A stretch of 64,000 nucleotides of DNA, taken from contig OZ219753.1 in assembly GCA_964291315.2 (NCBI GenBank), positions 672,001-736,000 of the forward strand, read 5' to 3'. A model generated the notes under the pieces. That model worked only from the letters and a program-made list of their open reading frames with translations, did not search any database and was not told where the DNA came from. Below, piece after piece: positions 1 to 64,000 of the stretch. This DNA is from Candidatus Poribacteria bacterium (lineage in GTDB: Bacteria > Poribacteria > WGA-4E > WGA-3G). A program made the position numbers and the translations under genes. The stretch's first letter is position 1; every line of letters begins with the position of its first letter.

Positions 1-14
1 CATCGGGAGATCTC

Positions 15-1487
15 ATGAGTACACATAAATTGCCGAATATTGTTTTCATCATGGCAGACGACATGGGATACGGTGATGTCGGCTGTTACAACCCGTTGTC
101 AAAGATTCCTACGCCTAATATGGATAGACTTGCTCGAGAAGGAATTCGTTTCACTGATGCCCATTCTCCTTCTGCTGTTTGTACGCCGACACGATATGGC
201 GTTTTAACTGGACGCTACTGCTGGCGGAGTCGACTTAAACACGGCGTGCTATATGGGTACGAACCACCGCTTATCGAACGCGAGCGTCTGACGGTTGCCG
301 GACTCCTAAAGGATGCTGGTTATAACACCGCTTGTATTGGCAAATGGCATTTAGGGCTTGAATTTTCAACGCACTCCAGCTACGACTTCGATTTCAGTGC
401 CCCGCTCCCTTGGCAGAACGCAGAACGTGAATTGGAAGAACATATCGACTTCACTGCCCCGCTCACTGGTGGTCCCATCGATCTCGGTTTCGACTATTTT
501 TATGGAAACGCTGGGTGCCCAACATGCCAGCCCCCTTACGGGTTCATTGAGAACGATACTTTTATCGACATTCCAAGTGTCTATCATAACGTTCCAGAGT
601 TCACGAGTCGCCCTGGAATGATGGTTCCAGGGTGGCATCATAAGGATGCCGATCCGATTATTGCACAGAGAGCCGTTGAGTATATTGAAGGACAAGCCGA
701 CGCGGATGCCCCGTTTTTTTTGTACCTGACTCCTTCAGCACCGCATGAACCTTGCACAGAGGCGGTTGTTCCAGACTTTGCACGCGGTCAAAGCAGGGCT
801 GGGCCCCGCGGTGATCTTGTGTGGCTTGTGGATTGGATGGTAGGAGAGGTAATGGACGTCTTAGAGCGGACCGGTAAAACTGAGGAGACGCTACTCTTCG
901 TCACAAGTGATAACGGTGCTCTGCCCGGTGATCGAATTCAAGGCGATAATAGTCCCATGCCGTATCATCTCTACAATCACAAGTCATGCGGTGCTTGGCG
1001 TGGTTACAAAGCGCATATCTGGGAAGGCGGGCACCGCGAACCTTTGATTGCACGTTGGCCCGGTGTTATTGCACCGAATACCGAGACCGATGCTCTGATG
1101 TGTCTCACAGATCTTATGGCAACATGTGCAGCTATCGTCGGATCAGAAATCCCTGAAACCGCTGGGCAGGACAGTTGTAACATTTTATCTACACTATTAG
1201 GTGAGGAGACAGAACATCTGTTGCGATCGGCTATTGTGCATCACTCAAGCACCGGCGCTTTCTCTATTCGGCACGACGCTTGGAAACTGATTCTGGGAAC
1301 GCAAGGTTCAGGTGGATGGCCCCCACCTCGTGATGGTGGCCCTGATCCGAGCGGTCCCGGTCAATTGTATCATATCTACGATGACCCAGGTGAAACGAAC
1401 AATGTTTGGGAAACATATCCGGCAATTGTGGAAGGGCTGGCCGCGTTGCTGGTGACATTTGAGCGGGAGGGGCACAGCCGGATGTGA
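15..1487 (+). CDS. Arylsulfatase (sulfatase S1 family)
   Basis: PNIVFIMADDMG N-terminus, formylglycine motif CTPTR, GKWHLG, SDNG and GGHREP motifs. Confidence 0.93.
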   Translation: MSTHKLPNIVFIMADDMGYGDVGCYNPLSKIPTPNMDRLAREGIRFTDAHSPSAVCTPTRYGVLTGRYCWRSRLKHGVLYGYEPPLIERERLTVAGLLKDAGYNTACIGKWHLGLEFSTHSSYDFDFSAPLPWQNAERELEEHIDFTAPLTGGPIDLGFDYFYGNAGCPTCQPPYGFIENDTFIDIPSVYHNVPEFTSRPGMMVPGWHHKDADPIIAQRAVEYIEGQADADAPFFLYLTPSAPHEPCTEAVVPDFARGQSRAGPRGDLVWLVDWMVGEVMDVLERTGKTEETLLFVTSDNGALPGDRIQGDNSPMPYHLYNHKSCGAWRGYKAHIWEGGHREPLIARWPGVIAPNTETDALMCLTDLMATCAAIVGSEIPETAGQDSCNILSTLLGEETEHLLRSAIVHHSSTGAFSIRHDAWKLILGTQGSGGWPPPRDGGPDPSGPGQLYHIYDDPGETNNVWETYPAIVEGLAALLVTFEREGHSRM

Positions 1488-1664
1488 GCAGCTGAAAACG
1501 GAGAGCATATAGCTGTACAACTATTCCTCGAAAACCACCTTCCTTGATACATATTTTCGTCTGGTTTTTAGATTCCGGATGTGTTATAATGATGTTTGTA
1601 TGCCGAAGTTTTCTATGATAAACGGTGCAACTTGAGTGCTGAGATAAAAAAGGAATGTTTTGTA

Positions 1665-2615
1665 ATGAAGCAGATAGAAATTCCCGGAATCAATAAAGAT
1701 ATTTCACAACTGATCCTGGGGACCATGATGTTTTCCCCGTTGAAATTTGACTACAGCACCGAGATGCTAGATGCTTTTTTTGCAGCCGGTGGAAATGCGC
1801 TCGACACAGCTCACGGTTATGGTGGCGGCGATAGCGAGATGCTCATTGGACTTTGGATGCGGCAACGCAACAACCGTGACGATGTTTTTCTTATTGATAA
1901 AGGTGGGCATCCACAAGTTAAGGTTCCACGTCCGCGTCTCTCTCCTGAAGAACTAAAAGCCGATCTTGATGAAAGTATTGCACGGCTCCGGACTGATTAT
2001 ATAGACCTCTACATGCTCCATCGGGATGATCCTGTGATTCCGGTCAGCACAATCATCGACTATTTGAATGAAGAAATAGGTGCTGGACACCTTCGTGCTA
2101 TTGCTGCCTCTAACTGGCAGCCGCAGCGTATCATTGAGGCTAACACCTACGCGGCGGAAAACGGACTTGCTGGGTTTGTCGCTTGCAGCAACAACATTAG
2201 TCTAGCTGTGCCGAGGGAGCCGATGTGGGCAGGTTGTGTTTGCGTTGATGATGCTGCACGCAAATGGCATAACGAAAGTCAGTTTCCATTGATGCCGTGG
2301 TCTTCACAAGCACGAGGTTTTTTCAGCGGGGCATTTACACAAGAGAATCCCAAAGACCGCGATATGGTACGCGTTTACTATAACGATAACAACTTTGAAA
2401 GGCTTGAACGCGCAAAAGAATTGGGAGTGAAGTCTGGCTACTCTGCTATTCAAGTATCTCTAGCGTATTGCCTAAATCTTTCTTTTCCTGTTTTGCCGGT
2501 TGTTGGCCCTTTGAATCTAACAGAAATGGAATCTTCCGTCGGCGCGGCTGCACTTAAACTTGATAATGCTGAGATGCAATGGCTTAACTTAGAAACGGAG
2601 AAAAACCCACTATGA
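1665..2615 (+). CDS. Aldo/keto reductase
   Basis: LDTAHGYG, LRTDYIDLYMLHRDD and SNW motifs; ATG at 1665 after AAGGA preferred over upstream TTG at 1596. Confidence 0.9.
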   Translation: MKQIEIPGINKDISQLILGTMMFSPLKFDYSTEMLDAFFAAGGNALDTAHGYGGGDSEMLIGLWMRQRNNRDDVFLIDKGGHPQVKVPRPRLSPEELKADLDESIARLRTDYIDLYMLHRDDPVIPVSTIIDYLNEEIGAGHLRAIAASNWQPQRIIEANTYAAENGLAGFVACSNNISLAVPREPMWAGCVCVDDAARKWHNESQFPLMPWSSQARGFFSGAFTQENPKDRDMVRVYYNDNNFERLERAKELGVKSGYSAIQVSLAYCLNLSFPVLPVVGPLNLTEMESSVGAAALKLDNAEMQWLNLETEKNPL

Positions 2616-3697
2616 TGGTTCGGGTCCTTTTGCTACTGATTTGTCTCCAATTCATCAGTCTCTCGGTCGCCTTTGCTCAAGAAAGCTGAGGGGCCTGAAG
2701 CAACCCTGCAATCCCGCGTGGCGGGATCGGGTTAAGTGAAGTCAGTTTGACTTCAGAAAAGATGAAACGGTTCGAGGGGACATTCAGTATGATGGGGTGG
2801 TTTGATGCACAAGGCGGACACTTGGAAAAAAAAGGGATTTCCGCCGCCGGGCAAGTCATAGATGTGCCGTTGCATCGACACCATGTTACCCTAAACATTT
2901 TTCGCGTTGATGTTGGACTAAAATACCACTTTAATTTGCAGTGGATGCTTGAAGCAAATATCCCGTACGAAGTCAAAGCCCAAGAGGCGACTATTGAGGA
3001 AATTGAGCCTGTTTCCGACGCTCAACTCGAAGCGATTATACGTAATCGAGACAACCATCATCGAAATGAGACCTACACGGGGCCCACGGACACAGATGTT
3101 TTTTTGGGATATCGGACGTCAAGCGTTTTGATGGCAGATGATTTCTTAGTGGGGCGTATCGGAACAACAGTCCCATTCGGCAAAACCGAAGAAGACCCCT
3201 GGAAATTAGGAGATGCTGGTCTTGAGCATCTCCATATTCAGTTTGGCACTGGGACCTTTAATCCGGTCGCGGATTTACATTACGGTGTCCCGATCTACAA
3301 CGGACTCAGAGCAAATGGCAGTATCCGCGGGAAGTTTCCATTCTATGAAAATAACAAAACTTATCGTGGTTCCAGAGTGTTTACCTACACAGCAGGGCTG
3401 AGTTATCGTCTCAATGCTTGGCTTTCGTTTCAAACAGGTTATCTCGGATTTTATCAATCTTACGCGTATTGGGCAGGCGAACAGGACATCAATACAGGGA
3501 TCCGCTTCAGCATGGCATCCGTGGGGGCATTGGTTGCAACACCTTACGATATTCCAGTATCTCTGACACTGATGTTGCCTTTGAGCCAAGAAACGCTCTA
3601 TGATGACACGGCTGCCCTGTTAGAAGGGGTATATGACGAGAGCGATGCTTTCGAATTTGGTCCCTTAGTATCTCTCACCGTCTTTTATGCATTTTAG
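2612..3697 (+). CDS. Putative double-selenocysteine (UxxU) exported / outer-membrane beta-barrel-like protein
   Basis: ATG 2612 overlaps the upstream stop (ATGA). Reads MMVRVLLLLICLQFISLSVAFAQES-TGA-GA-TGA-SNPAIP in frame with ORF 2747-3697. Signal peptide ends AFA, a SECIS-like hairpin follows, and the protein ends in Phe (VFYAF). Confidence 0.75.
2702..2733 (+). promoter_or_regulatory. Candidate bacterial SECIS element for TGA 2687-2689 and TGA 2696-2698
   Basis: ATCCCGC-GTG-GCGGGAT perfect 7-bp stem with a G-first loop, plus outer AACCC/GGGTT pairing; loop lies ~20 and ~29 nt 3' of the two TGAs. Confidence 0.7.
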
Positions 3698-3739
3698 CAT
3701 CAGAGGAACGTTATACTTATAGGGCATTAAGAAAAATTG

Positions 3740-5875
3740 ATGAGAATCAAATTGCCGAATTTTTCAATGCGATACTTCGTAATTCTAACGTTGGCTATTG
3801 TCTGTATTGGTTGCGGGGTTCCAAACAATCCATATCCGAAGTCTGAACAGAACGAGGCTATCTATTATGATACGTTTCGTGCGGAGCCAAAGCATTTTGA
3901 TCCTGCAGTGTCCTACAGTTCGGACGAATATAGATTCCTCCAGCAAATTTATGAGCCGCCGCTACAGTATCATTACCTAAAGCGTCCGTACGAGTTAGTG
4001 TCGTTGACGGCTGAAACTATACCGCAACCTCAATATTTCGATGCTGCTGGGGCCCCGTTGTCATCCGATGCACCAGCGTCGTCCGTTGCGCGCGCTGTGT
4101 ATGAGATCCGTATTCGTCCGGGCATCATGTATCAGCCCCATCCGTGTTTCGCAAAAACCGAAAGTGGGGAGTGGCGTTATCGCGATCTGACAGCAGTAGA
4201 TGTGAAGGGTTTTACCCAAGTTAAAGATTTCCTGATGACAGGGACGCGTGAACTTATCGCCGCGGATTATGTTTATCAGATTAAACGCATGGCAGACCCA
4301 AAGGTCTCCTGTCCTATTCTCAGCACGTTGCAAGATTATATAGTTGGTATGGAAGCGTATGCTAATGCCGTTTCTGATGGTGAGGCTGATCATCCTTTCC
4401 CGGGCGTAGAAGTCGTGGATCGGTATACTTATAAAATTGTTCTCAAGGCGAAATATCCTCAGTTCGTGTACTGGTTAGCAATGCCCTTCTTCGCCCCAAT
4501 GCCTCATGAGGCAATTGATTTTTACGCTCAACCTGTTGTGAAAGAACGGAACATTACAATTGATAGATTTCCCGTAGGAACCGGTGCCTATCGGATAGAA
4601 ACACTTATCTCACATAAGGAGATAGTACTCGTCAAAAACGAAAACTTTCGGGTCGAACACTACCCGTCAAGCGGGGAAGCTGTGGATAGAGAAAACGGAC
4701 TTTTGGACGATGCCCGGGAAATCATTCCGTTTATACCGAAAGCTGTCTACAAATTAGAAAAAGAATATATTCCGCGTTGGAATAAATTCTTACAAGGTTA
4801 TTACGACATCTCCGGCATCTCCTCAGATACGTTTGATAGTGCGGTCGTTTTCAGCGATACCGGAAGTCCGTCAGCGAGCGAAGCATTGGGAACGAAAGGG
4901 ATAATTTTACGGACTAACATAGAACCGACGACCCTCTATTTAGCCTTTAATATGCTTGATGATACTGTTGGCGGGTATACTGATAAGAAACAGAAACTCC
5001 GTCAGGCGATTTCGATTGCTATTAATTATGAAGAGTACATTGAAATTTTTCTGAATGGACGCGGTATAATCTCACACAGTCCGATTCCGCCGGGTATCTT
5101 TGGTTACGAAGCCGATGAGATCGGTATTAATCCTTATATGTACGATTGGGATGAGGAGAGGAAGCATCCAGCTCGCAAATCTATTGAAGTAGCACGTAAA
5201 CTTCTCGCGGAAGCGGGGTATCCGGGGGGACAGGATAGTAAGGGTAACCCTCTTGTCATATCTTTCGACAATACATGGAACACGGCTGGTGCCACGGCTG
5301 CTTTAACGTGGATGCGGAACAAGTTAGAACAGCTCGGAATTACCATGGAAAGTCGTACTACTGACTATAATCGTTTTCGAGATAAGGTAAAGAACGGGAA
5401 TTTTCAGATGATCTTTTGGGGATGGCATGCTGACTACCCCGACGCGGAGAATTTTATGTTCCTTCTCTATGGTCCGAACAGCAAGGCCCGACACGATGGG
5501 GAGAACGCTGCTAATTATGACAACCCAGAATTCGATCGTCTCTTTGAAGAGATGAAAAATATGACAAATTCGCCAGAACGCTTGGCGATCATCCGAAAGA
5601 TGAAGCGCCTGCTGCAACAAGATGCCCCTTGGGTTTTTACCTATCATCCTGTTGATTTTGATTTGTCACACGAATGGCTAAAAAACAATAAACCGAGTTC
5701 CATGGGGACGAGAGCGCTAAAATATCTTCGTGTTGATGCAACGCAACGGGCGGAAAACCGTCAAGAGTGGAATCGGCCTATTCTCTGGCCTCTATGGTTA
5801 TGTGCTGCATTCCTTATTTTAGGGACGGTTCCTGCTATCATGACGATTTGGAAACAGGAACGAGGCAAGTCGTAA
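3740..5875 (+). CDS. ABC transporter substrate-binding protein, family 5 (OppA/DppA-like), with C-terminal TM anchor
   Basis: Lipobox-like IGC, HFDPA, PVGTGAY, GWHADYPDAENF, NYDNPEFDRL; hydrophobic C-terminus. Confidence 0.9.
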   Translation: MRIKLPNFSMRYFVILTLAIVCIGCGVPNNPYPKSEQNEAIYYDTFRAEPKHFDPAVSYSSDEYRFLQQIYEPPLQYHYLKRPYELVSLTAETIPQPQYFDAAGAPLSSDAPASSVARAVYEIRIRPGIMYQPHPCFAKTESGEWRYRDLTAVDVKGFTQVKDFLMTGTRELIAADYVYQIKRMADPKVSCPILSTLQDYIVGMEAYANAVSDGEADHPFPGVEVVDRYTYKIVLKAKYPQFVYWLAMPFFAPMPHEAIDFYAQPVVKERNITIDRFPVGTGAYRIETLISHKEIVLVKNENFRVEHYPSSGEAVDRENGLLDDAREIIPFIPKAVYKLEKEYIPRWNKFLQGYYDISGISSDTFDSAVVFSDTGSPSASEALGTKGIILRTNIEPTTLYLAFNMLDDTVGGYTDKKQKLRQAISIAINYEEYIEIFLNGRGIISHSPIPPGIFGYEADEIGINPYMYDWDEERKHPARKSIEVARKLLAEAGYPGGQDSKGNPLVISFDNTWNTAGATAALTWMRNKLEQLGITMESRTTDYNRFRDKVKNGNFQMIFWGWHADYPDAENFMFLLYGPNSKARHDGENAANYDNPEFDRLFEEMKNMTNSPERLAIIRKMKRLLQQDAPWVFTYHPVDFDLSHEWLKNNKPSSMGTRALKYLRVDATQRAENRQEWNRPILWPLWLCAAFLILGTVPAIMTIWKQERGKS

Positions 5876-5926
5876 GCTGCCTATAGTCTTTATCAAACAT
5901 GAGTGGCGCAGGGCAAATGATAAAAA

Positions 5927-6907
5927 ATGCTTAGCTATATTATCCGTCGAACCCTTTACGCGATTCCAATTTTAATCGGCGTAAACCTCATTGTCTTTTT
6001 GCTTTTTTTCGTGGTGAACTCGCCTGACCAAATGGCGCGTACAATTCTCGGAGAGAAAAATATTACGCAAGAAGATGTTAATAATTGGAAAAAACAAAAC
6101 GGGTATCATCTGCCACTTTGGTTCAATGCAGAGGTATCTGGAAGCCAGCGATTTACGGAAACTATCTTCTTTCAAAAATCGTTTAAACTCTTTCTCTTTG
6201 ATTTTGGAACCTCGGATAGGAACAATATTAATATTACGTCACAAATTTCACAGCGGATGTGGGCAAGTTTCGCTATTGCACTGCCAACATTTCTACTTGG
6301 GCTCTCTGTGAATATTACCGTTTCAATGATTGTGGCTTACTATCGTGCAACTTACGTCGATTTCTGGGGCACAATCGTTGCTGTTATCCTTATGTCTGTG
6401 TCAGCGCTCTTCTATATCATTGGTGGGCAATGGATATTCGGGAAAATATTGCGCCTCTTCCCGATTTCTGGATATAATGCTGGTACCAACATGTTCAAAT
6501 TCGTAGCACTGCCTGTGATGATTGGTGTTATTAGTGGGATCGGTGTCGGAATTCGTTTCTATCGGACAATATTTCTTGAGGAGGTCAATCGGGACTATAT
6601 ACGAACGGCACGGGCAAAAGGGTTAAGTGAAGTAATAATTCTTTTTAAACATGCACTTAAGAACGCTATGATTCCGATTTTGACAAACGTTGTATCAACG
6701 ATCCCGTACCTCTTCCTCGGAAGTTTGTTGATAGAGGCATTTTTTGCAATTCCGGGATTAGGAAGTTTTCTGATCGAAGCTATTCAAGCACAAGATTTCG
6801 CAATTGTGCGGAGCATGGTGTATCTTGGGTCGGTGCTGTACATTATCAGCCTGGTTCTAACTGACATTAGTTATACTTTAGTGGATCCGCGTGTCCGATT
6901 TGAGTGA
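5927..6907 (+). CDS. Peptide/nickel ABC transporter permease (DppB/OppB-like)
   Basis: YIIRR start, EAA loop DYIRTARAKGL, KHALKNA, DISYTLVDPRVR end. Confidence 0.93.
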   Translation: MLSYIIRRTLYAIPILIGVNLIVFLLFFVVNSPDQMARTILGEKNITQEDVNNWKKQNGYHLPLWFNAEVSGSQRFTETIFFQKSFKLFLFDFGTSDRNNINITSQISQRMWASFAIALPTFLLGLSVNITVSMIVAYYRATYVDFWGTIVAVILMSVSALFYIIGGQWIFGKILRLFPISGYNAGTNMFKFVALPVMIGVISGIGVGIRFYRTIFLEEVNRDYIRTARAKGLSEVIILFKHALKNAMIPILTNVVSTIPYLFLGSLLIEAFFAIPGLGSFLIEAIQAQDFAIVRSMVYLGSVLYIISLVLTDISYTLVDPRVRFE

Positions 6908-6919
6908 GAAAAAGGAAAA

Positions 6920-7357
6920 ATGATTGTACAAAATAGGAGCTATCAAATTCTGCAAGGCGCGATGAGTCTGCTATTGGGAAGCATCAGTATTTGTTTATTG
7001 TTAACGCTCCGGCATTCAGGGTATCCGAGCATGATACTTTCCACTTTTCTGATAGTAGGGCTCACCTTGATTTTTTCGGGCGACTATCTTCTTAATCCTT
7101 TTAAATTGCCAGTCACACCGCGGAAACAGGCTTTAGCAAGTGATATTGGACTCATCGCTTACGGGGTCCTCTATTTTAGTATCGCTATGTCGAAACTCTT
7201 GCAACCACATTGGATAGTTGTTAATCTACCGGTCTTTTTACAACCGATTTGGATACGCCGCGGATTAGCTGGTGTCGGAATCGTCTTGATTGCTACGGGC
7301 GTTTACGGCATCTATCATTTATGGATAGATCCATTGCCAGAAGATCCTGCGGAATAG
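6920..7357 (+). CDS. Hypothetical integral membrane protein (about 4 TM)
   Basis: AAGGA RBS, 12 nt after the permease stop, four hydrophobic segments. Confidence 0.7.
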   Translation: MIVQNRSYQILQGAMSLLLGSISICLLLTLRHSGYPSMILSTFLIVGLTLIFSGDYLLNPFKLPVTPRKQALASDIGLIAYGVLYFSIAMSKLLQPHWIVVNLPVFLQPIWIRRGLAGVGIVLIATGVYGIYHLWIDPLPEDPAE

Positions 7358-7405
7358 CAGCGGCTTTTGTCAAGTCCGGTTAAATGTGACTGCTTTCAGT
7401 ATCTA

Positions 7406-7714
7406 CTATCTTTTGGCGATAATCACGGCATAACGGAGTGGTGTCTCACCGACGTTACGTATTCCATGTAGGACTTGACAATCGACGTGAACAGCTTCGT
7501 TATTCCTGATCCGGTGTGTCTCTTCACCAAGTAGTACTTCACCTTCTCCTGAAAACACGTAGAATATTTCTTGTCCATCGTGTGTATGGGGCGGATGTGC
7601 GCGTTGTTTGGGGCCGACTTCTGATATATGGAGGTGGAGTTGTTCTCGATCCGCACCAGATGCAAAAATAAACCTATCAATTCCTTTAATGTCGCTTCTA
7701 ATTTCTTTTTTCAT
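7406..7714 (-). CDS. Cupin domain protein
   Basis: HPPHTHDGQEIFYVFSGEG and HGIRN cupin motifs; likely start MKKEIR at 7714. Confidence 0.85.
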   Translation of the reverse strand: MKKEIRSDIKGIDRFIFASGADREQLHLHISEVGPKQRAHPPHTHDGQEIFYVFSGEGEVLLGEETHRIRNNEAVHVDCQVLHGIRNVGETPLRYAVIIAKR

Positions 7715-8276
7715 AAGAATTCTCCGTTCGCCTTTGCTTGCTAAATAGAACCTTCTAAAGCGTTTAGAGGTATGGTCTGATACTGTTTTGTGTATGAAAA
7801 AATCCTGCAGCCCTGCCTGGTTATGATTTAGGGAACCTTTTTCTCCGCCACTTAATTTTGTTAGGTGCCTTGCCTTGAAGGTTTCCATAGTTTTTTAGAT
7901 TTTCCTACTAGATCCCCAGAGTCCACCGATAGGCAAAGTCTCAGCTGCGTTTTCACTAGAGCCTTTTGCGTAGAGTAGACTACTAGTCTCTAGCGATGTG
8001 TTGTCAAACCTCGTTAGATATTTTTCAACTTTAAGAATTTTACAAGAAAAATAGTGTGTGGTCAAGAAAAATCTCAGGTGTACAACATTGGTTTATTAGA
8101 GATTGTGCTTGCCCACGGCTTAGTCTAGTTTATCGAAACTTCCGATACACCCCGGCGTACACTGGACATGTCCCTCGAATTTTATAAGACCTCTAGTCAT
8201 ATGAACGGAAGGTAGTACAACCTAACAGGTTATACTACAGAAGCTATCGCCTAGACCGCTTCTCATGAACAGAAAG

Positions 8277-8304
8277 AAGGCTGGCACGTTCATATGCCAG
8301 CCTT
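8277..8304 (-). terminator. Intrinsic terminator downstream of the hsp20 pair
   Basis: AAGGCTGGCA-8nt-TGCCAGCCTT inverted repeat with T-rich tails. Confidence 0.75.
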
Positions 8305-8331
8305 TTTGTTTGGTTTGTTTGGATAGATTGT

Positions 8332-8763
8332 TTAGGCCCCTGTGGCGACCGGGATTACGGTTGGCTTCGCCGCTTCCGGTTTCGGAATGGAGAGCATTAA
8401 CACCCCATCGCTGTATTCAGCTTTGATGTTGTCAGTCTCTACTTCCCGTGGAAGCCTGAATTTTCTTTGGAAACTGCCGTAGTGTCGTTCTATTCGACGA
8501 TAGTTCTGTGCATCATCAACCTTTTCCTGACGTTTTTCTCCGCTAAGCGTTAATATGTTATCCTTGACAGAAACATGCAGGTCGTCCTTTGTGACCCCCG
8601 GTAGCTCGGCCTGGATTTCGAAGCCCTCTTGAGTTTCAGAAATATCAACTGAAGGTGTCCATTTGTATGTTTCCTCGTCAGTACTTGTGTGATGCAGTCC
8701 AGAAGATGGCCCGTAAAACCTGAGCAGGTTTCCTACTGGTTGATGTAAAGTCAAATATGTCAT
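8332..8763 (-). CDS. Hsp20/alpha-crystallin small heat shock protein
   Basis: PSVDISET, AELPGV, RIERHYGSFQRKFRLP, AEYSDGVL. Confidence 0.95.
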   Translation of the reverse strand: MTYLTLHQPVGNLLRFYGPSSGLHHTSTDEETYKWTPSVDISETQEGFEIQAELPGVTKDDLHVSVKDNILTLSGEKRQEKVDDAQNYRRIERHYGSFQRKFRLPREVETDNIKAEYSDGVLMLSIPKPEAAKPTVIPVATGA

Positions 8764-8863
8764 TTTTAATTCTCCTTTAACATGTGGTCTTGTGTTTCGT
8801 ATATTTCTCGTATTTTGGGAGCGCCTCGCTTATTGAATACACAAACGAGGCATGTCAGCATAA

Positions 8864-9316
8864 TTAAGTATTTATCGAAATCGGAACTTCTGTTGGTTTC
8901 GCGATTTCTGCTTTCGGGATTGTTAGGGTCAGAATACCGTTTTTAAATCCCGCCTTGATGCTGGCGGTTTCGACGTGTCTCGGTAGTGTGAAACTTCTCT
9001 GGAATCTGCCGTACCATCTTTCCGCACGGTGGTAGTTTTTGCCCTCCGTTTTCTCCTCGTGACGTTTTTCGCCGTTGATGGTGAGGCGGTTGTCGGTTAC
9101 AGAAACCTTCACATCATTCTCCGACACTCCTGGGAGTTCCGCGCGAATCTCAAAGTTGGTTTCTGTTTCAGACACATCTACTACTGGCATCCAAGTGTGC
9201 TCTTCCGAATCCGTTCCACCTTCGCGAGATCCAAAAAGGTCTCCAAAGACCCGTCCCATTTCGTTGTGGAGGCTGAACAGATTTCGCATTGGTTTGCGAG
9301 TCGTTAGGTAATTCAT
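8864..9316 (-). CDS. Hsp20/alpha-crystallin small heat shock protein
   Basis: PVVDVSET, AELPGV, ERWYGRFQRSFTLP, FKNGILTLTIPK. Confidence 0.95.
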   Translation of the reverse strand: MNYLTTRKPMRNLFSLHNEMGRVFGDLFGSREGGTDSEEHTWMPVVDVSETETNFEIRAELPGVSENDVKVSVTDNRLTINGEKRHEEKTEGKNYHRAERWYGRFQRSFTLPRHVETASIKAGFKNGILTLTIPKAEIAKPTEVPISINT

Positions 9317-9353
9317 TTTTTTCTCCTTTTGATTTTATTTATATAAACGTTGT

Positions 9354-9370
9354 TGCAAATTGTGTGCCAA
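9354..9370 (-). promoter_or_regulatory. Sigma-54 (-24/-12) promoter, proximal
   Basis: Minus strand TTGGCAC-ACAAT-TTGCA matches TGGCAC-N5-TTGCW, 38 nt upstream of the hsp20 ATG. Confidence 0.8.
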
Positions 9371-9422
9371 TTTTTTTCGAGGCAATCCGAAGTCTTCGCA
9401 GATTTACTTACATATAAACAGA

Positions 9423-9439
9423 AGCAAATTGCGTGCCAA
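9423..9439 (-). promoter_or_regulatory. Sigma-54 (-24/-12) promoter, distal copy
   Basis: Minus strand TTGGCAC-GCAAT-TTGCT, a perfect consensus match. Confidence 0.75.
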
Positions 9440-9570
9440 ACTAGTTTCTACCGTTAGCTAAGCACGCCAATCCACTGTTTGTGGGTATGCTGGGTGCCTG
9501 TCTACTTAGAACGGAAACCTAAAGAGAGGTTTGAGGGAGGTCTGCGGAGGAGTTACGGACAATTTGGGTT

Positions 9571-9624
9571 TGCCACATTGACACCACCGCTGCCAATGTG
9601 GCAGTGCACGGTGTCAAAATGACT
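9571..9624. promoter_or_regulatory. Three phased palindromic sites (candidate enhancer-binding-protein UAS)
   Basis: TGCCACATTGACA (9571), TGCCAATGTGGCA (9591), TGTCAAAATGACT (9612); spacing 20 and 21 bp. Confidence 0.6.
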
Positions 9625-9811
9625 CTGATAAATCCGATATAGGTTGGCCCATTATACCGGGTAGATTTATCTTATCTTGGACTTACACTAACAGCTGCGG
9701 AAGGCGCTAAAATTGGGCAGAACATTGGTTTGGAGGATATGAGTGAAATTGAAATAAGTTGTAAATGCTATTGGAAGCATATTATAAAAGAGAAGATCAT
9801 CTGAGACTGCG

Positions 9812-10516
9812 TTATGATGAAGCAGCGGTTTCTCGAATCCGCCTCTGGATGCCTGCGACAAGTGTTTGCAATGCAACGTTGTTTTCATGTTGGAATGGGA
9901 TAATCAAATCAGCGTACTGTTTGCCAGGTTCCGTATAGACAGGAAAATTGGGCAAGACATCGCGTCGGTACCAATTAATACACCATTCCAAATCGCCGCC
10001 ACGTTGTGCAACATCGCGGAGCATCCGGCGCAAGACCCGCTCGTGGGCATCTACATCAAGGAACAATTTGATGTCCATTAACTTTCTCAAATCTGCACTC
10101 CAAAAAATAAGATGTCCTTCTACGATAAGGACATCGCTAGGTTGAATACTCGTTTTTTCGTCGCCACGTTGTGCTGCCCGGGTGCCAGGTGTTGGTATTT
10201 CAATAGTGCCACGCTTGCGAAGTTTTTTGATATCTTTGATGAGGGCATCCCATAAGACAGCATTTGGATGATTAGCCGTAATTACGTGTTCCCGTTCGGC
10301 TTCTGAGTATTCGGACCAGTTACGGAAATACGAGTCTTGGTTCAGCACGACAGGCATGAATTCCTCAAGCGCTGCTGCCAAAGCACGGGCGAACGTTGTT
10401 TTTCCGGAAGCGGATCCGCCCATAATTCCGATAGTGATTGGAGTAAATTTTTCTTCTCTTTTCATAACGTTCCTTACATTTTTGCTTTTTTCGTATTTTA
10501 GCACACCTTGCTCCAT
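9812..10516 (-). CDS. udk: Uridine kinase-family P-loop kinase
   Basis: IGIMGGSASGKTT, QDSYFR, VLIVEG, RRMLRDVAQRG, KQYADLIIP; true start may be MKREEK near 10465. Confidence 0.8.
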   Translation of the reverse strand: MEQGVLKYEKSKNVRNVMKREEKFTPITIGIMGGSASGKTTFARALAAALEEFMPVVLNQDSYFRNWSEYSEAEREHVITANHPNAVLWDALIKDIKKLRKRGTIEIPTPGTRAAQRGDEKTSIQPSDVLIVEGHLIFWSADLRKLMDIKLFLDVDAHERVLRRMLRDVAQRGGDLEWCINWYRRDVLPNFPVYTEPGKQYADLIIPFQHENNVALQTLVAGIQRRIRETAASS

Positions 10517-10546
10517 GGGTCAATGCTATTTTGTGCAAAAAGAAAT

Positions 10547-10580
10547 TTGACTTGCATTAAAAAGTGTGTTATTATATAAT
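10547..10580 (+). promoter_or_regulatory. Overlapping sigma-70-type promoters for the aroF leader
   Basis: TTGACT-N17-TATTAT and TTGCAT-N17-TATAAT. Confidence 0.55.
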
Positions 10581-10888
10581 AGATATAGTTATTTTAATGG
10601 CAATCAGAGTGTGCATCTTTTAAAAGTGCAATGCCTTACGAAAAATATAAACGCTTTTTCGTATGTAGCGTCCTAACCTATAGGAACATCTGCGTTAATG
10701 GCACAATTCACTTTTGAAGTTTGGGGTAGATCATGATACTAAATAGGCACTTGAAAATGCAAACGCTTCAAGACAATACGGTTACTGCACCAATATCTTG
10801 TCTACGGATTGATCCTGATCCTTCAGTCAATGTCCCTCTGTATATATGGGCTGCTTTTACACCTTTTGTGCAACTTAAAGGCGAAAAT

Positions 10889-10960
10889 TTGTTGTTAAAC
10901 GCCGCACTTGAGTTCTATGTGTATCTGTACCTTTATTTTTACAGCTACGCTAGGTGGTGA
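10889..10960 (+). CDS. Aromatic amino acid attenuator leader peptide (MLLNAALEFYVYLYLYFYSYARW)
   Basis: 6 Tyr, 2 Phe and 1 Trp in the last 15 codons; AAAGG upstream of a TTG start; precedes an antiterminator/terminator and the DAHP synthase gene. Confidence 0.8.
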   Translation: MLLNAALEFYVYLYLYFYSYARW

Positions 10961-11003
10961 AGCTTCGTAAGTAATGCTATTTTTAACCGGTTCTATTATC
11001 ACC

Positions 11004-11046
11004 ACCCAGCGTTGAAGAAAAATTCGATGTTGGGTAATTTTTTTTT
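11004..11046 (+). terminator. Attenuator terminator upstream of aroF
   Basis: ACCCAGCGTTGAA-GAAAAA-TTCGATGTTGGGT stem with GU pairs followed by 9 T; the 5' arm can alternatively pair with 10947-10960. Confidence 0.8.
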
Positions 11047-11157
11047 AACCAAATTTAATTTCCGACAGATAAAATTATTCTTCGGTGCGGCTTACGACAC
11101 CGGGGCCCCATCTGTTGCTGGAAAGGGTCTCAATTTTTTATGAAAAGGCGGAGGTAG

Positions 11158-12183
11158 TTGAAGAGCATGGTAATCGTGACGAAGACCGATGCAACACGGG
11201 CAGATATCGATGCGGTTGTTAAACGGATTGAGGGAGTTGGATTGAAAGCACAAGTTTCAACGGGCGAACGACACACAGTGATCGGGGTGATAGGAGACAA
11301 AACTTTGCTTGGTGACATCCCTATAGAGTCAATGTCGGGTGTCGAGCGAACGATGGCGATCACTGCGCCATTCAAGTTAGCGAGTCGCGAGTTTCGAGAT
11401 GAACCGACAGTTATCGCTGTCAACGGCACGAAGATTGGTGGGCGGCATGTCCCTGTCATCGCGGGTCCATGTGCTGTAGAAAGTACTGATCAGATCGTGA
11501 CGATCGCCAGACAGGTTCAAAAAGCAGGAGCGAGCTTCATCAGGGGCGGTGCTTTTAAGCCCAGAACGGGTCCCTACAGTTTCCAAGGCTATGGCGAGGA
11601 AGCACTCAAAATGCTAAACGCTGCGAAAGATGAAACAGGACTCAGTATTGTCACAGAAGTTATGACTCCACACGAAGTCGAACTCGTCGGGGAATATACA
11701 GACATGTTCCAACTCGGCACGCGGAACATGACAAATTTCTACCTATTACGGGAAGTTGGACAGGTAGAGAAACCTGTTATTCTCAAGCGCGGGATGTCCG
11801 CAACAATTGAAGAATGGTTACTTGCTGCTGAATATATCCTTTCTGAAGGCAACCCGAATGTCATTCTCTGTGAGCGTGGGATTCGGACTTTTGAAACACA
11901 TACCCGTAACACCCTTGATTTGAACGCAGTGCCTATTATCCATGAATTGAGTCATCTACCTATTATTGTCGATCCAAGTCATGGAACCGGCATCCGGAGT
12001 TTGGTGTGTGATATGACAAAAGCATCTGTAGCTGCTGGTGCGGACGGTCTCTTACTTGAGGTGCATAACGATCCAGACCATTCGATGACGGGAGACGGGG
12101 CACAGTCCCTATTTCCGTATCAGTTTGAAACACTGATGCAGGAACTGAAACCGATTGCTATCGCTGTCGGTCGCGAAATCTAA
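11158..12183 (+). CDS. aroF: DAHP synthase, class I-beta, with N-terminal regulatory (ferredoxin-like/ACT) domain
   Basis: IAGPCAVES, RGGAFKPRTGPYSFQG, ILCERGIRTFE, DPSHGTG; GGAGG RBS. Confidence 0.95.
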   Translation: MKSMVIVTKTDATRADIDAVVKRIEGVGLKAQVSTGERHTVIGVIGDKTLLGDIPIESMSGVERTMAITAPFKLASREFRDEPTVIAVNGTKIGGRHVPVIAGPCAVESTDQIVTIARQVQKAGASFIRGGAFKPRTGPYSFQGYGEEALKMLNAAKDETGLSIVTEVMTPHEVELVGEYTDMFQLGTRNMTNFYLLREVGQVEKPVILKRGMSATIEEWLLAAEYILSEGNPNVILCERGIRTFETHTRNTLDLNAVPIIHELSHLPIIVDPSHGTGIRSLVCDMTKASVAAGADGLLLEVHNDPDHSMTGDGAQSLFPYQFETLMQELKPIAIAVGREI

Positions 12184-12333
12184 TCATCTTAAAAGCTATT
12201 AGTTATTGGCAATTAACCACAGAATATTGTAGTAGGAAAAGCGTTGAAAAAGGTTTCCACAGTGAACTACTGACTGTTGATAGCCGGTAATCGTTTAGAA
12301 AATATACACAACAAAATTTGGAGGAACACAGTC

Positions 12334-13887
12334 GTGGACGATTTTGAGCCCACTCAACAAAAAGTCTACATTTTTGATACAACTCTCCGCGATGCAGAAC
12401 AGACACCGGGGGCTGCTCTGGGTATTGAGGAAAAACTGGAGATTGCTAAGCATCTCGCTAGATTAAATGTTGATGTTATTGAAGCTGGATTTCCGATTTC
12501 GTCCCCGGGGGATTTCGATGCCGTCGAGCGAATCGCCAACGAAGTGGAAGGTCCTGAAATTTGCGCGCTTTCTCGTGTTGTGGAGAAAGACATCACAGCA
12601 GCGTGGAAGGCGATTGCGGATGCACCACGGGCCCGTATTCATACGTTTGTGGGAACATCACCGATCCACATGGAGCGTATTACGCGCACAACGCCTGCTG
12701 ATACACTCAGAATGGCAACCGATGCAGTTGGCTACGCGAAAAGTTTATGTCAAGACCACCCCGATGCTAGCGTCGAGTTTTCACCTATGGACGCGGGGCG
12801 GACAGAACTTCCTTTCCTTTACGAAGTGGTTGAAGGGACCATCGCTGCAGGCGCTACTGTCATCAACATCCCAGAAACTGTTGGGTGGACAGTACCGACG
12901 GAATTTGGAGAATTGATTAAAGGCATTGTGGAGAATGTACCTAATGTTAACGATGCTATCATTAGTGTACACTGCCACAACGACCTAGGATTAGCTGTTG
13001 CTAACAGTCTCATGGCAATTGAGCAAGGTGCAAGGCAGGTGGAATGCACAATCAACGGTCTTGGAGAGCGTGCGGGAAACACCTCGCTAGAAGAAGTTGT
13101 GATGGCAATCCGAACACGGCGTGATTACTTCAAAGAATATTATACAGAGATTAACGCTAAGGAAATCGTCCCGATTAGCCGGCGTGTCAGTCGAACGATG
13201 GGCATTATTGTTCAGCCGAATAAGGCAATCGTTGGTGCTAACGCCTTCGCTCATAGTTCCGGTATCCATCAAGATGGCATCATCAAATCGCGCGTAACTT
13301 TTGAGATCATTGATCCAAAAGAAATTGGATGGAAGGAGAGCCAACTTATCCTCAGTCCTCGTTCTGGACGCAATGCCCTCAGGCACCGTCTCCACGAGCT
13401 CGGTTACGAGGTGAGTCTAGAAGAGTTAGACAAAGTTTATGAACGATTCCTCAGCGTTGCAGACAAGAAAAAATCGGTACAGGATGCTGACCTTGAAGCG
13501 ATTATGAGTGATGAAATTCGCCCGATTCCCTCTGTCTTTGAACTTGACTATATTCAGGTCGTCAGCGGAACGAAAATCTCACCAACAACAACGGTGGGAA
13601 TTCAGACAGAAGATGGCATCGTTGAAATGGCATCAACAGGAGACGGACCTGTTGATGCTGCGTTCAAAGCAATCACCAAAATTGTTGACATTCAATTGCA
13701 CCTCATAGACTATCAAATCCGTTCTGTAACCGGCGGGGAAGACGCTATCGGTGAAGTCTCTTTAAAGGTGCAGGACAACGGAAACATTATCACTGGACAC
13801 GGTGCTAGCACCGACATCATAGAAGCGAGCGCACGCGCTTATATCCACGCTGTTAATAAGCTCATCCAGCTTCGGTCTGAAGGATGA
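12334..13887 (+). CDS. leuA: 2-isopropylmalate synthase
   Basis: IFDTTLRDAEQTPG, HCHNDLGLAVAN, GERAGN, GIHQDG, C-terminal regulatory domain GDGPVDA; GTG start after GGAGG. Confidence 0.95.
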   Translation: MDDFEPTQQKVYIFDTTLRDAEQTPGAALGIEEKLEIAKHLARLNVDVIEAGFPISSPGDFDAVERIANEVEGPEICALSRVVEKDITAAWKAIADAPRARIHTFVGTSPIHMERITRTTPADTLRMATDAVGYAKSLCQDHPDASVEFSPMDAGRTELPFLYEVVEGTIAAGATVINIPETVGWTVPTEFGELIKGIVENVPNVNDAIISVHCHNDLGLAVANSLMAIEQGARQVECTINGLGERAGNTSLEEVVMAIRTRRDYFKEYYTEINAKEIVPISRRVSRTMGIIVQPNKAIVGANAFAHSSGIHQDGIIKSRVTFEIIDPKEIGWKESQLILSPRSGRNALRHRLHELGYEVSLEELDKVYERFLSVADKKKSVQDADLEAIMSDEIRPIPSVFELDYIQVVSGTKISPTTTVGIQTEDGIVEMASTGDGPVDAAFKAITKIVDIQLHLIDYQIRSVTGGEDAIGEVSLKVQDNGNIITGHGASTDIIEASARAYIHAVNKLIQLRSEG

Positions 13888-14341
13888 CGAAACTAATATT
13901 AGCACATGGCCCCTGTCATTCCGGTTACCGGGGGCCAATGCAGCTCCTAAGCCTTTCGCTTTCTCACTGATAATCAAGTGCGGTTTAAACCCGTGGATCC
14001 TGTCCAGGAGAGGTTTTCGATCAGCCTCGATTTGCTGAAATTTTCTTGTTCTCGCAGCCCCGCAAATTTGAAAATTGTTATTGTTGCTCGTAAGTTTCTT
14101 CCGTTGACAGACCCAAATCAGCGTCTAACAACAACTCACTGCTAACACAATCGAACCTAAATTTAATCCGAGTTTTATAGTTAAACTCTCTTTCATTAGA
14201 AAGGTAAAGCGGGCAAGGACGTATTCCGGGGCATTCCGCTTTTGAGTCGGCAGCGTTCAAGTGTCAGCAGCATCAGTGAGGATGTGTGATATTTTGTGCC
14301 TACGGAAAGGAAAAGAGGCAAGGTAGCGGCTGCGGTTAAAA

Positions 14342-14379
14342 ACGTTGGGGGGTGGAACAGGCGTTCCACCCCCCAACGT
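14342..14379 (-). terminator. Strong intrinsic terminator after the surface-protein genes
   Basis: Perfect 17-bp stem ACGTTGGGGGGTGGAAC/GTTCCACCCCCCAACGT, 4-nt loop, T-run on the minus strand. Confidence 0.85.
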
Positions 14380-14431
14380 CTTATTAGTTGATTTGTAAGG
14401 TTAGCTTGTCTATTTCTAACCGCTGTGTCTG

Positions 14432-17164
14432 CTATTTGTCAGACGATTTGAGCTCTCCCCAACGGGTTGTGAGTTTGCCACTTGCAGAGACATCCCCACG
14501 CAGATGCGTCGTCCGTAACGTTGTGCGCACCCCGTCCATAGAGACGTCTTCTATCTGGTAGTAATAGACGGCGTTGGGTTTCGCAGTGGTATCTGTGTAG
14601 GTATAGACGTGCTTCTCGGAGGTCGTGCCGTGCCCCGCAATCAGACCCTCGGCGTTGATAGCCTTGAACTCGCCCGTCTTGCTCTCGCTGCGCAGGATAT
14701 TGAACCCGGCGTTGTTGAGCTCGGACTGCGTTACCCAGCTAATTTCAACGTGGCTTGTCGAGACGTTGCGCACCGGGCGGAAACTTGAGAGTGAGACGGG
14801 TAGCGGTCCGCCGAGACGGTAGCCGGGGGTGCCGATATCGCTCCGCTGCCCGTAGAAGGTGAGCGAGGCACCTGCCAGATCCGAGTGTCGCCAAGAGGCT
14901 TCCATCGTGCCGTCATCTGCATTGTGCGGTCCAGAACCCTCTGTCATGTCGTTGAACACACCCCCATAGACCCGCACAATAGAGGTACGCAGCTCACCGC
15001 TTCCGGGCAGATCCCACATCTTCGTGCGTGAAGTACCGTCTACCTCAAGGTTGCCGGCTGCGTCCATAAGCATCGGATCGCCACCGCTGACCTTCGCCCG
15101 CAGCTCCAAATAGAAACCTTCCGCATTCAGCAGCTGCCGACCAGATGTTGTCAACCTGAGATCGCTGCGGTGCTTCTCCAACAGGTTGTAGACATAGTTA
15201 TCCGCAACATCGTTCGCAGCACTGCTTGAGACGAGCAGCAGCGTCTGATTCGGCGGGATATACGCCCCTGCCTTAAAGGTGAGGTCCGCGTCGACATACA
15301 AGCCGCCTGCCTGGTTGCGGATATCTAACTCCCACCCCTCAAGGTTCACCGTATCCATCATAGAGCTGTTGTAGAGCTCTATCCACTGCACCAAGTTCGA
15401 GCGGGGACCCGCATCATACATAATCTCGCTGATGCTCACTTTGCCATCAAACGTGTAGTCGCCCTCGGAGACGTTGTTCACCGCCATGTTCGGATACCCC
15501 GGCGTGCCGGGGGAGGTCGCTGTGTCAAGAGATTTGTCTTTGCCGCGGTCGTAGCCAGTGCCGATGAACCCGAACGACTGCCAGTCGTCTTTGTGGACGC
15601 GGTTCGCACGAGACTTCGCGCCGTACATGCCCTGCGAATTGATCTGCACACCCCGACCGAACGACATACTTGTAGAGGCGAAGGTATTCATGCTACCGAA
15701 GTCCTCAACGTCTCCCGGGGACATCCATCCCACGAACGGCCAAACATCTGTATTGAACTTCCTATCTTCCATCCGTGTGAAGAAACCATTGCCCGCATAG
15801 TCTATGACATTATCCGCCGTTTTCAGCTTCTCTTTTGCGTTGCGTAGCAGGATCAGGAACTTGCCTTCAGCGGGAAGTTTTAGGGATTCCGCAACCACAT
15901 ACTTGTGCGAGGCACCCGTGTTGACATCCGATTCGTCCAAGAGGCTCTGAAGGTTCGTACCCCCAGCGAACTTAATACTTCGCCCCGGGTCTCGGTTGTA
16001 GACGACGACATACTCGCCCGGCTTCATACTATATTTTGGCAGCACCGCGAGGCTGGTGTCCGTGAAGTTGGCATCGCCCGACTCGTGATACCCGCTACCG
16101 TCTGTCATCATCTTGCCCATCACCAGGCTCAGCTGATAGTTTTCTATATTCACGGGGGCATCCGAGGCACTATCGCTATTATAGAGCAGCTCTATCCAGT
16201 CCAAGTTCTCATCTGAAGAGTCGTTTCGCACCTCGTTGATGATAATCCCGGTAGGTGAGATAGCCGCAGGTTTCATATCAAACTTGACGACAGAGGGACC
16301 GCCCACAGGCACGTGAACGCTGCCGGGGGAGCCGATATACTGACCGCTGATGTTAATCGAGCCGACTGAAGCCTCCCAGGAACCGGGTTCACTGCCGTCC
16401 CCGAGTCCCTTCAGTTTTCCGTTTTCATACGCATACGCCTTGCCTGTGGCATCCAGCTCTATCTTCCGATACATAGAGACCATGGGCATCGGAGCTATGC
16501 CCTTCTCTGTGTTGCCGTCGGTATCACCGTTGCTACCTTTCAGCTCCCAAAGTCTGCCAAAACGATCAATCGTTCTTACGCGATCCAGAATAACAAACTT
16601 GCGACCGTTCCGCTCATACATCTCACCCGCAGACTTAGTTGCAAGATCCGGCGGGGTTGTAGGTCCGATGATCCATATGGCACGATCTTTCTCTTTGAGA
16701 GGACTTTGGCTGTAGAATTCAATCCATTGCGGATTCTTTGCGGTCCCTGCTCTTGAAGGGGAATCTGTCCCCCACATTATTTCGGTCATAATGATAAGGT
16801 GTTTGAACTTCATCGCCTCGGCCGCTGTTATATCAGGTTTTAACGTATGCTCTTCGGGGTTAGTAAATTCAGCCTGTGTTGGCACTCTCATTGCGAAAAA
16901 AAACGAACCACCTGCTTGGATCCTATCCCGTAGGTTACTCCAAAATTGAGCGGGGTTTAGGATCCGCCCTTTTGCTGCGGGCAAGATGCCGTTATCCGCT
17001 TTCTCTCCAGATTTAGCATAGACAATAAACTTTTTGCCGGCTTTGAGTTCAGCATAGACTTCATCTGCGCCGGCAACCCTGGTCAGCTGCGCTGAAGCTT
17101 GCGGCATCGTGAAGAGACACACAAGCCCTAACACTACCAAAACTCTCATTTTATTCCATAACAT
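14432..17164 (-). CDS. Secreted lamin-tail-domain surface protein (paralogue 2)
   Basis: Signal peptide; repeated IIINEV...WIELxN LTD motifs; SPGTPG; LPVSLSSF Ig-like domain; C-terminal GKLTTRWGELK. Confidence 0.85.
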   Translation of the reverse strand: MLWNKMRVLVVLGLVCLFTMPQASAQLTRVAGADEVYAELKAGKKFIVYAKSGEKADNGILPAAKGRILNPAQFWSNLRDRIQAGGSFFFAMRVPTQAEFTNPEEHTLKPDITAAEAMKFKHLIIMTEIMWGTDSPSRAGTAKNPQWIEFYSQSPLKEKDRAIWIIGPTTPPDLATKSAGEMYERNGRKFVILDRVRTIDRFGRLWELKGSNGDTDGNTEKGIAPMPMVSMYRKIELDATGKAYAYENGKLKGLGDGSEPGSWEASVGSINISGQYIGSPGSVHVPVGGPSVVKFDMKPAAISPTGIIINEVRNDSSDENLDWIELLYNSDSASDAPVNIENYQLSLVMGKMMTDGSGYHESGDANFTDTSLAVLPKYSMKPGEYVVVYNRDPGRSIKFAGGTNLQSLLDESDVNTGASHKYVVAESLKLPAEGKFLILLRNAKEKLKTADNVIDYAGNGFFTRMEDRKFNTDVWPFVGWMSPGDVEDFGSMNTFASTSMSFGRGVQINSQGMYGAKSRANRVHKDDWQSFGFIGTGYDRGKDKSLDTATSPGTPGYPNMAVNNVSEGDYTFDGKVSISEIMYDAGPRSNLVQWIELYNSSMMDTVNLEGWELDIRNQAGGLYVDADLTFKAGAYIPPNQTLLLVSSSAANDVADNYVYNLLEKHRSDLRLTTSGRQLLNAEGFYLELRAKVSGGDPMLMDAAGNLEVDGTSRTKMWDLPGSGELRTSIVRVYGGVFNDMTEGSGPHNADDGTMEASWRHSDLAGASLTFYGQRSDIGTPGYRLGGPLPVSLSSFRPVRNVSTSHVEISWVTQSELNNAGFNILRSESKTGEFKAINAEGLIAGHGTTSEKHVYTYTDTTAKPNAVYYYQIEDVSMDGVRTTLRTTHLRGDVSASGKLTTRWGELKSSDK

Positions 17165-17191
17165 TACGTTTGTTCTCCTCTGTTATTGGTG

Positions 17192-17237
17192 ACGCAAGCT
17201 TGATACATATTTGCATGAATATGTATCAAGCTTGCGT
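17192..17237. repeat. Perfect 20-bp inverted repeat between the two paralogues
   Basis: ACGCAAGCTTGATACATATT-TGCATG-AATATGTATCAAGCTTGCGT; no U-tract on the minus strand. Confidence 0.85.
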
Positions 17238-17252
17238 TATATGTTGTGTCTG

Positions 17253-20090
17253 CTATTTGTCAGACGATTTGAGCTCTCCCCAACGCGTCGTGAGCTTACC
17301 CCTCGCAGAGACATCCCCCCGCAGATGCGTCGTCCGTAACGTTGTGCGCACCCCGTCCATAGAGACGTCTTCTATCTGGTAGTAATAGACGGCGTTGGGT
17401 TTCGCAGTGGTATCTGTGTAGGTATAGACGTGCTTCTCGGAGGTCGTGCCGTGTCCCGCAATCAGACCCTTGGTGTTGATAGCCTTGAACTCGCCCGTCT
17501 TGCTCTCACTGCGTAGGATATTGAACCCGGCGTTGTTGAGTTCGGACTGCGTCACCCACGTAATCTCAACGGGGCCCGTCGAGACGTTGCGCACAGGCCG
17601 GAAACTTGAGAGGGAAACGGGTAGCGGACCACCGACCCGATAGCCGGGGGAACTGATATCGTCGCGGTGTCCGTAATACGTCAGCGAGGCCCCTGCTAGG
17701 TTTGACTGCCGCCAAGAGGCTTGCATCAAACCATCATCCGGATTGGAACCGCCTTTATACGTGCGGGTGATAGACATCCGCATCTCACCGCGCTCGGGCA
17801 AATCCCAGGCGTGGGTGCGCACCGTCCCCGATATCTCAATGTTGCCGGCTGTGTCCACAGCCATCAACGCCGAGTCACCGTCTTTGTTGACCTTCGCACG
17901 AAGCTCCAGATGGAAGCCCGCCGCACTCAGCAGCTGCCGACCCCGCATTGTCAAACCCAGAGCACTCCCGTGCTTCTCCTGCAAGTTATAAACGTAGTTC
18001 TCCGCAACATCGTTCGCACCATTGTTCGACACTAGCAGCAACGTCTGATTCGGCGGCAGATACGTGTCCGCAGCAAATGTGAACTTCGCATTGACATACG
18101 AACCCGTCACTGTCCGCTCATTGCGAACCTCTAACTCCCAGCCCGCAAGGTCTATGGTCTCGCTCATAGAGCTGTTGTAGAGTTCTATCCACTGCGCCAA
18201 GTTGCCGCGGGGCCCCGCATCAAACATAATCTCGCTGATGCTCACTTTGCCATCGAAGACGTAGTCATCGTCAGTCGATGCGGTGTTTTTGTCATCCGCG
18301 ATCATACTCACCCCTATGTTCGGATACCCCGGCGTGCCAGGGGAAGTCGCTGTGTCAACCGTTTTATCGCGCCCGCGATCGTAGCCGGCACCCATGAACC
18401 CGAAGGTCATCCAATCGTCTTTGTGAACGCGGTTCGCACGAGACTTCGCCCAATACATGCCCTTCGCATTCAACTGAGCCTCCCGACCGAACGACATACT
18501 CGTAGAGGCGAAGGTATTCATGCTACCGAAGTCCTCAACGTCTCCCGGGGCAGACCACGCTACAAACGGCCACACACTTGTATCGAACTTCTTATCTTCC
18601 ATGCGCTTGAAGAAACCGTTGCCGACGTAGTCCTTGACGTTTGACGGCTTGCCAACGTCATCGGCATGATTCCGCGTGCGCAACAGGATCAAGAACTTGC
18701 CTTCAGCAGGCAGCTTCAGGTCTGTCTCTACCACATACTTGTGTGTGGCACCCTTTTTGATATGCGTTTTCGCAGAGAGATCCTGAAGTTTTTCACCGCC
18801 AGCGAACCCAACGCTCTTCCCAGGCTCCCGGTTATAGATCACGACATACTCGCCCGGTGTCATCTCGTATTTCGGCAGCACAGCGAGTTTGGTCTCCGTG
18901 AAGTTCGCATCGCCCGACTCGTGATAGCTCCCATCAGCCTTCATCTTCCCCATCACCAGGCTCAACTTATAGTTCTCTATATTCACGGGCTTGGCTTCGG
19001 GATCATCACTGTTATAGAGCAGCTCTATCCAATCCAAGTTCGCACTTGAGGGATCGTTGCGCACCTCGTTGATGATGATGCCTGTGTGAGAGATAGAGGC
19101 AGGGGTCATATTAAACAAGGCTGCACCCGGGCCACCCGGATTAAGCGAGTGAACTTCCCCCGGACTCCCTTTATAATTACCTGAGAAGTAACTATAGCGA
19201 TATTTAGAGGCTTCCCAGGAGCTTGCTTCGTTGCCTTCCCCGAGCCCTTTTAGTTTTCCACCTTCCACTTTATACGCCATACCCGTGTCATCTAGATCGA
19301 TCTTGCGATACATGGAGACCATCGCATTGTCAGGATCCCCGGTATCCCTATCGGTAGGTAGATCAATCTCAGTGGTAGAAGGATCAGCATCGGGCTCACC
19401 ATCGGCAGTATCGCCATCCGCACCTTTCAGCTCCCACGGGTTACCAAAACGATCGATCGTGGCGACGCGATCCAAAACAACAAACTTGCGGTCATCTGTG
19501 CCCGTATCATCATCATCGTCCCACATGAACGTCTGACCCGGTTCGGGGACAGCGGCTTTGTCTAAACGGGGATGCGTGCGCCATCTGATATAATCGTTGG
19601 CTTTCAAAGCGACGCCAGCGTTATAGAGTTCAAACCATTGGGCACCGGTTCTGCGCGGGAAATCCGTTCCCCAATTCACCTCGGTGATGACGATGCGGTG
19701 CTTCATCTTCATCAGATCCGCATCTGACGCGTCGGCTTTTAGGGTATGCTTGTCAGCTCCATCGGCGGTAATTTCGGCTGCTAGCGGCACCCGCATTGAG
19801 ATTGTGATTGCGCCGCCGCGCACCAGTAAATCCTTCAGGTCTGCCAAATCAGTGACCTCCCGCGCGTGTACAGCGTTATCTATACGCACGTTAGCAGCAA
19901 CGCTCTGGTTACCGGCACCGAGACCCCTATCCTTCATAATGAGCGTAAAGCCCTTGGATTTCTTGAGTTCAGTCCAAGTCTTATAGTCATTGCCAGTTAT
20001 AACAGGTACGGTGATACCAAAAGCGTGTGTGGTTGCAAAGACAAACATGAGCCCTAAGACTACGAAAATTCTGATTTTATTCCATAACAT
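17253..20090 (-). CDS. Secreted lamin-tail-domain surface protein (paralogue 1)
   Basis: Same architecture as 14432-17164 with a near-identical C-terminal ~130 aa. Confidence 0.85.
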   Translation of the reverse strand: MLWNKIRIFVVLGLMFVFATTHAFGITVPVITGNDYKTWTELKKSKGFTLIMKDRGLGAGNQSVAANVRIDNAVHAREVTDLADLKDLLVRGGAITISMRVPLAAEITADGADKHTLKADASDADLMKMKHRIVITEVNWGTDFPRRTGAQWFELYNAGVALKANDYIRWRTHPRLDKAAVPEPGQTFMWDDDDDTGTDDRKFVVLDRVATIDRFGNPWELKGADGDTADGEPDADPSTTEIDLPTDRDTGDPDNAMVSMYRKIDLDDTGMAYKVEGGKLKGLGEGNEASSWEASKYRYSYFSGNYKGSPGEVHSLNPGGPGAALFNMTPASISHTGIIINEVRNDPSSANLDWIELLYNSDDPEAKPVNIENYKLSLVMGKMKADGSYHESGDANFTETKLAVLPKYEMTPGEYVVIYNREPGKSVGFAGGEKLQDLSAKTHIKKGATHKYVVETDLKLPAEGKFLILLRTRNHADDVGKPSNVKDYVGNGFFKRMEDKKFDTSVWPFVAWSAPGDVEDFGSMNTFASTSMSFGREAQLNAKGMYWAKSRANRVHKDDWMTFGFMGAGYDRGRDKTVDTATSPGTPGYPNIGVSMIADDKNTASTDDDYVFDGKVSISEIMFDAGPRGNLAQWIELYNSSMSETIDLAGWELEVRNERTVTGSYVNAKFTFAADTYLPPNQTLLLVSNNGANDVAENYVYNLQEKHGSALGLTMRGRQLLSAAGFHLELRAKVNKDGDSALMAVDTAGNIEISGTVRTHAWDLPERGEMRMSITRTYKGGSNPDDGLMQASWRQSNLAGASLTYYGHRDDISSPGYRVGGPLPVSLSSFRPVRNVSTGPVEITWVTQSELNNAGFNILRSESKTGEFKAINTKGLIAGHGTTSEKHVYTYTDTTAKPNAVYYYQIEDVSMDGVRTTLRTTHLRGDVSARGKLTTRWGELKSSDK

Positions 20091-20741
20091 TACGTTTGTT
20101 CTCCTCTGTTATTGATATTGGTTAAATATAGACACGATGAGAGATGACCGCAGAGATAGCGGCCCCATTCTCGCTTACTTACACGTCAACTTTATCCTGA
20201 GGGAACCCCCTCAGATCTATTGATGTTAAGGCGTAACGGAGATTCTGCTGGAAACCTCCTGATTTCAACCTCCTTGTTCTCGCGCGTTAAATAGCAGTGC
20301 CAAAACTTCCTAAACTGTGTGCAAACAGAACAACAGAATAAAACAAAAACATATGAAAAGAATAGAACTACTGCTTCTTTTGCTATAGAATGGGGGTGGC
20401 TCCTGCCTATCTTCCGCTGCGGGAGGCTCTTTTGCCGGTGTGAGATCTCGTGCTGTTGGGTCAGCTGGCAAGCAGGCGCAAAGCGGGTAACATGGTAGAG
20501 CGAGGATATATTTTGTGATAGAGGGGATAAAACACTTATTGTGTGTGGAGTGGGGGGGGTAATCGCTAATAACCACAACAACAGCAGAGCTTAGGCGATA
20601 TAATGGGCACTGAATATCCGAGAGGGGGCTAAGCCTCTCTGACTTCATGATTCTGGAGGGAGTGTCTAAAGCTTTCATATGTCGCATAGATTACAAATTC
20701 ATTTTTGGACTATTTCGCCCTCTCTTTTCTACGATATATTA

Positions 20742-20771
20742 AATATATCTTAAAACGCACCTCAATGTCAA
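20742..20771 (-). promoter_or_regulatory. Candidate sigma-70 promoter for the surface-protein genes
   Basis: Minus strand TTGACA-N18-TATATT with an A/T-tract upstream; implies a ~650-nt leader. Confidence 0.45.
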
Positions 20772-21053
20772 GTTTTTTTATAAAAAAATCGGGGACACCT
20801 TTTTGACTATCATCCACTAAAATGTCAGATAGAGAATAGACAACCTCGCTCGGATGCAGATCTCACAGACGACCGGGTTTCTTTGACACGGCGTACTTTG
20901 CAAACCGCTGCAGACCATACGTTTTGTTGACGCAAAAACGTATATTTGGCAAAAGAGTGATACAATATATATTTATGCTCGATTTTTGAGTTTGTGAGAG
21001 AGGCTTTGCCAAATCTCTCTCACTTTAGGAATTTGAGGCAATTAGTTGAAGGT

Positions 21054-22541
21054 TTACCAGTCTTCGACCAGTTGCACTAACAGTCGTACCCCGTAGCCCG
21101 AAGCACCTTCTGGAATATAACTTGATCCCTTCATGCCCCAAGCCGTCCCCGCAATATCAAGATGGACCCACGGATAACCCTCGGCAAATTTTTTCAAGAA
21201 TGCGCCGCCTGCAATTGTGCCAGCTGTTCCGTCTCCGATATTTTGGACATCCGCGATCTTGCTTTTAACGCCTGCGTCGTAATCATCCCAGAGCGGCAGT
21301 TCCCAGACGCGTTCGTGTGTCTTTATCGCAGCGGATTTCACCTTTGCCATTAGTTCTGGGTTCGTGGTCATTGCTCCAGCAGCGATATGTCCTAAGCAGG
21401 TAATCACAGCTCCGGTGAGCGTTGCTAAGTCAATAACGCCTTTAGGATTATACTGTGCTGACCAACCGAGGGCATCTGCTAACACCAAGCGTCCCTCTGC
21501 GTCTGTATTGAGAATTTCGATTGTTTTTCCGCTGTAGGAAGTAACAACGTCCCCGGGCTTAATAGCTGTTCCGCCGGGCATGTTCTCCGTGGCAGCAATT
21601 GCACCGATCACATGCACATTCGGCTTGAGTTGACCGATCACCTGCATTGCTCCTATCACTGCAGCAGCACCCGACATATCATGTTTCATCTCGTGCATAC
21701 CACCCCCGGATTTCAAGGAAATTCCCCCTGTATCAAAGGTAATTCCTTTCCCAAGCAGCATGACAGTATCTTGCCCTTCACCGTCTGGAACGTATTCAAG
21801 GATAATAAATCGAGGTTCTTCAACGCTGCCTTGTGATACAGCAAGGAGAGTTCTGAACCCTTTTTCTGCCAATGTTGCTTTGTCAAAAATTTCACAATTG
21901 ATTCCTGTTACCCCTGCCACTACTGCGGCCTTTTCGGCGAGCTGCGTGGGTGTAAGGTGGTTCCCCGGTTGATTGCTTAAATCACGGGCGAGGAGGGTTC
22001 CATTGGCTATCACCTCCGCACGTTGAACAGCGTCTTCTATCGTTGCTCGGTTCTGCTCATTTTCAACCAAAAACGTGATGGATTCGATCTTTTTCTTTTC
22101 ATCGTCAACACTGCTATCGGTTTTATGCTCATTAAATTGATAGAGCGAAAGGATGCATGCCTCTGTAGCCGCTTGGATCATCTCCGGCGTGGTTTCGGCA
22201 GGGATAGGAATTGTCACAGTTCTTAAGCCCATGTCTCGGATCTTCCGTGCAGCGTGTCCTGCTGCCTGACGGACTTGCTCGGTAGTGAGATCGTGGTATT
22301 CGCCTAAACCTACTAATAGCACGCGGGGTGTACTTATGACCCTGTTTGTATAAAGCCAACTTGTTGTTTTATGTTTGCCCGTGAAGTCCCCAAGGTTTAT
22401 GAGTTCACGAATGCGTCCGCCGATGGCCTGCTCTATATTTTGAAGAGGCGCGCTGTAGAAATCAGGGTTTTCCAGTACACCTATGGCAATAACATCGCTC
22501 TGCTCTTGAGCAACTCCGCCTGTTTTGACAGTAATGTTCAT
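21054..22541 (-). CDS. pepA: Leucyl aminopeptidase (M17)
   Basis: GKGITFDTGG, MKHDMSGAA, NTDAEGRL, DLATLTGA, WVHLDIAGT. Confidence 0.96.
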   Translation of the reverse strand: MNITVKTGGVAQEQSDVIAIGVLENPDFYSAPLQNIEQAIGGRIRELINLGDFTGKHKTTSWLYTNRVISTPRVLLVGLGEYHDLTTEQVRQAAGHAARKIRDMGLRTVTIPIPAETTPEMIQAATEACILSLYQFNEHKTDSSVDDEKKKIESITFLVENEQNRATIEDAVQRAEVIANGTLLARDLSNQPGNHLTPTQLAEKAAVVAGVTGINCEIFDKATLAEKGFRTLLAVSQGSVEEPRFIILEYVPDGEGQDTVMLLGKGITFDTGGISLKSGGGMHEMKHDMSGAAAVIGAMQVIGQLKPNVHVIGAIAATENMPGGTAIKPGDVVTSYSGKTIEILNTDAEGRLVLADALGWSAQYNPKGVIDLATLTGAVITCLGHIAAGAMTTNPELMAKVKSAAIKTHERVWELPLWDDYDAGVKSKIADVQNIGDGTAGTIAGGAFLKKFAEGYPWVHLDIAGTAWGMKGSSYIPEGASGYGVRLLVQLVEDW

Positions 22542-22554
22542 AAATTCCTCTTTA

Positions 22555-22851
22555 TTATTTTAAATAGAAATATAATTTCAACTTGTTCGCATTACCGGTC
22601 AAGACAACTAGTAGTGCTTTGCCCGTAACGGTAATCGACTGGTAGGTATTCGCAGACACGTTTATGCGGTCCGCTGCTTTGACAGTTTCATTTGAGTTTT
22701 CAATTTCCATATCTGCTGTGTCAGATGGGATGCAGACGACTTCATCTTGCGTGTAGATATAGTCGAGATAGGTGCCGTCCAGGTGCCCGTTCCACTCGTA
22801 AGCATCAAAACCTTCATGTTGCAACCGTTGCTTTAAAGCCTCTACATCCAC
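22555..22851 (-). CDS. Small cupin-fold-like protein, metal ligands apparently lost (possibly decaying)
   Basis: LQHEGFDAYEW...DEVVC...DRINVSANT resembles small cupins but lacks the His ligands. Confidence 0.45.
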   Translation of the reverse strand: MDVEALKQRLQHEGFDAYEWNGHLDGTYLDYIYTQDEVVCIPSDTADMEIENSNETVKAADRINVSANTYQSITVTGKALLVVLTGNANKLKLYFYLK

Positions 22852-22993
22852 ATACTGTTCCGGCTAGCGCGATTTCCAATCCATAGCGCGTCTCCTTGAT
22901 TTAGTTTCGGAAAAAGATTCTGTGAATTACATTATATTTTTATGGCACAAACCCTTCTTAACCGCGAACCAAAAAAATAATAACTAACTAAAA

Positions 22994-25699
22994 CTAAAGT
23001 GGTTCTAGGCGGACCGGACACACTTTTAGCTCAGCTGTGTGAGTAACCGGGTCGTAGCCGGAACCAGTTAATAAATTAACCGGTACATCTGCGAAGCTGA
23101 AACTAGCGAAAACTGTGCCGCGCGGTGAACGGTGCGTTGCTTTCACTTTGATAGTGATGCTTCCGCGCGCACTACTCATTTTACACCATTCGCCATCTGC
23201 TATTTTCCATTTCTTGAGGTCCTCCGGATTGACTTCCAACGATTCCTCAGGTAAAAGATAATCAATCCCTTCTGCTCTACCTGTTTGCGTCCGGGTGTGA
23301 TACGACTGCAAACGCCTCCCCGTTGTCAGCCAGATTGGAAACGCTTCGCTAATTGTCTCAGCAGGGTCTCGGTAATGTACATTTGAAAAGATACCACGCC
23401 CGTTGACAAATGTCTTTTTATGGAGTATCGGTGTGCCGGTATGTCCTTTGTGGGGTACGGGCCATTGATACTCGCCTTTCTCAATGCGTTCCCAATCTAG
23501 ACCTGCATAAATAGGCGAAACTCGACAGAGCTCATTGAAAATCGGTTTCGGGGCATCGAAATCAAAACCGTTAAGACCGAGGCGTTGGGCGATTTGACAA
23601 ATAATCCACCAATCCGGTTTTGCTTCACCTGGCGGTGGCACTGCAGCGCGCATCCGCTGGACCCGTCGTTCTGTATTCGTGCAGACCCCATCCGTTTCAC
23701 CCCATGCGGTTGCTGGCAGCACAACATCAGCGAGTTCTGCGGTCTCAGTCAGGAAAATGTCAATAACGACGAGGTGCTCCAGCGAGGCGAGAGCGTGTTC
23801 ACAATGTCGCCGGTCCGGGTCAGAGATCAACGTGTTTTCGCCGTCAATGAGCATTGCGTAGATGCTGTCACCACAGAGCTCCAAAGCAGTAACCTTAGTA
23901 ATACCTTTCTCTAAATCAATTTCTCTGCCGTATTCTGCTTTAAACTTTGCCTGATGCTCAGTATCTGTAACAGACTGGAATCCGGGGTAGTTATTTGGTA
24001 ATGCACCGCTATCCCCTGCCCCTTGGATATTATTCTGTCCGCGCATCGGGTTAATACCAGTTCCCTCTCGCCCGATATTGCCGGTCATCAAGGCAAGATT
24101 GCACAAGCTCTGAACATTCTCAACACCACAGATATGCTCTGTGATTCCTAACGTGTAGTAGATAGCACTCTTATCGGCTCCGCCGTACCACATAGATGCG
24201 GTCTCAATATCTTTTGCGGGCACTCCTGTAATGGTTTCTGCCCACTCCGGGGTCCACTGACTGATGTGCTCAAAGAATTCCTCGAATCCGGTTGTGCGAT
24301 TTTTGATGAATTCTTCATCAATTAAACCTTCGCGAGCGATGACGTGTGCCATTCCCAACAGGAGAGCTGTATCCGAACCGACGCGGAGCGGCAGATAGAG
24401 GTCTGATATTTCTGATAACCCGATGCGTCGTGGATCTGCAACAATCAGTTTTGCCCCGCGGGCAATCGCTTTTTTTAGTCCGGTTGCGGCGACGGGATGG
24501 CACTCGGTCATATTTGTCCCGATACAGAAAATCACGTCCGGTTTTTGCATGTCGATGAGTGGATTAGACATCGCCCCACGTCCGATTGTCGCTGCCAGAC
24601 CGGCAACGGTCGGGGCGTGTCAGGCGCGGCTACAATTGTCGATATAGTTTGTACCAAACCCGGCACGAATAAACTTCTGCATGAGATATGCGGCCTCGGT
24701 GGGTGCGCGCCCAGAAGCAACACCGTAGATGCTATGTCTACCATGTTGTACATTGACCGTGTGGAAACCCTTGGCGGCCCTATCAAGGGCATTATCCCAT
24801 GTAGTCTTGTGCAGTTCCCCATCAGCGCCGCGGATGAGCGGGATTTTCAACCGATCTGGATGTTGAACAAAGTCGTAAGCGAATTGCCCTTTGACACAAA
24901 GTGCCCCCTGATTTGCGGGTCCGTCCATCGCCGGATGAATGCCAACAATCCTCTCATGTTTCGTCAGCACATCAACGGAACACCCGACCCCGCAATATGG
25001 ACAGATTGTCCGTGTTTTGTCAGGGACAGCGTCTTCTATATCGTTAAAGGCGCGGAGTGCTTTTTTGTCAGCAAGTGCCCCGGTCGGGCAAGTCTGGATG
25101 CACTGTCCACAAAAGGTGCAAGCCGAGTCCTTGAGGAGTCTGTCAAACTCGGTTGTAATTTGGGTATGAAAGCCGCGGTTCATGATGTTAATGGCATGGT
25201 CACCTTCTTGTTCAGCACAGACACGGACGCATCGATAACAGGAGATACAGAGGTCATAATCTCTGAGGATAAAAGGGTTGTCGTCATCAGCTTTGCTTGC
25301 GCCAGATGTTGCCCCGGTTATAGGTGGATCGTTAATTTTGTATTTGTCGCGGAGGTCTGCGAGTTCTCTGGAAGCATACCCTCGTAATGGGGATACATCT
25401 ACCTCCCGGTTCTCACTAATAACCATTTCGACAAGCGTTTTTCGGTAAGCCTCTATTGTATGAGTTGTCGTTCTGACTACCATCCCGGGTGTTGCTTTTG
25501 TTGTGCAAGATGGCACAGGATTTCGCGCACCCTCTAGCTCGACAATACAGAGACGACAGCCACCGAAAGGTTCAAGCCTTGGATCATAGCAGAGCGTTGG
25601 AATCTCTTTTTCATGGCGTTGGGCGATCTCAAGGATCGTTTCACCCTCGGAGAAGGGAACTTGAACCTCATCAATTTCGATTTTATGCGTCATGATCAT
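22994..25699 (-). CDS. fdhF: Selenocysteine-containing formate dehydrogenase alpha subunit with N-terminal Fe-S domains
   Basis: ORFs 24620-25699 and 22994-24571 join in frame through TGA 24622-24620: IDNCSRA-U-HAPTVAGL. Has 2Fe-2S, 2x4Fe-4S and CPYCGVGC motifs, RGQNNIQG, TNTERRVQ. Confidence 0.93.
24586..24619 (-). promoter_or_regulatory. SECIS element of fdhF
   Basis: TGA CAC GCC CCG ACC GTTGCC-GGTCT-GGCAGC closely resembles the E. coli fdhF SECIS (UUGCAGGUCUGCA). Confidence 0.85.
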
Positions 25700-25955
25700 G
25701 CTCCAAATACGGAATTAGATGCATGGGTATTCCTATTCTTCAGCGAAATAGGTTTATAGGTGGCAATGCTGGCGCGTAATTTTTAAGGTGTCTATTCCAT
25801 GTAAGGGTTCAGCGATTCTTAGACAGGCATATTACAAATTAATATAACAAAAAATAAAAATCACTATGGTTAATTTAAGGTGTCATTTTTTCCACGTGTT
25901 CGTGGTGCGTTTTGTAAACACGCTAACAAGATATTGCTTGAAAAAACGCTTGATC

Positions 25956-27005
25956 TTAGTCAGTCTCTTTTTCAGTGAAATCGATCTGCGGCACCTTTAA
26001 CTCACCGGCAAGGATTCTCGCTTTTGCCTCTTCAACGGCTTTTTGTACGGGCTCCGGCACCTTGTCTTTCAACGCTGGATTATAGGTAAGTGTGATCGCT
26101 TCATCTGTTACCATGTTGAAAGTATAAATCTGAGGTTTAAATTTTCTGTTTTTAACAATCTCGGCAATTTTTACAAACGCGTTCGGTGTAATCACAGCAT
26201 TTGCGATCACAGTTGTTGGAGATATCGCACTTTTGTCGCGGTTCGCGCCGAACGTGTACACCGTTTTCCCTTCTCTTTGAGCAGTTTCTGCAGCCTCAAA
26301 GGCACCGAGTCCAGCTGCATCCGCGTTCGGAAAGATGAAGTCGACGCCTTCATTAATCTGTGCAAGTGCAAGCTCCTTGCCTTTGCCGATGTCCTCCCAA
26401 TTCCCGACGTATACCCAAGACACCTCTACATCCGGGTTCGCACTCTTTGCGCCGCCTTCAAATGCCATAAACGTGCTATTCACGGATGGAATGTTCTGTC
26501 CACCCATAACACCAAGTTTGTTCGTCTGGGTCATCATGCCTGCAATCATGCCTAAAAGATACGCGGGCTGCTCAACACGAAAGTTGGCTGCTGAGATGTT
26601 ATCGGTGACCGTGCCACCAGACGAGGTAATGAAAATCGTCTCAGGGAAATCCGGGGCTACTGCCTTTGCCGGATCTTGAAACTCATAGCCGTGTCCAAAC
26701 ACCATGTGGTAACCATCCAGTGCATAGGAACGGAATTGTTCTTCCTGATCTGTTGGTGTTCGTGCCTCAGCGTGGCTGATTTTGGCGCTGAGTTGTTTTT
26801 CAATCGCTTTTAGTCCTTCATAAGCCAAAGCGTTCCATCCGGCATCACTGATTGAACCTGGGAGGAGCATAGCGACCTTAAATTTCTCAGAGTCTTTTGC
26901 CTCCAGGTTTATCTGCACAGCAAATATAATCCCTATTGCGAAGAGGCACAGAAATGGCTTGTAGGTTGTAACATTTTTTCGTAACTTGTAAGATAAATGT
27001 TGCAT
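25956..27005 (-). CDS. BMP-family (PnrA/TmpC-like) nucleoside ABC substrate-binding protein
   Basis: PGSISDAGWN, FRVEQPAYLLG, VGNWEDIGKGKE, ADAAGLG. Confidence 0.9.
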   Translation of the reverse strand: MQHLSYKLRKNVTTYKPFLCLFAIGIIFAVQINLEAKDSEKFKVAMLLPGSISDAGWNALAYEGLKAIEKQLSAKISHAEARTPTDQEEQFRSYALDGYHMVFGHGYEFQDPAKAVAPDFPETIFITSSGGTVTDNISAANFRVEQPAYLLGMIAGMMTQTNKLGVMGGQNIPSVNSTFMAFEGGAKSANPDVEVSWVYVGNWEDIGKGKELALAQINEGVDFIFPNADAAGLGAFEAAETAQREGKTVYTFGANRDKSAISPTTVIANAVITPNAFVKIAEIVKNRKFKPQIYTFNMVTDEAITLTYNPALKDKVPEPVQKAVEEAKARILAGELKVPQIDFTEKETD

Positions 27006-27246
27006 GTCGAATTTTTCCTCACTTTATAGATGTGTGTCTATACAATATAGCACTTTTATAGAAAAAAGTAAAGTGAATAATGTAGGCTCAGAGTCATTTG
27101 GTTTTAACAGTCAGCAATCAAGTCGATCAGGGTTGTGTGTCAGCAAACATATCGGATATTTTTTTTCGGACGTTGATTCTATTGGCTTTCCGGACTAACA
27201 TTTGTGCTTATTCCATAAAAAGGCGTAACCTATCACAGAATTGCTG

Positions 27247-27275
27247 TTGACACACTGCGACAAATATCATATACT
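27247..27275 (+). promoter_or_regulatory. Sigma-70 promoter for the downstream ABC operon
   Basis: TTGACA-N17-TATACT. Confidence 0.6.
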
Positions 27276-27335
27276 TTTCAGAAAGCCTATAATATACTAA
27301 CATTTTTTATCTGGCGGTTTCAGCAGTTAATACCA

Positions 27336-27914
27336 ATGAGAAATATGAAAAGTCCTTTTGAAGTCAAGATAAATACAAAAACTCATTTAGTAGTTCAAAG
27401 CGATACAAGACTTTGTTTAGGCGGTGTCGGAGCAAATTTTTATCGTCCGTTTGTCTTTCCGTTCTACACGCTAGCAGGCTATATTGTCGTCCAAGAATTC
27501 GCCTTCGATCATCCGTTCCACAAAGGCATTTTCGTGGGTCAAGGACCGATACAGGTCGGCAAAAGGGAATCAGGTTTCTGGGCCTCACCGCCCGGCCGCT
27601 CCTTTACAGATAGAGTATTTGAGAAAATGGGACGGATGGATCCCCAAAAAGATATCGACATCACTCTACATTCGAATGGTGTCCAGTTCGTTCAAAATGT
27701 CATCTGGCGAGATGAAAACGCAGATCCGTTGATTGATGAAATTCGCAATGTCAATTTTTATAGACTCGCTGATGCCACTGTCTGCGACATGACAAGTGAG
27801 AAGATAGCGTTTTATGGTTTTGCTACATACTCACAGACAAAATTCGGGGGCATCGGTATCCGCGTTGAACCGAGACTTTTGCGTGTTATGGGTGTGAATG
27901 TCCTCCTATTCTGA
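27336..27914 (+). pseudogene. PmoA-like/DUF6807-family protein, probably C-terminally truncated
   Basis: RPFVFPFYT, DHPFHKGIF and KFGGIGIR motifs; ORF ends right after GIGIR, where I expect family members to continue. Confidence 0.5.
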
Positions 27915-27952
27915 AAAACCCTCTGATTCTGTGACTCCTGATTTGGACAACT

Positions 27953-29545
27953 ATGGTAGCAAACATCCTCGAACTTCGGAATGTTACGAAAATTTTCGGA
28001 GACTTCGTTGCGGTTGATAGTGTCAATTTTGAATTACGACCTGGTGAAATCCACGCCATCTTAGGCGAAAATGGTGCCGGTAAGTCCACTCTGATGAACC
28101 TTATCTATGGACTTTACCAACCGTCGGCGGGACGCATCTATGTTACAGATCGGGAGAATTGGCGGTATGAACTGCGTGCGAAGTCACCACGTGATGCCAT
28201 CGTTAGCGGTATTGGCATGGTGCATCAACATTTCATGCTTGTTGAGAATCTGAGTGTCGCCGAAAACATCGCTTTGAGTATGGGACAACTGCGTCAAAAC
28301 ACGCCAATAGGCATACCGGCGAACGGGAATCGCAAGAATTGGTGGCGGAAGTTCCGTTTTAATAAAAAAGAGGCTATCCGTATCACCGAAGCACTTTCGG
28401 TGCAGTTCGGCCTAGCTGTAGATCCGAGTGCCCCGGTCCGGAGCCTATCGGTAGGTTTAAAACAGCGTGTAGAGATCCTAAAAGCGCTTGCAGCGGATGC
28501 CCGGATTCTGATTCTTGATGAACCGACAGCTGTTCTAAGCCCACAAGAGGTAGGAGGCTTCTTCGCCATTCTACGCAAACTCCAGGCCGATGCCCGCGCT
28601 ATCATCTTCATCAGCCACAAGATGAAGGAGGTTTTAGACATCAGCGATAGGATAACTGTCTTAAGACGCGGTAAGAAAGTTTATCTCGGTAAAACGGGAG
28701 AGCTAACTGCACGGGAACTTGCAAGAGAGATGATTGGAGAAGACATCAACGAAGTTGAAAGATCAACGAGTGCGGAACCCGAGAGCAAGCCGGCAGAAAG
28801 TGTCCTTCAGGTTTCGAATTTGACAGTCTTGGGAGATCGGAATGTAGATGCAGTTTCGAATGTCTCTATGGAAACCCGGCGCGGTGAAATTGTGGGCATC
28901 GCTGGAGTTGACGGTAATGGACAACGCGAACTCGCTGAAGCAATTATGGGGTTGCGACCCAGCGTATCTGGAAAAATAAGCATCTTGAATGTGAGTCCAA
29001 AAGGAATCAAGGCGGTTCGACATCTCGGGGTCGGTTATATCCCTGAAGATAGGCAGACAACCGGAGTCATCGCAGCGTTCTCAATTACCGAGAACCTGCT
29101 ACTGAATATTACACATTTAGAAAACCTTGCAGAGTGGCATGTTCTTAGCCAAAAGAAGAAACGGGAAACCGCGGCGCAGCTCATCGCGGATTATGATATC
29201 CGCCCCGCAGTTGCTGATATACCAGTATCTGCACTCTCCGGTGGCAATCAACAGAAAATTGTTATTGCACGAGAAATTTCACTTCATCCCGAGCTTCTTA
29301 TTGCGGTTAACCCCACACGCGGTTTAGATGTTAACGCAGCACGTTATGTACACGAGAATTTATTGGCACAATGTGAAAAAGAAAAATCCGTTCTATTAAT
29401 TTCAACAGAACTCGATGAGGTTTTGCTATTGAGCGATCGACTCTATGTCATGTCAAGAGGCGAACTCATCGAAGCAACCGCACAACGCAATGACATTGAG
29501 GCTCTCGGTTTGTTAATGACCGGAGAAAACTATGCGCAGGAATAG
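27953..29545 (+). CDS. Nucleoside/sugar ABC transporter ATP-binding protein (two ABC domains)
   Basis: GENGAGKST, ILDEPT, LSGGNQQK, NPTRGLDV. Confidence 0.95.
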   Translation: MVANILELRNVTKIFGDFVAVDSVNFELRPGEIHAILGENGAGKSTLMNLIYGLYQPSAGRIYVTDRENWRYELRAKSPRDAIVSGIGMVHQHFMLVENLSVAENIALSMGQLRQNTPIGIPANGNRKNWWRKFRFNKKEAIRITEALSVQFGLAVDPSAPVRSLSVGLKQRVEILKALAADARILILDEPTAVLSPQEVGGFFAILRKLQADARAIIFISHKMKEVLDISDRITVLRRGKKVYLGKTGELTARELAREMIGEDINEVERSTSAEPESKPAESVLQVSNLTVLGDRNVDAVSNVSMETRRGEIVGIAGVDGNGQRELAEAIMGLRPSVSGKISILNVSPKGIKAVRHLGVGYIPEDRQTTGVIAAFSITENLLLNITHLENLAEWHVLSQKKKRETAAQLIADYDIRPAVADIPVSALSGGNQQKIVIAREISLHPELLIAVNPTRGLDVNAARYVHENLLAQCEKEKSVLLISTELDEVLLLSDRLYVMSRGELIEATAQRNDIEALGLLMTGENYAQE

Positions 29546-29638
29546 CGGGTTGTGTGGATCGGAGAGTTTCTTTCAAGACTCGTAATATTCTCAGTCGCGT
29601 AGGAATTCGCCCAAAACCATTGGGAACGTAGTGGAGCA

Positions 29639-30697
29639 ATGACCATATTCGATAATTTAAAAAATAGTTTGAAAATTCGATGGTTGGTAACACCTGTTGT
29701 AATTCTTGTGAGTGCGTTTATCACGAATGCCATTATAATGTTGTTATGCCACTATAACCCATTAGAAGCCTATGAGGCAGCGGTGGCCGGAGCATTTGGT
29801 AGCGGGCGAAAATTCGGGGAGACGTTAGTGAAAAGCACACCGTTTTTGATGGCGGGGCTTTCGGTTGCCATGGCGTTTCGGTGTGGAATTTGGAATATTG
29901 GTGCCGAAGGGCAGTTTCTGATAGGTGCGCTAACAGCGACATGGTTCGGGACAAAATTTGCTCCATTTTTCCCTCAAACTTCGTGGATTGCTGTGCCAGT
30001 CTGCCTCTGTTTTGCAGCATTTGCAGGCGGAGTTTGGGGGCTCATTCCTGCAATCCTCAAAGTGACACGTGGGGTCAACGAAGTCATCAGTACGATCATG
30101 TTGAACTATATTGCGCTTCATCTGGTAAGTATGATGATAGATGGTGGTCCGTTGTGGGAAACAGCTCAGCGTGGCCCGCAGAGCGACCGGATAGTCGAAT
30201 GGGTATTTCTGCCTCGTCTCATCCCGCCCCATCGGGTACATCTGGGAATAGTTATCGCTGTGGTCCTGGCGATTATTCTCACCTTTGTCTTATTTAGAAC
30301 AACGTTCGGGTTTCAACTTCGCGCGGTAGGAGAGGGAGCGGCTGCAGCAGAATCAGCAGGGATTTCGATTGTCCAGAATACCCTCCGTGTCTTTTTTATT
30401 AGTGGTGCGCTTGCAGGACTCGGCGGCGCAATTGAACTGACTGCATTGACTCGGCGGCTATTTCTCAACTTTTCACCTGGATATGGTTACACAGCAATCG
30501 CTGTCGCTTTATTAGCAAGACTGAACCCGCTGGTGACGGTTGCTGCTGCTTTGTTGTTCGGTGTACTTACAACAGGTTCCTATAGCATGCAGCGTGAGGT
30601 CGGTATTTCTGATAAAGTGACCTTAGTGATGCAGGCGACCATCCTATTATTCGTTATTGGCTACAGCTCTATTCAGCTTTTTCGTAAGAGGGTTTGA
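29639..30697 (+). CDS. Nucleoside ABC transporter permease (NupB-like)
   Basis: WNIGAEGQ, GVNEVISTIMLNY, GYGYTAIAVALLARLNP. Confidence 0.93.
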   Translation: MTIFDNLKNSLKIRWLVTPVVILVSAFITNAIIMLLCHYNPLEAYEAAVAGAFGSGRKFGETLVKSTPFLMAGLSVAMAFRCGIWNIGAEGQFLIGALTATWFGTKFAPFFPQTSWIAVPVCLCFAAFAGGVWGLIPAILKVTRGVNEVISTIMLNYIALHLVSMMIDGGPLWETAQRGPQSDRIVEWVFLPRLIPPHRVHLGIVIAVVLAIILTFVLFRTTFGFQLRAVGEGAAAAESAGISIVQNTLRVFFISGALAGLGGAIELTALTRRLFLNFSPGYGYTAIAVALLARLNPLVTVAAALLFGVLTTGSYSMQREVGISDKVTLVMQATILLFVIGYSSIQLFRKRV

Positions 30698-30806
30698 CAA
30701 TTACTCTCAAAGGTTCTACAGTTGTAAACGAAGGTATAGTTATTTAATTGGGCACAGTTTCTGCATTAATGATTACCGTCCGTTCAATAGTAGACTGACA
30801 AACAAC

Positions 30807-31736
30807 ATGTTTGAAGATATTTTCTCAGCAACAATTCGTGGAACGACCCCGCTCCTATTGGCAGCATTAGGTGAGGTTATCTCCCAACGTGCCGGTGTGC
30901 TTAACATCGGTATTGAAGGTATGATGCTCATCGGGGCGTTTTTTGGGATGGTAGGCTCGTTCTACACTGCAGAATTCACTATGATCGCGCCGTGGTTCGG
31001 GCTTTTGATGGCAGGTCTCAGTGGACTTACCGCCGCTGCTCTGTTTGCCCTATGTGCTATAAGGATGCGCGGCGACCAAGTCATCATCGGCACCGCAATG
31101 ACGCTCTTGGCATTAGGTTTAACCGAAGTTGTCTATCAGCGACTCTTCGGCGAGACAGGTATGGCGAAAGGTGTGCCAGCATTTCAGCAGATAGACATCC
31201 CGCTGCTCTCACGACTCCCTTTTATTGGGCGTGTGCTATTTTCACACAATATTCTCGTTTACATTGCATTTCTGCTTGTGCCGTGCGTCTATTTTTTTCT
31301 TTACCAAACACACCTCGGACTCAGAGTCCGCGCTTGTGGTGAACACCCGAGAGCAATCGCCGCGGCTGGTGCTGATGTCCTCCGTTTGAGAACAATGTGT
31401 CTACTATTTGGGGGTGCGATGGCAGGTATCGCTGGCGGTTATCTCTCGCTTGCAGATGTTCCATATTTTACTCCTGGAATGACGGTGGGGCGCGGGTTTA
31501 TAGCCTTAGCAATAGTTATTTTTGGAAAGTGGCATCCGATCAAGGCGTGCGGTGCAGCATTGCTCTTCGGGCTCGGTTCGGCGCTGGATGCGCGGTTTCA
31601 GGCCCTGGGCTGGGATGTTCCGTATCAAATATTCTTAATGCTCCCTTACCTTCTCTGTTTGGCGGTCTTGGCAGGATTCGTCGGTCGTGCGGAAGCTCCG
31701 CTGGCGTTAGGGAAACCGTACGGGCGCTCAAATTAG
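30807..31736 (+). CDS. Nucleoside ABC transporter permease (NupC-like)
   Basis: PLLLAALGE, GVLNIGIEG, GRGFIALAIVIFGKW, ALGKPY; ATG at 30807. Confidence 0.93.
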   Translation: MFEDIFSATIRGTTPLLLAALGEVISQRAGVLNIGIEGMMLIGAFFGMVGSFYTAEFTMIAPWFGLLMAGLSGLTAAALFALCAIRMRGDQVIIGTAMTLLALGLTEVVYQRLFGETGMAKGVPAFQQIDIPLLSRLPFIGRVLFSHNILVYIAFLLVPCVYFFLYQTHLGLRVRACGEHPRAIAAAGADVLRLRTMCLLFGGAMAGIAGGYLSLADVPYFTPGMTVGRGFIALAIVIFGKWHPIKACGAALLFGLGSALDARFQALGWDVPYQIFLMLPYLLCLAVLAGFVGRAEAPLALGKPYGRSN

Positions 31737-31813
31737 TTGGTTGTATTTAATCTCCCAAATGTTTTTATCAGGAGGGCTTTAAGTATAAGAAGAGACGCGT
31801 GGGTTCTAAACCC

Positions 31814-34800
31814 TTAGAATGTTCCGCCTAGGCGAAAATGAATTCTATTTGTATCCGCTGTTGGAACAGACACGAATGGGATGGCATAACCAATTCCGCC
31901 TGTAAGTGCTCCTAGATCCAAGTAGATGCCGGCACCAACAGAGGACGGCAACGGCTCTACTGTATCAATATCTTCTAGTGAATCCCAGACGTTCCCTGTA
32001 TCAAAAAAGATCGCGCCGCGAACCACACTATAGATCGGGAAACGCAACTCCGTGTTAAAGATGAATTGCACATCGCCCCGATGGATACCTGTGATATCCT
32101 CCGGCCCCAGAGAACGTTCTGCATAACCCCGAACTGTTGTACTCCCGCCGGCCCAAAACCGTTCAAAAGAGATGAGTTCGGCGCGGCGATTTGAATGTAA
32201 TCCCGTGGTAACACCAAGACGTAGTGCTGTTGCTAATACAATACCTCCGAGTTTCTGGTAGTGCCGTGTATCAGTTGTGGTTTTGATGAAGCCGGTTTCG
32301 CCTTGTAAAAAGCCGCCTGCGTATTCAAGTGTAATTGCGTTCAACATTCCAGCGGTCGGATTCAAATAGCGTACACGACTATCATACGTCCAAGAAAAAC
32401 GCAGGCTGCTCACTGTTGTCGCGTCTTGGACTGATGTTGGGACTGGCTGGCTCAAATGCTTGTAGTTATATCGTAAATTAACGTAGTTAGCTTCGAATAG
32501 CTGTCTGCTAAGGATGAAACTCCCTTGCAGGGCACGAACGTAATCGTCTATCTCTAATCGTCTTCCGGATAATTGGAGGCTGCCGCGGGTTCGTTCGATG
32601 AGCCACGGTTCAGTGAGTGTAGCATCAAACAGATAGCCTAACTCATCACGCCATCCCAATCTACCACGTAAGCGCCCGCGGATGTTCCGCTTAAATAGAA
32701 AGTTGCTATCAGCTACCTCTCCTGTCAGCCTAGCCCCTACTGCAGAGCTATAGCCGCCGCTAAGACTATAGGTGCGTGGCAGCTGTTTTTCTAGTTTTAT
32801 TAAAACAGAATCACTCTTAAGAGAGTCGATCGGATTTTCTTTCTTTCGATTCCGTGCTGTGTTCTGTGGTATTATCTGTTCAATTCTAAGGCGCTCCGCC
32901 TGAACACCACGGAAAACTCCTAAACTGTAAAGATTCTGTCGAGCGCGGTTCAACTTCTCCGATGTCCAAATCGTTCCCTCGAGATGTACCACTTCTCGAT
33001 CTAAAACGTGCTGTTTCACGACCTCTGTATCGCCCTCAAAGTAGAACTTTCCAAATGCGACCTGTTTTCCTTCTTTAACCACAGTGAGGTAGAGAACTCC
33101 GTGTTCAAAAACTTTAATGTGTTCTGCCTCCTGTATGAATGTGTAGCGCGGATTGCCATCAAAGTCTTGGAGGCTCCAACGATTACCGATATTGGCGGCT
33201 ATGAAGATATCTTCAAGTGCCAAGTTGTGTGTTTCAAACGTATCTCGGATCTTCAACGGAATCTTTCCGTCCGCAAGGAGTTCCGAAAAATTGCCGCTCA
33301 TCTGAAATATGGGTGTTTCTGTCTGTGGCAAGTACGTGTTATTAACCACAGCATCAATATAACCGAGCTCCTGATAGGCTTTTAAGACTGCGTCTTGGTA
33401 GGCATTGCGCTTTAGCGAGGTGTTCGGTTGTGGGAGTGGAAGTTCACTTTGCAAACGTCTAAGGAGCGTAGCGGTATCTAACACCTGGTTCCCATTGATG
33501 ACACATCGGTGAATCATTTCTTTTTGCTCCTCAACAATTACAATACGTATTTCAATTTCACCGATGTTTCGACGACTTGAGAGCTTTTTATCAAGCGTGG
33601 CTCTGATAGATGTTTTCGGATAACCGGCTCTCCCATACAAGAGTCTCAGACGATCGATGTCCATAGCGAGTTTTTGTTCATAAAAAAAGTGTCTCTGTTC
33701 CCGTTGGAACAACACTGTTGCAATGTGAGCTTGCAAATTCTGTAGAAACCCTTGGATTGGTTTCATCGTCATCTCGCGTAGCAACTTCGTATCCGAAAAT
33801 GCCCTATTCCCTAAGAAACTGATACTAGTGACGATATAGCGTATGCCAGGGTTAATCACCAACTGGACCTCGGAAGCCTCCACAACTTCTTCATCTACAG
33901 TGGTATCATGGTACCCTTGAGCTTTGAAATAGGATTTTATCCTGCGTTTCCACACAGCAGTGTTGGAAGTGTTGATTAGAGAAACTATATCTTTTCTGAA
34001 GGTATCTTGGTGTGACAATGGAACTTCCCCGACATCTGAAACAAACTTAAACTGAACTTGCTTGCCCTCGTTGATCTGAAATTGCAGCACACCGGTTTCA
34101 TGAGAAAAGGTCGGTACGACAGTAGTAGTCAGATAACGATTTTCTTCGTAAAGCGCTTTCAGTGCCCCCGCGTCGATATCCACAGCGGACTTGTTGTAAA
34201 CTGGAGAATGCTTGCTAAAACTACAAGCGGCATTAAGTCGATATGTGGGTATAGCGGAATTACCGAGAAATTCTAATTTGCGAATCGTGGATGCCTCCGC
34301 TAATGTTATCTGATAGATTAACGTAACGGTTGGCGAACGGGTCTCTTCTGCCTGTTGCGTAACCACTCGGGCTGGGATATCTGAAACCGTGACCTTAGCG
34401 TTAAAATATCCATAATCTTGGCACACTTGCTCGATACGGCTAATATCAGTCTCTACAATTTCAGGAACGTATGTGCCCTTTGGTTTTGTCCTCAACACTT
34501 GATTAATAGCACGTCTGAATTCTGTCTGTGGAACGCCGATAATCACAATTTCTTCAATGCGCGCAAATGGAATGAGTTGATAGGTTAAAACAATTCCAGC
34601 AGGCGTTTGCTGGGTGTAGACCTGAATCTGGGCGTATCGTTGTGTGGCGTAGAGCGTTTTAAGGCTCTGTTGGATAGCGTACCGAGACAATTTGTCTCCA
34701 ACACGTATTGCCCTCTGATTTCTGAGAATATTGAGTTGTTCTGTAGTTAAGGTTACAGGTTCCGCATCAATCCGATAGTCTATCTTTATGATGCGTTCTA

Positions 34801-34921
34801 CATCAGATTCAGATGCCTCATTTGCGCCAATAGATCCGAGCGGGAAACAACAGAATAATAGGACAAAACGGATCAAATTTCCGACGACGAATGTTTTGTA
34901 ATTTGCACAACCCATAAGCAT
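31814..34921 (-). CDS. Omp85-family outer-membrane protein (BamA/TamA-like, several POTRA domains)
   Basis: POTRA motifs (FLGN..., YKAQGY), RFWAGGSTTVRGY, ELRFPI, FFDTGNVW, C-terminal FRLGGTF. Confidence 0.9.
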   Translation of the reverse strand: MLMGCANYKTFVVGNLIRFVLLFCCFPLGSIGANEASESDVERIIKIDYRIDAEPVTLTTEQLNILRNQRAIRVGDKLSRYAIQQSLKTLYATQRYAQIQVYTQQTPAGIVLTYQLIPFARIEEIVIIGVPQTEFRRAINQVLRTKPKGTYVPEIVETDISRIEQVCQDYGYFNAKVTVSDIPARVVTQQAEETRSPTVTLIYQITLAEASTIRKLEFLGNSAIPTYRLNAACSFSKHSPVYNKSAVDIDAGALKALYEENRYLTTTVVPTFSHETGVLQFQINEGKQVQFKFVSDVGEVPLSHQDTFRKDIVSLINTSNTAVWKRRIKSYFKAQGYHDTTVDEEVVEASEVQLVINPGIRYIVTSISFLGNRAFSDTKLLREMTMKPIQGFLQNLQAHIATVLFQREQRHFFYEQKLAMDIDRLRLLYGRAGYPKTSIRATLDKKLSSRRNIGEIEIRIVIVEEQKEMIHRCVINGNQVLDTATLLRRLQSELPLPQPNTSLKRNAYQDAVLKAYQELGYIDAVVNNTYLPQTETPIFQMSGNFSELLADGKIPLKIRDTFETHNLALEDIFIAANIGNRWSLQDFDGNPRYTFIQEAEHIKVFEHGVLYLTVVKEGKQVAFGKFYFEGDTEVVKQHVLDREVVHLEGTIWTSEKLNRARQNLYSLGVFRGVQAERLRIEQIIPQNTARNRKKENPIDSLKSDSVLIKLEKQLPRTYSLSGGYSSAVGARLTGEVADSNFLFKRNIRGRLRGRLGWRDELGYLFDATLTEPWLIERTRGSLQLSGRRLEIDDYVRALQGSFILSRQLFEANYVNLRYNYKHLSQPVPTSVQDATTVSSLRFSWTYDSRVRYLNPTAGMLNAITLEYAGGFLQGETGFIKTTTDTRHYQKLGGIVLATALRLGVTTGLHSNRRAELISFERFWAGGSTTVRGYAERSLGPEDITGIHRGDVQFIFNTELRFPIYSVVRGAIFFDTGNVWDSLEDIDTVEPLPSSVGAGIYLDLGALTGGIGYAIPFVSVPTADTNRIHFRLGGTF

Positions 34922-35044
34922 TTTCTAGTTGCAGTCAGCAGTCAGTCTTCCGTTATCGTGCACTCCGTTGGGGAAAAGTTCTGAATATCAGAGGTTTGAC
35001 TGAAAGCTGAAAGGGATGACGGAGTCCGTGCGTACTATGCACCT

Positions 35045-38000
35045 TTAAAAACGTCCTTTGAACTCGATGTCGACCCCGTGTTCTCCTCGATCATTGGTCT
35101 CGATTTTAATCGACATATTGTTTGTAAGGGGGTACTCGGCGATGATAGAGCGTGCATCTTCTTCAAACGGGCGCTGGAGACTAAACGTAAGTCCGCCGAG
35201 CGTTCTGGAGAACGCAGCGTTGCGGATGAGGAATGCGATGATTTCTTCGTGTGTGAGAACCTCGGTTGTCGTTGTGGTAGGTGCGCTCAGCGTGAAGTTA
35301 GGATTATTTAGAGTGCCAGTAAATGCAGCATAAACTTGGATATCTATTATACTCTCATCTCTGGGTAGCACCCCGCGAATCCGTTCTGGGGTCCTCAGGG
35401 AAATATTTAGGTCCGGATTAAAATTGAAAGTACTCCGATTGCTAATTCTAGAACCTTCAATGAACTCAAAAGGTTGGGTGATCAATCCTATTTTCCCACT
35501 CTGTACTGACACGTTCCCACTGAAAACCGGTTGGTTGATGGGCCCAATAAGTTTGCCTAAGCAAGCGATTTCAATATCTGTTGGTCCTGTGATGGATGAA
35601 AGTACACGGAAATCGCTAGGAATATCAACATCTATATCAAGGTGCAACTCCTGCAAAATTGGGTTTGCCAATGCGACATCTGCCTCTTTTATTGAAACGC
35701 CCGTCAACCAGTCTTGGACGATTTCCCAGTTTTGCTGATAGTAACCACTGTTTATCCTCAGACTGCCCGTTAAGTACGGACGCAGCAGTTCTCCATGTAA
35801 ACGCAATTCTGCAAAATCAAGGTTTGCTTTGTACGTCTCTGGCTGTTCAAAGACCACTTCTGTAACATTGGTCGACAAATCTAGGACCGGTGGTGTCTGC
35901 CATATCTGCCTGTCTGCGGGTGCAGCGATATGTCCTTGGATCGAAAAGTTTCCATTATTCAACTTCCCTTGACATTCTGTAATGTTGGCTCCTTTTTCTG
36001 ATAAGCGAATTTCCCCTTCCATTTCCTTAACAGAAATACCGGTGTCGGGAAATTCAAGATCTATACCGTTGAAAAATACACTGCCTATCGCTTGTGGTGC
36101 CTCGATTGTGCCTGTCAGTTCGACATGAATATCACCTCTACCGGTTGCGGATCCGAGCCCCCTGACTACAAGTGGTAGCATATTGAGGTCCTTTACCTTA
36201 ACATCTAAGGTAGCGTTCATCGGGGTCTGTCGGATCTGCTGCCAAACCTTTCCTGGTATCTGTTGTAATCGCCTCAAAAAGGGAATCAATTTTAGTTGAT
36301 AGGGTATCGTCCCTGAGAAGGTCAGTAGGTTCTCACCAAACGTGATTTCAACATAACGTTTGGTTGAAATTTCCCATTTTCCATTTTGATAGCGGACCCT
36401 CCACCGAAGATCAATCGGTACATCTTGCAGGTAGAGTTCAGCAGGATCGCTTGCATGTCGTCGAAGGGTTATTTTGGGGTTTTCGCTTGTCCCGCTCAAT
36501 TGTAATGTTCCGGACAGCACACCGGTTACCCTATAAGAGGGGGGCCAGGCATCTGTTAACGCTGAGACATCAAAGTTCGCGACGCGCAGTGCTATATCGA
36601 ATTCACCATTTGTTTTCCATGTGCTGCCTGCATCAACGCTAAGCGTGGTCTGATCTGCGACTATCTGTTCTTCACCGATCAGTCCGTCGGGTTTTCTGTC
36701 CTCACTGCTAAAGGTCTGCTTGATTAAGAACGTTTCCTGATTCTGAAGGTTGAACGTATTCGCTAAAGCCGCAATCCCGTTGCTGAAGACTATCGAGGTC
36801 GGCTGCGGGTCTTGAAAATCGTAATGTCGATCGAACGCCTTAAACGCGAGCCGAACACTGTCTATTGAAAAACGTGCTGTTGAAACTGCTGCGATATTTA
36901 CAAGTGAAGGTATTTCTCGGATTTGGGGCAGCGGTATCGTCTCCATGCCTGCAAAGAAGCTGTTGAGAGGAACTATCAACGTCTCAAGCCTAGCTGTTAG
37001 ATGCCCTTGAATGTCTTCTATTGCTTCTGGTGGTAGTGCTGCTGCAACCGTTGAGCCGAGTGGGAATCGTTCAAACCGCATTGCTTTTAATCTGAATTCT
37101 TCAGGCACTAATCCGCTCAATATCAGTTGTCCCTCTTGAAGACTACCATATCCTGATCCCATCTTAAATTGGAGGGTTTTGATATTGATTACATTTTCAC
37201 GAGCCGTCAGTTGAACACTCATGTTCTGGATCGGCTCGTGGAAATTCGTCAGTACAAGCCGCTGTGCCTCGACGGATAGACTGCCCGCGATATGCGGGAC
37301 ACGACTAGTACCCTGCAGTGCCAAGTCTATATCAACAGTGCCGTCTGTCTCTGAAAAGAGTATATCAAGATTGGGGAAAAAATCCAGCGGTAGTTCCCTG
37401 CCTTGGAGGCGCAGGTTGATGGGTTCGGTGAGAAGTCTTTCGGAAATATCCATCACTGTGAAGGTCAAATCGAAGGGGATAACGCCGGTGAGAGTCAACT
37501 TTCCTAAGTTATCTTTTAACGTTATCTCACTAATTTCTATCTGTCTGCTGCTGTACTGGACATTTCCTTTCCACTCTTTTTGATTGAGGGTGCCGTTCCA
37601 CGCTGCCGTGATAGCTGGGTTCTCGAGACTGCCGCCCATACTCACGTAGAGGGCTGCGTTCATCAAAGATGATGTAATTTGTAGCTGGATTTCTACTGCG
37701 AGGGTTTCCTCATTGCCGGTAATAGATAACCCGGGATCGGATCGGAATTGGAGTGGGGCGTTATTTGTGAGATGGAGATCGTATCCATCGAGTACTAACT
37801 CATCTATTTTGCCAACCACAGTAATTTCGTGTGGTTCTAAGCTTGTGCCGCTGAGTTTAACCTCCCCGGAAGCGATACCGTAGTCTCCAATCTCCAATTG
37901 TGATGCCGATATCTCAAGTTCGAAAAGCATTGTGTCTGCCTGCTGGCGTGAGAACACGGCTTCTCCTTTGGCACGATAGGGGCCAGCCCCCATCTGTCCG

Positions 38001-41000
38001 TTTGCTTCCAGGGTTTGGATATGCACCGATTCTGCGTCTATATTAATATCTACGCGAAGTCTCTCTAGTGTGATAGATGGAATATAAGACGCGATGCGGA
38101 TCGGCTGCTGTACCGCCGTTTCAGCGTATAGTATTGCATGTGGTTCAACGATCGTCCCTCCAATTTCTAATGAGGCCTCCAACGATCCAGTTATTTCGTT
38201 GCCAGAGCTAAGTTCGTTGATAACCTCTATTGGGAAGGTGGTAAGATCAAGAGCAATTGTGTCGGCGCGGAGGTGTAGCTCTGAACGGTTGACGTTTTCG
38301 GGCTGAATATCAATGTATCCGCCGACACTTACATCGTTACCGAAAATTTTAAAAGCGCACTTTTCATCAAGTGTCAGAACATTTTCTTGATATACCATCC
38401 CGCCGCTTGCGTCACTGATGTAGATCTCTCCGATTTCTGTTTTCAATGTCAGCGTCGGAATTGCCCATTCTGCTTCGACGACCGGGAGTTCGGGGGTTCC
38501 GGTGATGTATAGCTCGTAACGGGCAGTGCTCGTCTGCAGGACTTCCTCTGGGATACCGAATGCTGCAGCGAATGGACGGAGTGCGAAGTCGTCAGTTTTA
38601 CTTCGGAGATCCATCGCCTCAGTTTTCGCGTTAAAGGTTCCTGCCAATTGAATAAAGGCGGAGTCATCTTGTGAGGTTGCTAGGCGGAGTGCCTCGATTG
38701 TCCATTTGTCATCTCTGAGGTGTAGACGAATCGGCTCTGCATTTGTGAACGGTATTTCTTGTCGTGTCGGATTTTCATAGCGAAGTTGAGAGGTAGCGAT
38801 GTAAATATCAACATCATATGGATATATCTGCTCTTTACGTGGTTCGGCGGATGTCGGTGTTGGTGCTAAGTCGGCTATCTTTCCGCGAACTGAAACATGT
38901 CCGTCAGCAGTTCCTATAATCGGGTTAAGCGTCGGATGCAAGATACGCAAAAAAGGGGCGACATCGATTCCTGTACTTTCTACTACAAAGCGGTATGGGT
39001 TGTCTGGCTCCATACTTACAGTGCCACTAATTTGGCTTGTTGCATCAAAGCCGTGTCCTTGAAAGTCATAGATATCTGCTTCGCCGGTGGTATTTTTTCG
39101 TTCTATAAGTTTACCGAGGAGGGTGGCATCGCCTAGAAGATGCTTAACGCCTCTTTGCGCGTCTAGATACGTTATATCTGAGGAGCCTAGTTCGACTCGA
39201 AAATCTGCGTCCTCCGACTGCCTTAGTGCCCCAACGAACCGGACATCGAATCCACCTTCAAAAGGAAAATCGGTTATATTTGCGGCTTTCGCAATTTCTT
39301 CAAAGCGGATCGGTGCTTCGTTTTGCAACAGAAGATCAAGCTCGCCGTTGGCAGCCACGGTAATATTCATCGTAATCTGCTGCCCGCGCGTGGTTATCTT
39401 AAAATCGGTAATGCTGATGTTATAATCTTCAATTCTCAGCGGGAGTATTAGCGGGTCTAAGTGGACCCCCCATGCTACGCTGTCAGTAACCCTGAAGTCT
39501 GCCCTACCATCGAGATGGGTGAGCGTTCCGTCTAATTTGAGTTCGCCATTGCATTTGCCGTCTATTGGGTGTTCTGCCCCTAACAATAGTTTCGGATAGT
39601 GCTGGATGTAAACAGGATCTGCCACGATGCTGAAATCAGCTGGAAAGTCGTCTTTAACCTCAACGGTCCCGTTAATCGTGGTATGACTCTTGTATTGACT
39701 TTCGGCTGCGTGCTGTTGGTTGCCGATTGTGCTTTTCGTTAGCGAGCCGTTCTCGATAAATACTTTTCCGGCTTCATAACGGTAATGGCTAGTTAAAACG
39801 CCTAGCGGTATGTTGTTAAAGGTTGCGTTTGGCACCTCTAGGGATCCTTCGAGGCTACCGCTAGATGACAATTTTGCGGACGATGTCCCGGTACCTCCGA
39901 TATCCTCGGTGTTGACGATCTGTGTCAATTTGTCGATATTGATATTCACTGCGTGAATGTCTAGGAAGTCCTGCTGCCCTAACGGGAATATGCCTGTAAC
40001 CTCAATTTCTGCCTCATCAAAATTTGCATTCGCCTTCAATTCGCCTTGTTCGATTGTGCAATTGAGCGTTGAATCTTCAATCAGAGTCCCGTTGAGTGTC
40101 GTCTCTGCTAACGTTGCTTCTCCGTGGAGCTTGAGACTTGAGAGGTTGGTGCTGTCTCCGGTGAAACTTGCCGTGCCTGAGAGATGTCCTCTGCTGTCTG
40201 ATAGGTATTCGGGAAGCTGTGCAAATATCGACAGAAACGGGAGCACCTGTATTTCTGCTGCGTGCCATTGCCCTGAGTAGATAAATGGTAGGGTTGTGAG
40301 TTGTTTGAGTTGGGCGAGTATGTTGCCTTCAGGCGTGTTTTTCAATATGATACTTCCGGATCCTGATAGCGCGCCTTCGGCGATTTTGGTGCTGAGGTTC
40401 GTCAACTCGAAAGTTGGGCTCGGTGAATGCATGAGACGCGCCTCTGCCTCTAATTCCGCCAACGCTATTTTTCGATCGTTTGCCGCGTTCGTGATGGAAA
40501 GCATAGGCATGCTTGCAACAAAGGTCTTAACATCCAAAGCAGAATTGGTGCCTTCTGCTTCCAACGTTGCTTCCAATACCCCGTCTAGTTCTATATCTTT
40601 GTCGAAAAACTGTTGGACATCTGAAACATCTAGTTCTAGATTAAGAACAGCATTCCAGGCGTTTCCATTTTCACCTTGTCTAAGATCTGCTTTAATCCTC
40701 AACTCGGATTTGCCGAATGCGAAATAAAAATTCTCTAATCTGCTCTGGTCTGCTAATAGGACGAAGTCTGCGTCGAAGTTGTTAATTGCTGTTTCGGCAC
40801 CGTTGAGTGTGAAACTTCCTTTCCCGATCCGTAATTCTCCATCATGATTCCATGTGTTGAGTTCCCCGTTCACTCGGATAGAAACGTCGCTGATGGCTAC
40901 ACGGAGATTCTGTTGGGCATCGAAGTAAGTAAACTTGCCACGATTACATCTAATATGTCCTGCAGCGAAATCAAAGAGTGAAGTATCTTGAGACTTGTTT

Positions 41001-41461
41001 GAGTCTTTAAGAATGTGTGTAAGATTTAGGCTATCGTCGGGATATCGAACAGCGTGAATCTGTGGTTCGGACACTTCCAGATTCTTTACTTCAAACCTGC
41101 GGGTTAAGAGTCTAAAAAGATTGTATTTAAGAACAACTTTCCCTGTGGAGACTATAGGTGGTTTTGGTTCATTTTCCTTTGAGATCGAAATACCCGTAAT
41201 GGTAACGCTCCCGAGTATATTTCCTTTTATTTTTCCAATGTCCACAGTATAGCCGTCTGTTAGTCGATTTCTGATTTCAGCTTCCAGTTGCCCTTCTACC
41301 CAATTCAGGAAAGCCTCTGATCGGATGAAGAAAAAGGCACCACAGATAAATACTATGCTCAAAGAAACAAATATTTTAGCGAGATTTGCGGGTCTCCAAA
41401 ACTGTCTGCTCTCGCTAACACGTTCGGTGCCGGCGTTGGATTTCCTATTCTGTTTTTCCAT
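35045..41461 (-). CDS. tamB: TamB/AsmA-like translocation and assembly module protein
   Basis: 2138 aa, N-terminal TM anchor, repeated beta-taco motifs (GTxxxPxxxG), DUF490-like C-terminus ending GVDIEFKGRF, adjacent to Omp85. Confidence 0.8.
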   Translation of the reverse strand: MEKQNRKSNAGTERVSESRQFWRPANLAKIFVSLSIVFICGAFFFIRSEAFLNWVEGQLEAEIRNRLTDGYTVDIGKIKGNILGSVTITGISISKENEPKPPIVSTGKVVLKYNLFRLLTRRFEVKNLEVSEPQIHAVRYPDDSLNLTHILKDSNKSQDTSLFDFAAGHIRCNRGKFTYFDAQQNLRVAISDVSIRVNGELNTWNHDGELRIGKGSFTLNGAETAINNFDADFVLLADQSRLENFYFAFGKSELRIKADLRQGENGNAWNAVLNLELDVSDVQQFFDKDIELDGVLEATLEAEGTNSALDVKTFVASMPMLSITNAANDRKIALAELEAEARLMHSPSPTFELTNLSTKIAEGALSGSGSIILKNTPEGNILAQLKQLTTLPFIYSGQWHAAEIQVLPFLSIFAQLPEYLSDSRGHLSGTASFTGDSTNLSSLKLHGEATLAETTLNGTLIEDSTLNCTIEQGELKANANFDEAEIEVTGIFPLGQQDFLDIHAVNINIDKLTQIVNTEDIGGTGTSSAKLSSSGSLEGSLEVPNATFNNIPLGVLTSHYRYEAGKVFIENGSLTKSTIGNQQHAAESQYKSHTTINGTVEVKDDFPADFSIVADPVYIQHYPKLLLGAEHPIDGKCNGELKLDGTLTHLDGRADFRVTDSVAWGVHLDPLILPLRIEDYNISITDFKITTRGQQITMNITVAANGELDLLLQNEAPIRFEEIAKAANITDFPFEGGFDVRFVGALRQSEDADFRVELGSSDITYLDAQRGVKHLLGDATLLGKLIERKNTTGEADIYDFQGHGFDATSQISGTVSMEPDNPYRFVVESTGIDVAPFLRILHPTLNPIIGTADGHVSVRGKIADLAPTPTSAEPRKEQIYPYDVDIYIATSQLRYENPTRQEIPFTNAEPIRLHLRDDKWTIEALRLATSQDDSAFIQLAGTFNAKTEAMDLRSKTDDFALRPFAAAFGIPEEVLQTSTARYELYITGTPELPVVEAEWAIPTLTLKTEIGEIYISDASGGMVYQENVLTLDEKCAFKIFGNDVSVGGYIDIQPENVNRSELHLRADTIALDLTTFPIEVINELSSGNEITGSLEASLEIGGTIVEPHAILYAETAVQQPIRIASYIPSITLERLRVDINIDAESVHIQTLEANGQMGAGPYRAKGEAVFSRQQADTMLFELEISASQLEIGDYGIASGEVKLSGTSLEPHEITVVGKIDELVLDGYDLHLTNNAPLQFRSDPGLSITGNEETLAVEIQLQITSSLMNAALYVSMGGSLENPAITAAWNGTLNQKEWKGNVQYSSRQIEISEITLKDNLGKLTLTGVIPFDLTFTVMDISERLLTEPINLRLQGRELPLDFFPNLDILFSETDGTVDIDLALQGTSRVPHIAGSLSVEAQRLVLTNFHEPIQNMSVQLTARENVINIKTLQFKMGSGYGSLQEGQLILSGLVPEEFRLKAMRFERFPLGSTVAAALPPEAIEDIQGHLTARLETLIVPLNSFFAGMETIPLPQIREIPSLVNIAAVSTARFSIDSVRLAFKAFDRHYDFQDPQPTSIVFSNGIAALANTFNLQNQETFLIKQTFSSEDRKPDGLIGEEQIVADQTTLSVDAGSTWKTNGEFDIALRVANFDVSALTDAWPPSYRVTGVLSGTLQLSGTSENPKITLRRHASDPAELYLQDVPIDLRWRVRYQNGKWEISTKRYVEITFGENLLTFSGTIPYQLKLIPFLRRLQQIPGKVWQQIRQTPMNATLDVKVKDLNMLPLVVRGLGSATGRGDIHVELTGTIEAPQAIGSVFFNGIDLEFPDTGISVKEMEGEIRLSEKGANITECQGKLNNGNFSIQGHIAAPADRQIWQTPPVLDLSTNVTEVVFEQPETYKANLDFAELRLHGELLRPYLTGSLRINSGYYQQNWEIVQDWLTGVSIKEADVALANPILQELHLDIDVDIPSDFRVLSSITGPTDIEIACLGKLIGPINQPVFSGNVSVQSGKIGLITQPFEFIEGSRISNRSTFNFNPDLNISLRTPERIRGVLPRDESIIDIQVYAAFTGTLNNPNFTLSAPTTTTTEVLTHEEIIAFLIRNAAFSRTLGGLTFSLQRPFEEDARSIIAEYPLTNNMSIKIETNDRGEHGVDIEFKGRF

Positions 41462-41559
41462 TTTCTGTTCCTTTGGCTATTCGTTATCAGCATTTAGTGC
41501 GTAGCAGTTGCTGAATTTTACTTCTGACCACAAACTGCTGATTTCCTGACGGCTGATAG

Positions 41560-42525
41560 TTATTGCTGCCTGTTTTTTGTTTGGTGTGCGGATTCTACGA
41601 TTTCCGCGATCGTCTGTTCACAGAGTCTGCCATGTTGGGGGGCATCAGCTTGCGAATCTCGGTTGAGTCTAATCCAAAGCAGATACTCAATATTTGCGAT
41701 GTCCGTATGGATCGGCGAATAGGTCAGGTGCCTTACTGTTGCGCCGAGTCTCTGTGCAATAAAAGTCTTTAGATTATTTATTGTTTCGATGTGTACCCGT
41801 TTATCAGAAACAACCCCGCCTTTTTTGACATGCACTTTCCCCGCTTCAAATTGGGGCTTGAGGAGTGCTATAATATCAAAACAGCTATCAGGTGATGTCT
41901 TGTTGTCAGTTAAATTATCTGCTTGTTGTGTGTGAGTTCCTGTCTCCACAAGCTCTTTTTGCTGGTGTCTGATATTTGACCTTTGGCCTCTGTTTTGTTG
42001 CGTGAGAAGTGTGACGACACTCGGTAGCACTGTCCGGAGAGAAATAAAAGAGACATCAATGACGGCAATAGAGATAAAGTTTTCTGCATGGTGCGATGGC
42101 GGCGTTTCTAGCTGAGACAGCGTTAAATGCCGGATGTTTGTTCGCTCGATCAGTAGGACCTGTGGGTGTGTGCGAAGTTTCCAAGCGAGTTGTCCGTAAC
42201 CAACATCAACGGCGTAGACAAATCTTGCGCCGTGTTGCAGCAGACAATCTGTGAAGCCTCCAGTCGATGCCCCGACATCTAGGGCGACACGGTCGTATAC
42301 ATCTACACCAAATGTAGATAATGCTTTTTCCATTTTGAAACCACCACGACTCACATATTTCTGTCGCGCTAGCACGACGACCTTTGCATCGTTAGGGATA
42401 CGTTGTCCCGGCTTAATACTCGGATTGCCGTTAACCGTTACCGCCCCGGCGAGTATGAGTCGTTTTGCTTGTTCTCGACTCTGCACGAATTGATGCTCTA
42501 CCAAGAAGGTGTCTATCCGTTGCAT
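41560..42525 (-). CDS. tlyA: TlyA family rRNA (cytidine-2'-O)-methyltransferase, with internal insertion
   Basis: S4 domain, YVSRGGFK, LDVGASTGGFTD, DVSFISL, KPQFEAG. Confidence 0.93.
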   Translation of the reverse strand: MQRIDTFLVEHQFVQSREQAKRLILAGAVTVNGNPSIKPGQRIPNDAKVVVLARQKYVSRGGFKMEKALSTFGVDVYDRVALDVGASTGGFTDCLLQHGARFVYAVDVGYGQLAWKLRTHPQVLLIERTNIRHLTLSQLETPPSHHAENFISIAVIDVSFISLRTVLPSVVTLLTQQNRGQRSNIRHQQKELVETGTHTQQADNLTDNKTSPDSCFDIIALLKPQFEAGKVHVKKGGVVSDKRVHIETINNLKTFIAQRLGATVRHLTYSPIHTDIANIEYLLWIRLNRDSQADAPQHGRLCEQTIAEIVESAHQTKNRQQ

Positions 42526-42574
42526 GTTTTGTTAGTTTATAGTTCTCTAGTTTCTGCTATCCGCCGATGACGGG

Positions 42575-44425
42575 TTAGGCTATCATTTTTGCTGTACGGG
42601 CAATAGCGGTTGCGTCGCATTGACAGAGCGCGTGAAGGTGCTTGACTTCGCCATGCTCAATGAATTTGTCGGGGATCCCGAGATTCTTGACGCGTACGTT
42701 TGTGATGCCTGCTTCAGCGAGTGCCTCCAAGACTGCTCCGCCGAAACCGCCCATTACGACTCCATCTTCAACGGTAATGATTTTCCCGATACTTTCTGCA
42801 AGCGGTAATATTGTTTCAGTATCTAGAGGTTTTACAAACCGTGCGTTAACGACTGCGGCGGAAATTCCTGAATCCGCTAATGTTTGTGCTGCCTCCAATG
42901 CGGGATAGACGCGGTTGCCGATAGCGATGACTAGCACGTCTTCTCCGTCTCTAACGATCTCACTTTTTCCAATCGGGAGTGCTTTTAATTCTATTGCCAT
43001 CTTTACACCTACTCCGGTGCCGCGCGGATATCGGAACGCAATTGGTCCGCCTTCGTAAACGAGTGCGGTTTTTACCATGGCTTGTAGTTCATTTTCATCT
43101 TTGGGTGCCATGAGGACCATATTCGGGATAGAGCGCAGGTATGCGACATCGAAGACGCCGTGGTGTGTTGGTCCGTCTGCGCCGACAAGACCGCTTCTGT
43201 CCAATGCGAATATGACCGGTAGGTTTTGGATACAGACGTCGTGTAACACTTGGTCATAACTTCGTTGAAGGAAAGTGGAATAGATAGCGGCGACGGGTCG
43301 CATTCCTTGTGCTGCAAGACCTCCTGCGAATGTGACAGCGCATTGTTCCGCTAACCCGAGGTCAAAACACCTGCTGGGAAACACTTCTGCAAACTTGTCG
43401 AGTCCTGTACCGCCTGGCATTGCTGCGGTTACCCCGACGATCCGTGTGTCCCGTTTTGCTAATTCAATGAGTGTTTGACTGAACACGTCGGTATAGGTAA
43501 GTGTTGGTGTTTTTGGTTTATTTGCTTTTCCTGTTTTGAGGTTAAATGGACTGCTGACGCTATAGAATCCGATTGGGTCTGCTTCAGCTGGTGCGTAGCC
43601 GCGTCCCTTTTCGGTCACGACATGTAGTAAAATTGGGCCTGTGAGGTTTCGGATGCCGGTGAGCACGGGTATCAACGCCTCCAAATCGTTGCCATCGAGT
43701 GGTCCGAAGTATCGGAATCCGAATTCCTCGAAGAGCGTTCCTGGTTTCAGGGATGCTTCGATTTTCCGGGCTATTTGTCCGGCGTCAGCTGAGATTAGGT
43801 TCATTAATCCTTTGGCGCTGGAACGCAGGAAGTTATACTGTGGTGAGCTTGTGACTTTGTGAAAGTGTTTTGAGAAGGCTCCGACAGTTGCGGAGATCGA
43901 CATGTTGTTGTCATTGAGAATCACAACCATATCGTTTCTGAAATCGCCTGCGGCGTTGAGAGCTTCAAATGCCATTCCTCCTGTCAAGCCGCCGTCTCCG
44001 ATGATAGCGACAACTTTGTAAGTTTCATTGATAAGGTCTCGGGCTGTCGCGATGCCTAACGCGGCAGCGATAGAGGTGCTAGAGTGTCCGGCGCCGAAAA
44101 CGTCATAATCACTTTCGGTTCTACTGAGGAATCCGCTGATACCGCCGCTCTGTCGCAAGGTTGGGAATTCTTCTCTTCTACCGGTGAGCAATTTATGTGG
44201 GTAAGCTTGATGCCCGATGTCCCACACTAATTTATCGCGCGGTGTATTAAAGACGGTATGCAGTGCGATCGCCAATTCAATAGTGCCAAAATTCGGGGCG
44301 AAGTGTCCTGGGTGTTGGGAAAGCACCTCTAACAGATAGGTTCGCATTTCTTCTGCGATCGTTTTTAGCTCATCTATTTCAAGCGTTTTTAAATCTGCGG
44401 GGCTATTAATGTTTTCTAAAAGCAT
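42575..44425 (-). CDS. dxs: 1-deoxy-D-xylulose-5-phosphate synthase
   Basis: WDIGHQAYPHK, GHSSTSI, IGDGGLTGGMAFEALN, DGPTHHG, RYPRG. Confidence 0.97.
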   Translation of the reverse strand: MLLENINSPADLKTLEIDELKTIAEEMRTYLLEVLSQHPGHFAPNFGTIELAIALHTVFNTPRDKLVWDIGHQAYPHKLLTGRREEFPTLRQSGGISGFLSRTESDYDVFGAGHSSTSIAAALGIATARDLINETYKVVAIIGDGGLTGGMAFEALNAAGDFRNDMVVILNDNNMSISATVGAFSKHFHKVTSSPQYNFLRSSAKGLMNLISADAGQIARKIEASLKPGTLFEEFGFRYFGPLDGNDLEALIPVLTGIRNLTGPILLHVVTEKGRGYAPAEADPIGFYSVSSPFNLKTGKANKPKTPTLTYTDVFSQTLIELAKRDTRIVGVTAAMPGGTGLDKFAEVFPSRCFDLGLAEQCAVTFAGGLAAQGMRPVAAIYSTFLQRSYDQVLHDVCIQNLPVIFALDRSGLVGADGPTHHGVFDVAYLRSIPNMVLMAPKDENELQAMVKTALVYEGGPIAFRYPRGTGVGVKMAIELKALPIGKSEIVRDGEDVLVIAIGNRVYPALEAAQTLADSGISAAVVNARFVKPLDTETILPLAESIGKIITVEDGVVMGGFGGAVLEALAEAGITNVRVKNLGIPDKFIEHGEVKHLHALCQCDATAIARTAKMIA

Positions 44426-44568
44426 ATTTTTAAGTATGTGCTTCTGGATGGTGTTTCGGTTGTCAACACCGGTCCAAAATGGGTCAGAGAATCTGCTTTG
44501 GGTTTGAATGGTTTATTAATGTTTCTGAGTCTGCAAGGGCAACAGATGCGGTGGTTCGGGTTTAAACT

Positions 44569-44754
44569 TTAAGGGTCTGTTTCGAGAACGTTTGTTACCC
44601 GTTGTTCTGCGTCTTCGAGCATTGCCCTACACGACAAGACTAGTCCGATACCTTTCTCGAAAAGTTCCAACGAGTCCTCAAGTTGCAGATCATTACGTTG
44701 TTCTAGTTGTTCAGCTATCTTTGAGAGTTCTGCCAGTTTTTCTTCAAAAGTCAC
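44569..44754 (-). CDS. xseB: Exodeoxyribonuclease VII small subunit
   Basis: TFEEKLAEL...LEDSLELFEKGIGL...AEQRV; GGAGG RBS. Confidence 0.92.
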   Translation of the reverse strand: MTFEEKLAELSKIAEQLEQRNDLQLEDSLELFEKGIGLVLSCRAMLEDAEQRVTNVLETDP

Positions 44755-45050
44755 ATACTACCTCCGTTTATTTGGTTATTGGCAGTGGGCTGGATTTTTT
44801 CAACTCCTGGCTTAAAATTTTCAGTCACTCTATGTAAAAGACTTACCTATGCCTTTTAACTTATAGAGCTTTAAAGGTCAACTTATTTCTATAATTTACC
44901 AGAAAATAAGTTAGGTGCTACCTTTATTTCTGTTAGTAGTTTTGGACGAAAAAACGAATTTAAAAACACTTAAAGACTGACTGATCATTATGTAACAAAT
45001 TACCGATGTTGAATTAGAGGGTTTACTATGTCCATCCTATCGCTACAATA

Positions 45051-46316
45051 TTATGATCTACGAGCTGCATAAAGATAAGGATCGGCAGCGGAACAGTTCT
45101 CATTAATATACTCTCTAATTTCATCATTATCCCCGACAAGTTCAGAATCGTTCCGTTCTGTATTTGCACGACCAAAGCGATTGAGCAATTCTTGCTCATC
45201 CGGTTTTGGGTCATGGCCTACATCAAAGGTCTTTACACCTAAGAATATCACATCCTCAACAAAATAGGTTTGTGCGCTTGCTTTGCGTTGGATAAGTCCC
45301 TTAACAGAATTTGTTATACCTATTTTTATAACATTTCCCTCCGGTAATTTGATAAAGTATATGAGTGGAGTGTTTAAATCAATTTCCCAATCTTTCCCTT
45401 GAAATTCCACCTTTACAATGTGGGAAACAACTTTTGGAGGTTCAGGTTCTGGTTTAGGAGTAGATTCCGATTCAGCGATCTCGGGAGTCTCCTCCTCAAG
45501 GTCAATCGCTAAGCCCTCAACCGTCGGCATCGGCACATCAGCATCAGCCCCTCCCTCATTGACGATCTCTATTGACATCGCCTCTACATCTGATACTGCC
45601 TCATCAACAGAGTCAGTTATCTCTTCCGAAACGCTTTCTTCGGAAACCTTAGGCGGTACTGGGTCTGTATCTACTGGGTCACCAAACCGCTCGGCAAGCA
45701 CAACCTGCCGCATATTATAAACGGTTGACTTGCTCATCCCAAGCATCGCCGCAAGTTTTCTGTCATTGACGAAAGGTCTGAAATCGGGATCAAAATCATA
45801 TCTCGTCAAATTCATGACACTCAAGGCATTATACGCCGCCTTCTGCTTTTCGCCATGCGTTAGAGATAAACCATGCACATTCGAAAAACTGGCGATATAC
45901 CTTGCGGTATCTTTATAGTCATAGTCATCGGACTCATACACTTTGACTATAACATCAAAGTTTACGAACAGATCACTATATTTAAGCTCGCCCTTTTCTA
46001 ATTCATGATCGGGATTATTCTCAATCTCCGCAATCGCCGCTTTAAGCGCCGTTATGGTATGATAACCACTCGTCAAGAGATATACGCCCTCTTCTTCGGT
46101 CTCAACCGCTTCAGGCGGTCTATGCCAAACTGCTGAAAACTCTTGGTCATTCGCTATATAGTCTATGATAGACTCTTTGTAGCGATCAACCGTCTCTGCA
46201 TTTATGCACGTTCTCGGATTGATCGAATCTTCGGAATCCACATCGTCCATAATCAAACGCTCATCAAGTTCACTCGTGTGAATCTTGATTTCTCTGTAGT
46301 CCAATTCCATCGTCAT
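45051..46316 (-). CDS. Hypothetical protein: ParB-like N-domain, HTH, acidic linker, GIY-YIG/T5orf172-like C-domain
   Basis: YLLTSGYH, NVHGLSL, NDRKLAAMLGMSKSTV (HTH), IYFIK...IKIGIT...LIQR. Confidence 0.6.
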   Translation of the reverse strand: MTMELDYREIKIHTSELDERLIMDDVDSEDSINPRTCINAETVDRYKESIIDYIANDQEFSAVWHRPPEAVETEEEGVYLLTSGYHTITALKAAIAEIENNPDHELEKGELKYSDLFVNFDVIVKVYESDDYDYKDTARYIASFSNVHGLSLTHGEKQKAAYNALSVMNLTRYDFDPDFRPFVNDRKLAAMLGMSKSTVYNMRQVVLAERFGDPVDTDPVPPKVSEESVSEEITDSVDEAVSDVEAMSIEIVNEGGADADVPMPTVEGLAIDLEEETPEIAESESTPKPEPEPPKVVSHIVKVEFQGKDWEIDLNTPLIYFIKLPEGNVIKIGITNSVKGLIQRKASAQTYFVEDVIFLGVKTFDVGHDPKPDEQELLNRFGRANTERNDSELVGDNDEIREYINENCSAADPYLYAARRS

Positions 46317-46369
46317 TTTTATTTCCCTATTTGCGTTTTTTCTAGGTCGCCACCTTTATTTTTTCTATA

Positions 46370-46768
46370 CTATACTATACTATACCACTTCAACTCTTCT
46401 ACGACAGCGTTTTCCTGATTCTCGTCCCAATTAAAGCTATCCTTCGCGAAACTAACCCCTGCCCCTTCAATGTGGAGTTCACCAAATAAGCGTTGACTGC
46501 GGAAAGTATTTGGACTTCCAAAAATTTCTGATGGGAGATACTTCTCGACTATTAGACGCTTTCTTCTAAATAGTGAAAAACCAGCTCCACTCGCTACTCC
46601 CATGCTGCGGATTGCTGCAAAACCACTGACACGTATTCCTTGTATTTCAAAATCTATGGAGACTTTCCAGATTGAATTAATTTCGCAGGCATAAACACAT
46701 TTATGTCCCAAATGTGTGAGTGCTTGATGAAAACAACCCAAACCTGCAAAAAGATCAATAAATTCCAT
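46370..46768 (-). pseudogene. Fusion remnant: C5-cytosine methyltransferase N-terminus joined to a fragment of a GHKL/MORC-type ATPase
   Basis: First 31 aa are MTase motif I (FIDLFAGLG...VYACEIN) with no PCQ motif; remainder GFSLFRRKRLI...QRLFGELHI...KDSFNW. Confidence 0.6.
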
Positions 46769-46857
46769 AAAAAGTAAATCTTTTATTCAACGTTGCTGTA
46801 CCCATAAAGATGTGTTGTAAATTCAGTAAACATAAGCGTTACAACAAATTACTAAAA

Positions 46858-48105
46858 TCACTTCTTTAGTCCAACTGTTTCCTGGATTTGTTCAATACGG
46901 CATGCGAGTTTTCCGTGTGCTAACTGCACCTCAATTCTGTCATCTACGGATACCTGTTTGATTGAGGTTAATATCTCCCCACTGATTTTCTGACTGATGC
47001 TATATCCGCGTTTTAAGGTTGCTAATGGGCTGAGTGCGTTTAGACGTTCTGTGAGTACCTGGAATTCACGTTCGGCCTGGCCAAGGTGCCGATCGATAGC
47101 TGTCCTGCACGCGGTATCTAGAGCGTCTATTCTCTGATCAAGTTGATAGATTGCTTCCTTACGGCGCGTTGGAGACAGATGTGTTTCGAATTCTTGTAGG
47201 TGCGTTTTGTGCTTTTCAAAACGGTTCCGGATGAGGCGCTGAAGTAAAGCGGTGTGTGCGTCCAACCTAGCGAGGAGTTCGTCCTGATCGGGGGCGATTG
47301 CTGTGGCCGCTGCAGACGGTGTTGCTGCTCTGTGATCTGCTGCCAGATCGGAGAGGGTGTAATCTATTTCATGTCCGACGGCGGAGACAATTGGAATTGT
47401 AGAGGCGGCAATGGCGCGCACTACTATTTCTTCGTTAAATGCCCAGAGGTCTTCAAGTGAGCCGCCGCCGCGTCCTACGATTAGGATGTCTATATCATGT
47501 CGTTGGTTCAGGATTCTGATGGCATGTGCGATGCCTTCTGGTGCGCCTTCGCCTTGAACGAGCGTGGGATGCAGTAGAACTTCGGCTAACGGATAGCGTT
47601 TATCCAACTGCTGACAGATGTCTTGAAATGCTGCGCCTGTTGCTGATGTGATGACTCCGATTTTTTGCGGAAATTCTGGTAATGGTTTTTTATGTGCTTT
47701 ATCAAACAGCCCTTCTTCGGCAAGTCGCTGTTTCAGTTCCTCAAATTTTCTTTGCAAGTCGCCAATGCCTAGCGGTTGCACCTTTTTCACGGTCATCTGG
47801 TATTTGCCGTGCGGTGGGTAGACGACAATTTTTCCTTGTATCTGCACCTCCTTGCCGGCGCGGAGCAGGTGCCGAAATCGGTTTGCAATGTTCCGCCAAA
47901 GGACACAATCGATTTGGGTTTTAGCGTCCTTGAGTGTGAAATAGATATGCCCGGAACTGTGGAAGTGGCAGTTTGACACCTCTCCGCGCACTGATGCGTT
48001 TTGAAAGGGTTGGTGCTGCTCTATCAGGTGTTTCAAGAGGTTCGTTATTTCAGTGACACTATGGACAGTGTTTGTTGGTATGGACATTTCAATCTGTATT
48101 TGCAT
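46858..48105 (-). CDS. xseA: Exodeoxyribonuclease VII large subunit
   Basis: GEVSN, SGHIYFTLKD, RGGGSLEDLWAFN, VSAVGHEID, TPSAAA. Confidence 0.96.
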   Translation of the reverse strand: MQIQIEMSIPTNTVHSVTEITNLLKHLIEQHQPFQNASVRGEVSNCHFHSSGHIYFTLKDAKTQIDCVLWRNIANRFRHLLRAGKEVQIQGKIVVYPPHGKYQMTVKKVQPLGIGDLQRKFEELKQRLAEEGLFDKAHKKPLPEFPQKIGVITSATGAAFQDICQQLDKRYPLAEVLLHPTLVQGEGAPEGIAHAIRILNQRHDIDILIVGRGGGSLEDLWAFNEEIVVRAIAASTIPIVSAVGHEIDYTLSDLAADHRAATPSAAATAIAPDQDELLARLDAHTALLQRLIRNRFEKHKTHLQEFETHLSPTRRKEAIYQLDQRIDALDTACRTAIDRHLGQAEREFQVLTERLNALSPLATLKRGYSISQKISGEILTSIKQVSVDDRIEVQLAHGKLACRIEQIQETVGLKK

Positions 48106-48215
48106 CTGTGTGTTTATTTAACGAAACCTCTCAATATTTGGTTTACGGTTATGCGGTGTGTACTGTGCATTTTAAAAGTTTGTAGTGTGTGTGGGTGCGT
48201 TTTATCGAATCTCCA

Positions 48216-48992
48216 TTAGAATTGATATTGATGTGGCGTGATGCTGAGGGCCATTCCTGTGTTTTCGTCGAGTTCTATTTCGGCTGCACAAAGTTTAACG
48301 TTGTCTTTCGCGATGACGAAGCGTTTGGGCATCATTGTCAAAAATCCGTCGACTACTTCCTCGATGCGTGTGCCGATGACGGAGTCGTGTGGTCCTGTCA
48401 TACCGACGTCTGTAATGTAAGCGGTGCCTTCGGGAAGGATGCGTGCGTCGGCTGTCTGGACGTGTGTATGTGTGCCGATGACTGCTCCGGCTCTTCCGTC
48501 GGCGTGCCAGCCCATAGCGATTTTCTCGGATGTTGCTTCGGCATGGAAGTCGAGGAGGATGTACGGTGTCACTGTTTCCATTTCAAGCAGGATTTTATTG
48601 AGGGCATGAAACGGGTTGGTGTATCTATTCATGAAAATTTGTCCTGCGAGGTTGATGACAGCGAGCTGGGTTTGTTCATCATCAGAGGTGGCGACTGTTA
48701 CGCCGCGTCCTGGCACTTCTGCGGGATAGTTTGCGGGGCGTATCAGCTGTGGGGTTGTGTCTATAAAATCTAAAACTTCTCTTTTATCCCAAACGTGGTT
48801 TCCGGTTGTAATTACAGAGACTCCGGAGGCTAAGAGTTGGTCTACGATTTCGAAGGTCAATCCTTTACCGCCTGCTGCATTTTCTCCATTGGCAACAATA
48901 AAATCGTATTCGTGTCGGTGTTGCCTGAGAAATTGTGTTGTTGCTGCTCTTCCTGGATTTCCGACAATGTCTCCGATAAACAGTATTTTCAT
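48216..48992 (-). CDS. ymdB: YmdB-like metallophosphoesterase (TIGR00282 family)
   Basis: FIGDIVG, NGENAAGG, TTGNH, DFHAEATSEK, GTHTHV, TDVGMTG. Confidence 0.92.
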   Translation of the reverse strand: MKILFIGDIVGNPGRAATTQFLRQHRHEYDFIVANGENAAGGKGLTFEIVDQLLASGVSVITTGNHVWDKREVLDFIDTTPQLIRPANYPAEVPGRGVTVATSDDEQTQLAVINLAGQIFMNRYTNPFHALNKILLEMETVTPYILLDFHAEATSEKIAMGWHADGRAGAVIGTHTHVQTADARILPEGTAYITDVGMTGPHDSVIGTRIEEVVDGFLTMMPKRFVIAKDNVKLCAAEIELDENTGMALSITPHQYQF

Positions 48993-49094
48993 TTTTTTGT
49001 CACTTTCTGTAAAGTGTCCGTGCTGCTTGCGTTATCCCAGACCGATGGTTTCCAATGGTCCGATTATGGGGCATAATATCCCGGCCGTGCCCCT

Positions 49095-49622
49095 TCAACT
49101 GCCCGCTGTTTCCAATGCTGCGAGAGTGAAGACGGGTGTGAAGGAGCAGCCGAGTGCTTCGATTTTTTCTGCGCCGCCTGCTTGTCGGTCAATAACTGCT
49201 ATGACGTGTTCTACTGTGTAGCCTGCGTTTCGAATCTGCTTGATAGATGTGCAGACTTGTCCTGCTGTTGTGATCACGTCCTCTATGACGACGAGGTTGC
49301 TGTGTGTTTTTGCTCCGCCCTCTATGAGGTTGCAAGTGCCGTAGTTTTTGGGTTCTTTCCGGACGTAGAAACAGGGGATTCCTGTGTGCAATGAGACGGC
49401 GGTTGCGAGGGGGATGCCTCCTAATTCTAGGCCTGCTAGGCCGTCACAGTTTGTTGGTAGTAATGTCGCTATTTCTGCAGCGGTTGCGGCGAGCAGTTTG
49501 GGGTCGCTCTCAAATCGGTATTTATCCCAATAAAAATCACTGGTATTCCCGGAACGGAGTTTGAATTTTCCTGTGAGGTATGAAACGGCGCGGATTTGTT
49601 TAGCGAGTTGTGTTTTGTTCAT
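49095..49622 (-). CDS. pyrE: Orotate phosphoribosyltransferase
   Basis: GKFKLRSG, VRKEPKNYGT, PRPP motif VVIEDVITTAG. Confidence 0.92.
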   Translation of the reverse strand: MNKTQLAKQIRAVSYLTGKFKLRSGNTSDFYWDKYRFESDPKLLAATAAEIATLLPTNCDGLAGLELGGIPLATAVSLHTGIPCFYVRKEPKNYGTCNLIEGGAKTHSNLVVIEDVITTAGQVCTSIKQIRNAGYTVEHVIAVIDRQAGGAEKIEALGCSFTPVFTLAALETAGS

Positions 49623-49707
49623 TTTTTAGATCGACTGCTGGCTGTGAGTGTGCGGCTCCTTGTAATATTTTTGATAGGGTTGTTGTCCCTCAAAAAGCAA
49701 TAAAAAC

Positions 49708-49736
49708 TTGACATTATGCATTATTTGCTATAAAAT
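49708..49736 (+). promoter_or_regulatory. Orphan sigma-70-like promoter pointing antisense into the selD 3' end
   Basis: TTGACA-N17-TAAAAT with an A-rich upstream element. Confidence 0.4.
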
Positions 49737-49837
49737 AGCGGTATTAAAGCTATAAGATAGCGTTGCGGGCGAAAAATTATCATAATGCTATAGTATTATT
49801 AACATTTTATTCGATAGCATTATTGGTTTGTTTTGTC

Positions 49838-50881
49838 TTAAAACACTTCTATATGTGCGTTATCTCCTGTGGTGACTTCTCCAATAAGTGCTGCTTCTGG
49901 GCAATCGGCTGCGTGGAGTTCTGTTAGGGCTGCGTTGGCGTTTTCGGCGGGCAGCGAGAAGAGTAGTCCGCCGGAGGTTTCTGCTTCCATCAAGATATGC
50001 TTCATTGCTGCGTTGTCTGTTCGGAAGGTTACCTTGTCGGCGAGGAAGGCTTTATTCGCGAGATAGGCTTGCGTATAGGTGTTTTGTGCGACGAGTTTGG
50101 GTGCATCAGGGAAGTAAGGTATTGCGTTGCTGTCAATTTTTAGATGTGCGTTGTTTCCTGCTGCCATTTCTGCTGCGTGTCCTAGTAGTCCGTATCCGGT
50201 GATGTCTGTGCAAGCGGTTGCGCTGTATTTCAGCATGATTTGTGATGCGGATGCGTTGAGTCGTGTCATGGATTCGACGAGTTGCGGTAGGACGGTGTCG
50301 CTGATTTTGTCAAATTTGAGGCCTGTGGTAAGGATACCGATGCCGAGATTTTTGGTTAGTATGAGTGCGTCTCCGGGTTGTGCGCCGTAGTTTCTGACGA
50401 ATTTTTCGGGGTGCACGATACCTGTCACTGCGAGTCCGTACATTAGTTCTGGTGCGTCTACGGTGTGCCCGCCGACGAGAGCGGTTTCTGCTTGCATTGC
50501 TTTTTCGGTGCCGCCTTTGACAATATCGCCGAGGATGGACAGGTCTAGGTCTGTTTTTGGCCAGCAGGTGATATTTAGTGCGGTTTTTGGTATTCCGCCC
50601 ATGCTATAGACATCACTGAGTGAGTTTGTTGCGGCGATGGCTCCGAATGTGTAGGGGTCGTCGACGATGGGTGTGAAATAGTCGACGGTGTTAACGAGGG
50701 CTATGTCGTTGGCAATGCGGTAGATCCCGGCATCGTCGGAGGTTTCTGTGCCGACGAGGAGGTTGGGGTCGTTGGACTTTGGGATCTTATTTAAAATGTG
50801 TGCGAGCTCCCCTGGAGCGAGTTTTGAAGCTCACCCGGCGCATTTGACGGTTGCGGTGAGTCGGATTTTCTTTTTTGTCAT
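49838..50881 (-). CDS. selD: Selenide, water dikinase (selenophosphate synthetase), Sec-containing
   Basis: MTKKKIRLTATVKCAG-U(17; TGA 50833-50831)-ASKLAPGEL...DDAGIY...TVDYFTPIVDDP, in frame with ORF 49838-50602; GGHT, TDITGYGL, ETSGGLL. Confidence 0.95.
50806..50818 (-). promoter_or_regulatory. SECIS hairpin of selD
   Basis: GCTCC-AGG-GGAGC stem-loop starting 13 nt after the TGA. Confidence 0.7.
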
Positions 50882-50994
50882 TTTATTTCGTCTCTATTAG
50901 CAATTGGCGTGGTCGGTTAAGAACGTTATTGCGTTTGCACAATTGGGTTATTGATGGCTGAAAATGGGTTGGAACGTTTTGATAGTTGATTCTG

Positions 50995-51894
50995 CTATTC
51001 CTCCAAATCGGCTAAGACAGATTTCACGTAGGTTAGACTTCGGCTGTCTTGCAGGAATTGGTCCCCGTGGCGGACACCTTCGATTGCGCAGTAGCCGTTG
51101 TAGTTTGCGGCTGCCAAGGTTGAGATTGCAAAGCGGTAGTCGATTTCACCGTCAGGTAGCGGTGCTTGGACGTAGATGGCGGTTTCTAAGTCGGGGATAT
51201 GCACGCGGTAGAGGTTCTTGCAGTGCCAGTAGTTGACATGTGGTGCGACGGCGGTAATGGCATCTTCACAGGATTCTTCTGGGATGTCGTATGTCCAATA
51301 AATGTTGCCTAGGTCTGGATTTATGCCGACATTTGGTGCGTCGATGAGTTGGATCAGATGCAGTGCTGACCAGCTGTTATCGGCGATGGAATTTTGATGG
51401 ATTTCAATAGAGATATCTACTCCGAGGTCTGAGGCGATAGTTGCGACTTCGCTCACAGAGCTGGCTGTCAGTTGATAGTCGGCATTGGTTGCTAGGCGAC
51501 TTGAGCCTTGGGAAACGGGTTCTCCACGGTATGTGCCTTTTCCGTTTGGGTGGCGTGGTGGCGTGGTGACTGTGGCGTTGACGACACCTGCGCCGATTTT
51601 TGAGGCGAAGTGAACGGCTTGGGTCATGCGGTGTTTGTTGGTTGCTGCGACGCGCGGGTGTGCTGCGCCGCCTCCGCCGCGTATGGCGACACAAGGGGTG
51701 CCTGCGTCCTCTAGTTCGGCGCGGAGGTTTTTAATTTCGGTGTCTGTTAAATTCATTGCGGGGAGTTCGATTCCGTCGAAGCCGATGGCTTTAACTTTTT
51801 TTAGGAAGTTTTTTCTGTGTGTGGCTTCGGTGGGAAATCCTGGGCTGTTATAAGGGTATAAGGTGCATCGCCTAAAGGCGTAAGCGATCTTCAT
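50995..51894 (-). CDS. Sugar phosphate isomerase/epimerase (xylose isomerase-like TIM barrel)
   Basis: GFDGIEL, IEIH, NPDLGN, HCKN, GEIDY, YNGYCAIE. Confidence 0.85.
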   Translation of the reverse strand: MKIAYAFRRCTLYPYNSPGFPTEATHRKNFLKKVKAIGFDGIELPAMNLTDTEIKNLRAELEDAGTPCVAIRGGGGAAHPRVAATNKHRMTQAVHFASKIGAGVVNATVTTPPRHPNGKGTYRGEPVSQGSSRLATNADYQLTASSVSEVATIASDLGVDISIEIHQNSIADNSWSALHLIQLIDAPNVGINPDLGNIYWTYDIPEESCEDAITAVAPHVNYWHCKNLYRVHIPDLETAIYVQAPLPDGEIDYRFAISTLAAANYNGYCAIEGVRHGDQFLQDSRSLTYVKSVLADLEE

Positions 51895-52604
51895 TGATGT
51901 TCTCCTTCAAATAGATGGGCTACGGCTTGTTGAAACTGTTGAAAGAGCTGACGGTTTACAAAGCTTTCTGTTTGCGGTGGTTTGTGCTCGGTGTGTTTGT
52001 CAGTGCTCTTTTGTTGAAGCGTGGTGGTTTTCACCTCGGATTGGGCGTGTTGATGACTGTGGCATTTGGATAGTGTGGTTCGGTCGGCTGTTTTTTGCAA
52101 GGCGGTGTCTCGTTTGGAAATTGCGTCGAGGATGCTTCGGTAATACCATGCTTGGTGTTGGATACCTCCGTGGAATCGGTTCCAGACGGTGTCGCCAATT
52201 ATGTGATGTTCTGATATGATTGTTCGCAGGTTGTGGAGCTTGTCTGCGCATGTCACAGTGCAGACTTCTGGACTGGCAGCGCTGAGTGCTTCGATTCGTT
52301 CGGTTTTGCGTGCGCGCCAGCGGAGTGCTTTGTTTTCGGAGCAGCCGTCGACGATGTGTGCGATGTGTTTGCCGAAGCGTTTCTGAATGAAGTCTAGTGT
52401 TAGGTGTGTGTCTTCGATGGTGTCGTGTAAGATTCCTGCGATGATCACGGCTTCTGTGCATCCTGCTTCCATGAGTATGACTCCGACGGCATAAGGGTGT
52501 GTGATGTAGGGTATGCGTGTGCCTTTTCGGTATTGGCCTTGATGTGCTTCGGCTGCGATCTCTATGGCTTCTTCGATTTGGTTTTTTCCGGTGCCGTTTT
52601 GCAT
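51891..52604 (-). CDS. HD-domain hydrolase (RelA/SpoT hydrolase-like, small alarmone hydrolase type)
   Basis: AHQGQYRKG..PYITHP, AGILHDTIEDT, ADKLHNLR. Confidence 0.85.
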   Translation of the reverse strand: MQNGTGKNQIEEAIEIAAEAHQGQYRKGTRIPYITHPYAVGVILMEAGCTEAVIIAGILHDTIEDTHLTLDFIQKRFGKHIAHIVDGCSENKALRWRARKTERIEALSAASPEVCTVTCADKLHNLRTIISEHHIIGDTVWNRFHGGIQHQAWYYRSILDAISKRDTALQKTADRTTLSKCHSHQHAQSEVKTTTLQQKSTDKHTEHKPPQTESFVNRQLFQQFQQAVAHLFEGEHQ

Positions 52605-52715
52605 TGTGCTTGGAATTCCTATCCGTAAACGATTATCAACTTTACTATAAACCTAGTTAAATGATACACTATATTTGGCATATTCGTCAATATATTTTTT
52701 TAGGGGTGGGGTGCT

Positions 52716-52983
<268 letters not shown>

Positions 52984-53104
52984 TCGAACCCAGCAGAACG
53001 CACACGGCCAGCGAGTTTTAATAGAGCCCCGTGTAACATTGAAAAAATAGTGTTGAGACAGTTGATAAGGATCGGGTATAATATATTGATGGCTTCCATA
53101 AAGT
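52984..53104 (+). promoter_or_regulatory. CRISPR leader with candidate promoter
   Basis: AT-rich segment between the cas1 remnant and the first repeat; TTGAGA-N18-TATAAT at 53053-53082. Confidence 0.6.
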
Positions 53105-53373
53105 CTTTTAATCGAACCAGTATGGAATCAAAACTATTTACGAATCGAAACAGTATCTTATTGGCTGTGGCTTTTAATCGAACCAGTTTGGAATCAAAAC
53201 TCACTAGGTATGCCGAGCAGTGATAGTTGCATCCTTTATAATCGAACCAGTATGGAATCAAAACAAATGCGATACACTGAATAAGCCTAAGACAGCCTCC
53301 CTTTATGGAATTGAAACAATACCCCACCACCGGACAGTGCGGATCATCTAAACTTTTAATCGAACCAGTAAGG
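53105..53373 (+). CRISPR. Degenerate mini CRISPR array (5 repeats, 4 spacers of 33-36 nt)
   Basis: Repeat CTTTTAATCGAACCAGTATGGAATCAAAAC at 53105, 53171 and 53234; internally deleted copy CTTTATGGAATTGAAAC at 53301; truncated terminal copy at 53353. Confidence 0.9.
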
Positions 53374-53455
53374 TTTAGTAAGCGATCTCTTACCTTTTTT
53401 CGGTATTTCGCGGTACACTTGGAAATTATAGATTTACAAAGGAGAATTTACCAGA

Positions 53456-53656
53456 ATGCTTTTCCTGCCTTCGTTGATTGTATTCATTGTAGCAAAGCGG
53501 CGGTGGCTGAAGGGCATCGCTGTGTTAATATTGGCTATTGGGTTATTGTCACAACCGGAGTCCGTATATTATAAACTTATTGCGATCGCAATTTTTTATC
53601 CAATCATCTATCTTATTGTCCGTTTTATTCGTAAGAAACTGGGAGAAAAGGGCTAG
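53456..53656 (+). CDS. Small hydrophobic membrane protein (66 aa)
   Basis: AAAGGAG upstream, 2-3 hydrophobic segments, basic C-terminus; directly upstream of zorA. Confidence 0.5.
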   Translation: MLFLPSLIVFIVAKRRWLKGIAVLILAIGLLSQPESVYYKLIAIAIFYPIIYLIVRFIRKKLGEKG

Positions 53657-53743
53657 CAAATTTAACTGTGAAGCCTTTTCGGCGTTGCTTGTTTTTCTAT
53701 GTTGTATTATAATTGCGAATGATCAGATTTGTAAGGAGGGTTT

Positions 53744-55879
53744 ATGGATGTTTTTATCTTTACAATAATATATATTTTGGTCCAAATTGTTCTTGTAGGT
53801 GTGGTGTGGCACCTTCTGAAGAATAGATGGCATACACATGCCAACACAGCGGCATCAATTCTAACAATTATTGGTATATTTGGAACATTTGGGGGAATCT
53901 ATTGGGGACTTCAAGATTTCGATATTGTAAATATTGAACGGAGCATTCCTGATTTATTAGGGGGTCTAAAACTTGCTTTCCTAACCTCGCTTGCCGGTAT
54001 TTTGTCTGCAATTATTTTGAAAGGAAGGTCCTGGGTAATTAGCATCCAGGATTCGGATGAAGGTACAACGCTGGACAAGTTTGTAGATCAGTTAACAGCA
54101 ACGCTCAAAAATGTTCAAACGTCGGGCGAAATGAATCTTTTAGCGCAAATGGTAACATTGAACAAAACGATTAAAGATGAAGGTATCGAAACCCGCGGTG
54201 CTTTAGGTAGTATTAAAGACGATCTGGCTGGTATTCATACGTCTCTGACTGGAGGGCAACATGAGACTGTTGTGCAATTACGCGGGTTAACAACTACTGT
54301 TTCGGAGAAGCATGATACTTTAACTGCAGCTATTGTCGAAAAACATGAGGATCTGATCGCATTACAGAGGGAAGAGGGTATCAAAACGCGTGAAACGTTA
54401 GCTAATTTGCAGGGGGCACTTACTGAGGGTCAAGGTGCTTTGAATACGCAATTGGAAAAGTTAGCGGTGACTTTTTCCGAGAAGCATGATTCACTGATAA
54501 AGGAGTTCCATGCGTTTTCTGAGAATGTTGCTGAAGGTATTGCGAAACTTGCGACTGATGAATTGATTGAGGCGCTTAAGAGTGTGATTGAAGATTTTAA
54601 TGCCAAGATTACTGAGCAGTTTGGTGAAAATTTCAAGCAGCTAAACGAAGCGGTTGGGAAAACGGTCGAGTGGCAAGAGCAGTACCGTCAACAGATGGAT
54701 GAGCTGGCTAATGAATTTCGGATTGCAGCAGAGAGTATTGAAAAATCCAGAGAAGCGGTTGCGTCAATAGCGGAATCGTCAAATACAATTGCGGTCCGGA
54801 GCGAGCGTATTGTGGATTGTACTGAAAAATTGGATCCGATTCTTCACACGCTAAACGATCAATTGGATGCTTTCAGTGCCTTGCGTGAAAGGGCGCTTGA
54901 AGCGTTTCCGCTGATTGAGGAGAGATTAGACGAACTTACAACGGGTTTCTCGAGTACTGTTCAGACAGCAATTGCCGATTCACAGAAAAGCGTAGAGTCC
55001 CAGCGCGGGGCGCTAGCAGAACAAACTGAACTTATAGAGAGGGTCGTTGGAGATAACACTGAAAAATTCGATCGGCTTAGTGTGCGCTTTTCGGAGTCCG
55101 TTGAAACTACTATTGCTCAGGCTCACGCTAGCATGAATCAGCAACGGGAGGCGTTAACAGAACGATTTGGGGAGCTTGAAAGTAGCACTGCGGCTGCTAG
55201 CAGAGAATTTCAGGAAACTATAGCTGGTGTTGGATCTCAGCTTGACGATGTGTTTGAGAGAAGTAAAGACCATATGGTTCAGTTAGCGACGAGCTTTGCT
55301 AGAAACCTCACCCAGCGATTGGAAGACACTTTAAATGAGGTGACGACAGCTTTTTCTGATACGGTGGCGACGGCTATCGGTGATTCCCATAGAAGTATGG
55401 AATCTCAACGTACGGCATTGGATAACTATAGCACAACTCTTCAAACAACCATAAATGAGGTGACGACAGCTTTTTCTGATACAGTGGCGGCGGCTATCAG
55501 CGATTCCCATAGAAGTATGGAATCTCAACGTACGGCATTGGATAACCATGGAACCACTCTTCAAACAACCATAAACGCACTTGGAGGACGAGTCAATGAT
55601 ACAATGCAAGAGGTCTCGCAGACGGCTGATGCGTCTCAATCTGCTATAAAAGTTCAACAACAGGCGGTGTCACGTCTTACCGATGAATTGCAATTAAACT
55701 TCAATAGATTGGAGACAGAACTGGAAGCAAGTTTGACAAAATCTCTGAATTTATTAGGAGGAAGGCTTGCAGGACTCTCTGAAAAGTTTGTTGAGGATTA
55801 TAGTCCATTAACAGAAGAACTTCATAAACTTGTAAACTTGGCAAAAAGTAATCAGAGGGATGACGATTTCCCGTATTAA
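53744..55879 (+). CDS. zorA: Zorya protein ZorA (MotA-like TM domain plus long helical tail)
   Basis: LTIIGIFGTFGGI, LLGGLKLAFLTSLAG, DFNAKITEQFGENFKQLN, EKFVEDY; AAGGAGG RBS; followed by MotB-like and HNH genes. Confidence 0.88.
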   Translation: MDVFIFTIIYILVQIVLVGVVWHLLKNRWHTHANTAASILTIIGIFGTFGGIYWGLQDFDIVNIERSIPDLLGGLKLAFLTSLAGILSAIILKGRSWVISIQDSDEGTTLDKFVDQLTATLKNVQTSGEMNLLAQMVTLNKTIKDEGIETRGALGSIKDDLAGIHTSLTGGQHETVVQLRGLTTTVSEKHDTLTAAIVEKHEDLIALQREEGIKTRETLANLQGALTEGQGALNTQLEKLAVTFSEKHDSLIKEFHAFSENVAEGIAKLATDELIEALKSVIEDFNAKITEQFGENFKQLNEAVGKTVEWQEQYRQQMDELANEFRIAAESIEKSREAVASIAESSNTIAVRSERIVDCTEKLDPILHTLNDQLDAFSALRERALEAFPLIEERLDELTTGFSSTVQTAIADSQKSVESQRGALAEQTELIERVVGDNTEKFDRLSVRFSESVETTIAQAHASMNQQREALTERFGELESSTAAASREFQETIAGVGSQLDDVFERSKDHMVQLATSFARNLTQRLEDTLNEVTTAFSDTVATAIGDSHRSMESQRTALDNYSTTLQTTINEVTTAFSDTVAAAISDSHRSMESQRTALDNHGTTLQTTINALGGRVNDTMQEVSQTADASQSAIKVQQQAVSRLTDELQLNFNRLETELEASLTKSLNLLGGRLAGLSEKFVEDYSPLTEELHKLVNLAKSNQRDDDFPY
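55332..55575 (+). repeat. 120-bp (40-aa) tandem duplication within the zorA tail
   Basis: NEVTTAFSDTVATAIGDSHRSMESQRTALDNYSTTLQTTI repeated near-identically. Confidence 0.95.
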
Positions 55880-55938
55880 CAGATCGTTATCGGTTATGTT
55901 CAGGGAAAAGAGGGGCTTGATCGTATCGTATTTCGTCG

Positions 55939-56135
55939 GCTTGATAATTAGTGGGTTCATCTACGGAGGCACAGGAAACCGACAGCTTATGCTATAAGCA
56001 CTATGGCATAGGCTGCTAGTCTATGCTAAGGGCTACTGCACAGGCTGCCAGCCTATGCTACAGGTGCTGCTGCATAGGAAACCGACAGCCTAGGCTACAA
56101 GGATTATGGCACAGCAGAACAGGTTCTGCTACAGA
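55939..56135 (+). repeat. REP-like palindrome cluster between zorA and zorB
   Basis: About 5 copies of GCAYAGG(CTGCC|AAACCGAC)AGYCTATGCTAC. Confidence 0.8.
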
Positions 56136-56192
56136 AGAACTCTACTCACTCTTTTTTCATTCACGTTATCATGGAAGGAAGGGGGTTAATAC

Positions 56193-57149
56193 ATGATCGA
56201 GAGATTGTTTAGTACACAGGGACAGGAGACTGAGGAACACTGGGTCTCTATATCTGATGTGATGACAGGGTTAATGGTTATATTTCTCTTTATCGCTATT
56301 AGTTATATGGTGAATGCTAAGAACAAAACCGATCGAATTGATGAACAGCTTCAAGCTTACGCCAAGTTGCGGGAGGATCTGTCTAAAGAGTTGGAGGAAG
56401 AATTTGAGGGAACTCGGGAAAAAAGAGAGAAGTTTCGGGAGGAGTGGCGGGGGCATTTGGATAAGACAACGCTAGCTATCGGTTTTAAGGAGCAATTTCC
56501 ACAAGGCAAAGCTCATCCTCCGAATGCTTTCAGAGCGATCTTACGCGATTTTATTCCGCGCTACATCGGTATTTTAACCAAGGCTAAGTATAAAGATGAG
56601 ATATCGGAGATTCGTATTGAGGGTCATACTTCTAGTGAGTGGTTTGAGCAGGTCACTGGGAATGAGGCGTATATTAGGAACATGGAGTTATCTCAAAATC
56701 GGGCGAGAAATGTGCTTGATTATGTTCTATGGTTGGCACATCGGAAAGATGGTGCGTGGTTGCGGAAACATTTGACTGCTCATGGGTTATCCTCTAGCCA
56801 GCTCAGACTAAATCTGGATGCTGTCTATTCGCGTCCTACGAACACTTATCGTATCGTAGAAAGGGAATCAGGTATTTCGTCAGGAGAGATTCGTCAATTG
56901 CACCAACAGATTCGTCGTTTGTCAAAAGACAGCAGGGGTAGCCGAGAAGATGTTGTCGCCACGCTTAGGCAAAAATTGCCGGGGTCTGAATATAGTGCTG
57001 TAGACATAGAGAGAGCGGTAGATCTCCTGATGGAAAATAGGGGCGAGTCTCGGCGGGTCGAATTCCGGGTTGTTACAAAATCTGAAAAACTTATTGAGGA
57101 ACTTCGGCAAGTTATGAAACTAGATGATAGATTAGGAGAGATAGATTGA
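56193..57149 (+). CDS. zorB: Zorya protein ZorB (MotB/OmpA-like) with an insertion in the OmpA domain
   Basis: HWVSISDVMTGLMVIFL (conserved Asp), IRIEGHTS, NMELSQNRA, SRRVEFRV. Confidence 0.9.
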   Translation: MIERLFSTQGQETEEHWVSISDVMTGLMVIFLFIAISYMVNAKNKTDRIDEQLQAYAKLREDLSKELEEEFEGTREKREKFREEWRGHLDKTTLAIGFKEQFPQGKAHPPNAFRAILRDFIPRYIGILTKAKYKDEISEIRIEGHTSSEWFEQVTGNEAYIRNMELSQNRARNVLDYVLWLAHRKDGAWLRKHLTAHGLSSSQLRLNLDAVYSRPTNTYRIVERESGISSGEIRQLHQQIRRLSKDSRGSREDVVATLRQKLPGSEYSAVDIERAVDLLMENRGESRRVEFRVVTKSEKLIEELRQVMKLDDRLGEID

Positions 57150-57988
57150 ACCTGCCAACAGTATTTCCAGAATTAGATAAACTTTTAAAGAAGATGAAGG
57201 TATCATCTATCCCGATTATAGATACCATTGATATTAAATTGGTACGGGACGGCGTAATTGTTCCTTCACCGAGCGATTATATAATTGTTGATGGAATTCC
57301 TACAGTTAAAGATAGGAAAGTTGTTCTTCATCTACAAGACGCTTGGAATTATCAAAGCAGATACGGTAGCTATCCTAAGTACCATGTTGTGAACTGTACA
57401 ACGCTTCAAGATATGCAAAGAAGAGGGGAGTATGATAGGTACCATGCAACAAGAAGATCGAGTGGCAATTTTCTAGTGAAACTTTCTAGTAGCGATGAAT
57501 TAAGCCCTTATAAGCTCAAGCTCTGTAGAAATTGTTTGGGTGAATTAGAGCAGATGTATGGTTTGGGTGTGTTTCCTAAAGATCCAGCGAAATTCCCGCT
57601 TGCAGATTGGCTTGAGTCTTTTGATTATGAGTTTGATTATTCATCGCCGGAGTGGCAGGAGCGTTCTAAAGCTTGCCGTGAAAGAGCACATTGGAGGTGT
57701 GCGGCATGCAGTATTGACCTAAAAGATGATCCTTATTTTCTGCATGCACACCATAAATGGGGGACAATATTTAACGATTCTGAGGACTTAGTGGCACTCT
57801 GTATCGGTTGTCACGCGGAGCAGCCCGGGGATGGTCATCAACTCTTAAGAAATTATCCGGCATATCGAAAATTCATGGAGAAATATGGAAGTAGACCGCG
57901 CCCTGTTATTAGGACTCATCAACATCAGGTTTTTCAGCAACAAGCTGGGTATCTTACAGAGGTTACGGAAGAGGACATACCGCTCTAA
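57146..57988 (+). CDS. zorE: HNH endonuclease, ZorE-like effector (Zorya type II)
   Basis: Overlaps the zorB stop; KYHVVNC, LCRNC, CAAC...LHAHH...N...LVALCIGCH. Confidence 0.8.
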   Translation: MNLPTVFPELDKLLKKMKVSSIPIIDTIDIKLVRDGVIVPSPSDYIIVDGIPTVKDRKVVLHLQDAWNYQSRYGSYPKYHVVNCTTLQDMQRRGEYDRYHATRRSSGNFLVKLSSSDELSPYKLKLCRNCLGELEQMYGLGVFPKDPAKFPLADWLESFDYEFDYSSPEWQERSKACRERAHWRCAACSIDLKDDPYFLHAHHKWGTIFNDSEDLVALCIGCHAEQPGDGHQLLRNYPAYRKFMEKYGSRPRPVIRTHQHQVFQQQAGYLTEVTEEDIPL

Positions 57989-58026
57989 GCTGTTTGCATT
58001 GCTGGTGAGGTTCTACTTTAACGCGA

Positions 58027-58180
58027 GCTTGATAATTAGTAGTGGGTTCACCCTGCGGAGGCACAGGAAACCGACAGTCTCTGCTACAAGGGCGGAGGCA
58101 CAGGAAACCGACAGTCTCTGCTACAAGCACTACGGCACAGGCTGCCAGTCTATGCTACAAGAACAACCTATGCTACAGGA
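58027..58180 (+). repeat. REP-like palindrome cluster downstream of zorE
   Basis: Same unit as 55939-56135, including the unique lead-in GCTTGATAATTAGT..GGGTTCA..CGGAGGCACAGGAAACCGACAG. Confidence 0.8.
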
Positions 58181-58196
58181 ACTGAGGAGGCAGAGG

Positions 58197-61100
58197 TTAC
58201 CATAAGATTGTGTCAATTTGCTGCATGAGGGTGAGGGTTTCCGCAATAGAGACTAAGATGGCACGATAATGCCGTACCTCCTCATGACGCAACGTCTCCC
58301 CGCGACGATCCCGAAGCCACTTCTCACAGACCTGATACGAGCCGATCTTATACGCCCAAACCTCCGGCGGTACGTCTGTGAAATATTGCGTGGCATTCAT
58401 CCAAACAGCGCCCTCCACATAACGCACCTTTCCAACAACGCCATCTCCTACGCCCTCAAAGCGGTGACGCGCGGGAATTTCTACGTCTTTCAAGAGGTGC
58501 CAGTTCATGAGGTGCTGCCCGAGCGATGCGAGTGTGTGGAACTGCTCACGGTTGCGCGGCATGGGGATACGCGGGTAGTCGTATTTGAGGAAGTCGTAGT
58601 ACCGTTTGCGATAGGTGGGGCTATGGAGCAGTGCGTAGAGATAGGCGAGGATCTGCTCGGGTGAGACGCGTTCGGGCAGCTGGAAGGGTTGAACCTGCTG
58701 GGCATCTAGCGCGCCTGAGAGCGCGGTGAGGAAGGTTGGTTTGAAATTGAGGGAGCGTTCTGTGTTAAGTCCTAATTCTTTGGGATTTGGATAGAGATAG
58801 AGCGGGAATACATGACCAGATTCACTTCCACTGTTGGATATATAACGGTTTTCTGTAATTGTATCGGTTACCAGGGCATGTTGCCACACAGGCCCTGTAA
58901 CAATACGACATGTGCCGAGGGCAAGGTTTTCGCTGCGTAAATGCGGCATAATCGCCGGTCGTGGCCTACAGTGAAAGCCGCGCGACCGTCCTGTGTAGTA
59001 GGTCCAGCGCGTGTCAAACGGCCGGTAATTGATCGGCACAATGTGCTGTTCTGTGTTCGGATGATTGCGGAGGTCTGCTTGGGCGAGATGTACCTGCCAA
59101 TCTTGGCTGTCTTTTGGCAACCCGTATTTTTCGCGGGCCTTTTCTATAGGGAGCGAGACAAAGTCGGTTACGGTGTCGCGAACATCTTCGGCAGTGCGAT
59201 GGATTGTTAACTTATCTCGGGCGGTAACAACCCCGATTGAGCTTGCTTGAAAGATGTCGGTAATTTGCCATCCGTTTTCATACTCAGTCTTGTGCTCTGT
59301 TACTTGTGGCACAAGAAGATAGTGGGGTGAGGTCGGTTGCAATTCACTCCACTCAGTGGTTTGCACGTCTATCTGTGAAAGTGTTTCATATTTTTCTTTT
59401 CGGCTCCCGTATAGGTCTGCATAGTGGACTTTTGCTAGCGCGGGATTATTGTGGTGCTTGACACATAGTAAGATGGTAACCCCGAGTTGTATATCAAATA
59501 CATTTTCATCTTTCTGTCCGTCAGGGACAGATTCTTGTTTTATGATACTCCCGTGTAGGTTGAGTGCATAGATGGTGTTAAAACTGTTTAATAGACTTTG
59601 ACGCATGCCGCGGACGGTGGGGGCTTCAAGGAAATTATTGCTGACAATATAACCGATAATACCTTCGCCATTTTTATCCATGTGCCACTGTGCCCATCGG
59701 ATAAACTTCACATAGTCGTCTTGAAGTGCTTTTGAAGTTGCTTCCCCGAGGGGGACTCCGTCTATCTGTTTGTAATCCTCAATAAGTTCACCGATAAAGG
59801 TTAGCTTTCCCTTCAAACGGCTCGGGTTAAGGGAATGGCGTTTATAAGGCGGATTGCCGAGGATGACGAGGAGGGGTTCGTCGCGTTTGACTGACAACGC
59901 AGCATTCGCCTCCTCGGAGATGAACTCCGTGAACGGCAACGGCGACTGCATCTCTTGCGGCTGCTCTAGTGTGTTGGTGAGGTAGATGCGCAGACGCTCA
60001 TCTGCACGCCAGCCTTGCGATTCTAAGAAGAGACCTAACTTCAAGTGTGCGATGGTATACGGCGCAACAAGCAGCTCAAATCCAAAAATACGACGCACCA
60101 GATCCCCGTTGATATACTGTGCCCATTCCCCCGAGCCGTAGGTCGAGGTGACAGAAGCCTGGATCTGCTCAAGCACTGCCAACAGAAAGCCGCCCGTCCC
60201 CGTCGCTGGGTCGAGGATGAGTGTATCGGTATCCGCGAGACCGTCCGATCTACCGAGCTCTGTTTTCAAGAGGCTATCAATGGATCTGACGATGTAGGAG
60301 ATCACCTGGGGCGGCGTGTAGTAGACACCCCGATCAACCCGACGCTCCGGATTATACGCAGCGAGGAAGGTCTCATAGAAGTGGATAACAGGATCCTCGG
60401 CGTGAGTTCCCGGAGAAAATGCCGTGCGGATCATCTCTGTCTGCACGTTTCGCAGGAGCGTTGCGATGTCGTCGAGGATATAGATAACGTTCGCCTCTAG
60501 CGTTGGCGATGCGATCTGATGAAAGAGCTGCACAAGAAATGGGTTGGATCTGGGAAGGGCTCCTGCGGCGGTGTGTCGTGAGAAGTTCGTGGCGTTTGGC
60601 AGCGTGCATCGGGCGGCGAATAGTCCATAGGCGAGCGTCTGTGCATACATATCCGCAAAATCAGCGGGGGTCAATGTAGAGAGCAGCAGCTCCTTGAAGG
60701 CGGAGAACATCCGATAGAGGTTGCTGTTTTCATTAGTGAGTGCAGCGGCGACTTGCACCTGTAGTTCTCGGGTGCGTCTGGCGAGGTATCTGGCGAGCAC
60801 CTCTGGTGTGGCGATCTGAACGGGTTTGGCGTTTAGGAACCGTTCCAATAACATCTCCAAGTTTGCGGTGCCGTCTCCGGCGCGTGCTTGTGCGTGGAGT
60901 TGTCCGTCTGTCCAGAGCTGGAAGTCGACGAAGTTGGTGAGAATGAAGTTGTCCAAGTTTTCGGTAAATCGTTTGTTCTGCTCTTGTGCGTGTCCTGTGA
61001 GCTTGTTGAGGTCTCTGCGGTTTGATTCGGCTTCGATGTAGCCGATGGGGAGCAGTCCGTCTATTGCGACGAAGTCGGGTCTGCCGATCTGCTCGATATG

Positions 61101-61271
61101 TTTGGGTTCTTGGAGGAAGTGTATGGTATTTCTGTGGAAGTGGTTAGCGGTTGTTTCCGCGAGGAATGCGTGTAGGTGTGGGAAGAGCGAGAGTTCTGAT
61201 GTTGCTGCGGTGTTGGCGCGGGTGTGTTGTATTTTCTGTAGGTAGCGGTTGGTGCGGGTGTGGAAGTCCAT
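58197..61271 (-). CDS. Type IIG / type ISP-like restriction-modification enzyme (N6-adenine MTase plus C-terminal specificity domain)
   Basis: GRPDF...GYIEAE, YAQTLAYGLF, GVYYTPP, LDPATGTG, GNPPY, DDYVKFIR, YRPFD, YKIGSYQVCEKWL. Confidence 0.88.
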   Translation of the reverse strand: MDFHTRTNRYLQKIQHTRANTAATSELSLFPHLHAFLAETTANHFHRNTIHFLQEPKHIEQIGRPDFVAIDGLLPIGYIEAESNRRDLNKLTGHAQEQNKRFTENLDNFILTNFVDFQLWTDGQLHAQARAGDGTANLEMLLERFLNAKPVQIATPEVLARYLARRTRELQVQVAAALTNENSNLYRMFSAFKELLLSTLTPADFADMYAQTLAYGLFAARCTLPNATNFSRHTAAGALPRSNPFLVQLFHQIASPTLEANVIYILDDIATLLRNVQTEMIRTAFSPGTHAEDPVIHFYETFLAAYNPERRVDRGVYYTPPQVISYIVRSIDSLLKTELGRSDGLADTDTLILDPATGTGGFLLAVLEQIQASVTSTYGSGEWAQYINGDLVRRIFGFELLVAPYTIAHLKLGLFLESQGWRADERLRIYLTNTLEQPQEMQSPLPFTEFISEEANAALSVKRDEPLLVILGNPPYKRHSLNPSRLKGKLTFIGELIEDYKQIDGVPLGEATSKALQDDYVKFIRWAQWHMDKNGEGIIGYIVSNNFLEAPTVRGMRQSLLNSFNTIYALNLHGSIIKQESVPDGQKDENVFDIQLGVTILLCVKHHNNPALAKVHYADLYGSRKEKYETLSQIDVQTTEWSELQPTSPHYLLVPQVTEHKTEYENGWQITDIFQASSIGVVTARDKLTIHRTAEDVRDTVTDFVSLPIEKAREKYGLPKDSQDWQVHLAQADLRNHPNTEQHIVPINYRPFDTRWTYYTGRSRGFHCRPRPAIMPHLRSENLALGTCRIVTGPVWQHALVTDTITENRYISNSGSESGHVFPLYLYPNPKELGLNTERSLNFKPTFLTALSGALDAQQVQPFQLPERVSPEQILAYLYALLHSPTYRKRYYDFLKYDYPRIPMPRNREQFHTLASLGQHLMNWHLLKDVEIPARHRFEGVGDGVVGKVRYVEGAVWMNATQYFTDVPPEVWAYKIGSYQVCEKWLRDRRGETLRHEEVRHYRAILVSIAETLTLMQQIDTILW

Positions 61272-61307
61272 ATGTTGTTTTGAGGTTAATCCTGTTTAGG
61301 TTGAGGT

Positions 61308-61335
61308 GGCACAGACGGCTCGTCTATGCTACAAG
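61308..61335 (+). repeat. Single REP-like unit upstream of the RM gene
   Basis: GGCACAGAC-GGCTC-GTCTATGCTACAAG. Confidence 0.6.
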
Positions 61336-61487
61336 AAGTGTCTGGGCTACACACAATGGTTTATTTCTGACGTTTACGTTATTATACGGGTTTTGGTGGT
61401 TAGGTGCAAGTGTTTTCGGAATGTGTGTCCAGAAATTTTTCAAATTATAAGGAAGTAAGGTAGCGACATGTTCACACCGTTCACTTA

Positions 61488-61724
61488 TGCACAGGCTATC
61501 AGCCTATGCTAAAAGTGTGGATGCACAGGCTATCAGTCTATGCTAAAAGGGTCTTGCACAGACTGACAGTCTATGCTACAAGAGCTACTGCGCAGACTGC
61601 GAGTGTATGCTGCAAGTGTGGATGCACAGACTAACAGTCTATGCTACAAGAGGTACTGCACGGGAAACTGCTAGGTTATGCTGCAAGGGTTACTGCGCGG
61701 GAAACTGACAGTCTATGTTGCAAG
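61488..61724 (+). repeat. Tandem array of 7 REP-like palindromes (33-37 bp period)
   Basis: TGCACAGRCTRWCAGYCTATGCTAMAAG-like units starting near 61488, 61522, 61555, 61589, 61623, 61657 and 61694. Confidence 0.88.
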
Positions 61725-61755
61725 TTAGCGTAGAAAAAAGCTTCGCGCGGGGGTC

Positions 61756-63900
61756 CTAGTGCACATAACTTTCGCGGGGTTCGTCGAGATCGACAAGTAC
61801 TCGTGAGCCGACTTGTAAGAACCTGCCGTTTAGCATTGTGAATTGGACATCAGGGTTTGTGGGTGCTTGGCGTAAGTAGAGATATTCTCCGACAAAAGTA
61901 ATATCGGCTGCTGACATTTCGGTTAATCCGTCGTCGGAGATAAGGAAGGTGTCGGTTGTGTTGTGCAGCTGCAGCGTGAAGCCCGTTGCCAAGACATCTG
62001 CGTCTGTACGGACTGGAAGGTTGGTAAGGGTTGGGTGCGTGTTGGCCTCGGGTTGCATAGGAAATAGGATCGTGTTCAGCACTAGTGGTGATTCGCCATT
62101 TAGTCGATAGGTAGCGGTGTCTGCATCTAACGTTAGCGTGAGCTCGGGTGTTGCAGTTGCTCCGAGGAAGAGCGTGCTTTTGCCCGGGGATTGTGTCCAT
62201 ACAGTGAGTGTATTCTCCGAAGTGTGGAGCGAGGTTTGTCGGTTCAGCGAGAAAACCTGCTCTAGGGTGTGTGTATTCTGTGCGAGGAGCAGGTCGTGCA
62301 AGATGAAATATTCGCCTTTGAGGTAGAAGAGAGAGCGTTTGTGATGGATATTAGCGGTTTGTGAGTTTTCGGCGTGTGGTGTTAATGCGCGCCAGCCTTC
62401 GAACCAATCGAATGCTGGTGTAGCGATCCATCTTCTGTGGAGCGCGCTCTCATCTACGGGTTTACCGTCAAGTAGGCGTATAGAGGCGGTTGTTAGCTCT
62501 TGTGCGTGGGCGTGGAGTGTGAGTTGTGATATGATGTTGTGGGCGTTTGTTTTTCCGTGTGGGCGTGTGTCCAGAAAGAGGTATTGGGCATCAGGTGTCC
62601 AGTTATTTCTCATTACGTACCAGCCGGTTTCATGTAGCGGGTGGGAAGTGGTATCGGGATATGGGATCTCGTTGCTGTGGGCGCTGCTGTTGTCGATGGA
62701 GCGGATTTCAAGGAGGTTGATATTCGGGTTGGGCGATGCTCCGCATGAAGGGAGCTGTGTGTCAGGTTGGCTTAAATGGATACATGCTTTTACTTGCTTT
62801 TCAACGGCTTCTTTAAGGAATTCAACGTGTGCTGTGTGTTTCCCGCAAAAGGAGAGGAATCTGTTAAAATCTGTGATTGCTTCGACTTGTGCGGAGACCG
62901 TTCGGTCTTTATGGAAGCCGTCTGTATGGAAGAAGGCGTTGTTAATCCAATGGTAGCGGCGCAATGCTAAGAGAAGGAGCGTTTCGCTGTGCCGGCATTC
63001 AGGGAACAGGGTTGCCGCGATACCGATTTCGGTAGTTGCCTTGAGTGCGGGAGTGGGGTGAATAGATAGGTGAAGTAGGGATTCGAGATAGTTTTTTGCG
63101 GTGGTGTATGTATCGGACCTTTTCGGTAGATGGAACGTCTTGTCTGCAATTTTTGCGTCTAAGAAGGTCTGTCGAAAGGCGGTGTATTCGGACTTGGCAG
63201 CGGATATGTTGTCTGCGATCAGTGCTGTTTTCACTGCCTGCATTCCGGGAAAATCCAGGTTGAGCGTATCAAAGAAGTCGTGAGCGTTTAACGGCAATTT
63301 GTATGGGTTTATCGGTATGAAATTAGGGGCGAGAACGGTGTTATAGGCGGTTACCGCGCCTTCTAGGATTGGGAGTTTTCGTTGATTTGCGAGCGAAAGA
63401 GCGGTGTTAAGGGGGAGTGTAAGGTGTGAATCTGTTGGTTTGGGAGAGATCAGTGTGAGTGGTGTTGCAACTCTTCCGAATCCGGCGAGTTGCCAGAGGG
63501 TGGCTTGTGGTAGTGAGGCACAGAGTGTGCCGGCTAGCGCCAGGGCACTTCCTGCTTCGAGCTTGGGGCGTGGCTTGCCTTCTGAATAGGTGTAGAGGTA
63601 TTCGGTGTGCTCTAATAGGATACGGGCGAGTTCGGTGTATCCGGTATCTAGAAGTTGTTCATGTGCGGCGATTGCGACTGCCTCGATGGTTCGTGCTGCC
63701 ACAGCTTCCAATCGCCATGCGGGGTTGTGTGGTGAGAATTCGATGGGAGTTGGATGTGTTTGTGTGAAGGTGTAGAGTTCTTCGAAATCGGCGATTGGTT
63801 CAAGTTGCGTGATGCTGTCTGGTGGTTTCTGTTCTGCGAATTCGTGTGCAAGTAGTTGAATATGTTCTGCTTGGAGGGTTGTGGATTTTTCAAGTGGCAT
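61756..63900 (-). CDS. Heparinase II/III-like domain protein (divergent)
   Basis: TGWYVMRNNWTPDAQYLFLD, FDWFEG, HKRSLFYLKGEYFILHD, LNLDFPGM. Confidence 0.6.
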   Translation of the reverse strand: MPLEKSTTLQAEHIQLLAHEFAEQKPPDSITQLEPIADFEELYTFTQTHPTPIEFSPHNPAWRLEAVAARTIEAVAIAAHEQLLDTGYTELARILLEHTEYLYTYSEGKPRPKLEAGSALALAGTLCASLPQATLWQLAGFGRVATPLTLISPKPTDSHLTLPLNTALSLANQRKLPILEGAVTAYNTVLAPNFIPINPYKLPLNAHDFFDTLNLDFPGMQAVKTALIADNISAAKSEYTAFRQTFLDAKIADKTFHLPKRSDTYTTAKNYLESLLHLSIHPTPALKATTEIGIAATLFPECRHSETLLLLALRRYHWINNAFFHTDGFHKDRTVSAQVEAITDFNRFLSFCGKHTAHVEFLKEAVEKQVKACIHLSQPDTQLPSCGASPNPNINLLEIRSIDNSSAHSNEIPYPDTTSHPLHETGWYVMRNNWTPDAQYLFLDTRPHGKTNAHNIISQLTLHAHAQELTTASIRLLDGKPVDESALHRRWIATPAFDWFEGWRALTPHAENSQTANIHHKRSLFYLKGEYFILHDLLLAQNTHTLEQVFSLNRQTSLHTSENTLTVWTQSPGKSTLFLGATATPELTLTLDADTATYRLNGESPLVLNTILFPMQPEANTHPTLTNLPVRTDADVLATGFTLQLHNTTDTFLISDDGLTEMSAADITFVGEYLYLRQAPTNPDVQFTMLNGRFLQVGSRVLVDLDEPRESYVH

Positions 63901-63940
63901 GCTATGTTTGGCTCCTAAGGATCTGTGTGTTTGTGGTATG

Positions 63941-63970
63941 AAAAAAGGAGGTGCGAAGAGCCCCTCCTTT
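63941..63970 (-). terminator. Intrinsic terminator of a gene beyond the window
   Basis: AAAGGAGG...CCTCCTTT stem followed by a T-run on the minus strand. Confidence 0.6.
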
Positions 63971-64000
63971 GTGGCTTTAATTGAATTTTGGATTTAGGAG

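Follow-up and report, generated by a model that had tools for sequence, protein, structure and literature searches.

Introduction

Whether two TGA codons lying 9 nt apart interrupt a gene or encode two of its residues is the question raised by a locus of a Candidatus Poribacteria bacterium. The locus is part of a stretch of 64,000 nt that was analysed at its full length and is called the window below. A sequence-only reading of the window had suggested that a frame listed from an internal TTG codon hides an exported protein with two selenocysteine (Sec, U) residues, and this raises the further questions of how two such codons would be decoded and what a protein of this kind might do.

Pairs of Sec residues are known from selenoprotein L, a eukaryotic protein of thioredoxin-like fold whose UxxU diselenide motif has a CxxC counterpart and whose SECIS element lies in the 3'-UTR; it is not a membrane protein. 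The protein described here shares the UxxU motif, which is located instead on a predicted disordered tether in front of a beta-barrel and not in a thioredoxin-like fold.

A catalogue from 2026 (PMC13188914), which cites a groundwater-MAG survey, lists 119 families in its Table 1. Transporter-associated selenoproteins are included there, and the one outer-membrane barrel found in that table belongs to another family. Here, we follow up the proposed two-Sec protein with homologue searches, RNA structure analysis, structure prediction and an inspection of gene contexts.

Results

Extent of the gene and its leader

Positions 2612-3697 of the forward strand are a genuine single gene that has been mis-annotated, and its predicted product is an exported outer-membrane channel protein with two N-terminal Sec residues. 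The mechanical reading frame does begin at TTG 2747, as had been stated; the proposed upstream start was also found, with ATG 2612-2614 overlapping the stop codon TGA 2613-2615 (as ATGA) of an aldo-keto reductase gene at 1596-2615 on the same strand (Pfam PF00248, E 9.4e-49). With both TGAs read as Sec, the coding sequence comprises 361 residues and a TAG stop. Its translation begins with MMVRVLLLLICLQFISLSVAFA, continues at the putative cleavage site with QESUGAUSNP and has the C-terminal end FYAF.

Residues 1-22 (2612-2677, forward strand) read as a signal peptide consisting of MMVR, a hydrophobic core and A-F-A, and the AXA rule would place cleavage after AFA. The hidden extension is a common property of the family: a hydrophobic leader was present in 40/40 loci that were read through, and leader and S-N-P flank were conserved in all of them. 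In relatives, every ORF delimited by script starts with ATG. The database versions of the barrel gene are all truncated at the N-terminus, at about 302 aa, and all 120 proteins listed as matches have lengths of 290-327 aa. Since these relatives, among the matches listed, are called about 60 codons short, the predicted proteins lack a signal peptide. Members of the database cluster are named only "hypothetical protein".

Selenocysteine codons and their cysteine counterparts

The two TGAs of the proposed U-G-A-U motif were confirmed at 2687-2689 and 2696-2698 (forward strand). The first encodes residue 26 and the second residue 29, which would be residues 4 and 7 of the mature protein if cleaved after AFA. 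CxxC, CxxU and UxxU, the three motif types for which a homologue search had been recommended, all occur at precisely this site: UGAU, UPAU, CPAU, CGAU, CSAU and CPAC/CAAC/CAGC/CSGC fall into one pair of alignment columns. Position 1 is U or C in relatives and switches between the two within Poribacteria. Position 2 is U in every Sec form; a C there is confined to sequences that have C at position 1 as well, and the UxxC form was found in none of the 179 loci carrying the motif.

Both TGAs are kept in 22/24 genomes of the same genus with full-length matches and in 11/13 matches from the same order, counts which overstate the support because related genomes are not independent. Among the 40 loci that were read through, 31 have both TGAs and the other nine have C first and U second. 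Leader, frame and both TGAs are maintained across genomes down to 35% identity. Contigs from 4/4 public sequencing runs retain both codons; two of these represent relatives that are 91-93% identical. Distant full-length homologues have Cys at both positions, as CPAC, CAAC, CAGC or CSGC, and CPAC alone accounts for 24/67 metagenome loci. Some of the distant Cys homologues contain an extra Cys pair, GC-x5-C, which is structural in appearance. A Poribacteria paralogue of the barrel gene carries CPAU. TGA remains a stop codon in these genomes: the upstream gene terminates with it, and so do several orthologues.

The claim that the Sec machinery is in use agrees with what the window and the rest of the genome contain. 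Two other genes of the window, both on the reverse strand, contain one in-frame TGA each: selD (49940-50863) and an Fdh-alpha gene (about 23009-25009). The Sec-type selD gives a match over the curated cut-off, as do selA (588.9 bits), selB (328.8 bits) and tRNA-Sec (selC, 78.1 bits) of the same genome. The gene is almost certainly a real selenoprotein gene.

RNA structures downstream of the UGA codons

A hairpin had been proposed at 2702-2733 and folds as described. This stem-loop 1 (forward strand) is composed of an outer helix (2702-2706/2729-2733), an inner helix (2711-2717/2721-2727) and the loop GUG (2718-2720); the surrounding 81 nt (2680-2760) have a minimum free energy of -27.9 kcal/mol with a z-score of -1.89. 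The outer helix begins 12 nt after UGA 1 and the inner helix 12 nt after UGA 2, a spacing that matches the hairpins of selD (12 nt) and fdhA (11 nt) in the same genome. According to the legend of Fig. 2 in PMC13188914, the consensus bacterial SECIS has a loop of 3-9 nt with a G within the first two loop positions and 16-37 nt from the UGA. With 28 nt between it and UGA 1 and 19 nt between it and UGA 2, the GUG loop agrees with this consensus.

Free energy z-scores for a stretch of 42 nt that follows the second codon did not separate Sec from Cys forms (UxxU -1.3, CxxU -2.3, CxxC -1.2), and position-specific hairpin tests were therefore used instead. At the site of stem-loop 1, a hairpin of at least 6 bp was found in 111/115 UxxU, 6/12 CxxU and 9/18 CxxC unique sequences, with a background of 783/3000. 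Two pairing registers exist at this site, with peaks at i+j=40 and 48. In register A, 5.98 of 7 pairs are observed vs 4.05 after synonymous recoding.

The proposal of one SECIS for two UGAs holds as far as a hairpin at SECIS spacing is concerned, but it falls short: two stem-loops are conserved, and the second of them (2737-2755, forward strand) had been missed. Stem-loop 2 has the form UGAAGUCA-GUU-UGACUUCA with its loop at 2745-2747, so that the spurious TTG start at 2747 falls inside this loop. It is specific to Sec forms, being present in 109/115 UxxU and 12/12 CxxU unique sequences (121/127 Sec forms) and in 0/18 CxxC sequences, with a background of 218/3000, and it tracks Sec more tightly than stem-loop 1 does. 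The stem covaries, with compensatory changes on both sides in 8/8 pairs; about 85.7-86.5% of cells are paired vs 28-58% in slid controls. Stem-loop 2 was observed in 95% of sequences vs 15% after synonymous recoding, and RNAalifold predicts it independently. The loop, GUU in the window gene and GGUCU in relatives, is separated from UGA 2 by 46 nt and from UGA 1 by 55 nt, which is beyond the 16-37 nt that the legend in PMC13188914 gives for the consensus SECIS. A scan of the whole window at Rfam gathering thresholds gave no match.

The barrel domain

Residues from about 54 to 361 (2771-3694, forward strand) were assigned to a 12-strand outer-membrane beta-barrel with terminal Phe by AF2 models, structural alignment and Foldseek. 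The structure prediction that had been recommended for the supposed barrel gave a pLDDT of 88.2 and a pTM of 0.85. In VIA-align, the AF2 model was closest to the COG4313 channel 4rl8_A (Z 24.1, rmsd 2.7 A, 253 of 267 residues aligned) and to FapF, 5o65_A (Z 23.4), with autotransporters lower (Z 17-18). The protein is thus very probably an outer-membrane barrel. Neither of the two solved folds that come closest, a COG4313 channel and the polypeptide transporter FapF, is a metal channel. The first 30 or so mature residues have a pLDDT of 50-58 in both AF2 models, of the full-length and of the mature protein, and the N-terminus, for which a plug had been suggested, was not placed.

Neither Pfam (E <= 0.01) nor NCBIfam profiles matched the window protein. 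For nine distant relatives, nothing exceeded the cut-off for the barrel, the best being PF13557 with 18.3 bits vs a cut-off of 22. Precomputed PF13557 or PF13505 matches exist for a few database relatives. PF13557 is also assigned to the ESM Atlas clusters closest to the protein, which is a lead only.

In 54 sequences, with identities as low as 21%, C/U26, C/U29, N31, P32 and six His residues are kept without exception. HRHH (88-91), NHHRNET (148-154) and the terminal Phe, the other motifs named by the sequence-only reading, were all confirmed. On the forward strand, His70 (2819-2821) is invariant in alignments A1, A2 and A6; in H-R-H-H (2873-2884), H90 is invariant family-wide and H88 within the Sec clades; in N-H-H-R-N-E-T (3053-3073), H149, H150 and R151 do not vary. 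Conservation within the family is highest in E-H-L-H-I-Q-F-G (residues 205-212, 3224-3247), with invariant H206, H208 and G212. This stretch served as a pattern for homologue searches, including one from the four-sequence Cys alignment A4.

Gene contexts of the window gene and its relatives

The aldo-keto reductase gene adjoins the barrel gene in 72/80 Poribacteria loci. Downstream lies orf145 (6920-7357, forward strand), a conserved partner of 145 aa without a family match that looks like four membrane helices. In the lineage of the window gene only, an SBP_bac_5 gene (3737-5875) and a permease gene (5927-6907) stand between the two; SBP5 is present in 51 loci, and the direct order aldo-keto reductase, barrel, orf145 was found in 19. 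A relationship of orf145 to p146/p144, the small membrane protein upstream of the paralogue, was considered and rejected, as there is no homology. No metal gene was found in the neighbourhood of the window gene itself, which comprises the aldo-keto reductase, the Opp-like binding protein and permease, the small membrane protein and a cupin.

In relatives, a gene for an exported protein with HMA and thioredoxin domains is located directly upstream of the barrel gene in 18/19 CPAC and 11/12 UPAU loci (29/31), and the thioredoxin domain of this partner has the motif WCGPC. CPAC and UPAU loci also hold genes for MerT-HMA, CsoR-like, ArsR, P1B-ATPase (with HMBD) and RND proteins. In one homologue, P0135, a C-terminal HMA domain is fused to the barrel protein (E 5e-11). 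In 15/20 genomes of the same genus, the CPAU paralogue of Poribacteria has a Cus-like efflux module behind it, composed of YHS-like, OEP, OEP and CusB(HMBD) genes. In the genome of the window, the Cus module of the CPAU paralogue has been lost, and no HMA-thioredoxin fusion was found there, only weak matches of the thioredoxin domain (E 1e-5).

Comparison with known families

That the protein belongs to no described family is consistent with the lack of Pfam and NCBIfam matches and with the fact that it was not found among the 119 families in Table 1 of PMC13188914. In the literature on Poribacteria selenoproteins, on selenocysteine or UxxU outer-membrane proteins, on mercury and metal outer-membrane genes and on MAG selenoproteins, no published description of a two-Sec barrel family was found; this concerns main texts, so supplementary candidate lists may hold the family.

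Channels of COG4313/PF13557 (Phenol_MetA_deg) such as Pput2725 of Pseudomonas putida F1 (4rl8), as well as FapF (5o65), form a 12-strand barrel of the same size, with a sequence identity to the window protein of 11-13%. In Pput2725, the N-terminal segment before strand 1 lies in the lumen (PMC4493636), and the window protein also has a segment before strand 1. What sets these channels apart is that their descriptions, as far as given by PMC4493636 and the entry titles, include no CxxC/UxxU-N-P motif, no such His set and no Sec, and that the substrates implicated are hydrophobic molecules (PMC4493636) or amyloid subunits.

Among selenoproteins, the UxxU metal-binding (seleno)protein NF041115, listed with two Sec in Table 1 of PMC13188914, shares the replacement of a metal-binding CxxC by UxxU and the distance of 9 nt between the UGAs. 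Unlike the window protein, a membrane barrel without an NCBIfam match, it is small and soluble and has the HMA fold. NF041027 (GSU2204 family, MtrB-PioB-type), the one outer-membrane barrel found in the same table, has one Sec in a CXXCH context and represents a different, larger barrel family, to which the window protein gave no match. The copper outer-membrane protein PcoB/CopB (7pge) is likewise an outer-membrane barrel and has a link to copper handling, but its similarity to the window model (Z 12.8) is no better than that of unrelated barrels, and there is no family match.

Discussion

The reading that we prefer, with a probability of about 0.6 for the explanation as a whole, is that of a two-Sec outer-membrane barrel of Candidatus Poribacteria bacterium, exported by the Sec pathway and possibly engaged in the handling of toxic, thiophilic metals. 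SelB would decode both UGAs as Sec, guided by intragenic RNA structure just downstream, namely the two-tier stem-loop at 2702-2733 and the G-U-loop stem-loop at 2737-2755 that is found only in Sec forms. The mature protein would begin with Q-E-S-Sec-G-A-Sec-S-N-P, continue with about 25 flexible residues and end in a 12-strand COG4313/FapF-like barrel.

For the function, the balance tips slightly towards metals. The metal-binding alternative that had been offered for the N-terminus appears to be favoured by the gene contexts of relatives and by the HMA fusion. As the neighbourhood of the window gene has no metal gene and its genome neither an HMA-thioredoxin fusion nor the Cus module, this assignment rests on homologues of 35-60% identity. 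The UxxU motif, replaced by CxxC in the Cys forms, would sit on a tether in the periplasm and bind thiophilic metals, Cu(I)/Ag(I)/Hg(II), with high affinity. Together with the six invariant His residues (H70, H90, H149, H150, H206, H208), predicted to lie toward the outer half of the barrel, it would bind thiophilic metals and pass them across the outer membrane or hold them there. In relatives, the barrel would cooperate with periplasmic HMA-thioredoxin proteins or with Cus-type efflux pumps.

The strongest rival explanation, though improbable, takes the barrel as an uptake channel under redox control. The substrate would be hydrophobic or in any case not a metal, and the lumen would be opened and closed by a disulfide or diselenide switch of the N-terminal CxxC/UxxU, which the neighbouring thioredoxin-domain protein would reduce in relatives. 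Such a gate would suit the COG4313 channel as the best structural match, in which the N-terminal 14 or so residues occlude the lumen and whose family is implicated in the uptake of hydrophobic molecules (PMC4493636). The WCGPC domain of the upstream partner, the coupling to the aldo-keto reductase and the use of UxxU as a redox motif in selenoprotein L point in the same direction. However, the partner proteins bear an HMA domain as well, their loci are full of MerT-HMA, CsoR-like, P1B-ATPase and Cus genes, one homologue is fused to HMA, and six invariant His are hard to account for by gating alone.

We give still less credit to a purely structural or assembly role of CxxC/UxxU, such as a staple for the N-terminal segment of a barrel with another function, in which the motif would have no ligand role. 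AF2 cannot place the region in which the motif lies, and the additional GC-x5-C pair of some distant Cys homologues looks like an element of this kind; yet Sec is costly, so that structure by itself seldom accounts for its retention, the adjoining N-P does not vary either, and the metal-gene contexts favour a ligand role.

It is very unlikely that the locus encodes no selenoprotein, with a stop at 2687, a true start at TTG 2747 or a later Met, and a mini-ORF or decayed remnant at 2612-2689. Gene callers annotate it in this way, and the 120 shortened proteins among the matches listed are given without the N-terminus, but the truncated product would be an outer-membrane barrel devoid of a signal peptide. 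Furthermore, the maintenance of leader, frame and both TGAs down to 35% identity, the Cys residues at both positions in full-length homologues, the Sec-specific, covarying RNA hairpins and the complete Sec machinery stand against it. Reading of the TGAs as Trp, Cys or Gly through a code change or near-cognate read-through, as two database entries (P0162, P0165) have it with W, is extremely unlikely, with TGA terminating the upstream gene and several orthologues, Cys and not Trp aligned at both positions, and selA, selB, selC and selD present.

Within the preferred reading of a two-Sec barrel with metal handling, a more far-reaching version is advanced tentatively, as it is rather doubtful: a new SECIS arrangement for two UGAs 9 nt apart that yields an outer-membrane metal channel with a diselenol "claw" for Hg/Cu/Ag at its periplasmic N-terminus. 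The single 3' arm of stem-loop 1 would pair with either of two 5' arms and re-register as the ribosome advances three codons, and the canonical-looking stem-loop 2 would stay docked right behind it. If this were true, the COG4313/FapF fold would gain its first selenoprotein, as far as the literature searched shows, and the protein could be the missing outer-membrane step of mer/cus-type metal relays.

The prokaryotic selenoproteome is thereby extended by a widespread two-Sec family. Because its Cys forms sit in mer/cop/cus-type loci, it is a concrete candidate for the crossing or capture of thiophilic metals at the outer membrane, a role for which no description of a two-Sec/CxxC barrel family was found in the literature searched. 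Two hairpins behind two close UGAs offer a natural system for studying how SelB serves consecutive Sec codons. For Poribacteria, the finding suggests that metals are handled in a selenium-dependent way in the sponge holobiont.

Reading frame and selenocysteine machinery

In the mechanical ORF list the frame starts at TTG 2747, as the sequence-only reading had noted, and it is open upstream to an ATG at 2612 once the TGA codons at 2687-2689 (UGA 1) and 2696-2698 (UGA 2) are read through. This ATG overlaps the TGA stop of an aldo-keto reductase ORF (1596-2615, forward strand; Pfam PF00248, E 9.4e-49). The resulting gene (2612-3697, forward strand) encodes a product of 361 residues, which begins with MMVRVLLLLICLQFISLSVAFA, continues as QES-U-G-A-U-SNPAIPRGGIG... 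and has the C-terminal end FYAF. Judged by eye according to established rules, the leader shows the n-region, hydrophobic core and A-x-A of a Sec-pathway signal peptide, and the histidine clusters HRHH (residues 88-91) and NHHRNET (148-154) are present as described.

The organism's own genome carries selA (588.9 bits) and a selB gene (328.8 bits) adjoining tRNA-Sec (78.1 bits). Within the window, in-frame TGA codons also occur in selD (49940-50863, reverse strand; TGA 50831-50833) and in the formate dehydrogenase alpha gene (fdhA; about 23009-25009, reverse strand; TGA 24620-24622).

Conservation of the two TGA codons

When 41 related genomes were searched in six frames, with stops inside matches counted, 22 of the 24 from the same genus contained a full-length orthologue (70-79% identity) with precisely two TGAs; in G004 and G012 the paralogue alone was found. 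This paralogue, which has one TGA, is present in 22 of the 24 and in the own genome (56-59% identity). From the same order, 12 of 16 genomes contributed 13 matches; two TGAs are present in 11 of these and a single TGA in the other 2. After the signal peptide, the 40 loci read through carry UGAU (31), CPAU (7), CGAU (1) or CSAU (1), followed by S-N-P in every case.

Searching 1.84 billion representative proteins with a profile yielded 500 relatives, the majority being N-truncated gene calls. The homologue check proposed by the sequence-only reading returned cysteines: full-length relatives have CPAC-SNP, CAAC-GNP, CAGC-RNP, CSGC-TNP or CPAC-QNP in the same columns. Cys-type queries led to 67 metagenome loci (CPAC 24, UPAU 15, UGAU 19, CPAU 3, CSAU 1; 5 truncated), and no UxxC form was found among 179 loci with a motif.

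TGA is the stop codon of the upstream gene and of several orthologues, and it is thus still a stop codon in these genomes. Contigs of four public runs spanning 2560-2800 agree with the window sequence at both TGAs. Two are near-identical and may come from the very source of this DNA; the other two, X3 and X4, stem from relatives (91-93% identical) with 15-22 other differences in 241 nt. From TGA conservation, Cys homologues, the use of TGA as a stop, the run contigs and the Sec machinery taken together, the window gene qualifies as a selenoprotein gene on every computational count. It is a genuine, mis-annotated gene for a two-Sec predicted outer-membrane barrel.

The public gene calls of two database proteins, P0162 and P0165, show Trp for the Sec codons (S-W-G-A-W-S-N-P). 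The W at these positions is a mistranslation, the contigs presumably having been called under a TGA=Trp code.

Structure of the recoding region

The sequence-only reading had proposed a single hairpin serving both UGAs. The hairpin at 2702-2733 (stem-loop 1) exists and folds as described, but a second one, stem-loop 2 at 2737-2755 (loop GUU), had escaped notice. The outer helix of stem-loop 1 begins at 2702, 12 nt past UGA 1, and its inner helix at 2711, 12 nt past UGA 2, with the loop GUG. As a yardstick for SECIS spacing inside the own genome, the selD hairpin begins 12 nt past its UGA (loop AGG) and the fdhA hairpin 11 nt past (loop GGUCU). It is possible that stem-loop 1 is the one SECIS recognized by SelB, with the other hairpin being accessory. 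At the site of stem-loop 1, a hairpin of at least 6 bp occurs in 111/115 UxxU, 6/12 CxxU and 9/18 CxxC sequences (background 783/3000).

Among unique sequences, the 3' arm of stem-loop 1 (nt 26-32, numbered from the first base of UGA 2) has two alternative complementary 5' arms, with a mean of 5.95 of 7 pairs in register i+j=40 and 5.67 of 7 in i+j=48, the remaining registers giving 1.4-3.9. In 71 of 109 UxxU sequences, versus none of 17 CxxC sequences, both registers form 6 or 7 of the 7 pairs. A register-switching spacer ahead of stem-loop 2 is a possible arrangement as well. Synonymous recoding, in which the peptide is kept, lowers register A to 4.05 +/- 0.10 and register B only to 4.89 +/- 0.07, so that the conserved peptide N-P-x-I-P-R-G-G accounts for most of register B.

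Stem-loop 2 was predicted independently by RNAalifold. In a covariation alignment of 38 out of 156 Sec-form fragments (non-redundant at <90% identity), it shows two-sided changes in all 8 pairs and 86.5% of its cells are paired. For both stem-loops together, 85.7% of cells are paired versus 28-58% with slid partners, and the covariation score is 0.309 versus 0.239 for shuffled data, a value reached by 0/500 shuffles, which overstates significance because the sequences are related. A 6-bp hairpin with a loop beginning (N)G[G/U] is found at this site in 109/115 UxxU, 12/12 CxxU and 0/18 CxxC sequences (background 218/3000) and appears in 15% after synonymous recoding. In other clades the loops read GGUCU, GGUCA, GGUUC or GGGUC and resemble that of fdhA. 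A tandem of SECIS elements, one for each UGA, is likewise possible. The distance from the loop of stem-loop 2 to UGA 2 (46 nt in the window gene, 40 nt in most orthologues) exceeds the 16-37 nt of the consensus bacterial SECIS model given in a figure legend (PMC13188914, Fig. 2). Whichever element SelB uses, the recoding region is an unusual one with two hairpins.

X3 and X4 carry T2707>C, which makes the alternative 5' arm of stem-loop 1 stronger, and A2750>G, by which a U-A pair in stem-loop 2 becomes U-G; the structure is thus kept despite the 15-22 differences in 241 nt.

Predicted fold and invariant residues

The AF2 model of the mature protein, based on 54 aligned sequences (pLDDT 88.2, pTM 0.85), is a barrel of 12 strands; of its two long outer loops, one is helical. 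Over mature residues 1-30, pLDDT is 50-58. A structure search against representatives matched the COG4313 channel 4rl8_A (Z 24.1, rmsd 2.7, 253 aligned) and FapF 5o65_A (Z 23.4), in agreement with Foldseek, with autotransporter barrels clearly below (Z 17-18) and PcoB at Z 12.8. In the crystal structure of Pput2725 the first ~14 residues are reported to lie in the lumen (PMC4493636), which makes an inserted N-terminus plausible for the predicted barrel by analogy.

Invariant over the 54 sequences, down to 21% identity, are C/U26, C/U29, N31, P32, H70, H90, H149, H150, R151, D160, G184, P188, H206, H208, G212, G214, W287 and G296. From the strand order, the six histidines would be located in the outer half of the barrel and its two long loops.

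Gene context and putative function

On evidence from relatives, metal handling is the slightly favored function (probability roughly 0.55), the main rival being a redox-gated channel. Where CPAC and UPAU loci include 700 nt or more of upstream sequence, the gene immediately before the barrel gene, on the same strand and 0-150 nt away, codes for an exported protein that has an HMA motif, a thioredoxin (WCxPC) motif or both in 18/19 CPAC and 11/12 UPAU loci; the two motifs together were seen in 14 of those 18 and 9 of those 11. The same loci include MerT-HMA fusions, a CsoR-like repressor, ArsR, a P1B-ATPase with HMBD domains, an RND pump and DUF3347. One exported HMA-thioredoxin partner, directly upstream of a UPAU-type barrel gene at a metagenome locus (L143:6231-6947, forward strand), has two in-frame TGAs inside its HMA metal-binding motif (V-E-G-M-T-U-P-S-G-U) and therefore looks like a two-Sec selenoprotein too; the ORF finder calls a shortened version of 168 aa. 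The Cys-form homologue P0135 (442 aa) has a C-terminal HMA domain past the barrel (PF00403, E 5e-11), which would be on the periplasmic side, given 12 strands.

Outside the window, the C-P-A-U paralogue of the own genome, with one TGA, is located at G000:C4:247697-248737 (reverse strand; L021, L121). In 15 of 20 same-genus genomes the paralogue is followed by YHS-like, OEP, OEP and CusB (HMBD domains) genes; this module is absent in the other five, among them the own genome, in which FMN_bind and VWA genes are located downstream instead.

Against the metal reading, the orthologue group of the window gene has a different conserved context. An aldo-keto reductase (AKR) gene is located upstream in 72 of 80 loci, genes for a 145-aa membrane protein and a cupin are found downstream, and the HMA-thioredoxin gene occurs in 0 of 21 Poribacteria-type metagenome loci. 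The conserved 145-aa protein (6920-7357, forward strand) has roughly four hydrophobic helices, matched no family and is encoded alongside the selenoprotein gene throughout Poribacteria; the small protein encoded upstream of the paralogue is not a homologue of it. Between barrel and 145-aa gene, a gene for an SBP_bac_5 binding protein (712 aa) and one for an Opp/Nik-type permease (3737-6907, forward strand) are inserted in 51 Poribacteria loci and absent in 19, where AKR, barrel, orf145 and cupin are contiguous, which suggests that the pair was inserted into a cluster that already existed. No second permease or ATPase gene was noticed within 8 kb. The metal reading thus depends on homology and the chemical properties of a CxxC/UxxU pair accompanied by a set of histidines.

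Relation to described selenoproteins

Table 1 of a 2026 review comprises 119 selenoprotein families or subfamilies, among them three UxxU entries (Prx-like, the NF041115 metal-binding protein and the FmdB family) and one outer-membrane barrel (GSU2204/MtrB-PioB, NF041027) (PMC13188914). Transporter selenoproteins are covered by a 2022 preprint, in the accessible part of which this family does not appear (10.1101/2022.07.06.499078). Neither the window protein nor the barrels of the distant relatives searched matched Pfam or NCBIfam models, and the literature search returned no description of the family, which supplementary lists might still include; to this extent, the suggestion that it belongs to no described family held. 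ESM Atlas neighbours carry PF13557, a lead only. As far as the searches reach, the window protein represents a new family of selenoproteins with an already known fold and a probable role in metal handling.
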